Positions 1-43,403 of a DNA stretch of 43,403 bases are shown piece by piece (the stretch's first letter is position 1; each line of letters begins with the position of its first letter). The position numbers and the translations under genes are program-made. Source of the stretch: Bacteroidia bacterium (GTDB lineage Bacteria; Bacteroidota; Bacteroidia; Bacteroidales; CAJPTX01); contig CAJPTV010000002.1 in the NCBI GenBank assembly GCA_905373665.1, positions 1 through 43,403 of the forward strand, written 5' to 3'. The notes under the pieces are model-generated. The model did not search any database, was not told where the DNA came from, and was given only the letters and a program-made list of their open reading frames with translations.

Positions 1-2276
1 TCGTCGGTATCTTCGGGGCGACCGACGTGCGTGCCCTCTTGGATGCCAACAAGGAGGAGCGTGACCCCGTGATGCTCTTCTACGAAGATTTCCTTACTGC
101 TTACAACCCCGCAGGGCGCAAGGCGCGCGGCGTCTACTACACCCCAGCTCCCGTAGTGTCGTTCATCGTCCGCATTATAGATGACCTTTTGCAAAAGGAG
201 TTTGGGTTAAAGGAGGGACTGGCAGATCATTCGCAAACCGCTGATGGGAAGCACCGCCTGCAAATCCTAGACCCTGCTACGGGGACGGGCACCTTCCTTG
301 TTGAGGTGGTTCGCGCCATTTACAGCAAGTTCGCAGGGCAAACAGGCGTGTGGAACAACTACGTCAAAGACCACCTCCTCCCGCGCCTCTATGGCTATGA
401 GATACTGATGGCGCCCTACGCCATGGCACACCTGAACCTAGAGTATGTCTTTCGCGAGACGGGGGCGACCGACCTTGGGAATGCGCGCTACGGCATCTAC
501 TTGACGAACACCTTGGAGGAAGAACATCCTGCCACAGGGGGGCTCTTTCCGATAGACGACCAAGCAGAGGCAGCGAACGCGCTCAAACAGCGCATGCGGG
601 TGATGGTCATGCTCGGCAACCCGCCCTATCGGCGCGATAGCAACAACAAGGGCGAGACGATAGAGAGGCTCATAAAGTCGTATAAAGCCAATCTAGAAGG
701 CGAACGTATCGTGCGGGCTCTTTCTGACGACTACATCAAGTTCATTCGTTACGCGCAAGAGAAGATAGAGCAAACAGGGGAGGGGATTGTCGCCTTTGTC
801 ACCAACAATAGCTTTCTTGATGGGAGTACGCACCGCACCATGCGCCAAGAGCTCCTGCGGGTCTTTGACGAAATCTACATTCTCAATTTACATGGGAGTC
901 GTCGGCTCAAAGAGAAGACCCCAGAAGGAGGAAAAGACGAAAACGTATTTGATATTCAAACAGGGGTCAGTATCAACCTTTTTGTGAAGAAGCAAAACAG
1001 TGAACCTAAGCGACCAGCGACGCTCCACTACGCAGAACAGTATGGCTTGCGTGAAGAAAAATATGAAACCCTCAACACCCTGCGACTGGATAGCCCGTTG
1101 TGGAAAGAGCTGACGCCATATACCCCTAACTACTTTTTTGTAGACAAGGATCTCGCATTGGCGCAGACCTACGAAAAAGGCTTCTCGTTAGTTGAACTCT
1201 TTGAGTCGTATAGCGTCGGTGCTGTGGCGGGGCGCGATAGGGTCACGATTCAATTTAACAGGAACGAGACTTTGGATGCGATTCGCAAGATGCTTTCCAT
1301 GGACGTAGAAGCGTTTAGAACACTCTCTGGAAGTGGGAGCGACAGTAACAGATGGAAATTGCAAAATGCGATAAACGACATTAAGCGGCATAGAGAGAGC
1401 CTAACGATTATCCCCTTGTCTTACCGTCCGTACGACAATCGTTCTGCTGCTTACACGAATAGCAATGGGGGTATCTTTTTACATCCGTTGTACAAAAAGT
1501 TGGGCGTCCTACTCCACCCAGCGAATTTTGCTCTTTGCGCCACACGCTTTGTGAAAGCCTTTGACGTTTATCACCATTGCTTTATAGCTAAGTCGGTGCT
1601 GGAAAAAGGCTTTGTCTCAAACCGTACGAGCGAAAGCACCTACGCCTTCCCCCTCTATCGCCTCCCCGCAGGCTGTTCTTACACTCCCGCTGAGCTTGCC
1701 GCAGGTAAGACGAGTACGGGTGAGCCGATCCCCCTCGAACTCAATATGCGCCCCGAGGTGCTGGCAAAGATTAGCGAGGCGGTGGGAGAGCCCGTCTCGG
1801 GCGAGGAGCTCTTTGACTACGTTTACGGCGTTCTGCACGACCCCGAATACCGTATCAAATACTTTGAGTTTCTTAAGATAGACTATCCACATATACCCCA
1901 CCCGCAAAACCTAGCAGAATACCGCTTATTTGCCACGCGTGGGGCAAGGTTGCGTCGCCTGCACCTGATGGACGAGTCGCTCGAGCTGCCCCAAGTGGCT
2001 ACCTTCGAGGTGGCGGGGAGCAATGAGGTAACAGCGGTACGCTACGAAGAAACCCCTTTGGGTGAAAGAGACGTCCTTGATGGGAACGCCCCCGAGGGGC
2101 GGGTCTGGATTAACGACACGCAGTATTTTGCCCACGTTCCACGCCGCGTGTGGGATCATTACGTCGGGGCATATCAGCCTGCGCGTCTCTGGTTACAGAA
2201 GCGGGTAGGGCGTCGCCTAGACTTTGACGACGTCCGTTGGTATTTGCGGATGGTGGCAACGATAGCCGAATCTTAA
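1..2276 (+). CDS. Type ISP-like restriction-modification enzyme, N6-adenine methyltransferase plus target-recognition part; the 5' end lies outside the window
   Basis: The frame is open from base 3 with no stop, so the listed GTG at 27 is not the real start. Motifs: YYTPAPVV, SAM motif I ILDPATGTGTFL, catalytic motif IV GNPPY, FVTNNSFLDG. A long C-terminal specificity region follows, as in LlaGI/LlaBIII-type single-polypeptide enzymes. Confidence 0.8.
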   Translation, partial: VGIFGATDVRALLDANKEERDPVMLFYEDFLTAYNPAGRKARGVYYTPAPVVSFIVRIIDDLLQKEFGLKEGLADHSQTADGKHRLQILDPATGTGTFLVEVVRAIYSKFAGQTGVWNNYVKDHLLPRLYGYEILMAPYAMAHLNLEYVFRETGATDLGNARYGIYLTNTLEEEHPATGGLFPIDDQAEAANALKQRMRVMVMLGNPPYRRDSNNKGETIERLIKSYKANLEGERIVRALSDDYIKFIRYAQEKIEQTGEGIVAFVTNNSFLDGSTHRTMRQELLRVFDEIYILNLHGSRRLKEKTPEGGKDENVFDIQTGVSINLFVKKQNSEPKRPATLHYAEQYGLREEKYETLNTLRLDSPLWKELTPYTPNYFFVDKDLALAQTYEKGFSLVELFESYSVGAVAGRDRVTIQFNRNETLDAIRKMLSMDVEAFRTLSGSGSDSNRWKLQNAINDIKRHRESLTIIPLSYRPYDNRSAAYTNSNGGIFLHPLYKKLGVLLHPANFALCATRFVKAFDVYHHCFIAKSVLEKGFVSNRTSESTYAFPLYRLPAGCSYTPAELAAGKTSTGEPIPLELNMRPEVLAKISEAVGEPVSGEELFDYVYGVLHDPEYRIKYFEFLKIDYPHIPHPQNLAEYRLFATRGARLRRLHLMDESLELPQVATFEVAGSNEVTAVRYEETPLGERDVLDGNAPEGRVWINDTQYFAHVPRRVWDHYVGAYQPARLWLQKRVGRRLDFDDVRWYLRMVATIAES

Positions 2277-2354
2277 GGGCGGCGCGTGCCCTCAGCGAAA
2301 AGTGAGTAACCCCCGCTTTTCACTACCTTTACCTGCCAATAAATCAGGTTGACG

Positions 2355-4421
2355 ATGCGAAAACTTATCTTTATGGGGGCTATGGGTATGGCTGCACTAA
2401 GCTTCAGCTGTCAGGAGTTTAAGGAGAACACGGTGGTCAAGAAAGAGAACCTGCCGTGGACGGTAGATCAGTTTGCCGATATCTACATTATGCGTTACGA
2501 AGTGCCCGACTGGGACTCGCTTACGCTTCAGCAGAAGGAGCTTTGCTACTTCCTGAGCCAAGCGACACTGGCAGGACGAGACATCTTGTGGGATCAGAAC
2601 TACGAGTATAACCTCACCGTACGGCACGTCCTCGAAGCGATTTACGAAGGCTATACGGGGGAGCGCTCGGGCGAGAACTGGGAGGCCTTTATGGTCTACC
2701 TCAAGCGGGTCTGGTTCTCTAACGGGATTCATCACCACTACGGGGAGATGAAGATCATCCCCGAGTTTCCTCTTGCCTACCTAAACGATCTCATCAAGGG
2801 GACGCCAGTGGAATTCTTCCCCGAGGCCTACCAAGAGCCTAATATGTTGATTAACTTCATCCGCCCCATCCTCTTCGACCCCACCATTGCTGCTAAGCGG
2901 GTGAACAAAGAGGATGCTGGGGAGCGCGAGGATGTTGCCGTAGACCTCCTTCGCACCTCGGCAACGAACTTCTACAAGGGAGTGACCCAAGAGGAGGCAC
3001 AAGCCTTCTATGACAAGCTGGCAGACTCCGTAGGAAACGAGCGTTTAGCTTACGGGATGAACTCCCAACTCTGCAAGATCGACGGCGTCGTCCAAGAGCG
3101 CACGTGGAAGCTCGACGGGATGTATACCGAGGCGATAGAACAGATTATCTACTGGCTTGAAAAGGCGGAGAAGGTGGCAGAGAACGATGCGCAGGTAGCC
3201 ACGATCCGCAACCTTATCCGCTACTACAAATCGGGCGACTTGCACGACTTTAATGACTATTGCCTCCAGTGGGTGAAAGATACTGCCGCACGGGTGGACT
3301 TCGTTAACGGCTTTATCGAAGACTATGGCGACCCACTCGGGCGTAAGTGTAGCTGGGAAGGGCTCGTGAACTTCAAGAACATTGCTGCTACGCGCCGTAC
3401 GAAGATCCTCTCGGAGAATGCGCTGTGGTTTGAAGAGAATTCCCCCATTGACGAATCTTTCAAGCGTAAGGAGGTAAAGGGGATTACCGCTAAGGTGATC
3501 AACGCCGTAATGCTCGGCGGGGACTGCTACCCCTCTACCCCGATTGGGATTAACCTCCCCAATGCGAACTGGATTCGTGCGGAGCACGGCTCTAAGAGCG
3601 TGACCATTGAGAACATCACCAACTCTTACGAACAGGTATCGCAAGGCAATGGCTTCCTAGAAGAGTTTGCTAATAGCCCTGAGGAGGTGGCGCGCATCCG
3701 CAAGTATGGTTCTTTGAGCTCGAACCTCCATACGGACCTTCACGAATGTCTCGGACACGGGAGCGGTAAGCTCGCCGCAGGCGTAACGGGCGATGAGCTT
3801 AAGAACTACTCTGCTACGCTTGAAGAGGCGCGTGCCGATCTCTTTGGCTTGTACTACATCCGTGACCCCAAGATGGTGGAACTGGGTATCTTGCCCGAGG
3901 GGGAATACTCCGAAGCTGAGTACGATGGCTTTATTCGTAATGGGCTCATCACCCAATTGACGCGTATTAAGCCTGGCGACCAGATCGAAGAGGCGCACAT
4001 GCGTAACCGTGCCCTTATCGCCAACTGGTGCTTCGAACGCGGACAACAGAACAACGTGATCGAGTGGCAGAGCCGCGACGGCAAGCGTTATGTGAAAATC
4101 AATGACTACGACGCACTCCGTAACCTCTTCGGACAGCTCCTGCGCGAAATACAGCGCATTAAGAGTACGGGCGACTTCGAGGCAGGGCGTGCCCTCGTGG
4201 AACGCTATGCGGTGAAGGTCGACAAAGACCTCCATTCCGAAGTCCTCAAGCGTTACGCAAAGCTTAACATTGCGCCTTATGGCGGTTTTGTGAACCCGAT
4301 CCTCGAGCCCGTGATGGATGGCGAACAGATTGTGGACGTAAAGCTGCACTATACGACCGACTATGCCGCTCAAATGATGGAGTATGGTAAGAAACACTCC
4401 TTCCTCCCGTTAAAGAACTAG
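2355..4421 (+). CDS. Dipeptidyl-peptidase III (peptidase family M49), probable lipoprotein
   Basis: Zinc motifs HECLGH (HExxGH) and EEARAD are both present. The N-terminus MRKLIFMGAMGMAALSFSC looks like a lipoprotein signal. ATG 2355 is preferred over the TTG at 2349. Confidence 0.85.
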   Translation: MRKLIFMGAMGMAALSFSCQEFKENTVVKKENLPWTVDQFADIYIMRYEVPDWDSLTLQQKELCYFLSQATLAGRDILWDQNYEYNLTVRHVLEAIYEGYTGERSGENWEAFMVYLKRVWFSNGIHHHYGEMKIIPEFPLAYLNDLIKGTPVEFFPEAYQEPNMLINFIRPILFDPTIAAKRVNKEDAGEREDVAVDLLRTSATNFYKGVTQEEAQAFYDKLADSVGNERLAYGMNSQLCKIDGVVQERTWKLDGMYTEAIEQIIYWLEKAEKVAENDAQVATIRNLIRYYKSGDLHDFNDYCLQWVKDTAARVDFVNGFIEDYGDPLGRKCSWEGLVNFKNIAATRRTKILSENALWFEENSPIDESFKRKEVKGITAKVINAVMLGGDCYPSTPIGINLPNANWIRAEHGSKSVTIENITNSYEQVSQGNGFLEEFANSPEEVARIRKYGSLSSNLHTDLHECLGHGSGKLAAGVTGDELKNYSATLEEARADLFGLYYIRDPKMVELGILPEGEYSEAEYDGFIRNGLITQLTRIKPGDQIEEAHMRNRALIANWCFERGQQNNVIEWQSRDGKRYVKINDYDALRNLFGQLLREIQRIKSTGDFEAGRALVERYAVKVDKDLHSEVLKRYAKLNIAPYGGFVNPILEPVMDGEQIVDVKLHYTTDYAAQMMEYGKKHSFLPLKN

Positions 4422-4457
4422 AGAACCTCCCGTAAAACATTTTTTACAACCATTGCA

Positions 4458-5564
4458 ATGAAGAAAACACCATTGTGTGCCGTGCACGAAGCGCTTGGCG
4501 CAAAGATGCAGGAGTTTGCTGGCTACTTTATGCCAATCGAGTACGTAGGGATTAACGAAGAGCACCGCACCGTGCGCGAACAGGCGGGGATCTTCGACGT
4601 CTCCCATATGGGGGATATCTGGGTGCAGGGCCCTAAGGCCGTAGAACTCCTCCAGCGCGTGGGGTCTAACGATGTGGAAGCCCTCACGGACGGACAGGTG
4701 CAGTACTGCTGTTTCCCGAACAACGAGGGGGGGATTGTCGATGACTTCCTTACCTATCGCATCAGTGCAGAAAAGTACCTCTTGGTAGTCAATGCGGCGA
4801 ACCTCGACAAGGACTGGGCTTGGCTATGTCAACACGCCGAGGCGCTCGGGATGAAAGTGGGCGTAGACCTTGTGAACGCTTCGGAAGAGATGTCGCAGGT
4901 GGCGGTGCAGGGGCCTCTAGCAATGAAGATCGTGCAGAAGCTCGTGGCTGAGCCCGTGGAGGAGATGAAATACTACACCTTCAAGTACGTCGAGATGGCG
5001 GGAGTGAAGAATGTCCTTCTTTCCATTACGGGTTATACGGGGGCTGGCGGCTGTGAGATCTATTGCGCGAATGCCGACATTGTGACGATTTGGAATGCGC
5101 TCATCGAAGCGGGTAAGGAAGAGGGGTTGCGTCCTGCGGGGCTCGGGGCGCGCGATACGCTCCGTCTCGAAATGGGGTTCTGTCTCTACGGACATGACAT
5201 CAACGATACGACCTCGCCGATAGCCGCAGGGCTGGGCTGGATTACGAAGCTCACCGACAACAAGCCGAACCTCGTGGCACGTGCGCTGATCGAAAAGGTT
5301 AAGAGCGAGGGACCAGTATCGAAACTCGTGGGCTTTGAGATGGTAGATAAGGGCATCCCGCGCCAACACTACCCGATAGTCGATGCCGAGGGGGCAGTAA
5401 TTGGCGAAGTAACCTCGGGGACGATGTCGCCCTCGCTAAAGAAAGCAATCGGGATGGGCTATGTAAAGAAGGAGTTTTCTAAGGCTGGGACGGAGATCTA
5501 CATCCAAGTGCGGGGCAAGAATTTGAAAGCACAGGTCGTTAAAGTCCCTTTCTATAAAGGCTAA
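4458..5564 (+). CDS. gcvT: Glycine cleavage system aminomethyltransferase (T protein)
   Basis: 368 aa. The N-terminus [26 protein letters not shown]...[10 protein letters not shown] is typical GcvT. Length and the C-terminal barrel region are consistent. Confidence 0.95.
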
Positions 5565-5657
5565 CCTCCTTAACGTTTCGTTGCGAGATAGCACTCTTCT
5601 TTAGCTTCTTTTTAGAAAAAGTTGTATCTCTGTAGTGCGAAAGCACTTCTCAATCTT

Positions 5658-5689
5658 AGGGCACGTCTTGTAGGCGTGCCTTTTATTTT
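5658..5689 (+). terminator. Rho-independent terminator downstream of gcvT
   Basis: GGCACG (5660-5665) pairs with CGTGCC (5675-5680), extendable by A-T and G-T pairs. It is followed directly by TTTTATTTT (5681-5689). Confidence 0.55.
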
Positions 5690-5766
5690 GGGTTAGAAAA
5701 GCCTAGTGGCGAGTGGCTATGAGGGGCTGGAAGGATCGTGGCTGTGCCCCCTACGGGGGCGAGAGT

Positions 5767-5774
5767 TATCTTTG
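5767..5774 (+). promoter_or_regulatory. Candidate Bacteroidota -7 promoter box (TAnnTTTG)
   Basis: TATCTTTG lies 20 nt upstream of ATG 5795. No clear -33 TTTG was seen. Confidence 0.35.
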
Positions 5775-5794
5775 CCCCAAAATCAGAGACTAGC

Positions 5795-6043
5795 ATGATA
5801 GACTATACAGGCATTGCAGAGGAGGAGTTGAAATTACGCGTGGCAGAGGACTTCTTCCCTCAATACGACACTGCACACCGCATCGGTAAGATAGATTTTG
5901 CCGTGACCCTCCGCAACCCGCAACCCGCAACCCGCAACCCGCAACCCGCAACCCGCAACCCGCAACCCGGCGGGCGATGCAACAATGTTGCAATCTCTGC
6001 TTTGGGCAGAAGCCAAGCGCGGCACGATAACCGATATCTATAA
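5795..6043 (+). pseudogene. 5' segment of the Type IIG-like methyltransferase gene, currently out of frame with the main ORF at the heptamer tract
   Basis: The ORF from ATG 5795 encodes MIDYTGIAEEELKLRVAEDFFPQYDTAHRIGKIDFAVTL, runs through the CCGCAAC tract, and stops at 6041-6043. It overlaps the 5985 ORF in another frame. Confidence 0.6.
5911..5969. repeat. Perfect tandem heptanucleotide repeat (CCGCAAC)x8 plus a partial CCG
   Basis: Counted directly: eight units span 5911-5966. The unit length is not a multiple of 3. There are no stop codons in any of the six frames. Confidence 0.98.
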
Positions 6044-8297
6044 GCCCCTTGTACAGCTCGTGCTGACCATCGGCAGAGCACGCACCTTTGAGACCTACCT
6101 ACCGCCCCCCTTCCTCGGCGTCTTGGATGCGGAGAAGATCGTCTTCTTGCCCTACAAGGAAATTATGCCCTTTTTCGCTCTTAATGACTTCAACTGGAAT
6201 GTAACCCCGTCTGACGACACAACGCGAGAATTTGGGCTATTATATGAAGCAATACGAACAAGTTTAGAGAAGGCGGGCGAGCTCTATTGCTACCGCTACG
6301 ACGCTCACACCGAGGAGCTGCGCGCATTCATCCAGCAGCACTTTTCGCAGGGCGGGAGTCAGATACAGGTCAATAAGAACAATTTCGTGGCAGTATACCA
6401 GCGGTGGTTGGCGACGGTGCAGCCGAGCATAGCCGTAGACTGGGCACTACTTAAAAAGCAGGGCATCATTGACGGGGACTTCTTTTTGGCAGACCTGCTC
6501 TCCGAACACAACCAGACGCTCAAGGAGGCGCTCTATGTGCTGTTGCAGGATAACCGCTATGTCTTTGACCGTCGTATCGACCTGAGTGGCTTTCTCATGG
6601 AGAAGCAGGTCTTTTTTAAGGACAAGCAACGCGCCCACACTCAGTTCTGGAGTCTCTACCAACGCCCGCCGCGCGAGGAGTATTGGGCGTATATCATCGA
6701 CCGGCGCGACCTCCTTGTGCCACAGGATGTGCGCGAACGCAAGGGGTCGTTCTTCACCCCGAAGCAATGGGTGGAGCTCTCGCAGCAGTATATAGCCGAT
6801 GTGCTGGGCGAGAACTGGCAAGAGGAGTACTACGTCTGGGACTGTGCGGCGGGCACGGGCAATCTGCTCAATGGGCTGACGAACAAGTACAACATCTGGG
6901 CCTCTACCCTCGACCCGCAAGACGTGCAGGTGATGAAAGATCGCATTGCCAACGGCGCGAACCTCCTCGAGAGCCACGTCTTCCAATTTGACTTCCTCAA
7001 CGACGAGTTTGATAAACTACCCGCAGGGTTGCAGGAGATAATCAATGACCCCGAGAAGCGGAGGAAGCTGGTCGTGTATATTAACCCGCCGTATGCGGAG
7101 GCGGGGAATGCGCGAACTCGAACGGGCGAGCGGAATAAGAGTGATGTTTCCAATACAACGCGCGTATGTGAGCAGTTTCGTTCGCAGCTCGGGTTGGGGA
7201 TACGAGAGCTCTTTGCGCAATTCCTCGTGCGTATTTACTCGGAGCTTCCTGCGTGTAACGTAGGCATATTTAGCACATTAAAATATTTGCAAGGTTCTAG
7301 TTTTAAGGCATTTCGGAACTTCTTTCTTGCCCGTCTACAGCGTGGCTTTCTCGTCCCAGCAGACACCTTCGATAATGTGAAAGGTGTATTCCCAATAGCA
7401 TTCTCCTTGTGGGATTTGTCTGAGAAACGACAATTTCGTGAGCACCTCTTTGATGTTTACCTTGTTGCCGCACAAAAACTCGCAACGTCGAAACGCATCT
7501 TAGCCTTGGAGGATAGCCCCCGTATTACGGACTGGATCGCGCGTTACCAAAAAAAGACAAATCCCATCGGTTATACGGGGAACTATGCCCCCGATTTACA
7601 ACACAACCAAGATCTTTACCTATCTAACCGTCAACTGGTGAACCGAAACCAAACTGTGAGTAATGCCACAAAGTATCGTATTGAGGCAAAAAACCTCATC
7701 CCGAGCTGTGTCTACTTTGCGACCCGTAAGGTAATATTACATACTTGGCTTAACAATCAAGACCAGTTCCTTTACCCAAACGACGGCTGGCAAACGGACA
7801 CAGAGTTCCAAACGAACTGCTTAGCTTTTACCCTTTTCCACGGAAAGAACAACATCCAGTCCCAATACGGCACTAACCATTGGATACCCTTCACCGAAGC
7901 AGAGGTCAATGCCCGCGACCGCTTTGAGAGTCACTTTATGACGGACTTCATGGCAGGGAAGCTTGCCAAGAACGAGAAAGAAAGTAACGGGAGTTTATTT
8001 CAATCCCAGTCGTTCGTCCCCACCGTGCCACTCGTCTTTTCGCCCGAGGCGACGGCGGTCTTTGATGCGGGACGCGAGCTCTGGCGCTACTATCATGCGC
8101 AACCCCACGCCAACCCCAATGCCTCGTATTACGACATTCGCGCGCATTTCCAAGGGCGTAACGGTCAGGGAAAGATGAACGCCAAAAGTGACGACGCGGA
8201 GTATATGCGCCTGTGGGGCAACCTCAAGGAGGCGATGGAGGTGCTGCGGCAGCAGATCGTCCCCAAGGTGTATGAGTATGGTTTTCTGATTAAGTAG
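5985..8297 (+). CDS. Gamma-class N6-adenine DNA methyltransferase with C-terminal target-recognition region (Type IIG-like)
   Basis: Motifs: FFTP, motif I VWDCAAGTGNLL, and motif IV VVYINPPYAEAG downstream of motif I. About 270 aa follow the catalytic core. ATG 5985 is the first start in this frame, which is closed upstream by TGA 5904-5906. Confidence 0.85.
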   Translation: MLQSLLWAEAKRGTITDIYKPLVQLVLTIGRARTFETYLPPPFLGVLDAEKIVFLPYKEIMPFFALNDFNWNVTPSDDTTREFGLLYEAIRTSLEKAGELYCYRYDAHTEELRAFIQQHFSQGGSQIQVNKNNFVAVYQRWLATVQPSIAVDWALLKKQGIIDGDFFLADLLSEHNQTLKEALYVLLQDNRYVFDRRIDLSGFLMEKQVFFKDKQRAHTQFWSLYQRPPREEYWAYIIDRRDLLVPQDVRERKGSFFTPKQWVELSQQYIADVLGENWQEEYYVWDCAAGTGNLLNGLTNKYNIWASTLDPQDVQVMKDRIANGANLLESHVFQFDFLNDEFDKLPAGLQEIINDPEKRRKLVVYINPPYAEAGNARTRTGERNKSDVSNTTRVCEQFRSQLGLGIRELFAQFLVRIYSELPACNVGIFSTLKYLQGSSFKAFRNFFLARLQRGFLVPADTFDNVKGVFPIAFSLWDLSEKRQFREHLFDVYLVAAQKLATSKRILALEDSPRITDWIARYQKKTNPIGYTGNYAPDLQHNQDLYLSNRQLVNRNQTVSNATKYRIEAKNLIPSCVYFATRKVILHTWLNNQDQFLYPNDGWQTDTEFQTNCLAFTLFHGKNNIQSQYGTNHWIPFTEAEVNARDRFESHFMTDFMAGKLAKNEKESNGSLFQSQSFVPTVPLVFSPEATAVFDAGRELWRYYHAQPHANPNASYYDIRAHFQGRNGQGKMNAKSDDAEYMRLWGNLKEAMEVLRQQIVPKVYEYGFLIK

Positions 8298-8395
8298 GAG
8301 GTGCAGTGCGTAGTCGCACAGAACAATTTCACGACAAGCGGTGCGTGACCGCACTGGACGATCTAGCACAAGGCGCCCCGTGCGGAGGGAAAAAA

Positions 8396-10018
8396 CTAGC
8401 AGTTTATTACTTCTTCTTCCCATTCCCCTACATTCCTCTTCTTCTCGTCAAAGCTAATGCCTACGAGGTGGATGGGACGCTTATCACCATTAAATTGCGC
8501 TAAGTAGCCACTCGCTTTCAACTGCGCGATGGCATCCTGTGGCGTCCCCGCAGTCATTACCTTAAATTCAAAAAGGTAGACGCGTTCAGGAGTAGTGATC
8601 ACCATATCTACGCGCCCTGTGGAGCAGACTACCTCGGTTTCTACTTGCATCCCCAAGACGTAGAAAAGCGCGTAAAGTACTGATTGGTAATAGTATTCCC
8701 GTAGGGGTTGTCCTTCTTCACCACTAGGGATATTCCCGTAGTAAATCTTGGTAAGCACTTTTTCTACCCATAGAAGTACTACGGATAAATCGCCAGAAAG
8801 AAGGGAACGAGTAATGTTTCCAACAGACTTAGAGATAAGCGATCCATCAGCAGCCGTGTAAAAAGGCAGCAAGTTCTTTAGGAAACAGTGGCGTACTTCT
8901 TCGTTAGGGAAGCCAAGGATGAAGTGATTAAGTTCTGGGTAATAGTCTTTAATAGTCAGATAACCAGACTGGAATAAAATAGGGATGGAGTCTGTACTCC
9001 CGTAACGGAAGTTTTGCATAGAGTCGCTGTCAATCTCTATTTCGTCATTAAGTTCAGGGATGGGGTAGACGTTTTGTAAAAGGGCTTTCACAACATATTC
9101 GGGAGTCGCTGTCTCGAACCAGTAGTATTCAAATTCTTTATAGGCAAGTACGCGCAGTAAACTAAATGGGTTGTAGACTTGCTCTCCTCTTCGTGAAAAA
9201 GAATAGCCATCGTATCTCTTTTTGAGGAGATGCCGTGTAGCATCTATTGAGTTTTTCTGCTTTGCTGCCAGCTGTTCTATTTCAGGCATAAAATTGTCGG
9301 AGAGCTCTTGTTCTGTGAAGCCACAGATGGCGGAATAGTCATCTAACAATGAGATGTCTATTAAGTTGTTGGCGCCACTAAAGAGGTTCGTCTTACTGAA
9401 CTTGGTGATCCCAGTGAGGATGGCGAAGCGGATGTAGCGATCGCAGTATTTAAGCACTTCGAAGAATGCACGAAGGAGGGAGCGGTTCGCCTCGTTGAGT
9501 TCGGGGTCTTGTAGTGTGAGCAGAAGAGGTTTGTCGTACTCGTCAATAAGGACAACGACTTGTTTGTGCGTTTTTTCGTAGAGGGTCTCTATGAGATAAA
9601 TAAATCGTTCTTCGGGAGCTTCCCCCTCACTTACGACTTGATACTCCGTTTCTAGCTTCTTTAGTTGTTTTAAAAGGTGGTTAGGTAATGCATCTTGGGT
9701 GATATAATTCCTCGCATTCAGATTGAGGTAAAGTACAGGGCTTTCCTCCCACGGTTCACATTTTTGTCTGCGCGCGATCTCCTCCTCGTGCTCTGCAATG
9801 TAAAGTCCGTCGAAAAGCGCTTTTTTCCCTTCGAAGTAGGATTGGAGGGTAGATAAAAAAAGGCTTTTCCCAAAGCGGTGTGGACGGCTTAGGAAGAAAA
9901 AGCGTCCGAGTTGGAGGAGTTTTTCGATGTACTGGGTTTTATCTACGTAGACATTCCCTGCATTACGTACTTGTTCAAAGCTTTGGGTGTCGATGGGTAA
10001 AATGCGTGGTATGTTCAT
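8396..10018 (-). CDS. AAA-ATPase-like domain protein with C-terminal PD-(D/E)XK nuclease-like domain (DUF1703/PDDEXK_9 type), paralog 1
   Basis: N-terminus IDTQSFEQVRNAGNVYVDKTQYIEKLL...FLSRPHRFGKSLFLSTL (P-loop-like) and Walker B-like VLIDEYDKPL. The C-terminus GRVDMVI...VYLFEFKV resembles D...ExK. It is AT-richer than its neighbours. Confidence 0.85.
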   Translation of the reverse strand: MNIPRILPIDTQSFEQVRNAGNVYVDKTQYIEKLLQLGRFFFLSRPHRFGKSLFLSTLQSYFEGKKALFDGLYIAEHEEEIARRQKCEPWEESPVLYLNLNARNYITQDALPNHLLKQLKKLETEYQVVSEGEAPEERFIYLIETLYEKTHKQVVVLIDEYDKPLLLTLQDPELNEANRSLLRAFFEVLKYCDRYIRFAILTGITKFSKTNLFSGANNLIDISLLDDYSAICGFTEQELSDNFMPEIEQLAAKQKNSIDATRHLLKKRYDGYSFSRRGEQVYNPFSLLRVLAYKEFEYYWFETATPEYVVKALLQNVYPIPELNDEIEIDSDSMQNFRYGSTDSIPILFQSGYLTIKDYYPELNHFILGFPNEEVRHCFLKNLLPFYTAADGSLISKSVGNITRSLLSGDLSVVLLWVEKVLTKIYYGNIPSGEEGQPLREYYYQSVLYALFYVLGMQVETEVVCSTGRVDMVITTPERVYLFEFKVMTAGTPQDAIAQLKASGYLAQFNGDKRPIHLVGISFDEKKRNVGEWEEEVINC

Positions 10019-10108
10019 TGCAACCTATTTTCGTTACCACGAAGGTAATGAAAAAGGGACTAGCCTCTTACCTTGTGAAGACATAAGATCTGTAGGCGAT
10101 ATGCAACT

Positions 10109-10185
10109 CTTCTCTTTGTCTTCTCTTTGTCTTCTCTTTGTCTTCTCTTTGTCTTCTCTTTGTCTTCTCTTTGTCTTCGGTTTGT
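10109..10185. repeat. Tandem 11-bp repeat CTTCTCTTTGT, six perfect units plus one variant (CTTCGGTTTGT)
   Basis: Counted directly. It lies in the 302-bp divergent intergenic region, 90 nt from the ATPase start (10018) and 135 nt from the glnS start (10321). Confidence 0.97.
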
Positions 10186-10300
10186 AAAAAGACAGGAAAA
10201 ACACGATCTACCTACGTTCTGTGAAAGGCGTGACCATAAGAGTGGTGACTTGCTCGCTAGCTTCGAAGCCGCGCTTCCCTAGCTTTACACAAAAGCGCCG

Positions 10301-10308
10301 TATATTTG
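10301..10308 (+). promoter_or_regulatory. Candidate -7 promoter box (TAnnTTTG) for glnS
   Basis: TATATTTG lies 12 nt upstream of ATG 10321. Confidence 0.4.
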
Positions 10309-10320
10309 TGAAGTAAAACT

Positions 10321-12015
<1,695 letters not shown>

Positions 12016-12036
12016 AGGGGGCGGAAGCTTTATTGT

Positions 12037-12903
12037 ATGCGCAAACCAGATTGGTTAAAAATCCGAATTGGCGGCGGGGACGTCTACGCTGGGGTCTCTC
12101 GTACGCTGGAGGAACGGGGACTGCATACCATCTGCTCTAGTGGACGCTGCCCGAATCAGGGGGAGTGTTGGGCGGCGGGTACGGCAACCTTTCTCCTGCT
12201 AGGCAATATCTGTACGCGCAGCTGTCGATTCTGTGCGACGCCTACGGGGCATCCGATGCCCCCCGATGCTGCAGAGCCAGAAAAGATAGCCCAGTCCGTC
12301 AAAATCTTACAATTGAAGCACGTGGTGCTTACCTCCGTGGATCGGGACGACTTGCCCGACGGAGGGGCAGCCCATTGGGTGCGTGTGGTAGAGGCGATCC
12401 GTGCGGCGATGCCCAAGACCTCGGTTGAGGTGCTCTTGCCAGACTTTATGGGAAAGGAAGGGGCGTTGGCGCAGGTACTCGCCTCTCGTCCCGACATTGT
12501 GGCACACAACATTGAAACGATAGAACGGATTACCCCGCACGTACGTTCGCGTGCGGCGTACCGTTATTCTTTGGAGGTGCTGAGGCAGATTGCTGATGCG
12601 GGGGCTGTTTGCAAGTCGGGGATTATGCTCGGGCTCGGGGAGACCCTTGCTGAGGTCGAACAGACGATGGTCGATCTCCGTAGCGTCGGGTGTGCTGTGC
12701 TTACGATAGGGCAGTATCTCCAGCCTCGGCGTACGCACATCCCCGTTGAGCGCTATGTGACCCCCGAGGAGTTTGACAGGTTGGGCGTTCGTGCACGGGA
12801 TCTAGGCTTCCGCTATGTAGAGTCAGGGCCGCTCGTCCGTTCCTCTTTTCATGCCGAGAAAGCCTTGGCTGCCTGTGGCATCTCTACGACACGCTCCGAA
12901 TAA
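12037..12903 (+). CDS. lipA: Lipoyl synthase
   Basis: Radical-SAM CTRSCRFC (Cx3Cx2C) plus the N-terminal auxiliary cluster motif CSSGRCPNQGEC. Confidence 0.95.
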   Translation: MRKPDWLKIRIGGGDVYAGVSRTLEERGLHTICSSGRCPNQGECWAAGTATFLLLGNICTRSCRFCATPTGHPMPPDAAEPEKIAQSVKILQLKHVVLTSVDRDDLPDGGAAHWVRVVEAIRAAMPKTSVEVLLPDFMGKEGALAQVLASRPDIVAHNIETIERITPHVRSRAAYRYSLEVLRQIADAGAVCKSGIMLGLGETLAEVEQTMVDLRSVGCAVLTIGQYLQPRRTHIPVERYVTPEEFDRLGVRARDLGFRYVESGPLVRSSFHAEKALAACGISTTRSE

Positions 12904-12916
12904 TTTATCTCACCAG

Positions 12917-13591
12917 ATGAAGATCCTTCTGCGTAGACTCGCTCGCGACTATTCGCGTGCCATGAAAGAGCAAGCCGATGCTTGTGAGCTTGTAGAATCA
13001 ATGGCAAGGGGCGGTACATCAGAACCCACAGGATATCTCTTTATCGGGGAGCACGACCCCGTCTATACCCTCGGGAAAAATGGGAATGCGAGTAACCTTC
13101 TGGTCACCGAAGGACGGGACGGCGTCCCCGCCCTCGTACGTACCGATCGGGGGGGCGATATCACCTATCACGGGCCGGGGCAAATCGTGATGTACCTCGT
13201 CGTACATCTCCCTTCGCTTGGGCTCGGAGCGCGTAAGTATGTAGAGCTGCTTGAGAAGGCGGTGATTGAGACGCTTCGAGAGTTCCGTATCGTGACAAGA
13301 ACCTTAGACGATGCCCCCGGGGTCTGGATACCCGCCACGCGTATGCGCCCTTTGCGTAAGATTTGCGCCCTCGGTATCCATATTAACCAAGGGGTTACCA
13401 CGCACGGGATTGCGCTCAATGTGATGACCGACATGGGTTACTTTGCCAAGATTAACCCCTGTGGCTTTACCGATCGTGACGCGACCTCGATGGAGCAAGA
13501 GCTCTACACACCCCTAGATTTTAGATTAGTCGAAAACACCCTTCTCCGCCATATTGCTAATACTCTTCACCTTTCCTATGCGACGCATTAG
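12917..13591 (+). CDS. lipB: Octanoyltransferase (lipoyl(octanoyl) transferase)
   Basis: RGGDITYHGPGQ, KICALG and NPCG motifs. ATG 12917 is preferred over the ORF-track start at 12851, which overlaps lipA. Confidence 0.88.
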   Translation: MKILLRRLARDYSRAMKEQADACELVESMARGGTSEPTGYLFIGEHDPVYTLGKNGNASNLLVTEGRDGVPALVRTDRGGDITYHGPGQIVMYLVVHLPSLGLGARKYVELLEKAVIETLREFRIVTRTLDDAPGVWIPATRMRPLRKICALGIHINQGVTTHGIALNVMTDMGYFAKINPCGFTDRDATSMEQELYTPLDFRLVENTLLRHIANTLHLSYATH

Positions 13592-13606
13592 CGTTTTAGA
13601 GATAGT

Positions 13607-15325
13607 ATGACGAAGGAGTGGATTTATAAAAAACGGCGTCCAGAGGATACGGAGCGCCGAGCTAAGCTTAGTGCGGCGTGTGCCCTTTCGCCACTCTTTG
13701 CACAACTCCTCCTAGATCGGGGGATTACCACGCCAGAGGAGGCTTCCAACTTCTTCGACCCGCAGCTGCAAGACCTGCACGACCCCTTCTTGATGAAGGA
13801 TATGGAGGCTGCCGTAAGGCGGCTTTCTTGTGCTATGGACAACGATGAGCGCGTGCTCGTCTATGGAGATTATGATGTGGATGGGACGGCAGCCGTCTCG
13901 CTCATCTACTCCTTCTTGGGGGAGCTGGGGGTTGATGTGGGGCTCTATATCCCTGACCGTTACCGCGAGGGGTATGGAATCTCAGAGCTCGGCGTACGCT
14001 TTGCTGCAGAGAATGACTATACGTTGGTTATAGCCCTCGACTGTGGGATAAAAGCCTACGAGCAGATCGAGCTGGCGTGCTCACTTGGGGTAGATTTCAT
14101 CATTTGCGACCACCATTTTGCCGACGAGGAGATCCCGCGTGCGGTGGCGGTCTTAGACCCTAAGCGCAACGACTGTACCTACCCTTGTAAGTATCTTTCT
14201 GGGACGGGCGTAGGGTTCAAGCTCTTGCAAGCGCTCTCGTTGCGCCGCGGTTACCCGATGCATAAGCTGCTCCAACATCTTGATTTGGTTGCGCTGAGCA
14301 TTGCGGCGGACTTGGTAGAGGTGCGCGGCGAGAACCGCATTTTAGCCACCCACGGTCTGCGCTGTCTGAACGAGACCCCCTCGCCTGGGATTAAGGCGCT
14401 TAAGCAGGTGGCAGGGCTCGGGGAACGGACGATCGAAATGCAGGATATCATCTTTCGCCTTGGTCCGCGAATTAACGCTGCGGGGCGGATGATGAACGGC
14501 AGTATCGCTGTAGAGCTCTTTACCTCGCCCGATGATGCGACGGCAGAGCTCTATGCGCAGATCATTAACCAGAGCAATATTAAGCGACAGGGGGTCGATC
14601 GACAGATGACGAGCGAGGCATCCAAGATGTCGATGGCGCATCTGGAGCAGGGCGATAGGATGTCGCTCGTCCTCTATAACCCGCAGTGGCACAAGGGGCT
14701 GTTAGGGGTTGTGGCGAGTCGTCTCGTGGATATGTTCTATCGACCCGTGGTGGTGCTTACCGAGACTAATGGGATTGTCTCGGGGTCGGCACGTTCCATC
14801 CCAGGGTTTGATATCTACGAAGTGGTCTCAGACTGCGCATCGTTGCTTGAGAGCTTTGGCGGTCATACCCAAGCCGTGGGCTTAACCCTCAAGCAAGAGA
14901 ATGTGGAAGCCTTTCGGCAACGATTTGAGGAGGTGGTGGCACACCGCATTACACTCAAACAAAAGCATCCTGTGATAGAGATAGATGCGCTATTATGCGG
15001 AGAGGAGCTCTCGCCCTCTTTTTTCAAAAAGATGATGACCTTCGAACCCTTCGGACCGATGAACCCAGCCCCTGTGTTTGCACTGAAGGGCGTATTGCCA
15101 GATGCTACGGCAAAGCTCTTTGGGCGAGGTAATGAGCACCTCAAGTTTATGGTTTCGTTGGGGGGTGATTGTCCGTCGTTTATGGCGCTTGCCTATCAGC
15201 AGGCAAAGCATCTTAAACTGGTGCAAGGAGAGCGCTTTGCCATTGTCTTTACTGTGGAGAACAATCACTATTTCTCACCCCCAGTGATCCAGTTTAACGT
15301 CAAAGACATCGTACAAGAAGCCTAA
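13607..15325 (+). CDS. recJ: Single-stranded-DNA-specific exonuclease RecJ
   Basis: DHH-family motifs YGDYDVDGT, ALDCG and ICDHH, followed by a DHHA1-like GGHTQAVG. Confidence 0.92.
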   Translation: MTKEWIYKKRRPEDTERRAKLSAACALSPLFAQLLLDRGITTPEEASNFFDPQLQDLHDPFLMKDMEAAVRRLSCAMDNDERVLVYGDYDVDGTAAVSLIYSFLGELGVDVGLYIPDRYREGYGISELGVRFAAENDYTLVIALDCGIKAYEQIELACSLGVDFIICDHHFADEEIPRAVAVLDPKRNDCTYPCKYLSGTGVGFKLLQALSLRRGYPMHKLLQHLDLVALSIAADLVEVRGENRILATHGLRCLNETPSPGIKALKQVAGLGERTIEMQDIIFRLGPRINAAGRMMNGSIAVELFTSPDDATAELYAQIINQSNIKRQGVDRQMTSEASKMSMAHLEQGDRMSLVLYNPQWHKGLLGVVASRLVDMFYRPVVVLTETNGIVSGSARSIPGFDIYEVVSDCASLLESFGGHTQAVGLTLKQENVEAFRQRFEEVVAHRITLKQKHPVIEIDALLCGEELSPSFFKKMMTFEPFGPMNPAPVFALKGVLPDATAKLFGRGNEHLKFMVSLGGDCPSFMALAYQQAKHLKLVQGERFAIVFTVENNHYFSPPVIQFNVKDIVQEA

Positions 15326-15523
15326 CGCCGTTTCTTGGCAAAATAATTATCTACAATAGGAAACAGGGACTAACCCCACTGTAGGCAGAGGTGTGGGAAA
15401 GTTATGAACATATAAACAATACACCTTGGGGGCTCTTCTTACCGTGCTTGATAGACGAATCTCTACCTTTGTCAAAGGCTTGGGTATCCAGTGGCGGTGC
15501 TCGGGTGTAAAATTTGAACGAGA

Positions 15524-16321
15524 ATGGCGAAAGTAATTCCAATCGCAAACCAAAAAGGGGGCGTCGGCAAGACTACGACAGCTATCAACCTTGCAGCGTG
15601 TTTAGCGGTTGAGGGGAAGAAGGTTCTCTTGATTGATGCAGACCCGCAGGCGAACTCCACCTCAGGGTTGGGTATCCTTGGAGCTGAGCGGCGGGGGATT
15701 TACGATTGCATAGTAAACCAGATCGATCCGCACGAGGTCATCATCCACACCGAGCTCCCGTTGCTCGACCTCATTCCTTCGCACGTCGACTTGGCGGGGG
15801 CGGAGGTCGAGATTGTCAATGAGCCTAAGCGTGAGACGATCTTGCGTCGGGTTATTGAGCCTCTGTGTCCGGAATACGAATATATCTTCATCGACTGTTC
15901 GCCCTCCTTGGGGCTTGTCACCCTGAACGCCCTGACGGCGGCGGACTCGGTGATTATCCCCGTACAGTGTGAGTATTTTGCGCTTGAGGGGATTGGTAAG
16001 CTGCTGCACACGATCCAGCTGACTCAGTCGCGTTTTGCTCCTAATATCAAGATAGAGGGTTTCCTCTTTACGATGTACGACGCGCGTATCAACCTTGCGA
16101 ACCATGTCGTGAGGGAGGTAAAGGAGCACTTCGGGGCGATGGTCTTTGAGACGATGATTGTCCGCAATGTGAAGCTCAGTGAGGCGCCTAGCCACGGCAA
16201 GCCAGTTATCCTCTTTGACCCGACGTCGGCAGGGGCACAGTGTTATACCAATTTGGCGCGCGAGCTCATTGCCCGCAATGAGGCGCTGGCGCAGACCGAG
16301 CAATCCAAGCAGGAGGAATAG
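15524..16321 (+). CDS. parA: Chromosome-partitioning ATPase ParA/Soj
   Basis: Deviant Walker A NQKGGVGKTT, 265 aa, immediately upstream of parB. Confidence 0.92.
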   Translation: MAKVIPIANQKGGVGKTTTAINLAACLAVEGKKVLLIDADPQANSTSGLGILGAERRGIYDCIVNQIDPHEVIIHTELPLLDLIPSHVDLAGAEVEIVNEPKRETILRRVIEPLCPEYEYIFIDCSPSLGLVTLNALTAADSVIIPVQCEYFALEGIGKLLHTIQLTQSRFAPNIKIEGFLFTMYDARINLANHVVREVKEHFGAMVFETMIVRNVKLSEAPSHGKPVILFDPTSAGAQCYTNLARELIARNEALAQTEQSKQEE

Positions 16322-16324
16322 TGG

Positions 16325-17284
16325 ATGGCGAAGAAGCTCAGTGGTCTAGGACGCGGACTCGACGCTCTTTTGGGTGAAGATATCAGGGTATCGAACGGTA
16401 ACCTCGTGCCTCCTACGAATGATTATCGGGGCGGGGAGCGTGTCGATGCTGATGGGCAACAGCCGTTGGTCGCTGTCCAAGAGATCCCACTCTCGCTTAT
16501 TGACGTCAATCCCTTCCAGCCGCGTGAGACCTTTGACGAGGAGGAGCTCCGTAACCTCTCAGACTCCATTGCGAAGATTGGGATTATACAGCCCATTACC
16601 CTTCGTGCGACGGGGGATCGTTACCAGATAATCTCTGGCGAGCGCCGTTTCCGTGCCTCCCGCATGGCAGGGCTTACGACCATCCCCGCTTATATCCGTG
16701 ATGCGGACGAGCAGGGGATGATTGAGATGGCGCTTGTGGAGAACTTGCAGCGTTCGGATCTCAATGCGATAGAGGTGGCGCTGAGCTTTCAGCGTCTGTT
16801 AGATGAGTGCCATATCCCACAAGAGGAGCTTGCGCCGCGTGTGGGTAAGAACCGTTCGACGATTTCAAACTATATGCGCCTTCTCAAACTCCCCGCCGAG
16901 GTGCAGTATAATATTCGTGCGAAGAACCTTTCGATGGGGCATGCGCGTGCCCTGCTGGGGCTAGAAGACGAGCAGCTGCAACTGCAGCTCATGCGACGTA
17001 TTCTTGACGAGGGGCTCTCTGTGCGCCGCTGTGAAGAGCTGGTGCGCGACCTGACCCAAGGGGCAGAAACGGAAGCAACCCTCGCAGACGAAATGAACCC
17101 AGAGGCGACTCCTACACCGCAAGCATTGCGCTACGTAGAGGAGATGCAGTCTGCCCTAGAGCAGCGTCTGGGTTGGGGGGTAAAAGTCAATGGTAATGAA
17201 AAGGGGAGTGGTAAGATCGTTATCACCTTCCGTACCGAGGGCGAACGTAAGGAGCTTATGCGGAAGCTCTTGCAAGAGGAGTAG
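16325..17284 (+). CDS. parB: Chromosome-partitioning protein ParB/Spo0J
   Basis: N-terminus GLGRGLDALL, ParB box GERRFRAS, and an HTH region. Confidence 0.92.
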   Translation: MAKKLSGLGRGLDALLGEDIRVSNGNLVPPTNDYRGGERVDADGQQPLVAVQEIPLSLIDVNPFQPRETFDEEELRNLSDSIAKIGIIQPITLRATGDRYQIISGERRFRASRMAGLTTIPAYIRDADEQGMIEMALVENLQRSDLNAIEVALSFQRLLDECHIPQEELAPRVGKNRSTISNYMRLLKLPAEVQYNIRAKNLSMGHARALLGLEDEQLQLQLMRRILDEGLSVRRCEELVRDLTQGAETEATLADEMNPEATPTPQALRYVEEMQSALEQRLGWGVKVNGNEKGSGKIVITFRTEGERKELMRKLLQEE

Positions 17285-17297
17285 GAGTATCCCTCAG

Positions 17298-18272
17298 GTG
17301 AAACACATCCTGTTGTTTGTCTTTCTCTTACCGCTTGCCCTCCTCAGCAAGGCGCAGGACTCTGTGCGGTTAATAGCACCGCAGGAGATGGAGCGTCTTG
17401 CAGATTCGCTCGCGGTGCTCACGCCTGAGGCAGCTATAGCATCGTCGTCTGATGAGCTCCGTCCCTTAAACCCAAGTCTACAAACAACCCCCTTCCGCCG
17501 TTTCTGTGACACACTCTCGATGTCGTGGACGGCGCTTTCGGCGTTGGTGCTCCCAGGGGCGGGACAGGTGATTAACGGCGACTATTGGAAGCTTCCCCTT
17601 GTCTGGGGCTCTATTGGTGGTTTTACTTACGGGGGCGTATATTTTAACCGACGTCTCAATGCGCTTAGCAATGAGCCCTTGCTTACGGATGCGGCGTTGC
17701 GTCTCGAGCAAGAGAGTCGGTTGACAGAGACGCGTTATCTGCGCAATGGGTGTTTTGCCGCGGCGGCAGTGAGTTACTCCTTCTCTGTAGCGGATGCGCT
17801 GATTTCGCATAGCCGTGGGTATATCTCTCCCACCGCTGCGCTCTTTTCTAGTGCACTGTTGCCTGGGCTGGGGCAGCTCTATACGGAGATGTATTGGAAG
17901 ATCCCCGTCATTTACGGCGCAGGGGTCTTTCTCGTCTCGCAGTTTATGCGAATGGATCAGCTTTACCGACGTTTTGATAAGGCGCTGACCTATCTTGTCG
18001 ATGAGCGTCCAGAGACCATTGACGAATTTGAAGGGAAGCGTTCGCGTCAAGATATTGAGTACTTTCGTGACTACTATCGCCGCAACCGCGACCTCTCTTT
18101 GCTGGGGATTTCCTTACTTTACTTCCTGAATGTGGTCGATGCCTACGTCGGTGCACATCTCTATTACTGGAATGTGGATTCCAATCTTGCCATGCGTGTC
18201 TATCCCTCATTCGCTCCGCAGTGGGGCGGACAAAACGGTGTGTTAGCGCTCAATCTTAACCTGTCCTTTTAA
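17298..18272 (+). CDS. DUF5683-like protein (duplicated LPGxGQ..YWK motif), signal peptide
   Basis: Two copies of the motif are present: LPGAGQVINGDYWKLPLVWG and LPGLGQLYTEMYWKIPVIYG. GTG 17298 gives the signal-like N-terminus VKHILLFVFLLPLALLSKAQ. The 17190 start would overlap parB by 95 nt. Confidence 0.65.
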   Translation: MKHILLFVFLLPLALLSKAQDSVRLIAPQEMERLADSLAVLTPEAAIASSSDELRPLNPSLQTTPFRRFCDTLSMSWTALSALVLPGAGQVINGDYWKLPLVWGSIGGFTYGGVYFNRRLNALSNEPLLTDAALRLEQESRLTETRYLRNGCFAAAAVSYSFSVADALISHSRGYISPTAALFSSALLPGLGQLYTEMYWKIPVIYGAGVFLVSQFMRMDQLYRRFDKALTYLVDERPETIDEFEGKRSRQDIEYFRDYYRRNRDLSLLGISLLYFLNVVDAYVGAHLYYWNVDSNLAMRVYPSFAPQWGGQNGVLALNLNLSF

Positions 18273-18286
18273 CCAGAGAAACGAAC

Positions 18287-19561
18287 ATGCGGAAAACGAC
18301 ATTACTCTTCGCTCTTCTTGCCAGTGCCGCTGTTGCCGTGGCAGCCCCGCGTACAGAGCCCGATTCTAAGGACTCTATGCACGTAGAGTACTTGGAGAAC
18401 CTAGACAAGATGCTCAACCTGTGGTACATTCGTCAGAATGTAGACAGCACGGTGCTCACCGAGACGTTTGACTACGACAGTGCGAGCATCATCCCCGAGT
18501 GTCCTGATTCGGTCTACTTGGCGCGTCTTGCCAAGATGAACACTCTGATAGAGCTCCCCTTTAACAGCGTAGTGCGTAACTACATCAGCGTCTATACCCA
18601 ACGCAAGCGTTCGCAGGTGGGGGTGATGCTCGGGCTTACGGACTACTATTTCCCCATCTTTGAGGAGATACTCGACTCGTACCAGTTGCCCATCGAGTTA
18701 CGTATTTTGCCCGTGATCGAGTCGGCGCTTAATCCGCGGGCAGTGTCGCGGGTGGGTGCTACGGGGCTCTGGCAGTTTATGTACAACACGGGGCGGCGTT
18801 ACAACCTTCAAATAGATTCGTACGTGGATGCGCGACGCGACCCCATTGCGGCAACCCATGCGGCAGCACGCTATCTCCGCGACCTTTACGAAATGTACGG
18901 CGACTGGACGCTCGTTATCGCAGCCTACAACTGCGGACCAGGGAATGTGAACAAGGCTATCCGTCGTGCGGGTGGAAAGCGCGACTATTGGGATATCTAC
19001 TATTTCCTCCCCCGTGAGACGCGGGGCTACGTCCCAGCCTTTATCGCTGCGAACTATGCGATGAACTATGCTGCCGAGCACCACATTACCCCCGTACAGC
19101 TGACCTTGCCTCAAACCACGGACACGATCGTCGTAAGTGGGCGGATGCACCTGCAACAGGTAGCTGAGGTACTCAATGTGCCGCTCCAACAGTTGCGCGA
19201 CCTTAATCCGCAATACAAGCACGACTTGTTGCCGTCGACGACCGCGAATATCATCCGCTTGCCCTTCGAGCACGTAGGGGCGTTTATCGACCGCGAGTCG
19301 GAGATACGGAGCTATAAGGATTCGGTCTTCCTCTCTCCGCAGCGTATCCGCGAACCGTTGCGTCATAAGGATGTGGACTTTGCAGCCATCCCAGGCGATG
19401 GGAGTGCCGTGCGCTACAAGGTGCGTCGTGGCGATGTCCTTGGGTCGATTGCAGCGCGCTATAAGGTGACGGTGCAGCAGCTTAAGTCGTGGAACGGCAT
19501 CTCTGGGCACATGATCCGCGAGGGGCAAACACTGCTCATTTACGGCAAGTCGCGTAGCTAG
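18287..19561 (+). CDS. Lytic murein transglycosylase (MltD-like SLT domain) with C-terminal LysM
   Basis: ESALNPRAVSRVGATGLWQFM and AAYNCGPGNV (SLT). LysM-like YKVRRGDVLGSIAARYKVTVQQLKSWNG. A signal peptide is present. Confidence 0.85.
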   Translation: MRKTTLLFALLASAAVAVAAPRTEPDSKDSMHVEYLENLDKMLNLWYIRQNVDSTVLTETFDYDSASIIPECPDSVYLARLAKMNTLIELPFNSVVRNYISVYTQRKRSQVGVMLGLTDYYFPIFEEILDSYQLPIELRILPVIESALNPRAVSRVGATGLWQFMYNTGRRYNLQIDSYVDARRDPIAATHAAARYLRDLYEMYGDWTLVIAAYNCGPGNVNKAIRRAGGKRDYWDIYYFLPRETRGYVPAFIAANYAMNYAAEHHITPVQLTLPQTTDTIVVSGRMHLQQVAEVLNVPLQQLRDLNPQYKHDLLPSTTANIIRLPFEHVGAFIDRESEIRSYKDSVFLSPQRIREPLRHKDVDFAAIPGDGSAVRYKVRRGDVLGSIAARYKVTVQQLKSWNGISGHMIREGQTLLIYGKSRS

Positions 19562-19591
19562 CCTAGGAGCTTTCTTTATTCAACATCATTG

Positions 19592-21178
19592 ATGGTCTTT
19601 CGTAAGGTCGTCCTCTTTCTTACGGCGCTGCTTGGGGTGCTGTATGCACTTGCGTTGTTGAACAATGAGGCGACGCCGCTACCGCTTGCCGAGTATTGGA
19701 TGCCGCGCCGTTCGCAGATGCCGGGCTTTTTTGTCCGCGATTCGTTGCAAGGGTTGCAACTCGACGAGGCGGCACTCGAGCACCTCGCACAGGTAGATGC
19801 CCTAGCAAAGACCTTAGACGAAGATATTGAGCAGCCTAGCTCAGCATCAGTTTTACCGTCGCAGACTGTAGCAGCGGCGACACCTGCGCGTGTTGAGGTA
19901 ACACCACAGGAAAAGGCAGCTCAGAAAAAGCCCGAGGTGGCGGAAGGGGAAACCTCCGCAGATAACAAACCCGCTACTGAGCGCAAAGCCCCCGTGCAAA
20001 AACTCGAGTTTGGCGAGGAGGGCTATCGGCAACTGCTGAACTTCTGTCACCACTTACAGGCTATTGAGACGACGGGCAGGGAGGTCAGAATTCTTCACTA
20101 CGGGGACTCTCAGATCGAAGGCGACCGGGTCTCTTCGTACCTGCGAAGCCGCCTTCAAAAAGAGTTTGGAGGGGCTGGGGTCGGTTTCGTTACGCCCGTG
20201 CCGCCTGTTTACCCGCCTTACGGTTTGGCGTTGACGCCCTCGCGGCCGTGGCATTTCTACTCCATTATGCCGGCGCACCGTCGGAAAAAGGAGCTCTCTT
20301 ACGGACTCCTTGGGAGTGTCTGCCGATTTGATACGCAGGGGGAGCAGACCGATACCTCGCGCGTCATAGCCGAGGTACGCATAAAGCGCGATTTGAAAGC
20401 AGGTCGCGGGATGCAATTCTCACAGTGTAAAGTGCTTTTCTCTAACCCCGCCTCGGCGTGCAAAATAGGGGTGTATGTCAATGACTCAACGTCCACGACT
20501 AAGACCTTTGCCGCATCGCCTCATTTGCAACAAACGGTGCTTTCGCTTCCCGCCTCGGCTAATAAGTTCGCCGTACAGTTCTCAGCCGCTGAGCCGCCGA
20601 ATATCTACGGACTGGCTTTTGATACGGGCTATGGAGTGCAAGTAGACAATGTGCCGCTGCGAGGAAGCGGGGGAACGGACTTTGGGGCGATCGCCGACAC
20701 GATGTTTATGCAGGTGGAAAAGGTCTTGTCGCCCAAGCTCGTTTTGCTCCAGTTTGGGGTGAATGTCGTCCCTTCGCAGCTTTCTAACTACAACCACTAC
20801 AGTAAGCAACTGCAGACGCAGATCGAACGCCTTAAGGAGCTCCTCCCCTCGGCTACGTTCATCCTATTGGGCGTGAGCGATATGGGGCTTAAGGAGGAGG
20901 AGAGCTTCCACTCTTACCCCAATGTCGGGCGTGTACGGACAGCACAACGCGAGGCGGCGCTGCGTGCGGGGATTGCCTTTTGGGATAGCTATGCGGCTAT
21001 GGGGGGCGCGAATGCCATCATCCGTTGGGTAAACAGTGGGCTCGCTACGAGCGACTACGTGCACTTTACCCCGCGGGGGGCACGTTTCCTAGCGGAGATG
21101 TTCTCCACGGCGTTGTTGGACTTCTATGCCAATACTGAGGAGTATGGGAAGCAGCTCATCGAAGAAAAGTTGCAGTAA
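19592..21178 (+). CDS. Membrane-anchored SGNH/GDSL-family hydrolase or acyltransferase
   Basis: N-terminal TM helix, then a low-complexity linker. SGNH blocks ILHYGDSQIEGD (I), QFGVN (III) and SDYVHFT (V). Confidence 0.75.
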   Translation: MVFRKVVLFLTALLGVLYALALLNNEATPLPLAEYWMPRRSQMPGFFVRDSLQGLQLDEAALEHLAQVDALAKTLDEDIEQPSSASVLPSQTVAAATPARVEVTPQEKAAQKKPEVAEGETSADNKPATERKAPVQKLEFGEEGYRQLLNFCHHLQAIETTGREVRILHYGDSQIEGDRVSSYLRSRLQKEFGGAGVGFVTPVPPVYPPYGLALTPSRPWHFYSIMPAHRRKKELSYGLLGSVCRFDTQGEQTDTSRVIAEVRIKRDLKAGRGMQFSQCKVLFSNPASACKIGVYVNDSTSTTKTFAASPHLQQTVLSLPASANKFAVQFSAAEPPNIYGLAFDTGYGVQVDNVPLRGSGGTDFGAIADTMFMQVEKVLSPKLVLLQFGVNVVPSQLSNYNHYSKQLQTQIERLKELLPSATFILLGVSDMGLKEEESFHSYPNVGRVRTAQREAALRAGIAFWDSYAAMGGANAIIRWVNSGLATSDYVHFTPRGARFLAEMFSTALLDFYANTEEYGKQLIEEKLQ

Positions 21179-21203
21179 CGTTGAGGTGGTAAAAGAGCTT
21201 CGG

Positions 21204-22424
21204 ATGTCGTTCGTGAAAAACGTGCAGCTTCTTCTCCTTTTGTGCTTACCGAGTCTGAGCCTCTTCGGACAGTCGCCCGAGGATGCCTCTACGTGGAACG
21301 AGAGCTACTTAGACAGCCTTGCCCTCTACTGGCCAGACAATACGATAGAGAACCCGATTGGCGCGCCCGCATGGAACCCGAAGAAAGGGAAGCGGTTGAC
21401 GATTGTCCAGCTGGGCGATTCGCATATTCAGGGTGACTTCTCCTCTTGCGCCACGCGCAACTATCTGACCGATCGATTCGGTATTGAGCTGCCCCCGCGT
21501 GGCTTTGCCTTCCCGTACGGGATGGCGCGCACCAACGAACCCTTGGACTTAAAGAGCTCGAGTGCGAACCGTAAGGGATGGACGCCGACCCTGAGCACGA
21601 AGAACCGTAATCCGCAACCCCTTGGGCTCTCCTCTTCGGCGATTGAAGCCAAGAATGTCAACTCGACGCTCCACCTTCGCTTCTTGCCCGAGCGGGGCTA
21701 TACCTCCTTGCCTAAGATTGTTTCCATCCTCTACGCCCCTTCGGAAAATGTGCCCTTGCCGCTGCTCAATGGCGAATCGCCTATCGATATTGATACGACG
21801 CGCGGGGTTGCGACCTTCCACTTTGACGAGCCGCCTGCGAAACTCAACCTGACGCTCAAGAAGAGCTCGCCCGCGGACTCTCCCTTCCGTCTCCTAGGCT
21901 TTGTCTTTGACAATGAGGCGTCGCCACTTATCTACCATGCCGCAGGGCTTAACGGGGCAGATGTCAATGCCTATCTCCGTAATACGGCGCTCCCGTTAGA
22001 GTTGGAGATCCTCAAGCCCGATATCATCATCATCTCTCTCGGCACGAACGATGCTTACAACCGAGGCTTTGACCCTCTCCTCTTTGCAAGCAACCTCCGA
22101 ATGCTGATCAGGCAACTGCAAGCCTCTTGCCCGGGGGTCTTTGTTATCTTGACAACCCCCAATGATCACCTCTTACGTACGCGGGAGGTAAACCCCCGTG
22201 TGGAGGCAGCCTCCGAGGTTATTCGCAACCTCGCCGTCGAACAAGAGGTTGGCTTGTGGGACTTTAACCGAATTATGGGGGGGACGGGGAGCATCCACTC
22301 ATGGTTTAACCACGGACTCACGGCGCACGATTGCTTGCACCTCTCGCCCCAAGGCTACCGCTTGCAGGGGAAGCTCCTCGGGGTGGCACTTTACCGTCTT
22401 TTAATCCAACAGCGTGGTAAATAG
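21204..22424 (+). CDS. Secreted SGNH/GDSL-family hydrolase or acyltransferase
   Basis: Signal peptide MSFVKNVQLLLLLCLPSLSLFGQ. SGNH blocks VQLGDSHIQGD, GLNGAD, ISLGTNDAY and HDCLHLS. ATG 21204 is preferred over 21126, which overlaps the previous gene. Confidence 0.75.
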   Translation: MSFVKNVQLLLLLCLPSLSLFGQSPEDASTWNESYLDSLALYWPDNTIENPIGAPAWNPKKGKRLTIVQLGDSHIQGDFSSCATRNYLTDRFGIELPPRGFAFPYGMARTNEPLDLKSSSANRKGWTPTLSTKNRNPQPLGLSSSAIEAKNVNSTLHLRFLPERGYTSLPKIVSILYAPSENVPLPLLNGESPIDIDTTRGVATFHFDEPPAKLNLTLKKSSPADSPFRLLGFVFDNEASPLIYHAAGLNGADVNAYLRNTALPLELEILKPDIIIISLGTNDAYNRGFDPLLFASNLRMLIRQLQASCPGVFVILTTPNDHLLRTREVNPRVEAASEVIRNLAVEQEVGLWDFNRIMGGTGSIHSWFNHGLTAHDCLHLSPQGYRLQGKLLGVALYRLLIQQRGK

Positions 22425-22426
22425 CG

Positions 22427-23941
22427 ATGTGGGAACGCATAGCCGACTTCTTTAGCTACAACAATCTTCAGCCCTTGCTTTTTACGCACGTAGAGTTTTG
22501 GCTCTTTTTCCTTGTGGTGGGGGTTGGGCTCTTGCTGATTGGCAAACGGAACGCCATCCGAGTGCCTTTCCTCTTTGCCGCGAGCCTTTTGTTCTATTAC
22601 AAGAGCTGTGGACTGTTCTTCCTTCTGATACTGCTCTCTATTCTCTTTAATTTCGCCACAGGAAGGCTCTTAAATCGCATTCAATCAAAAGGGTGGCGTA
22701 AGACTACGCTTGTCGTCTCTGTTGGGCTAAATTTAGCCCTGTTGGCGTATTTCAAGTATGCACTCTTTTTTGTGAACAGCGTTAACGCGCTAGCGGATGT
22801 ACAGCTCGAGCATACGAACCTCTTTGCGCAGTTCCTCGCGTGGCTGTTAGACAAGCCCTCGGAGGTGGGGATGGTGCTCTTGCCCGTGGGGATTAGCTTC
22901 TACACCTTCCAAGCCATCAGCTATGTTGTGGACGTGTATCGCGGGGATATTAAGCCGCTGCGAAGTATCATAGATTTCGGCTTTTACCTCTCCTTCTTTC
23001 CGCAGCTTATTGCAGGCCCTATTGTGCGAGCGTCGGAGTTTATCCCCCAAATCCAGCGCCCTTACATCCTGAGTGCGCGCGAAGCGGGACACGCCCTTTT
23101 CCTTATCCTGATTGGGCTCTTCAAGAAGATTATCTTGTCAGACTACTTGGCACTGAACCTTGTCGACCGTGTCTTTGACAACCCCGTTGCTTACTCGGGC
23201 GTGGAGAACCTCATGGCGTCGTATGGTTATACCCTCCAAATCTATTGTGACTTCTCAGGCTACACGGACATTGCGATCGGGATTGCCCTCTTGCTCGGTT
23301 ATCGTCTCGCCCTTAACTTCAATTTCCCGTATAAAGCAGCGAGTTTGACGGACTTCTGGCGACGCTGGCATATCTCCCTCTCGTCGTGGCTGCGAGACTA
23401 TCTCTATATCCCGCTCGGGGGGAGTCGGCACGGTCGCCTCGTAATGTGGATGAGCCTAACTCTTACCATGCTCCTCGGGGGCTTGTGGCACGGTGCGGAC
23501 TGGACGTTTGTCTTTTGGGGGCTAGCGCACGGCTTAGGGCTCGTGGTGAGCAAGCTCATTGACCGACTACCGCGCCCCTTCTTGGAGCAGCGGGGGGTAC
23601 GGATTGCCCGCAGGGTGCTCTGTTTTCACTATGTGGTCTTCTTGTGGATATTCTTCCGTGCCACGAACTTCGAGCACGCGATGCAGGTGCTGGGGCAAAT
23701 CGCAGGGGCGTTTGACATTCGTCATCTGTCGCAGTTTGTTACCGCCTATTGGGCAGCGTCGCTCTTGCTACTCTTGGGCTATGGGCTACACTGGATGCCC
23801 TCGCAGTGGGTAGAGCGTGCCCGTGGTAACTTTATCTCGCTCCATTGGGCATGGAAGTTTGCCCTAACGCTCGTGTTAGTGCTCATCGTTTTACGAGTAC
23901 AGACGGCGGATTTGCAACCCTTTATCTATTTTGACTTCTAG
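22427..23941 (+). CDS. MBOAT-family membrane O-acyltransferase (AlgI/PatA/DltB-like)
   Basis: Polytopic membrane protein with the conserved MBOAT His region FWRRWHISLSSWLRDYLYIPLGG. Confidence 0.9.
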   Translation: MWERIADFFSYNNLQPLLFTHVEFWLFFLVVGVGLLLIGKRNAIRVPFLFAASLLFYYKSCGLFFLLILLSILFNFATGRLLNRIQSKGWRKTTLVVSVGLNLALLAYFKYALFFVNSVNALADVQLEHTNLFAQFLAWLLDKPSEVGMVLLPVGISFYTFQAISYVVDVYRGDIKPLRSIIDFGFYLSFFPQLIAGPIVRASEFIPQIQRPYILSAREAGHALFLILIGLFKKIILSDYLALNLVDRVFDNPVAYSGVENLMASYGYTLQIYCDFSGYTDIAIGIALLLGYRLALNFNFPYKAASLTDFWRRWHISLSSWLRDYLYIPLGGSRHGRLVMWMSLTLTMLLGGLWHGADWTFVFWGLAHGLGLVVSKLIDRLPRPFLEQRGVRIARRVLCFHYVVFLWIFFRATNFEHAMQVLGQIAGAFDIRHLSQFVTAYWAASLLLLLGYGLHWMPSQWVERARGNFISLHWAWKFALTLVLVLIVLRVQTADLQPFIYFDF

Positions 23942-23986
23942 GCAATACAACAATTTTGCTACAACGAGGGTTATTACTACCAAATA

Positions 23987-24529
23987 ATGCTATTAGAAAT
24001 GAAACGCCGTTTGACTCTCGTTGTCGGACTTTTGTTCGCCTTCCTTCTTTGCGCTACTTCCTCTCTACGGGCTGCTTCGCCGCTCAAGTGGTACACCCTT
24101 GAGGAGGCTATGGAGGCTGCGAAAAAGAACCCTAAGCCCCTGTTGATAGACCTCTATACCGACTGGTGTGGGTGGTGTAAAAAGCTCGACGCTGACACCT
24201 TTGGGCACGAGGGGATTGCTAAATACATTGGCGAGAACTTCTACCCTGTGAAGTTCAATGCCGAGCAGCGCGAGACGGTTAAGTTCCTCGGTAAGGAATA
24301 TACGCCAGATGCGAAGGAGCGGACACACCCGCTTGCGATGGCGCTCACTGCTGGGCGTCTCTCTTACCCGATGCTCGTCTATATGAAGGCAGACGGACAG
24401 CTCATTACAACCGTACCAGGTTATGCAGCGCCAAAGCAGATAGAGCCTATCCTTAAGTTTATTGCGACGGGGGCTTACGAGACGAAGACGTGGGAAGAGT
24501 TCTCTAGGGACTTCAAGTCTACGCTCTAG
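23987..24529 (+). CDS. Secreted thioredoxin-fold protein
   Basis: Signal peptide and CxxC motif WCGWCK within a thioredoxin-like context (LLIDLYTDWCGWCKKLD). Confidence 0.75.
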   Translation: MLLEMKRRLTLVVGLLFAFLLCATSSLRAASPLKWYTLEEAMEAAKKNPKPLLIDLYTDWCGWCKKLDADTFGHEGIAKYIGENFYPVKFNAEQRETVKFLGKEYTPDAKERTHPLAMALTAGRLSYPMLVYMKADGQLITTVPGYAAPKQIEPILKFIATGAYETKTWEEFSRDFKSTL

Positions 24530-24561
24530 TTGCCCGCTCATCTAAAACAGAGCCGCATACC

Positions 24562-25812
24562 GTGTTATTTGAGAATTACCGATTTATCGCACCCCTTGCC
24601 GCTAATCTAAAGCGCGAGGGGTTTCGTCGTCCTACGGATATCCAGTTCCGAGCTATACGCCCAACCCTTATGGGTTCGGACTTGTTGGCTATTGCCCAAA
24701 CGGGAACGGGCAAGACGATGGCTTTTGCCATCCCGATCATTGAACGCCTCGGACGTTCGAAGTATCGCCCTGAGGAGCATACGCCGCGCGCACTCGTGCT
24801 GGTGCCGACCTACGAATTGGCACGGCAGATTGCCGAGGTCTTCCGCAAGTTAGCCGAGGGGACAGGCGTAACTGTCTTTTGTGTTACAGGAGGGGGGGCT
24901 ATTGACGACCTTGTGAGGAGTATCCCCCGCCGTCCAGACATTGTGGTGGCTACCCCTGGGCGCGTCCTAGACTTGGTGCGTAACCGTAACCTCTTGCTCC
25001 ATGGTCTGCAAATCCTTGTCTTAGACGAAGCGGATCGGATGCTGAGCCTCGGCTTTCGTCCAGACATTGATAGCCTCCTTGGGCATACGCCGCGTCGGCG
25101 ACAAACGCTCTTTTACTCAGCTACCATTTCGCCCGAGATAAAGCGCCTTGCCCATCGGCTGGTCTACAACCCTATCCGCATTGAGATTGCGCCCGAAGAC
25201 CCGATTACCCACAACGTGCGACACGCCCTCTTGGAAGTGGCGATGGATGACAAGCGGTTCTACCTCGAGCGCGTTATCCGCGAGCACCCCGAGGCGAAGA
25301 TCCTCGTCTTCGTGCGAACGAAGGTACGTGCCGAGCGCGTACAAGCCGCCATGCGGCGCGTAGAAATCGAAACTGGCGTCATCCATGGAGGATTGAGTCG
25401 AATGGAGCGACAGTGGGCTCTAAACGCGTTTTCTGACGATAGTAACCCTATCCTCATCGCCACGGATCTTTCCGCCCGCGGTTTGGACATCCCCAATATC
25501 CAGTATGTGGTGAACTACGACATGCCTACCGAGCCCGAGGTTTATGTGCATCGGATTGGGCGTACGGGGCGTGGTAATCAGCATGGTGTGGCAATCTCGT
25601 TCTGTGCCCCTGAGGAGACGAAGCTTCGTGAGGCGATAGAGAAGTTCATTGGGCAACACCTTTCTATCATTGAGCTAGACGAGGAGGAGCGCGACGCAAC
25701 GCTTGACTTCTCCCGATCCTCGGAGTCAGACTGGACGACGCTCATCCGTCGCGAACACGAACGCGAGGAAACATTTGAAGCGGCAAAGAAGCGCAAGAAA
25801 CGGAAGAAGTAA
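24562..25812 (+). CDS. DEAD-box ATP-dependent RNA helicase
   Basis: Q motif PTDIQ, motif I AQTGTGKT, motif II DEAD, SAT, motif VI HRIGRTGR, and a basic C-terminal tail. GTG start. Confidence 0.9.
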   Translation: MLFENYRFIAPLAANLKREGFRRPTDIQFRAIRPTLMGSDLLAIAQTGTGKTMAFAIPIIERLGRSKYRPEEHTPRALVLVPTYELARQIAEVFRKLAEGTGVTVFCVTGGGAIDDLVRSIPRRPDIVVATPGRVLDLVRNRNLLLHGLQILVLDEADRMLSLGFRPDIDSLLGHTPRRRQTLFYSATISPEIKRLAHRLVYNPIRIEIAPEDPITHNVRHALLEVAMDDKRFYLERVIREHPEAKILVFVRTKVRAERVQAAMRRVEIETGVIHGGLSRMERQWALNAFSDDSNPILIATDLSARGLDIPNIQYVVNYDMPTEPEVYVHRIGRTGRGNQHGVAISFCAPEETKLREAIEKFIGQHLSIIELDEEERDATLDFSRSSESDWTTLIRREHEREETFEAAKKRKKRKK

Positions 25813-25815
25813 ACC

Positions 25816-26250
25816 ATGCGTTCTGTAATCCAACGTGTGAGCTCGGCATCGGTGACTGTCGATGGGGAGTGTATTGCCTCTATTGGGCATGGGCTATTGG
25901 TGCTGGTCGCTTTTACGCATACTGACCAGCCAGCAGACCTAGACTTTTCGGTGCGAAAGATCCCCAACCTCCGTATCTTTAATGACGAGGCTGGGGTGAT
26001 GAACAAAAGCCTCGTGGACGTCGGGGGCGACCTACTCCTCGTCAGCCAATTTACCCTCTATGCGCAGTGTGCGAAAGGCAACCGCCCCTCTTACATCGAG
26101 AGTGCGCCGCGGGAGGTCGCCGAGCCCCTTTATGAGGAAATGATTGTGCGGCTGGAGTCTACCCTTGGTCGCCTCATCCAGCGCGGGCGCTTTGGAGCAG
26201 ACATGAAGGTGGCGTTGGTGAACGACGGTCCTGTGACGATCTTGTTATAA
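25816..26250 (+). CDS. dtd: D-aminoacyl-tRNA deacylase
   Basis: 144 aa, with MRSVIQRV, SQFTLYA and C-terminal NDGPVT. Confidence 0.93.
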   Translation: MRSVIQRVSSASVTVDGECIASIGHGLLVLVAFTHTDQPADLDFSVRKIPNLRIFNDEAGVMNKSLVDVGGDLLLVSQFTLYAQCAKGNRPSYIESAPREVAEPLYEEMIVRLESTLGRLIQRGRFGADMKVALVNDGPVTILL

Positions 26251-26303
26251 AGGGCGAGGGCGTTACAAGAATTGACGCTGCGCTATCACGCGCCGTACAG
26301 CCT

Positions 26304-27419
26304 CTAGGATTCTAATGCTTGTTCGATTTCCTCAATCGTAGGGAGCGACGCTTGATACCCTTCCGAGAGATTGTTGTAGAGCTCGTAAACAGAGACCCCG
26401 ATCGGGGTGATTAGGTCAGATAAAGCATACTCTGCCACCACGTCATTCTTGTCCTTACAAATCAGAAGCCCAAGGGTCGGGTTATCGCCCTCTTGACGGA
26501 GTTGGCGATCGATTGCCGTTACATAGAACTTCAGTTGCCCTACGTGTTCGGGCTTAAAGGAGACGGTCTTCAGCTCCACGACTACGTAGCAATGCAACTG
26601 CGCATTATAAAAAAGGAGGTCTAGGAAAAACTCATCACCATTGACGTCGAGACGCACATTCTTACCATAGAAACAGAAGCCCTTTCCCAACTCAAGAAGA
26701 AAGTGTATCATGTTCTCTACCAAATATGCCTGCAATTCTCGCTCATCATAATCTTTACGCAGCGTAAGAAAATCAAAGACATAAGGGTCTTTAATGAGTT
26801 GCTGTGCAAGATCCGATTGGGGTTTGGGGAGGCGTTCTTGAAAATTAGTAATGCCTTTTCCCTGACGTTCAAAAAGACGCGACGCGATTTGGTGGTTGAG
26901 CACCGAGCGACTCCAGTTATTTTCCACCGTAGAGCGGATATAAAATACTGCTTCTGGGAGGCTTTTGCAGTGCCGCATAATCATGATGTGATGCCCCCAA
27001 GGGATGGAAAAAAAGAGTCGTTCGTCGAGAAGATCGGAAAAAGTAGGAGGCTCTTGAACTACGAGAGTGGTGTGGGGGGAGCTATTACTCTCTAATTCAC
27101 CGACAACTTGTTGGCGAATTATATCCTTTTGATTATAATACAGATACCACTGTCTTATATCTCGCAAATTTGTCAACGAGAACCCCTTCATCTCAGGGAA
27201 AGCGTCGAGCAAATCTTGACTGAGTTTGGGGAGGAAGCCATCACCCCATTTCGCATCTTGTTGCTTTTTGACAATCTCTGCCCCGAGCTGCCAATAGAGT
27301 TGTAGTAGCTCGGTGTTGACGCGAATAGCCGCCTTGATTTGGGTTTGCTGAATACGCGTCTTGAGGTCTTGTAACCATGCGCGATATTCGGACTGCTGGT
27401 CGACCGTTGTTATTGCCAT
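26304..27419 (-). CDS. YhcG-like PD-(D/E)XK nuclease family protein (DUF1016)
   Basis: Helical N-terminal domain, then C-terminal FLDLLFYN...YVVVELKT (D...ExK). AT-richer than the flanking genes. Confidence 0.8.
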   Translation of the reverse strand: MAITTVDQQSEYRAWLQDLKTRIQQTQIKAAIRVNTELLQLYWQLGAEIVKKQQDAKWGDGFLPKLSQDLLDAFPEMKGFSLTNLRDIRQWYLYYNQKDIIRQQVVGELESNSSPHTTLVVQEPPTFSDLLDERLFFSIPWGHHIMIMRHCKSLPEAVFYIRSTVENNWSRSVLNHQIASRLFERQGKGITNFQERLPKPQSDLAQQLIKDPYVFDFLTLRKDYDERELQAYLVENMIHFLLELGKGFCFYGKNVRLDVNGDEFFLDLLFYNAQLHCYVVVELKTVSFKPEHVGQLKFYVTAIDRQLRQEGDNPTLGLLICKDKNDVVAEYALSDLITPIGVSVYELYNNLSEGYQASLPTIEEIEQALES

Positions 27420-27471
27420 AATCGATGTTTTTTATTGACACAGAAGTAAAAGATATGTGGGTAGGGATACT

Positions 27472-28896
27472 CTACCACACCTCCTCCATTCTTTCCCTGA
27501 TGCTTTTTCCCGTAGTCTTGTCACCAAAAAGAGCACCCTTTTCCACCCCCTGTACTTCTACCCGATAGGTAGCCGCTTGAGTTACCACCTCAAGCCGATC
27601 GCCCGTAGCAGCCATAGTGGTGGGGCGTAGTAACGCATAGCCGTTGCGGAGCACTTGACGCGGGTCGCTTGCCATGCATTCGGCTAGGGTGACCAGATAG
27701 TCCATGCGCGTCTGCTGTAGGGCGCGTTCTACGTGCGGCGTGGTCGTCTGTACGCTGTTTTGCAGCCGTTGAGGGAAGGCATCGAGGCGGTGTTGGGCGA
27801 GCAACGCCCCCTTTTCTACGAGATGTTTAAGCGCTGGCGCATATTGCCGCAGGAGGCTCTGTACCCCGAGCGCTTTCCCTTCCATTTGCAGACGAAGAGC
27901 CTGTTTTGATTGTGAAAGAAGGTGCGTCGCACGGAGTACGGCCTCTTCTTGGAGGTGCTGCAGGGTTTGAACATACTCGGCAGTATACCCCTCGAGCAAG
28001 GGGACGACGGTTTGCATTACCCGTTGCAGTGCTCCCTCGGCGCTCACAAAGATCTCTTCGAGGGCTGCTGCTACGGCGGTCGGCGTTTTCAGGGAGGTGT
28101 GCGCCACGTAGTCCACCACCGAGACGTCGCGTTCGTGCCCAATCCCTGCCACGACGGGTAGGGGGAACTGTGCTACGACGGAAGCAAGCTCGTAGTCGTC
28201 GAAACAACTCAAGTCCATTTTCCCACCCCCGCCGCGGATTATAACCACGATGTCCCACTCCGTTTCGGCATCGGCTATACGAAAGAGCGCCTCTCGGATG
28301 GAGGCAGAGGCTTTGTCCCCCTGCATGAGTGCGGGAAAGAGCGCTAGCTGAAGATGGTAACGCGCGGTAGCGGCAGCAAGCTGATGACAGAAGTCCTCAT
28401 ACCCCGCAGCCTGTGCAGCCGACACTACGGCAATGCGGTGTGGGAACTCAGGGAAGGGGAGTGCACGGTTCAGCTCCAGTACCCCGTCAGCTTCCAGTTG
28501 CGCAAGGGTCTTTTGGCGTTGGATAGCGAGCTCGCCTACGGTATATTGTGGGTCAATATCTACCACTTGCAGCCCCATCCCGTAGCGTACGGAATATTCC
28601 ACCTTTACCCGCAACAGGAGCTGCAACCCTTTACGTAGCGTGGTTTGGGTCATAGACTCGAAATAGGGGCGAATGGCACTATACTGCTTTGCCCAAATCA
28701 TGGCGCGCATGGAGGAGAGTTCTACGCGGCTTTCGGGGTCAAACTCCGTAAGTTCGAGATAGCAGTGTCCTGACGGCGCCTCGCGGATGGAGGCTATCTC
28801 TGCGACGACCCACACGGGGGTTGTAAACTGTGCAGCAATGGCATTGTGCACCCGCTCTGCGAGTTCGTGAAGGCGAAGGTAATGGGCTGGAGGCAT
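27472..28896 (-). CDS. xseA: Exodeoxyribonuclease VII large subunit
   Basis: N-terminal OB-fold region (VWVVAEI...HCYLEL), then IAVVSAAQAAGYEDF, IIRGGGG and GIGHERD motifs. Confidence 0.9.
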   Translation of the reverse strand: MPPAHYLRLHELAERVHNAIAAQFTTPVWVVAEIASIREAPSGHCYLELTEFDPESRVELSSMRAMIWAKQYSAIRPYFESMTQTTLRKGLQLLLRVKVEYSVRYGMGLQVVDIDPQYTVGELAIQRQKTLAQLEADGVLELNRALPFPEFPHRIAVVSAAQAAGYEDFCHQLAAATARYHLQLALFPALMQGDKASASIREALFRIADAETEWDIVVIIRGGGGKMDLSCFDDYELASVVAQFPLPVVAGIGHERDVSVVDYVAHTSLKTPTAVAAALEEIFVSAEGALQRVMQTVVPLLEGYTAEYVQTLQHLQEEAVLRATHLLSQSKQALRLQMEGKALGVQSLLRQYAPALKHLVEKGALLAQHRLDAFPQRLQNSVQTTTPHVERALQQTRMDYLVTLAECMASDPRQVLRNGYALLRPTTMAATGDRLEVVTQAATYRVEVQGVEKGALFGDKTTGKSIRERMEEVW

Positions 28897-28908
28897 GGGA
28901 CTGGGAAT

Positions 28909-29262
28909 TTACTCTTGCGAAGTTACGCTCGCTCGGGTTCTGTACTGTTGTTGTGGGTGGTTTTCTACCTGCGGGTATAGCATTTCAAGCTTTCCTGATT
29001 GGATTAACGCGGGGAGAACGGCATTCCTTATGTAGTTCTTGTTGCGACCGAGGTATGCTGCTATCTGTTGTACGCTTTTCCAATCGACGCAGTAGTGGCA
29101 GATGAGCGCCGTTCGTTGCGCCTCGCTGAGCTTACGTGGCGTAGGTTGCAAGGTTTGTTCCTCTAGGTTGCAAGGTTTAGTGTCTGAGGTTGCAAGGTTT
29201 AGTGTCTGAGGTTGCAAGGTTTGTTCCTCTAGGTTGCAAGGTTTGTTCCTCGTTTCAAACAT
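28909..29262 (-). CDS. Small winged-helix (wHTH) protein; N-terminal part is read through a DNA repeat array and the true start is uncertain
   Basis: The C-terminal ~75 aa (LSEAQRTALICHYCVDWKSVQQIAAYLGRNKNYIRNAVLPALIQSGKLEMLYPQVENHPQQQYR) resembles, from memory, the C-terminal wHTH of Fic/AlbA_2-type regulators. The first ~40 codons are the 22-bp repeats. It lies 12 nt upstream of xseA. Confidence 0.5.
   Translation of the reverse strand: MFETRNKPCNLEEQTLQPQTLNLATSDTKPCNLEEQTLQPTPRKLSEAQRTALICHYCVDWKSVQQIAAYLGRNKNYIRNAVLPALIQSGKLEMLYPQVENHPQQQYRTRASVTSQE
29143..29252. repeat. Five tandem 22-bp direct repeats: 14-bp core AGGTTGCAAGGTTT plus 8-bp variable part
   Basis: Counted directly. On the + strand the unit order is A B B A A', where A ends GTTCCTCT, B ends AGTGTCTG and A' ends GTTCCTCG. 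The core contains the palindrome TTGCAA. Confidence 0.97.
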
Positions 29263-29263
29263 A
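29256..29263 (-). promoter_or_regulatory. Candidate -7 promoter box (TAnnTTTG) overlapping the annotated ATG of the wHTH ORF
   Basis: The minus strand reads TATGTTTG. It sits between the DUF805 terminator and the repeat array. Confidence 0.35.
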
Positions 29264-29280
29264 CTGCCCCCCTCTCCTCT

Positions 29281-29325
29281 AAGAAAAACACCGCAGCACG
29301 GAACGTCTCATTCCGTACTGCGGTG
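29281..29325 (-). terminator. Rho-independent terminator after the DUF805 gene
   Basis: The minus strand reads CACCGCAGTACGGAA-tgagacg-TTCCGTGCTGCGGTG, a 15-bp stem with one G-U pair. It is followed by TTTTTCTT and begins 15 nt after the stop codon. Confidence 0.75.
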
Positions 29326-29339
29326 TCGCTTGGCTTTCG

Positions 29340-29753
29340 TTAGCACATACGAGAATATTCTTCCTGCTCGTCCTCTTCTGTTCGTTTAGGGTCTTTCCCG
29401 AAGCGGTTTTCGCCCGTTTCGCCCGCAGTGCAGGCAAGAACTAAGAACCAGATAAAGCCAATAAGAGGGACAAGAGAGATGAATATCCACCCGCCGCCTT
29501 TGCCGATGTCGTGCATCCGCCGTACTGCGACAGCAAGCCCTGGGAGCGTCACCCCAAGTGCATAGATGTAGTAAAGTCCCAATATCAGACCTGCACCGAC
29601 TCTACTACCGAATACGGCTGCTAGTCCCGCAAAGGTCAGAAGGAGTGTATAGACTAGGAGATTGAAGAGTACAAAGTACCAATACTCCGAACGGCGTGCA
29701 CGCCCCGTAAACCCCACATACTGCTTAAAGCAACTCTGTACGTACTGAAACAT
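29340..29753 (-). CDS. DUF805 family inner-membrane protein
   Basis: GRARRSEYWYFVLFN and RRMHDIGKGGGW motifs with four hydrophobic segments. Confidence 0.85.
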   Translation of the reverse strand: MFQYVQSCFKQYVGFTGRARRSEYWYFVLFNLLVYTLLLTFAGLAAVFGSRVGAGLILGLYYIYALGVTLPGLAVAVRRMHDIGKGGGWIFISLVPLIGFIWFLVLACTAGETGENRFGKDPKRTEEDEQEEYSRMC

Positions 29754-29778
29754 TCGTTATAGCCCCCTTTTTTATGTT

Positions 29779-31224
29779 TTACGCTCCTGCAAATTTATAC
29801 TCTGCTTGGATATCGCTCGTTAGGCGCGTAAAGAGCTCCTCTTGCAAACGGTCAACGACCTTTAGCGCATCGAGCAGCGTCTTGTCAGAGAAGGCTTGTA
29901 GCATATCCTGCGCGTGCATCGGTAGGCTCTTGTAGATTGCTAGGTACTGCTGCTCCATCTCCTTCTGGCGTTGTGTCATTTCTGCTTCAAGCTTTGCGTA
30001 GGTCTCTTGGATGAGGGGCGCGTAGCGGTTGAAGTTCACCATCCCGAGGGTCATTACCTTACGCATCTTCCAATAGGCAGAGTCAGCACTGGAGTGGTCT
30101 GTCCCCAACAAATAGGCTTGCGGATAGGAGGTCACCCCTTGGTAGAGCGGTACGAAGACCCCGAGGGCTGCCATCCCCATGGCGTAATAGTCTACTCGAC
30201 CGATCGCTTGCGGCAGCTCTGGGCGCACGTGTAGAATGTGCGTTTGGGTGGTACGGAAGATGGAGACTGGGCGGTACTTCTCCTTCGGGTTGGAGTGTAA
30301 ATAGGGGTCGTGCTCCGTACCGTTGTAGTGGAAGCGGAAGACGCGCCGCATGTCATCAAGCGTTACAGGGCGCTGTGCCTTCGCAAAGACGGGGAAGGTG
30401 TTCTTAGATACGTCGTTCTTGATATCGGGGCTTAAAAGGGCTTGTAACCCCCAAACACGGGGATAGTTGTAGGTCGTATCTAGCTCGATGTCGCGAATGT
30501 AGGCTTCGTGGAAGTCAAATGCCCCTTTGCTTGGGTCATAGAGTTGGTGTGCTGTGGCAAACTCGATGAGGTCGGCGCTCGCCATGTAGTTTGCACTGTC
30601 CTTAGGGTCATAGACACGGAAGCGGCTTTGGTTGCCCGTTACAAAGTATTGGTCTTCGGGCATCCGACAAGCGAGCCAACGGTGTCCCGAGGCGGTCTCT
30701 AAGTACCAGATCTCGTGGCTGTCTACAAAACCTACGCCGAAGCCCTCGGCAGTACCAAAGGTCTCGATAAGCTTGCCGAGACGCTCCACCCCCTCGCGTG
30801 CCGTGCGTATGTAGGGCAGTACGATATTGAAGACCGAGTTCTCTGCCACGCCACTCTCCACCAGCGGGTCGGCTGCTAGGGCACGTTCGTTACTAAAGAT
30901 GCTCTCGGTGGCACTCATCCCCACCCCTGCCGTATTGAAGCCCGCACTACCCCAGTGTCCGGGGAGGTCGAAGGTGGGCATGGCGGTATAGCCGAGCGCC
31001 TCCTTGGGGAGGTCGCAACGGAAGGGGCTGTCGCGTGCTACGAAGCTCGTGGGACCTTCGGTCGTATCTTCATAGATTTCGAGGTTCTTGGCATACATCG
31101 CGTTCCAGTCCTCTGAGCGTGCTACGATCATTGAGCCGTCGGCGGTCATAGATTTACCCACGATCATCGTGGTGCACTCGGAGGGGTACTCGCGGCGTTC
31201 CCGCATCTTGTCTTCAGTATTCAT
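29779..31224 (-). CDS. C69-family dipeptidase
   Basis: N-terminal nucleophile context ECTTMIVGK, ~480 aa. The AEGFGVGFVDSHEIWYLE region is typical of peptidase C69. Confidence 0.88.
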   Translation of the reverse strand: MNTEDKMRERREYPSECTTMIVGKSMTADGSMIVARSEDWNAMYAKNLEIYEDTTEGPTSFVARDSPFRCDLPKEALGYTAMPTFDLPGHWGSAGFNTAGVGMSATESIFSNERALAADPLVESGVAENSVFNIVLPYIRTAREGVERLGKLIETFGTAEGFGVGFVDSHEIWYLETASGHRWLACRMPEDQYFVTGNQSRFRVYDPKDSANYMASADLIEFATAHQLYDPSKGAFDFHEAYIRDIELDTTYNYPRVWGLQALLSPDIKNDVSKNTFPVFAKAQRPVTLDDMRRVFRFHYNGTEHDPYLHSNPKEKYRPVSIFRTTQTHILHVRPELPQAIGRVDYYAMGMAALGVFVPLYQGVTSYPQAYLLGTDHSSADSAYWKMRKVMTLGMVNFNRYAPLIQETYAKLEAEMTQRQKEMEQQYLAIYKSLPMHAQDMLQAFSDKTLLDALKVVDRLQEELFTRLTSDIQAEYKFAGA

Positions 31225-31263
31225 TGTGCTAGAAAGATTGTTTATTGGGATAAGCTTCGCTAC

Positions 31264-31896
31264 CTAAAAGAATAGGAAATAGCGAGGCGTATGAGCTTTA
31301 TACTTCAGATACTCTTCGCCGTAGCGTTCGGTACAGTACCGTTCTTCACCCAAAATTACGTGGTGGGTCTCGTAGGCAAGGAGCGCTGTTGCGAGGAGTA
31401 GCCAAAGCGAAGTGCTGGCGATGCAGGCTGCGAGCATGCCTAGGAAAAAGAAGAAATACATCGGGTTACGCGAGAGTCGGTAGACGCCGCTTTTGACGGT
31501 CTTGTCGAGGGGCGTCTTCCAGTAGGCAAAAAAGGAAGCAAGGAAGCCTACGAGCGCTATTGCAAAGAGGAGCAAGCCTGCAAAGAAGAATGGGGAATGA
31601 AGCCGTAGGGGAACAAAGAGCGATAGGATAAGGATAACCCCCTGCCAAACGAAACTCCACTGTGCGTGCCGTCGCTCTTTGGGGGTGTACCACGAGGTGT
31701 CCACCGCTCGTTTCCCCGTTTCTCGAAAACAGACCATAAACAGGAGTTGGATTATCACGAGCCCAAACGAGGGTATCCATGCGTTCCAGAGTCCGAGATG
31801 TAGCGCGGTGTAGTAGCAGATACAGTCCATCTCTTGCGTTTTTAATTTAGGGCAAGGTAGCAATTTATTTAGAAAGAGTTTTAAGTCCCGCCCCAA
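31264..31896 (-). CDS. Isoprenylcysteine carboxyl methyltransferase / phospholipid methyltransferase family membrane protein
   Basis: Polytopic membrane protein with YRLSRNPMYFFFFLG and C-terminal EERYCTERYGEEY. The start may instead be ATG 31830 (MDCICYY). Confidence 0.7.
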   Translation of the reverse strand: MGRDLKLFLNKLLPCPKLKTQEMDCICYYTALHLGLWNAWIPSFGLVIIQLLFMVCFRETGKRAVDTSWYTPKERRHAQWSFVWQGVILILSLFVPLRLHSPFFFAGLLLFAIALVGFLASFFAYWKTPLDKTVKSGVYRLSRNPMYFFFFLGMLAACIASTSLWLLLATALLAYETHHVILGEERYCTERYGEEYLKYKAHTPRYFLFF

Positions 31897-31942
31897 CGCC
31901 CGTAGAAAAGGGGGCTAGAGAATCCAAAAGCTGCATTGTGCG

Positions 31943-31950
31943 TATATTTG
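31943..31950 (+). promoter_or_regulatory. Candidate -7 promoter box (TAnnTTTG) for the C25 peptidase gene
   Basis: TATATTTG ends 6 nt before ATG 31957, implying a leaderless or very short-leader mRNA. Confidence 0.4.
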
Positions 31951-31956
31951 CGAAAG

Positions 31957-34900
31957 ATGGAAAAGGAAAGGAAGAACCGACGTAGCTCTTGGCAAGGGCT
32001 TCTCGTAGTGGGGCTTTGGTTGCTCTGTTTACAGACAACAGCACAGCCCGTTGTTTGGAGACAAGAACGACAGGGGAACGAGACTCGAATCCGAGTCGCT
32101 CTCCCACCCCTTAAGTTGAAAAGCCCAAGAGGCTATGCGGAGGGGAAAGTCCCCGTATTAGAAGAGGGCGTCTCTTGGGCAGCAGCAGGCGAGCCCGACC
32201 TGCCCGAGGTTGCCTACGAAATCGCCGTAGCGGGCGCAGAAGGGGCACAGCTCCTTGAGGTAGACTGGGAGGGCGAGGAAAGGCTCACGGGCGTAAGTAT
32301 CGCCCCCGCAGCAGCGCATCACTTGGTCGGTCAGTCTCCGAAAGCGCGGGTACGCGGGGCGGTCTATTCACAAGACGTTCTTTTCCCAAAAAAGCGGGTG
32401 GAGCTTAGTGCTCCTTACTATGCCCGTGAGGGGTGGTATCAGACGGTGTATGTACGTCCGTACGCTTACCAACCGTTGCACGAAACGCTTTATAACCCCC
32501 AGTCGCTCACCCTTCGTTTGAAAGGGCTTAGGGGCGAACAGCGACAGACAAGACAAGAGACCAAAGGGGTACTCTCAAACGTAGAGGCTGGTGCGCTGCT
32601 GATTGCCACCCCCGCCAAATACCTTGCCACCCTCGCGCCGTTTGTGCAGTGGAAGCGCGATAAGGGGCTGCCCGTGGAAATTGTCCTCTTTGGCGAAGAG
32701 GGGACGGGCTACCCCAAGGTGCAGGACAGTACGGCACTCCGCGCCTTCCTTCAGAAGCGTTACCAACAGAACGATCCGCCGCTAAAATATCTGCTCTTAG
32801 TGGGCAATCGAGAGGAGCTCCCCCCGCTGCGACGGCGTGGTGCTACGAAGCTCGCAGATAGCGACCAAGCTTATGGGCAGCTCGTCGGCAACGATTCGCG
32901 TAATGAGGTTTACGTCGGACGCTTCCCCGCCTATACCCTTGAGCAGCTCGAGGTGCAGGTCAAGCGTGTGCTTTACTACGAACGCGATATCTCCGCCGCC
33001 AGTACCCGCCTTGACTATGGCTTGTGTATCTCCTCAAACGAGGGATGGGGGATCGGCGACAATAACGAGACCGACTACGAACACTCCGAAGGGCTACAGC
33101 GTGTGCTCCTACAGGGCGGTTACAAGGGCGTGGCTTTTCTCTTTGACCAAGACAACAAGAAGATTACCGCAGAGTCCGTAGCCAAGGAGGTAGGGCGCGG
33201 CGTCGGGGTCATCAATTATGTAGGGCACGGCTATCGCACCCGCTGGACTACCTCGGGCTATTCGGTCAACGACGTCTATGCTCTCGAGCAAACGGAGGCA
33301 CTCCCCGTGATTTTTGACGTTGCTTGTAGTAACGGAGATATGGAGGTCTCTCCCTGCTTTGCCGAGGCGTGGATGTGGTCTCAACATGGGACGAAACCGA
33401 GCGGCGCAATCGGAATCTGTGCCAGTAGCGATGAGCAGTATTGGGCGCCCCCTATGCGTGCGCAAGACCGCATGAACGATTACTTTACCAAGCGTTCGGA
33501 TCATCCCTACGTTGTAACCCTCGGGGGGATTATGACGGCTGGGATAGACGATATGCTATTGCGTTATCACGACGAACCTGGGAAGGCGGGGCGCGTAACC
33601 GCAGTAACGTGGAATATCTTTGGCGACCCGAGCCTCGTCCTTCGGCGTAAAGCCCCCGAGCCGTTGCAGGTGATCCATGCGCCAGAAGTCTATTCGTCAG
33701 AAACGGCCCTGCGTGTCCGCTGTGATACGGAGGGGATGGAGGCGATACTCCGCATCAATTATTCCTCGGGCGAGGTACGTTACCAAAAGGCGGTAATCAG
33801 TGGTGGCGAGGCGCAGTTTGATGGGCTACGGCTCACGGGCTGTTCGGGGCTACACCTGACGGTCTGGGGGGTGAACAAAGAGACCTACTCTGCCGAAATC
33901 CCTTGCCTAGAAGGCGTGCCGAGCCCCGTACGCATCCAAGAACTCTCGCTTGCCCCCATTTCGGTAATGCAGGCTGGGGTGGTGAGTGCTGGCGATGAGT
34001 GGGAGGTGCGGTGTAAGATCTCTTACGCGGGGACGGAAATCCCGTATGCAGGGGTCAACGTCGGGCTCACCGTTACACCGAGCAAGGGAATCACCCTCAC
34101 CTATGTGACGAAGGAGTTGCCCCCCTTTATGGCTACGGGCGAAGTGGCGTACGTCGTGGGGCGTCTCAAGATCGGAGAAGAGGTGGAAAATCAAACCCTC
34201 CTCTCCCTCGCCCTACAGTTACGACGCGGCGGGGAGCTAGTCGCATCTCGCTCCTACACAACGAAGGTATTTGCTCTAGACGTCAAATTGAGTGAACCGT
34301 GGAGTGCTTCGACTCTGACGGCTGCGGCAGGCAAGTCGTTTGAGGTTGAGGTGTTGTTAGAGAACAAAGGGATGTTGGATTTCAACGGCGGCACGCTGCG
34401 TTACTATTGGGAGGGGGCAGAAACGCAATACGTTGAAAAAAGTTTAGCGCTCCTCGCGCACAACGCAGAGCGCAGCGTCGTACAACGAACCACAATCCCT
34501 CCCCCCTTAGCCCCATTCCAAGAGGCACGCCTTTGGGTAGAATTGCGTCAAGGTGAACGGCTATTGGAACGGCGAGCGCTGCGCGTTATAGGCAGCTTAT
34601 CCTTAAACCCAGAGACGCTTTGGCAAACGACTTTTCCCTTCTCAAAGCAAGCAGAGGAGCTGACGGAGACCCTCTACTACTTTGGCGAGCCCGTGCTAGA
34701 TGGGGCTTATTCGCGTATCCTTGGGGTACGCATTCCCATCTTTTCCAAAGCAAAAGAGCTGCGCGTCCGAGGGCTCTATGCAGATATTCTAACCCTAGCA
34801 GAGCAAAAGAAGCTCTCGGGTGCTGCAATCGAAGTGCTCGGCGATCGTACGCGCGATACGGTGCTGAAGATAGAGAACAACTATATCACTATTCCACTTG

Positions 34901-35820
34901 CTAAGTCTTTTGACTACGTTGAAGGGAAAACCCTAGAACTTGCCCTGCGCATCCAAAGCGTGGGGATGGAGGAAACGGCGTCTTATTTCCTACCCACCAA
35001 GCGCACGAGCCAGACAAAGAGCCTTGTACGAAGTGAGCGCCTTGGGAAAAGAGAGGTGACGGAGCATGCGTCGCTCCCCCCGTTGCGCTTCACCTTTGCC
35101 GACAACGTCACGTTTGAGTTCACGGTGGTCGATACTGCGGGTAAGCCCGTTGCCAATGCCGAAATAGACCTCGCGGGGTATGTAGAGCGCACGGATGCTA
35201 ACGGCGAGACGCCCTTTAGGTATCTCGAGGGAGATTATGCCGCAACGGTCTTTAGTGCCGCGCACGGTACGCAGCATTTTAACCTTCGTCTGCGAAAAGA
35301 AAACCCTGACATCCGGCTCGTATTACAAGCGCCCGAGCTATCTCACGTTACCCTTGTCTTAATGGACAAAAACGAGGGACGCATTCCCCACGGCGAGGTG
35401 ATTTATGAGGGCGAACGCTATATAGCCAATGAGGAGGGGGAGGTCGGACTCGCGCTCTTGGGTGGCATACGGCGTGTACGGGTCTTTGCCGAAGGCTATC
35501 AGGGTGGCGATGTCGCTATTCGCGTAACTGATCAGCTCAAGCAGTTCACGATTTACCTCTCGCCCCGAGCGCCAGAGGCCGTCTTTGAGGTGGTGTGTGC
35601 CCCGAACCCCGTATCTGAGCGCCTTCGCGTCTCTTCGTCATCACTTATGACCCAAGTGCGGGTCTACGACGTCGCGGGGGCTGTGGTCGCTCAGGCGCAG
35701 TGGAGTGGCTATGGGTATGAAATAGATATGCGACATTTGCCGCGAGGTGTGTATGTCGTGGAGGTGCGAGGCGATGAGGCAAAAAAAGTGGCTAGGCACC
35801 GTATCGTAAAAGATAGATGA
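31957..35820 (+). CDS. Gingipain-family (C25) cysteine peptidase with T9SS C-terminal sorting domain
   Basis: Signal peptide and propeptide-like N-terminus. C25 core LLIATPAKYLATLAPFVQWKRDKG, with catalytic His and Cys contexts YVGHG and FDVACSNG. CarboxypepD_reg-like repeats follow. The C-terminus VCAPNPVSERLRV...VRVYDVAGAVV...LPRGVYVVEV is a Por secretion tail. Confidence 0.88.
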   Translation: MEKERKNRRSSWQGLLVVGLWLLCLQTTAQPVVWRQERQGNETRIRVALPPLKLKSPRGYAEGKVPVLEEGVSWAAAGEPDLPEVAYEIAVAGAEGAQLLEVDWEGEERLTGVSIAPAAAHHLVGQSPKARVRGAVYSQDVLFPKKRVELSAPYYAREGWYQTVYVRPYAYQPLHETLYNPQSLTLRLKGLRGEQRQTRQETKGVLSNVEAGALLIATPAKYLATLAPFVQWKRDKGLPVEIVLFGEEGTGYPKVQDSTALRAFLQKRYQQNDPPLKYLLLVGNREELPPLRRRGATKLADSDQAYGQLVGNDSRNEVYVGRFPAYTLEQLEVQVKRVLYYERDISAASTRLDYGLCISSNEGWGIGDNNETDYEHSEGLQRVLLQGGYKGVAFLFDQDNKKITAESVAKEVGRGVGVINYVGHGYRTRWTTSGYSVNDVYALEQTEALPVIFDVACSNGDMEVSPCFAEAWMWSQHGTKPSGAIGICASSDEQYWAPPMRAQDRMNDYFTKRSDHPYVVTLGGIMTAGIDDMLLRYHDEPGKAGRVTAVTWNIFGDPSLVLRRKAPEPLQVIHAPEVYSSETALRVRCDTEGMEAILRINYSSGEVRYQKAVISGGEAQFDGLRLTGCSGLHLTVWGVNKETYSAEIPCLEGVPSPVRIQELSLAPISVMQAGVVSAGDEWEVRCKISYAGTEIPYAGVNVGLTVTPSKGITLTYVTKELPPFMATGEVAYVVGRLKIGEEVENQTLLSLALQLRRGGELVASRSYTTKVFALDVKLSEPWSASTLTAAAGKSFEVEVLLENKGMLDFNGGTLRYYWEGAETQYVEKSLALLAHNAERSVVQRTTIPPPLAPFQEARLWVELRQGERLLERRALRVIGSLSLNPETLWQTTFPFSKQAEELTETLYYFGEPVLDGAYSRILGVRIPIFSKAKELRVRGLYADILTLAEQKKLSGAAIEVLGDRTRDTVLKIENNYITIPLAKSFDYVEGKTLELALRIQSVGMEETASYFLPTKRTSQTKSLVRSERLGKREVTEHASLPPLRFTFADNVTFEFTVVDTAGKPVANAEIDLAGYVERTDANGETPFRYLEGDYAATVFSAAHGTQHFNLRLRKENPDIRLVLQAPELSHVTLVLMDKNEGRIPHGEVIYEGERYIANEEGEVGLALLGGIRRVRVFAEGYQGGDVAIRVTDQLKQFTIYLSPRAPEAVFEVVCAPNPVSERLRVSSSSLMTQVRVYDVAGAVVAQAQWSGYGYEIDMRHLPRGVYVVEVRGDEAKKVARHRIVKDR

Positions 35821-37178
35821 GGGAGAAGAAGATCGGCTTTCTGAAAGCCAGCTACCGACGTTTCCGACGTTTCATCCAGCGGGATGTCTGGATTATAGAA
35901 TACGAAGAATACCCCAAGGCACGACAACGACTGCTACGCCTGCTGCGCATCATCCTGCTGGTAATGCGCGAGTTTACGCACAACAGTGTGCAGCTACGTG
36001 CCACGGCGCTGACCTACTACTCGGTGATGTCGATGGTGCCCATCGTCGCCATGGGGTTCGGGATTGCGAAGGGCTTCGGTTTGGAGCGCAGACTGACCGA
36101 CGTTATCCACGAAAAGCTCTCGGCATATCCCGAGGTGAGTACCAAATTGATAGAGTTTTCCTCGGCGCTCTTGGAGCGGACGGGGGCGGGACTCATTGCA
36201 GGGATTGGGGTCGTGATGCTCTTTTGGTCGGTCATCAAGGTCTTTAACAACATCGAGAAGTCTTTCAACGTCATTTGGCGCATTTCGACACCGCGGAGCT
36301 GGTTTCGCAAGTTTAGTGACTACTTGTCTATGATGCTGATCGCGCCGCTCCTTATCTTGGCGGCAAGTAGTGCGAACGTCCTACTCAAGTCCTTTCTTGT
36401 CAAGGCTGCGCACAACATCGAGGTGTTGGGGCTGATACAGAATTATATGCTCGTGCTGCTGCGCCTTACCCCCTACGTCCTACTCTCGTTGGCATTTACC
36501 TTCCTCTACGTCGTGATGCCGAACACCAAAGTGAAGTTCTCGTCGGCGCTCGTAGCGGGCTCTCTCGCAGGGATCGGCTTCGCGGTGACCCAATGGTTCT
36601 ACATCGCGTTTCAGTTTGGCGTCTCGCGCTATAATGGGATTTACGGGAGCTTTGCCGCCCTCCCCCTCTTCCTTATGTGGTTGCAGGTGAGTTGGCTTAT
36701 TATACTCGTCGGTGCGGAACTCTCTTACGCCATCCAAAATGTAAAGCTCTATGAGTTTGAACGCGACGCAAACAACCTGAGCCCTAAGCGCACGAAGATC
36801 CTGAGTATGTTGCTCCTTGCGACCATCGTACAGCGCTTCAAGCTCGGCGAGCGTCCCCTAACCTCCGAAGAGCTGGGGCAAGAACACGGCATCCCGCTCC
36901 GACTCGTGAACCGTCTACTGCACTGGATGGTAGAGACCAAGCTCCTGAGCATGGTTTACACCGAAGATGAGAAGATGCCCGCCTACGAACCTGGGCAGAC
37001 CACCGAAAAGTACAGCATCCACTACCTTGTGCAAAAGCACGACGAGTGTGGGACGACCATCGCAGCACGCGGCAAGCTCCTCCCGATCATCGAGGCGCTG
37101 TATGAGAACTACATGAGACACGTGGCTTCGGAACACTACACCCTTCAGTCGATGATTGATGCGGTGGAAAAGGAATAA
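35817..37178 (+). CDS. YihY/BrkB-family membrane protein with C-terminal winged-helix-like extension
   Basis: LRATALTYYSVMSMVPIVAM and six hydrophobic segments. The C-terminal ~130 aa are soluble. The ATG overlaps the upstream stop codon (ATGA). Confidence 0.85.
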   Translation: MREKKIGFLKASYRRFRRFIQRDVWIIEYEEYPKARQRLLRLLRIILLVMREFTHNSVQLRATALTYYSVMSMVPIVAMGFGIAKGFGLERRLTDVIHEKLSAYPEVSTKLIEFSSALLERTGAGLIAGIGVVMLFWSVIKVFNNIEKSFNVIWRISTPRSWFRKFSDYLSMMLIAPLLILAASSANVLLKSFLVKAAHNIEVLGLIQNYMLVLLRLTPYVLLSLAFTFLYVVMPNTKVKFSSALVAGSLAGIGFAVTQWFYIAFQFGVSRYNGIYGSFAALPLFLMWLQVSWLIILVGAELSYAIQNVKLYEFERDANNLSPKRTKILSMLLLATIVQRFKLGERPLTSEELGQEHGIPLRLVNRLLHWMVETKLLSMVYTEDEKMPAYEPGQTTEKYSIHYLVQKHDECGTTIAARGKLLPIIEALYENYMRHVASEHYTLQSMIDAVEKE

Positions 37179-37198
37179 GCGCCCGCGAAATAAGCATA

Positions 37199-39229
<2,031 letters not shown>

Positions 39230-39256
39230 ACGGGTTTGCCTATTCTTTCCCCCAGT

Positions 39257-40936
39257 CTACTCCGCACTACGGAGCGTCTGGTGTGAGCCCCCTCCCTTAG
39301 CCCCGCCTGTCTCTGGCGTGAGTATCTCTTCTTTCCACTCGCCTACGTTGCGGCTCTTCTCATCAAAGCTTACGCCTACGAGGTGTAGGGTTCGTCCCTC
39401 GGGGGCTACTAGGCGGAAGTACTCTTTCTCCTTGATTTGCGCAATGGCATCCTGTGCCGTCCCCTGTGTATTGACTTTGAACTCGAAGATGTAAACGTGG
39501 TGCGTGGTGGCAACAAGCATGTCGATCTGCCCCGTAGCACAGACGACCTCCGTTTGAGCATACACCCCTAACAGGCGAAAGACGGCGTAAAGAACGGTTT
39601 GGTAGTACTGTTCGCGCAACGGACGTCCCTTCTCTCCCTTGGGGATGTTACCGTATCGAACCCCAGCAAGGAAGGTCACGACGTGCTCCATAACCTTGGC
39701 AAGGTTGCCAGCGTCGAAGAATTCATAAAGCTTTAGTACTTCAATATCGATATTGATGCGCGTAAAGCTGGAATAGAGCGGTAAGAGTTCGTGTAGGAAA
39801 CCAAAGCGCACCTCCTCGTTAGGGTAACCTAACTGGACGATCATCCCATTGCCCAGCACCCCCTTAATCGTAAGGTAACCTGATTGAAAGAGAAGGGGGA
39901 TGAGCGAGTCGTGGTCGTTGTAACGGAAATCTTGTACCGCCTGTACCCCGACCTTTATATCCTTGTCCAAATCAGGGACAAAGAGGTGAGTGCGTTTCAA
40001 GTAGTTGACTAGATAGGAGGGGGTGGCGGTCTCGAACCAATAGTAGTTGTAGGTGCTATCTGCCAAGACGTTCAGTAGACTAAAGGGGTTGTAGACGTTC
40101 TCGCCTTTTCGTGAAAAGCGATACCCGTCGTACTCTTTTTTGAGTCGTTGGCGTGTTGCTTCTACGTTGGTATTTTCTGCTAGGGCGAGTCGCTCTATTT
40201 CGGGCATAAAGTTGTCAGTAAGCTCTTGCTCAGTGAAGCCGCAAATGGCATCGTAGTTATCTAAGAGAGAGATGTCTTTCAAATTGTTCGCCCCGCTGAA
40301 GAGGTTGGTCTTACTGAACTTGGTTACGCCCGTTAGGAAGGCGAAGCGGATATACTCGTCGCAGTGCTTAAGAACCTCGTAAAAGGCTTTGAGGAGCAGA
40401 CGGTTGGTATCGTTGAGCTCGGGGTCATTTATCGTCTCGAGGAGGGGTTTGTCGTACTCGTCGACGAGAATGACGACCCGTTTACCCATACTCTCATAAA
40501 TCGTCTCTATGAGATAAATGAACCGCTCTTCTGGTACGTCTCCCTCTCCTACGACCTGATACTTCACTTCTAGTTTCTTAAGTTGTTTCAAGAGACGGTT
40601 AGGAAGAGATTCTTGATTGCCATAGTCTCTCGCATTGAAATCGAAGTAAAGCACAGGCATTTCCTCCCACGGCTCACGCTGTTGCCTGCGGGCAAGCTCC
40701 GCTTCATGGTCAGCGATATAGAGTCCCTCGAAGAGGTTCTTTCGTCCCTCAAAATAGGCTTGAAGGGTAGATAGGAAGAGGCTTTTGCCAAAACGATGGG
40801 GGCGACTTAGGAAGAAGAAGCGTCCGAGTGAAAGGAGTTTCTCTATGTACAGGGTCTTGTCTACATAGATAGTTCCAGCATTACGCACCTGTTCAAAGGT
40901 TTGCGTATCGATGGGTAGCCTGCGTTCCTCGGTCAT
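39257..40936 (-). CDS. AAA-ATPase-like domain protein with C-terminal PD-(D/E)XK nuclease-like domain, paralog 2
   Basis: Collinear with the 8396-10018 product and highly similar by eye (for example LPIDTQTFEQVRNAGTIYVDKTLYIEKLL, FLSRPHRFGKSLFLSTL). ATG 40936 (MTEERR) is preferred over 40981 because a TAnnTTTG box lies between the two. Confidence 0.85.
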   Translation of the reverse strand: MTEERRLPIDTQTFEQVRNAGTIYVDKTLYIEKLLSLGRFFFLSRPHRFGKSLFLSTLQAYFEGRKNLFEGLYIADHEAELARRQQREPWEEMPVLYFDFNARDYGNQESLPNRLLKQLKKLEVKYQVVGEGDVPEERFIYLIETIYESMGKRVVILVDEYDKPLLETINDPELNDTNRLLLKAFYEVLKHCDEYIRFAFLTGVTKFSKTNLFSGANNLKDISLLDNYDAICGFTEQELTDNFMPEIERLALAENTNVEATRQRLKKEYDGYRFSRKGENVYNPFSLLNVLADSTYNYYWFETATPSYLVNYLKRTHLFVPDLDKDIKVGVQAVQDFRYNDHDSLIPLLFQSGYLTIKGVLGNGMIVQLGYPNEEVRFGFLHELLPLYSSFTRINIDIEVLKLYEFFDAGNLAKVMEHVVTFLAGVRYGNIPKGEKGRPLREQYYQTVLYAVFRLLGVYAQTEVVCATGQIDMLVATTHHVYIFEFKVNTQGTAQDAIAQIKEKEYFRLVAPEGRTLHLVGVSFDEKSRNVGEWKEEILTPETGGAKGGGSHQTLRSAE

Positions 40937-40961
40937 CTTTGTCTCCTTCCGTTGGTTCTCA

Positions 40962-40969
40962 CAAAGATA
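40962..40969 (-). promoter_or_regulatory. Candidate -7 promoter box (TAnnTTTG) for ATPase paralog 2
   Basis: The minus strand reads TATCTTTG, 25 nt upstream of ATG 40936. Confidence 0.4.
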
Positions 40970-41020
40970 CGATTTTAACATGGCGCTAAGGGTGCGCAGC
41001 TCGTGTGGGAGTCGGAGTGT

Positions 41021-43390
41021 CTATTTCGCCCGATATACCACACGGAAGTGGATACTCCGCCGTCCGCCCACTTCGTCTACCACGGTGATGGTGTGTTCCC
41101 CCTCCTCGGGGAGGAGCTGTAACTGGTGCAGGTGTAGCGTTTCGCCGACGTAGGTTTCGTCTAAGTGCCAAAAGACACGACTCTCGGGACGGGAATGTGC
41201 TAACTCGAAACGGACAGGGCTCGGCTTACCATCCAGATCGCGCGGCACGGAGAGCTCCACCCCCTCTTGACGCGGGTAAATAAACTGCATATTCTGCGCT
41301 CCTGCCCCTTCGTCACACCCCGCTAGCCAAGGCGGTAAGGGGCGATAGGTCGGGTTCCACTGTCCGTAGAACCAGCCCATGGCTGGGGGGAGTACGAACC
41401 AAGACTGGTGTTGCATCTGTTCGAGAGGATAGCACGAGGCGTGTACGCGATACCGCCCACTTTCGTCAAGGTGCACGAGTCGGTGATAAGGGCAGGGGGC
41501 GTACTCGTATTCCCGCCTCGGTATCCAGATGGTGTCGCGTGCTGTGCAATGCTCGTTCGGGGGGAGTCCGCTCGCAACGCAGACTTCCAACGGACGGAGG
41601 TCGTCATACGGTGGCGTAAACCAGCCACAGCGTGGGAGGCGTCCCCACACGCGGAACATCAACGGGGCTGCACTTTCTACCCCTGAAAGCGAAGCGAGCC
41701 CCTCGCCCGTAGCGTTCCCATTCCATACGCCGACAACGTAACGTTCGTTCACCCCTATCGCCCACGCGTCGCGTCCGCCGTAGCTCGTCCCCGTCTTCCA
41801 TGCCACGGAGCGCGTTGATGAGAAGAGTCCCCAACCACTCTGCTCTTCTGGACGGTTCACCTCGCGCAATGCCTGAAAGGTGAGGTAAATCGCGCTGGCG
41901 CTCAGTGGCGGATATTGCACTTCGCTATGCTCTTGCACCTCCCCCTTTGGGGTAATGTAGCGGAGCGGGCGGAGGTTGTCAGCATAGTAGTTGCCCCCTT
42001 CCCGCGTGTAGCGTACTAGGGTGCGCGAGAGTGAAGCGTAGATGCCGCACATCTCCCACAGGGAGCACTCCCCGCCGCCTAAGATGAGCGGTAGCCCGTA
42101 GTGATCTGCCGAGCGGTTAAAGGTGGTAGCGCCCAGCTTTTTCAATAGGTCAAGGAACACGTCTATCCCATACGTGCGGAGCATGTTCACAGACGGGATG
42201 TTGAGCGAGCGTGATAGGGCAGCCGAGGCATGTACTGCGCCAGCGAATTGGTGTGAAGAGTTCTCAGGAGCGAAGGTGCCTATCTTGATGGGGAGGTCGG
42301 GGACAAGCTCTTGTGGTAACAATAAGCCGTCTTCTAACATCCCTGCGTAAAGGAAGGGTTTGAGGATACTTCCCGAGCTGCGGCGTGCGGTAATCATGTT
42401 CACATATCCTTGCGACTTACGGTTGAGCCCTGGTACATTACCCACATAGGCAAGCACCTCGCCCGTTAGGACATCTGCCACGAGTACTCCTGTGTTACGC
42501 CCGATGTAGCCCATCTGTTGGTCGGCATAGTCTGCAACGAGGCGTTCTACTTCACACTGTAGGTCATAGTCGAGTGTGGTGTGGATATTCTGCCCCCGCA
42601 ACCCATCTTGATAGGCATGCCCTACCAATTGCCAAGCCCGTTGCGGTAACGATTCGGGGGGGGCGGGGAGGGGTTCTAAGAGGGCAAGGGCAAGGGTCTC
42701 TTCGTCGAATATGCCTGCGGCATGGAGACGCCGAAGGAGCTGGTCTCGCTTCCGTTGGAAAGACCTGCTGGCTCGCCCCGGGTAAATTTCCGCTGGTGCG
42801 TTGGGGAGTACTGCCAAGGCTGCCATTTGCCCCCAGCTGAGGTTATCGGCATGGGTTTGATAATAGCGCCATGCGGCTGCCTCTAGCCCCACGACGTTGC
42901 CCCCAAAAGGGGCGTGGCTCGCATAGAGGGTTAAAAGCCCCTCTTTACTGAATGAGCATTCGAGGCGGAGCGCCCAGATCATCTCTACCAGCTTGTTCCA
43001 ATAGTTGCGGGGAGCGCCTGGGTGAAGCATACGCGCTACCTGCATGGTGAGGGTCGAGCCGCCGCGCACGACGTGCCCCGCCTTTAGGTTGCTCACCCAT
43101 GCTTGTGCTAGAGAGACGGGGTTGACCCCGGGGTGGTAGCGAAAGTACTGATCTTCGTAGGCGATAGCACAGGCGGCAAACTTCTCGGGTACGTGATCCA
43201 TGGCAGGGAAGCGGTACTGTCCGTCATCGGCGATGCTTGCCGCAAGCAGTGTCCCTTCACGTGAAAAAAGCACCGTACACGTTGGCGATCGGAACAAGGG
43301 CGATGGCAAACAGTAGTAGAACAAGACCCCCACCACGAGCACCGCGCACGGTAGTGTCTGTAAAAGTGTGTAAGCCCCCCCTCTCTTCAT
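41021..43390 (-). CDS. pbpC: Penicillin-binding protein 1C (bifunctional glycosyltransferase/transpeptidase)
   Basis: GT51 motifs EDQYFRYHPGVNP and GGSTLTMQ. Transpeptidase motifs SGSILKP (SxxK) and KTGTS. The C-terminal PBP1C-type domain is present. Confidence 0.9.
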   Translation of the reverse strand: MKRGGAYTLLQTLPCAVLVVGVLFYYCLPSPLFRSPTCTVLFSREGTLLAASIADDGQYRFPAMDHVPEKFAACAIAYEDQYFRYHPGVNPVSLAQAWVSNLKAGHVVRGGSTLTMQVARMLHPGAPRNYWNKLVEMIWALRLECSFSKEGLLTLYASHAPFGGNVVGLEAAAWRYYQTHADNLSWGQMAALAVLPNAPAEIYPGRASRSFQRKRDQLLRRLHAAGIFDEETLALALLEPLPAPPESLPQRAWQLVGHAYQDGLRGQNIHTTLDYDLQCEVERLVADYADQQMGYIGRNTGVLVADVLTGEVLAYVGNVPGLNRKSQGYVNMITARRSSGSILKPFLYAGMLEDGLLLPQELVPDLPIKIGTFAPENSSHQFAGAVHASAALSRSLNIPSVNMLRTYGIDVFLDLLKKLGATTFNRSADHYGLPLILGGGECSLWEMCGIYASLSRTLVRYTREGGNYYADNLRPLRYITPKGEVQEHSEVQYPPLSASAIYLTFQALREVNRPEEQSGWGLFSSTRSVAWKTGTSYGGRDAWAIGVNERYVVGVWNGNATGEGLASLSGVESAAPLMFRVWGRLPRCGWFTPPYDDLRPLEVCVASGLPPNEHCTARDTIWIPRREYEYAPCPYHRLVHLDESGRYRVHASCYPLEQMQHQSWFVLPPAMGWFYGQWNPTYRPLPPWLAGCDEGAGAQNMQFIYPRQEGVELSVPRDLDGKPSPVRFELAHSRPESRVFWHLDETYVGETLHLHQLQLLPEEGEHTITVVDEVGGRRSIHFRVVYRAK

Positions 43391-43403
43391 TCCTCCAGCA
43401 GCA

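Follow-up and report, generated by a model that had tools for sequence, protein, structure and literature searches.

Our data suggest that a perfect heptanucleotide repeat, (CCGCAAC)x8, near the 5' end of a methyltransferase-like gene of a Bacteroidia bacterium serves as a genetic switch, and we put at roughly 0.7 the probability that the gene encodes a single-chain restriction-modification enzyme (a predicted activity) subject to slipped-strand phase variation. The gene lies in the window, by which we mean the whole stretch of 43,403 nucleotides that was analysed (contig CAJPTV010000002.1). In the proposed mechanism, positions 5795-8297 would form one gene, encoding a PD-(D/E)XK-like nuclease, a helical connector, a gamma-class N6-adenine methyltransferase (MTase) and a variable target-recognition domain, and slipped-strand mispairing at replication would add or remove units of 7 nt. 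With the right flank present in the window, 4, 7, 10 or 13 units would leave the gene in frame (ON), three units adding 7 residues to a loop, and any other count, eight included, would stop translation after about 80-130 codons (OFF). The outcome would be a heritable and reversible on/off switching of restriction together with methylation, i.e. a contingency locus. The features concerned are the following:

5767-5774, + strand: TATCTTTG, which matches the Bacteroidetes -7 consensus TAnnTTTG, 21 nt 5' of ATG 5795
5795-5910, + strand: 5' coding segment, codons 1-39, with a helix carrying E9-E11 and a strand with the catalytic-type D34 (5894-5896), from translation, homologues and AlphaFold
5904-5906, + strand: TGA closing the 770-codon frame directly 5' of the tract
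5911-5969, + strand: (CCGCAAC)x8 + CCG, the hypermutable heptanucleotide tract, in frame a (RNPQPAT)n loop, from TRF and cross-locus variation
5970-8297, + strand: rest of the gene in the downstream frame, with E70-x-K72, connector, MTase motifs, target-recognition region and C-terminal domain
6009-6017, + strand: E70-x-K72 in the downstream frame, from translation
6041-6043, + strand: TAA, the stop codon of the 82-codon upstream ORF when eight units put the gene out of frame
6840-6869, + strand: MTase motif I, DCAAGTGNLL, from translation
7083-7094, + strand: MTase motif IV, NPPY, from translation
about 7098-7742, + strand: variable target-recognition region, followed by a conserved C-terminal domain

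The sole array reported by TRF at this place spans 5911-5969 on the forward strand, with period 7, 8.4 copies of CCGCAAC and 100% matches, the exact periodic run being 59 nt. Eight perfect 7-mers cannot have arisen by chance. Two ORFs in different frames overlap here, one from ATG 5795 to the TAA at 6041-6043 (82 codons) and the other from ATG 5985 to 8297 (770 codons). When the locus was rebuilt in silico with 4 to 13 units, a single long ORF was obtained only at 4, 7, 10 and 13 units, with fused products of 824, 831, 838 and 845 aa, respectively. By this arithmetic the loss of one unit or the gain of two fuses the 82-codon and 770-codon ORFs into one of 831 or 838 codons. The unit contains no stop codon in any of the six frames, and each forward frame reads the cyclic peptide PQPATRN. 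As in contingency genes, a perfect repeat whose unit is not divisible by 3 is thus situated early in the coding region, at about codons 39-59 of 831. The first-pass annotation, made from the letters of the window, had described eight units plus a partial CCG, two overlapping ORFs in different frames with the TGA upstream of the tract, a fusion to about 830 aa upon loss of one or gain of two units, a repeat unit free of stops in six frames with PQPATRN in all forward frames, and a box at 5767-5774, where TATCTTTG is read directly; all of this, coordinates included, was borne out. Minus-strand ORFs over the tract (5790-5993, 5834-6025 and 5860-6081) were rejected as by-products of the stop-free repeat.

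From established knowledge of Bacteroides promoters we take TATCTTTG to be a putative promoter. The box is kept in all loci that share the 5' module, even where some 320 bp are inserted just upstream of it. Similar boxes precede the paralogues L008, L010, L013 and L014, and in an alternative 5' module (MDYRN...) the equivalent position is taken by TACCTTTA. The inserted sequence, found in L001-type strains (about 2410-2770 of L001, compared with 5715-5755 of the window), consists of about 320 bp of extra G+C-rich, hairpin-prone DNA between the gcvT terminator and TATCTTTG, and is absent from the window.

The upstream ORF has its counterpart in the homologues of the 770-aa protein, in which, according to the first-pass annotation, such an N-terminal segment should be present. 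Searching with the fused 831-aa sequence gave more than 8000 database protein matches, and among the 120 matches listed most have a length of 805-909 aa and align over the entire query (100%). Their N-terminus follows the pattern MxYxxLxEEELKxRIAExFFxxxDCxxRIGKIDFxV, then a variable linker and SLLWAEAKRG. In an alignment of 65 sequences, which took in representatives of clusters at 50% identity, D34 and K72 are invariant, and E9, K13, W68, E70 and Q85 each show conservation of 90% or more. The linker from GKIDF to LLWAEAK usually has 9-22 residues, with 31 or more being tolerated. Unexpanded relatives show TLRNPQPAHDATM (P0016), TLRTPQPAHDATM (P0011) or TLRTPAHDATI (P0008) at the linker, and at the peptide level they already hold one RNPQPA-like copy, which could be a proto-repeat.

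The family is large, with 2362 clusters at 50% identity having E ≤ 1e-3 and 791 having E ≤ 1e-30. Most members are from Bacteroidota, and the family is also found in Helicobacter, Brachyspira and Oscillibacter. At least 12 paralogues, with differing target-recognition regions, occur in a single metagenome-assembled genome (MAG) of an uncultured Bacteroidia, CAUTNK01 (L008-L021, L067), and at one further locus (L031) two family copies stand in tandem. An exact look-up of the 770-aa product of the window gave no record, yet the product is listed as a cluster member (P0127).

Other strains provide evidence for a switch. Syntenic loci, with the gene order M49 peptidase, gcvT, repeat gene, AAA-ATPase/PDDEXK_9 and glnS, were taken from other metagenome assemblies. 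The alleles on MEGAHIT k141 contigs were:

L001: 8 units of CCGCAAC, OFF
L002: 6 units of CCGCAAC, OFF
L003: 11 units of CCGCAAC, OFF
L208: 11 units of CCGCAAC, OFF
L211: 15 units of CCGCAAC, OFF
L007: 12 units of CCACAAC, OFF
L215 (the same as P0133): 7 units of CCACAAC, ON

In addition, the database protein P0139 is an in-frame product with 5 units (ON), and further alleles, of 3, 4, 4, 9, 9, 9, 13 and 14 units, were deduced from how long the upstream-ORF peptides in the protein database are. Overall, the resolved counts are 3, 4, 4, 5, 6, 7, 8, 9, 9, 9, 11, 11, 12, 13, 14 and 15, besides which further tracts are broken by scaffold gaps. L001 and L002 do not differ at a single position over 8260 flanking nt, yet they have 8 and 6 units, and the 2316-nt ORFs of L001, L002 and L003 are identical with 8, 6 and 11 units. 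Which counts are in frame depends on whether the right flank has 12 or 13 nt before the ATG; OFF alleles have 6, 8, 9, 11, 12, 13, 14 or 15 units, and on other right flanks also 3 and 4. Near-identical strains thus differ in unit number, and both ON and OFF alleles of an intact gene exist, as is found for contingency genes. The unit number, which the first-pass annotation had required not to be fixed at eight among related strains, ranges from 3 to 15 or more. Together with the existence of ON and OFF alleles and the N-terminal segment of the homologues, this polymorphism supports the proposal that the tract is a phase-variation switch. Slippage would be the source of the length changes, and the switching would presumably be reversible within a clone.

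The exact left flank plus tract had no match (0) among JGI metagenome contigs. At least 120 JGI contigs containing (CCRCAAC)x5 were rejected as unrelated microsatellites, since tblastn of the fused protein aligned the repeat peptide alone, and apparent extensions beyond this peptide crossed stop codons; the contigs are not homologous loci. These contigs (L088-L207), of marine, soil and other origin, carry CCGCAAC or CCACAAC tracts of at least 5 units, in many cases at the end of the contig. As a microsatellite, the heptamer recurs far outside the gene family.

The unit counts have to be read in the light of how the contigs were assembled. On SPAdes-style scaffolds the tract of all eight loci is exactly as short as a periodic run of at least 55 nt can be in the given phase (58-60 nt, "8 units"), and in four of the eight it contains N gaps. 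Because a k=55 de Bruijn graph collapses longer tracts, the SPAdes-style counts and the ON/OFF calls for L015, L213 and L214 are lower bounds. The gaps in these four assemblies are compatible with heterogeneity of the tract, but tract length alone could also explain them. In the window the tract, at 59 nt, equals the k=55 minimum exactly. The out-of-frame state of the window could accordingly be an assembly artefact, with a real tract that is longer and a gene that is perhaps in frame, a reading which is compatible with phase variation and which we consider unlikely. A perfect run of an 11-mer in the same window is 71 nt long and was not collapsed to its k=55 minimum of 60 nt, and MEGAHIT k141 contigs resolve 6, 7, 8, 11, 11, 12 and 15 units. 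Since the 71-nt run survived, and since the k141 contig of the window's own lineage (L001) has 8 units, the eight units in the window are probably real. The frame-shifting polymorphism in the resolved assemblies stands even if the window count is wrong. Among the recovered contigs the ON:OFF ratio is roughly 4-5 : 22, a value that is not interpretable because the look-ups went through OFF products and because of the k=55 collapse. For metagenomics it follows that short-k assemblers collapse or break such tracts, so that calls of a 770-aa "hypothetical protein" are systematically misleading.

The downstream ORF is well preserved also in out-of-frame alleles. No stop codon was found in it in any of the 8 out-of-frame or gap-interrupted alleles examined (8/8). 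Within the lineage, dN/dS is 0.023-0.096 at dS values of 0.14-0.17; the window and L004 differ by 66 synonymous and 6 non-synonymous changes (dN/dS 0.023), and for the window and L001 dN/dS is 0.093 (dS 0.17). There is strong purifying selection on this ORF even in OFF alleles, which argues against a decaying pseudogene.

Selection of this strength would also result from constant translation of the downstream ORF. In such a scheme, which we regard as quite unlikely, OFF states would start at ATG 5985 (M62) and yield a 770-aa, nuclease-dead MTase, and methylation would be constitutive with phase-variable cleavage. The 770-aa product would lose helix 1 and the D34 strand and keep the MTase and target-recognition domains. 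ATG 5985 is the first start after the tract, "DATMLQSLLW" is kept in all tract-bearing alleles, and the majority of the assembled alleles are OFF. If the scheme were true, methylation of the genome would persist as cleavage goes on and off, and turning ON would entail no self-restriction. However, the methionine is also present in the unexpanded relatives P0011 and P0016, while P0008 has isoleucine; the residue is therefore no hallmark of the switch. Moreover, the sequence upstream of 5985 is a G+C-rich repeat, in contrast to the A-rich, TAnnTTTG-preceded sequence upstream of 5795, and gene callers pick 5985 merely as the first ATG in the ORF. Purifying selection is explained equally well by periodic ON phases. 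It is just as doubtful that a toggle of restriction only is coupled to a multi-gene "phasome" of Type IIG-like enzymes; here the tract-bearing 5' module may move between paralogues, because it is found in three or four distinct genomic contexts.

That we are dealing with a neutral microsatellite that is unstable, lies in a decaying or dispensable gene and changes in length without any selected function, is very improbable: OFF alleles outnumber ON alleles in the assemblies, (CCRCAAC) tracts of at least 5 units in at least 120 unrelated environmental contigs indicate that the motif expands readily, and with at least 12 paralogues in one MAG a single copy may be dispensable, but the ORF is intact with dN/dS of 0.02-0.1 in OFF alleles, where a pseudogene would approach 1 and gain stops, ON alleles exist, and the tract, with its unit stop-free in three sense frames, occupies an insertion-tolerant site.

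The MTase motifs of the protein, DCAAGTGNLL and NPPY, are both conserved in an alignment of 65 diverse family members. The stretch from NPPY to "TWLNxxDQF" is swapped wholesale between otherwise near-identical homologues, and since such replacement is typical of target-recognition domains, we read it as the target-recognition region. None of the models in Pfam, NCBIfam and PADLOC, including Eco57I, MmeI and REase_MTase_IIG, matched the repeat-bearing gene above threshold. The best Pfam match was N6_Mtase (E 0.016; score 15 bits, cut-off 20.4), which is sub-threshold in 25 of 35 members, and other sub-threshold matches were MTase_II in PADLOC (E 0.0017) and MADS2 in NCBIfam (E 0.0015). A sequence profile search of the PDB gave spurious Rab matches only. 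As no curated model reaches threshold, the enzyme class rests on the motifs and the predicted fold, and the family would appear to be a divergent, unannotated relative of the Type IIG/IIL enzymes, not a recognised member.

An AlphaFold run with 35 close homologues had pLDDT below 50 for residues 1-320 and was unusable for the nuclease question, while the model from the 65-sequence alignment reached a mean pLDDT of 89 and a pTM of 0.73. The N-terminal elements of this model are, in order, a helix (9-20), strands 35-38 and 65-71, a helix (80-93) and strands 104-108 and 112-117, a succession that would be expected for a PD-(D/E)XK nuclease core; helix 9-20 and strand 35-38 are placed with high confidence. 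D34 is placed with strand 35-38, E70 on strand 65-71 with K72 next to it, and Q85 on helix 80-93. In a Foldseek search against the PDB the best matches were BpuSI (Type IIG; 3s1s; E 5.6e-11, 614 columns), DrdV (Type IIL; 7lo5) and MmeI (Type IIL; 5hr4; 830 columns), and further matches were LlaBIII (Type ISP) and BsaXI. The predicted fold is similar to that of BpuSI, DrdV and MmeI over 614-830 alignment columns, with NPPY, motif I and the N-terminal residues of D...ExK type in matching secondary-structure order. It differs from them in its low sequence identity (10-15%) and in having no sequence match to their Pfam domains, and the TM-scores to the solved enzymes are low (0.22-0.28) in these comparisons of multi-domain chains. 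Low TM-scores are usual for multi-domain chains. We know of none among BpuSI, DrdV and MmeI with a repeat in the nuclease hairpin.

From the motif conservation and the secondary-structure order of the whole model we infer that the N-terminal domain is a PD-(D/E)XK-like nuclease. The model supports a single chain that would combine this nuclease with a gamma-class N6-adenine MTase and a target-recognition domain, Type IIG/IIL-like by fold. The "Type IIG-like" label of the first-pass annotation therefore stands at the level of the fold, where BpuSI, DrdV and MmeI are the best matches, and does not extend to Pfam or NCBIfam models, none of which reached threshold. In the N-terminal part, pLDDT falls below 50 only at residues 44-60, the repeat peptide. 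This is consistent with a repeat that encodes, with residues 40-56 of the fused protein, a disordered hairpin loop between D34 and E70-x-K72, inside the predicted catalytic hairpin of the nuclease, a position that the first-pass annotation had not noticed. In-frame expansion should only lengthen this loop, as loop length varies naturally across the family.

Other insertions were seen in family members. In many relatives (P0003, P0013, P0017, P0020, P0022, P0027 and P0029) G+C-rich insertions are present in frame; their translations are GAKGARPVRATSGQGEDHT, VRTQRDAS or GASRCAPT, apparently one DNA read in different frames. The insertions are located at two sites, in the nuclease loop and after "EAIRASL", and resemble a small element, repetitive or mobile, which may be tolerated in coding sequence. 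In a homologue from a Cytophagales MAG (L026, 54% identity), positions 2641-2720, in the nuclease hairpin loop, contain three copies of the 26-bp G/C-palindromic TACTCCCCCTTTGGGGGCTGGGGGGC. This gene is split over two frames, and loss of one TACTCCCCCTTTGGGGGCTGGGGGGC unit would restore the frame. Here the hairpin site carries a repeat that is different from, and independent of, the heptamer.

The closest known parallel is Cj0031 of Campylobacter jejuni (CjeNIII-type), a Type IIG enzyme for which phase variation by a poly-G tract is established (PMC4889913). Both are single-chain nuclease-methyltransferases, predicted in our case, switched by the length of a simple repeat in the coding region. 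In contrast to Cj0031, the window gene has a 7-nt unit instead of poly-G, belongs to Bacteroidota rather than Campylobacterota, and comes from a family that has no Pfam, NCBIfam or PADLOC match above threshold. Effects on methylation and expression have been measured for Cj0031, whereas the window gene is known from sequence and model. Phasevarions based on Type III mod and Type I hsdM/hsdS genes are described for Haemophilus, Neisseria, Moraxella, Helicobacter and Streptococcus suis (PMC7383803, PMC4525171). Here too, a methyltransferase gene contains in its 5' part a repeat whose unit is not a multiple of 3, with strain-variable unit numbers and ON and OFF alleles. Those systems are, however, multi-subunit, and only the methyltransferase or specificity subunit switches, whereas the window gene would encode a single chain; their units are mostly 1, 4 or 5 nt compared to 7 nt in the window. 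A regulon effect is documented for the mod/hsdM/hsdS phasevarions, whereas our locus is known from its sequence.

In Bacteroides, invertase-driven phase variation of restriction-modification and surface genes is described in PMC11868660 and PMC9881135. The phylum is the same, and the outcome that we propose, a heritable reversible change in the specificity or expression of restriction-modification, would be alike. The invertase systems work by recombinase-mediated inversion between inverted repeats, whereas the window gene has a tandem-repeat frameshift with no invertase or inverted repeat. In a review of phase variation from 2025 (PMC11868660), the Bacteroides passages located with a term search deal with inversion or invertases, which agrees with the view of the first-pass annotation that a heptamer-switched restriction-modification gene is unusual for Bacteroidota. 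The main text of a REBASE survey of Type I repeats names neither Bacteroidetes genera nor heptanucleotide units (PMC7383803), and our literature search, by titles and abstracts, found no case of slipped-strand mispairing in Bacteroidales.

The mechanism itself is known, and what is new here is the phylum, the 7-nt unit, the position in the nuclease hairpin and the unannotated enzyme family. Phase variation in Bacteroidota has been described almost wholly as recombinase-driven inversion. The population evidence presented here, at the level of sequence, indicates that host-associated Bacteroidia also switch a defence or epigenetic gene by slipped-strand repeats, for which an adaptive role may be envisaged. 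It also brings out a large family built like Type IIG/IIL enzymes, with no above-threshold match in the libraries searched, whose nuclease hairpin loop would be a hot spot for repeats and insertions.

Some further features of the window should be mentioned. The perfect 71-nt run is (TCTTCTCTTTG)x6.5 at 10108-10178, in the divergent intergenic region between an AAA-ATPase/PDDEXK_9 gene (- strand, start 10018) and glnS (+ strand, start 10321). This repeat also varies by strain, with only about 4 imperfect copies in L001-L003, and may act as a promoter-spacing repeat. A second array, at 29142-29251, consists of five copies of the 22-bp TAGGTTGCAAGGTTTGTTCCTC alternating with the variant TAGTGTCTG, and is non-coding, between xseA (27472-28896, - strand) and a peptidase C69 gene (29779-31224, - strand). 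Two paralogous genes with AAA-ATPase_like and PDDEXK_9 domains are present, at 8396-10018 and 39257-40981 (both - strand). The former is the direct neighbour of the repeat-bearing gene; in L007 and L214 the two again lie side by side, in other arrangements.

The ORF at 27-2276 has N6_Mtase and Type_ISP_C domains and matches the PADLOC model REase_MTase_IIG (2e-189) from about profile position 550. As the ORF begins 27 nt inside the window, it seems to represent the C-terminal portion of a larger gene. It would be another restriction-modification gene, unrelated to the repeat gene and lying 3.5 kb upstream of it. Finally, positions 31936-35820 encode a 1294-aa protein with a Peptidase_C25 (gingipain-type) domain, a propeptide and a T9SS C-terminal sorting domain, which fits a Porphyromonas-like, host-associated lifestyle of this Bacteroidia bacterium.
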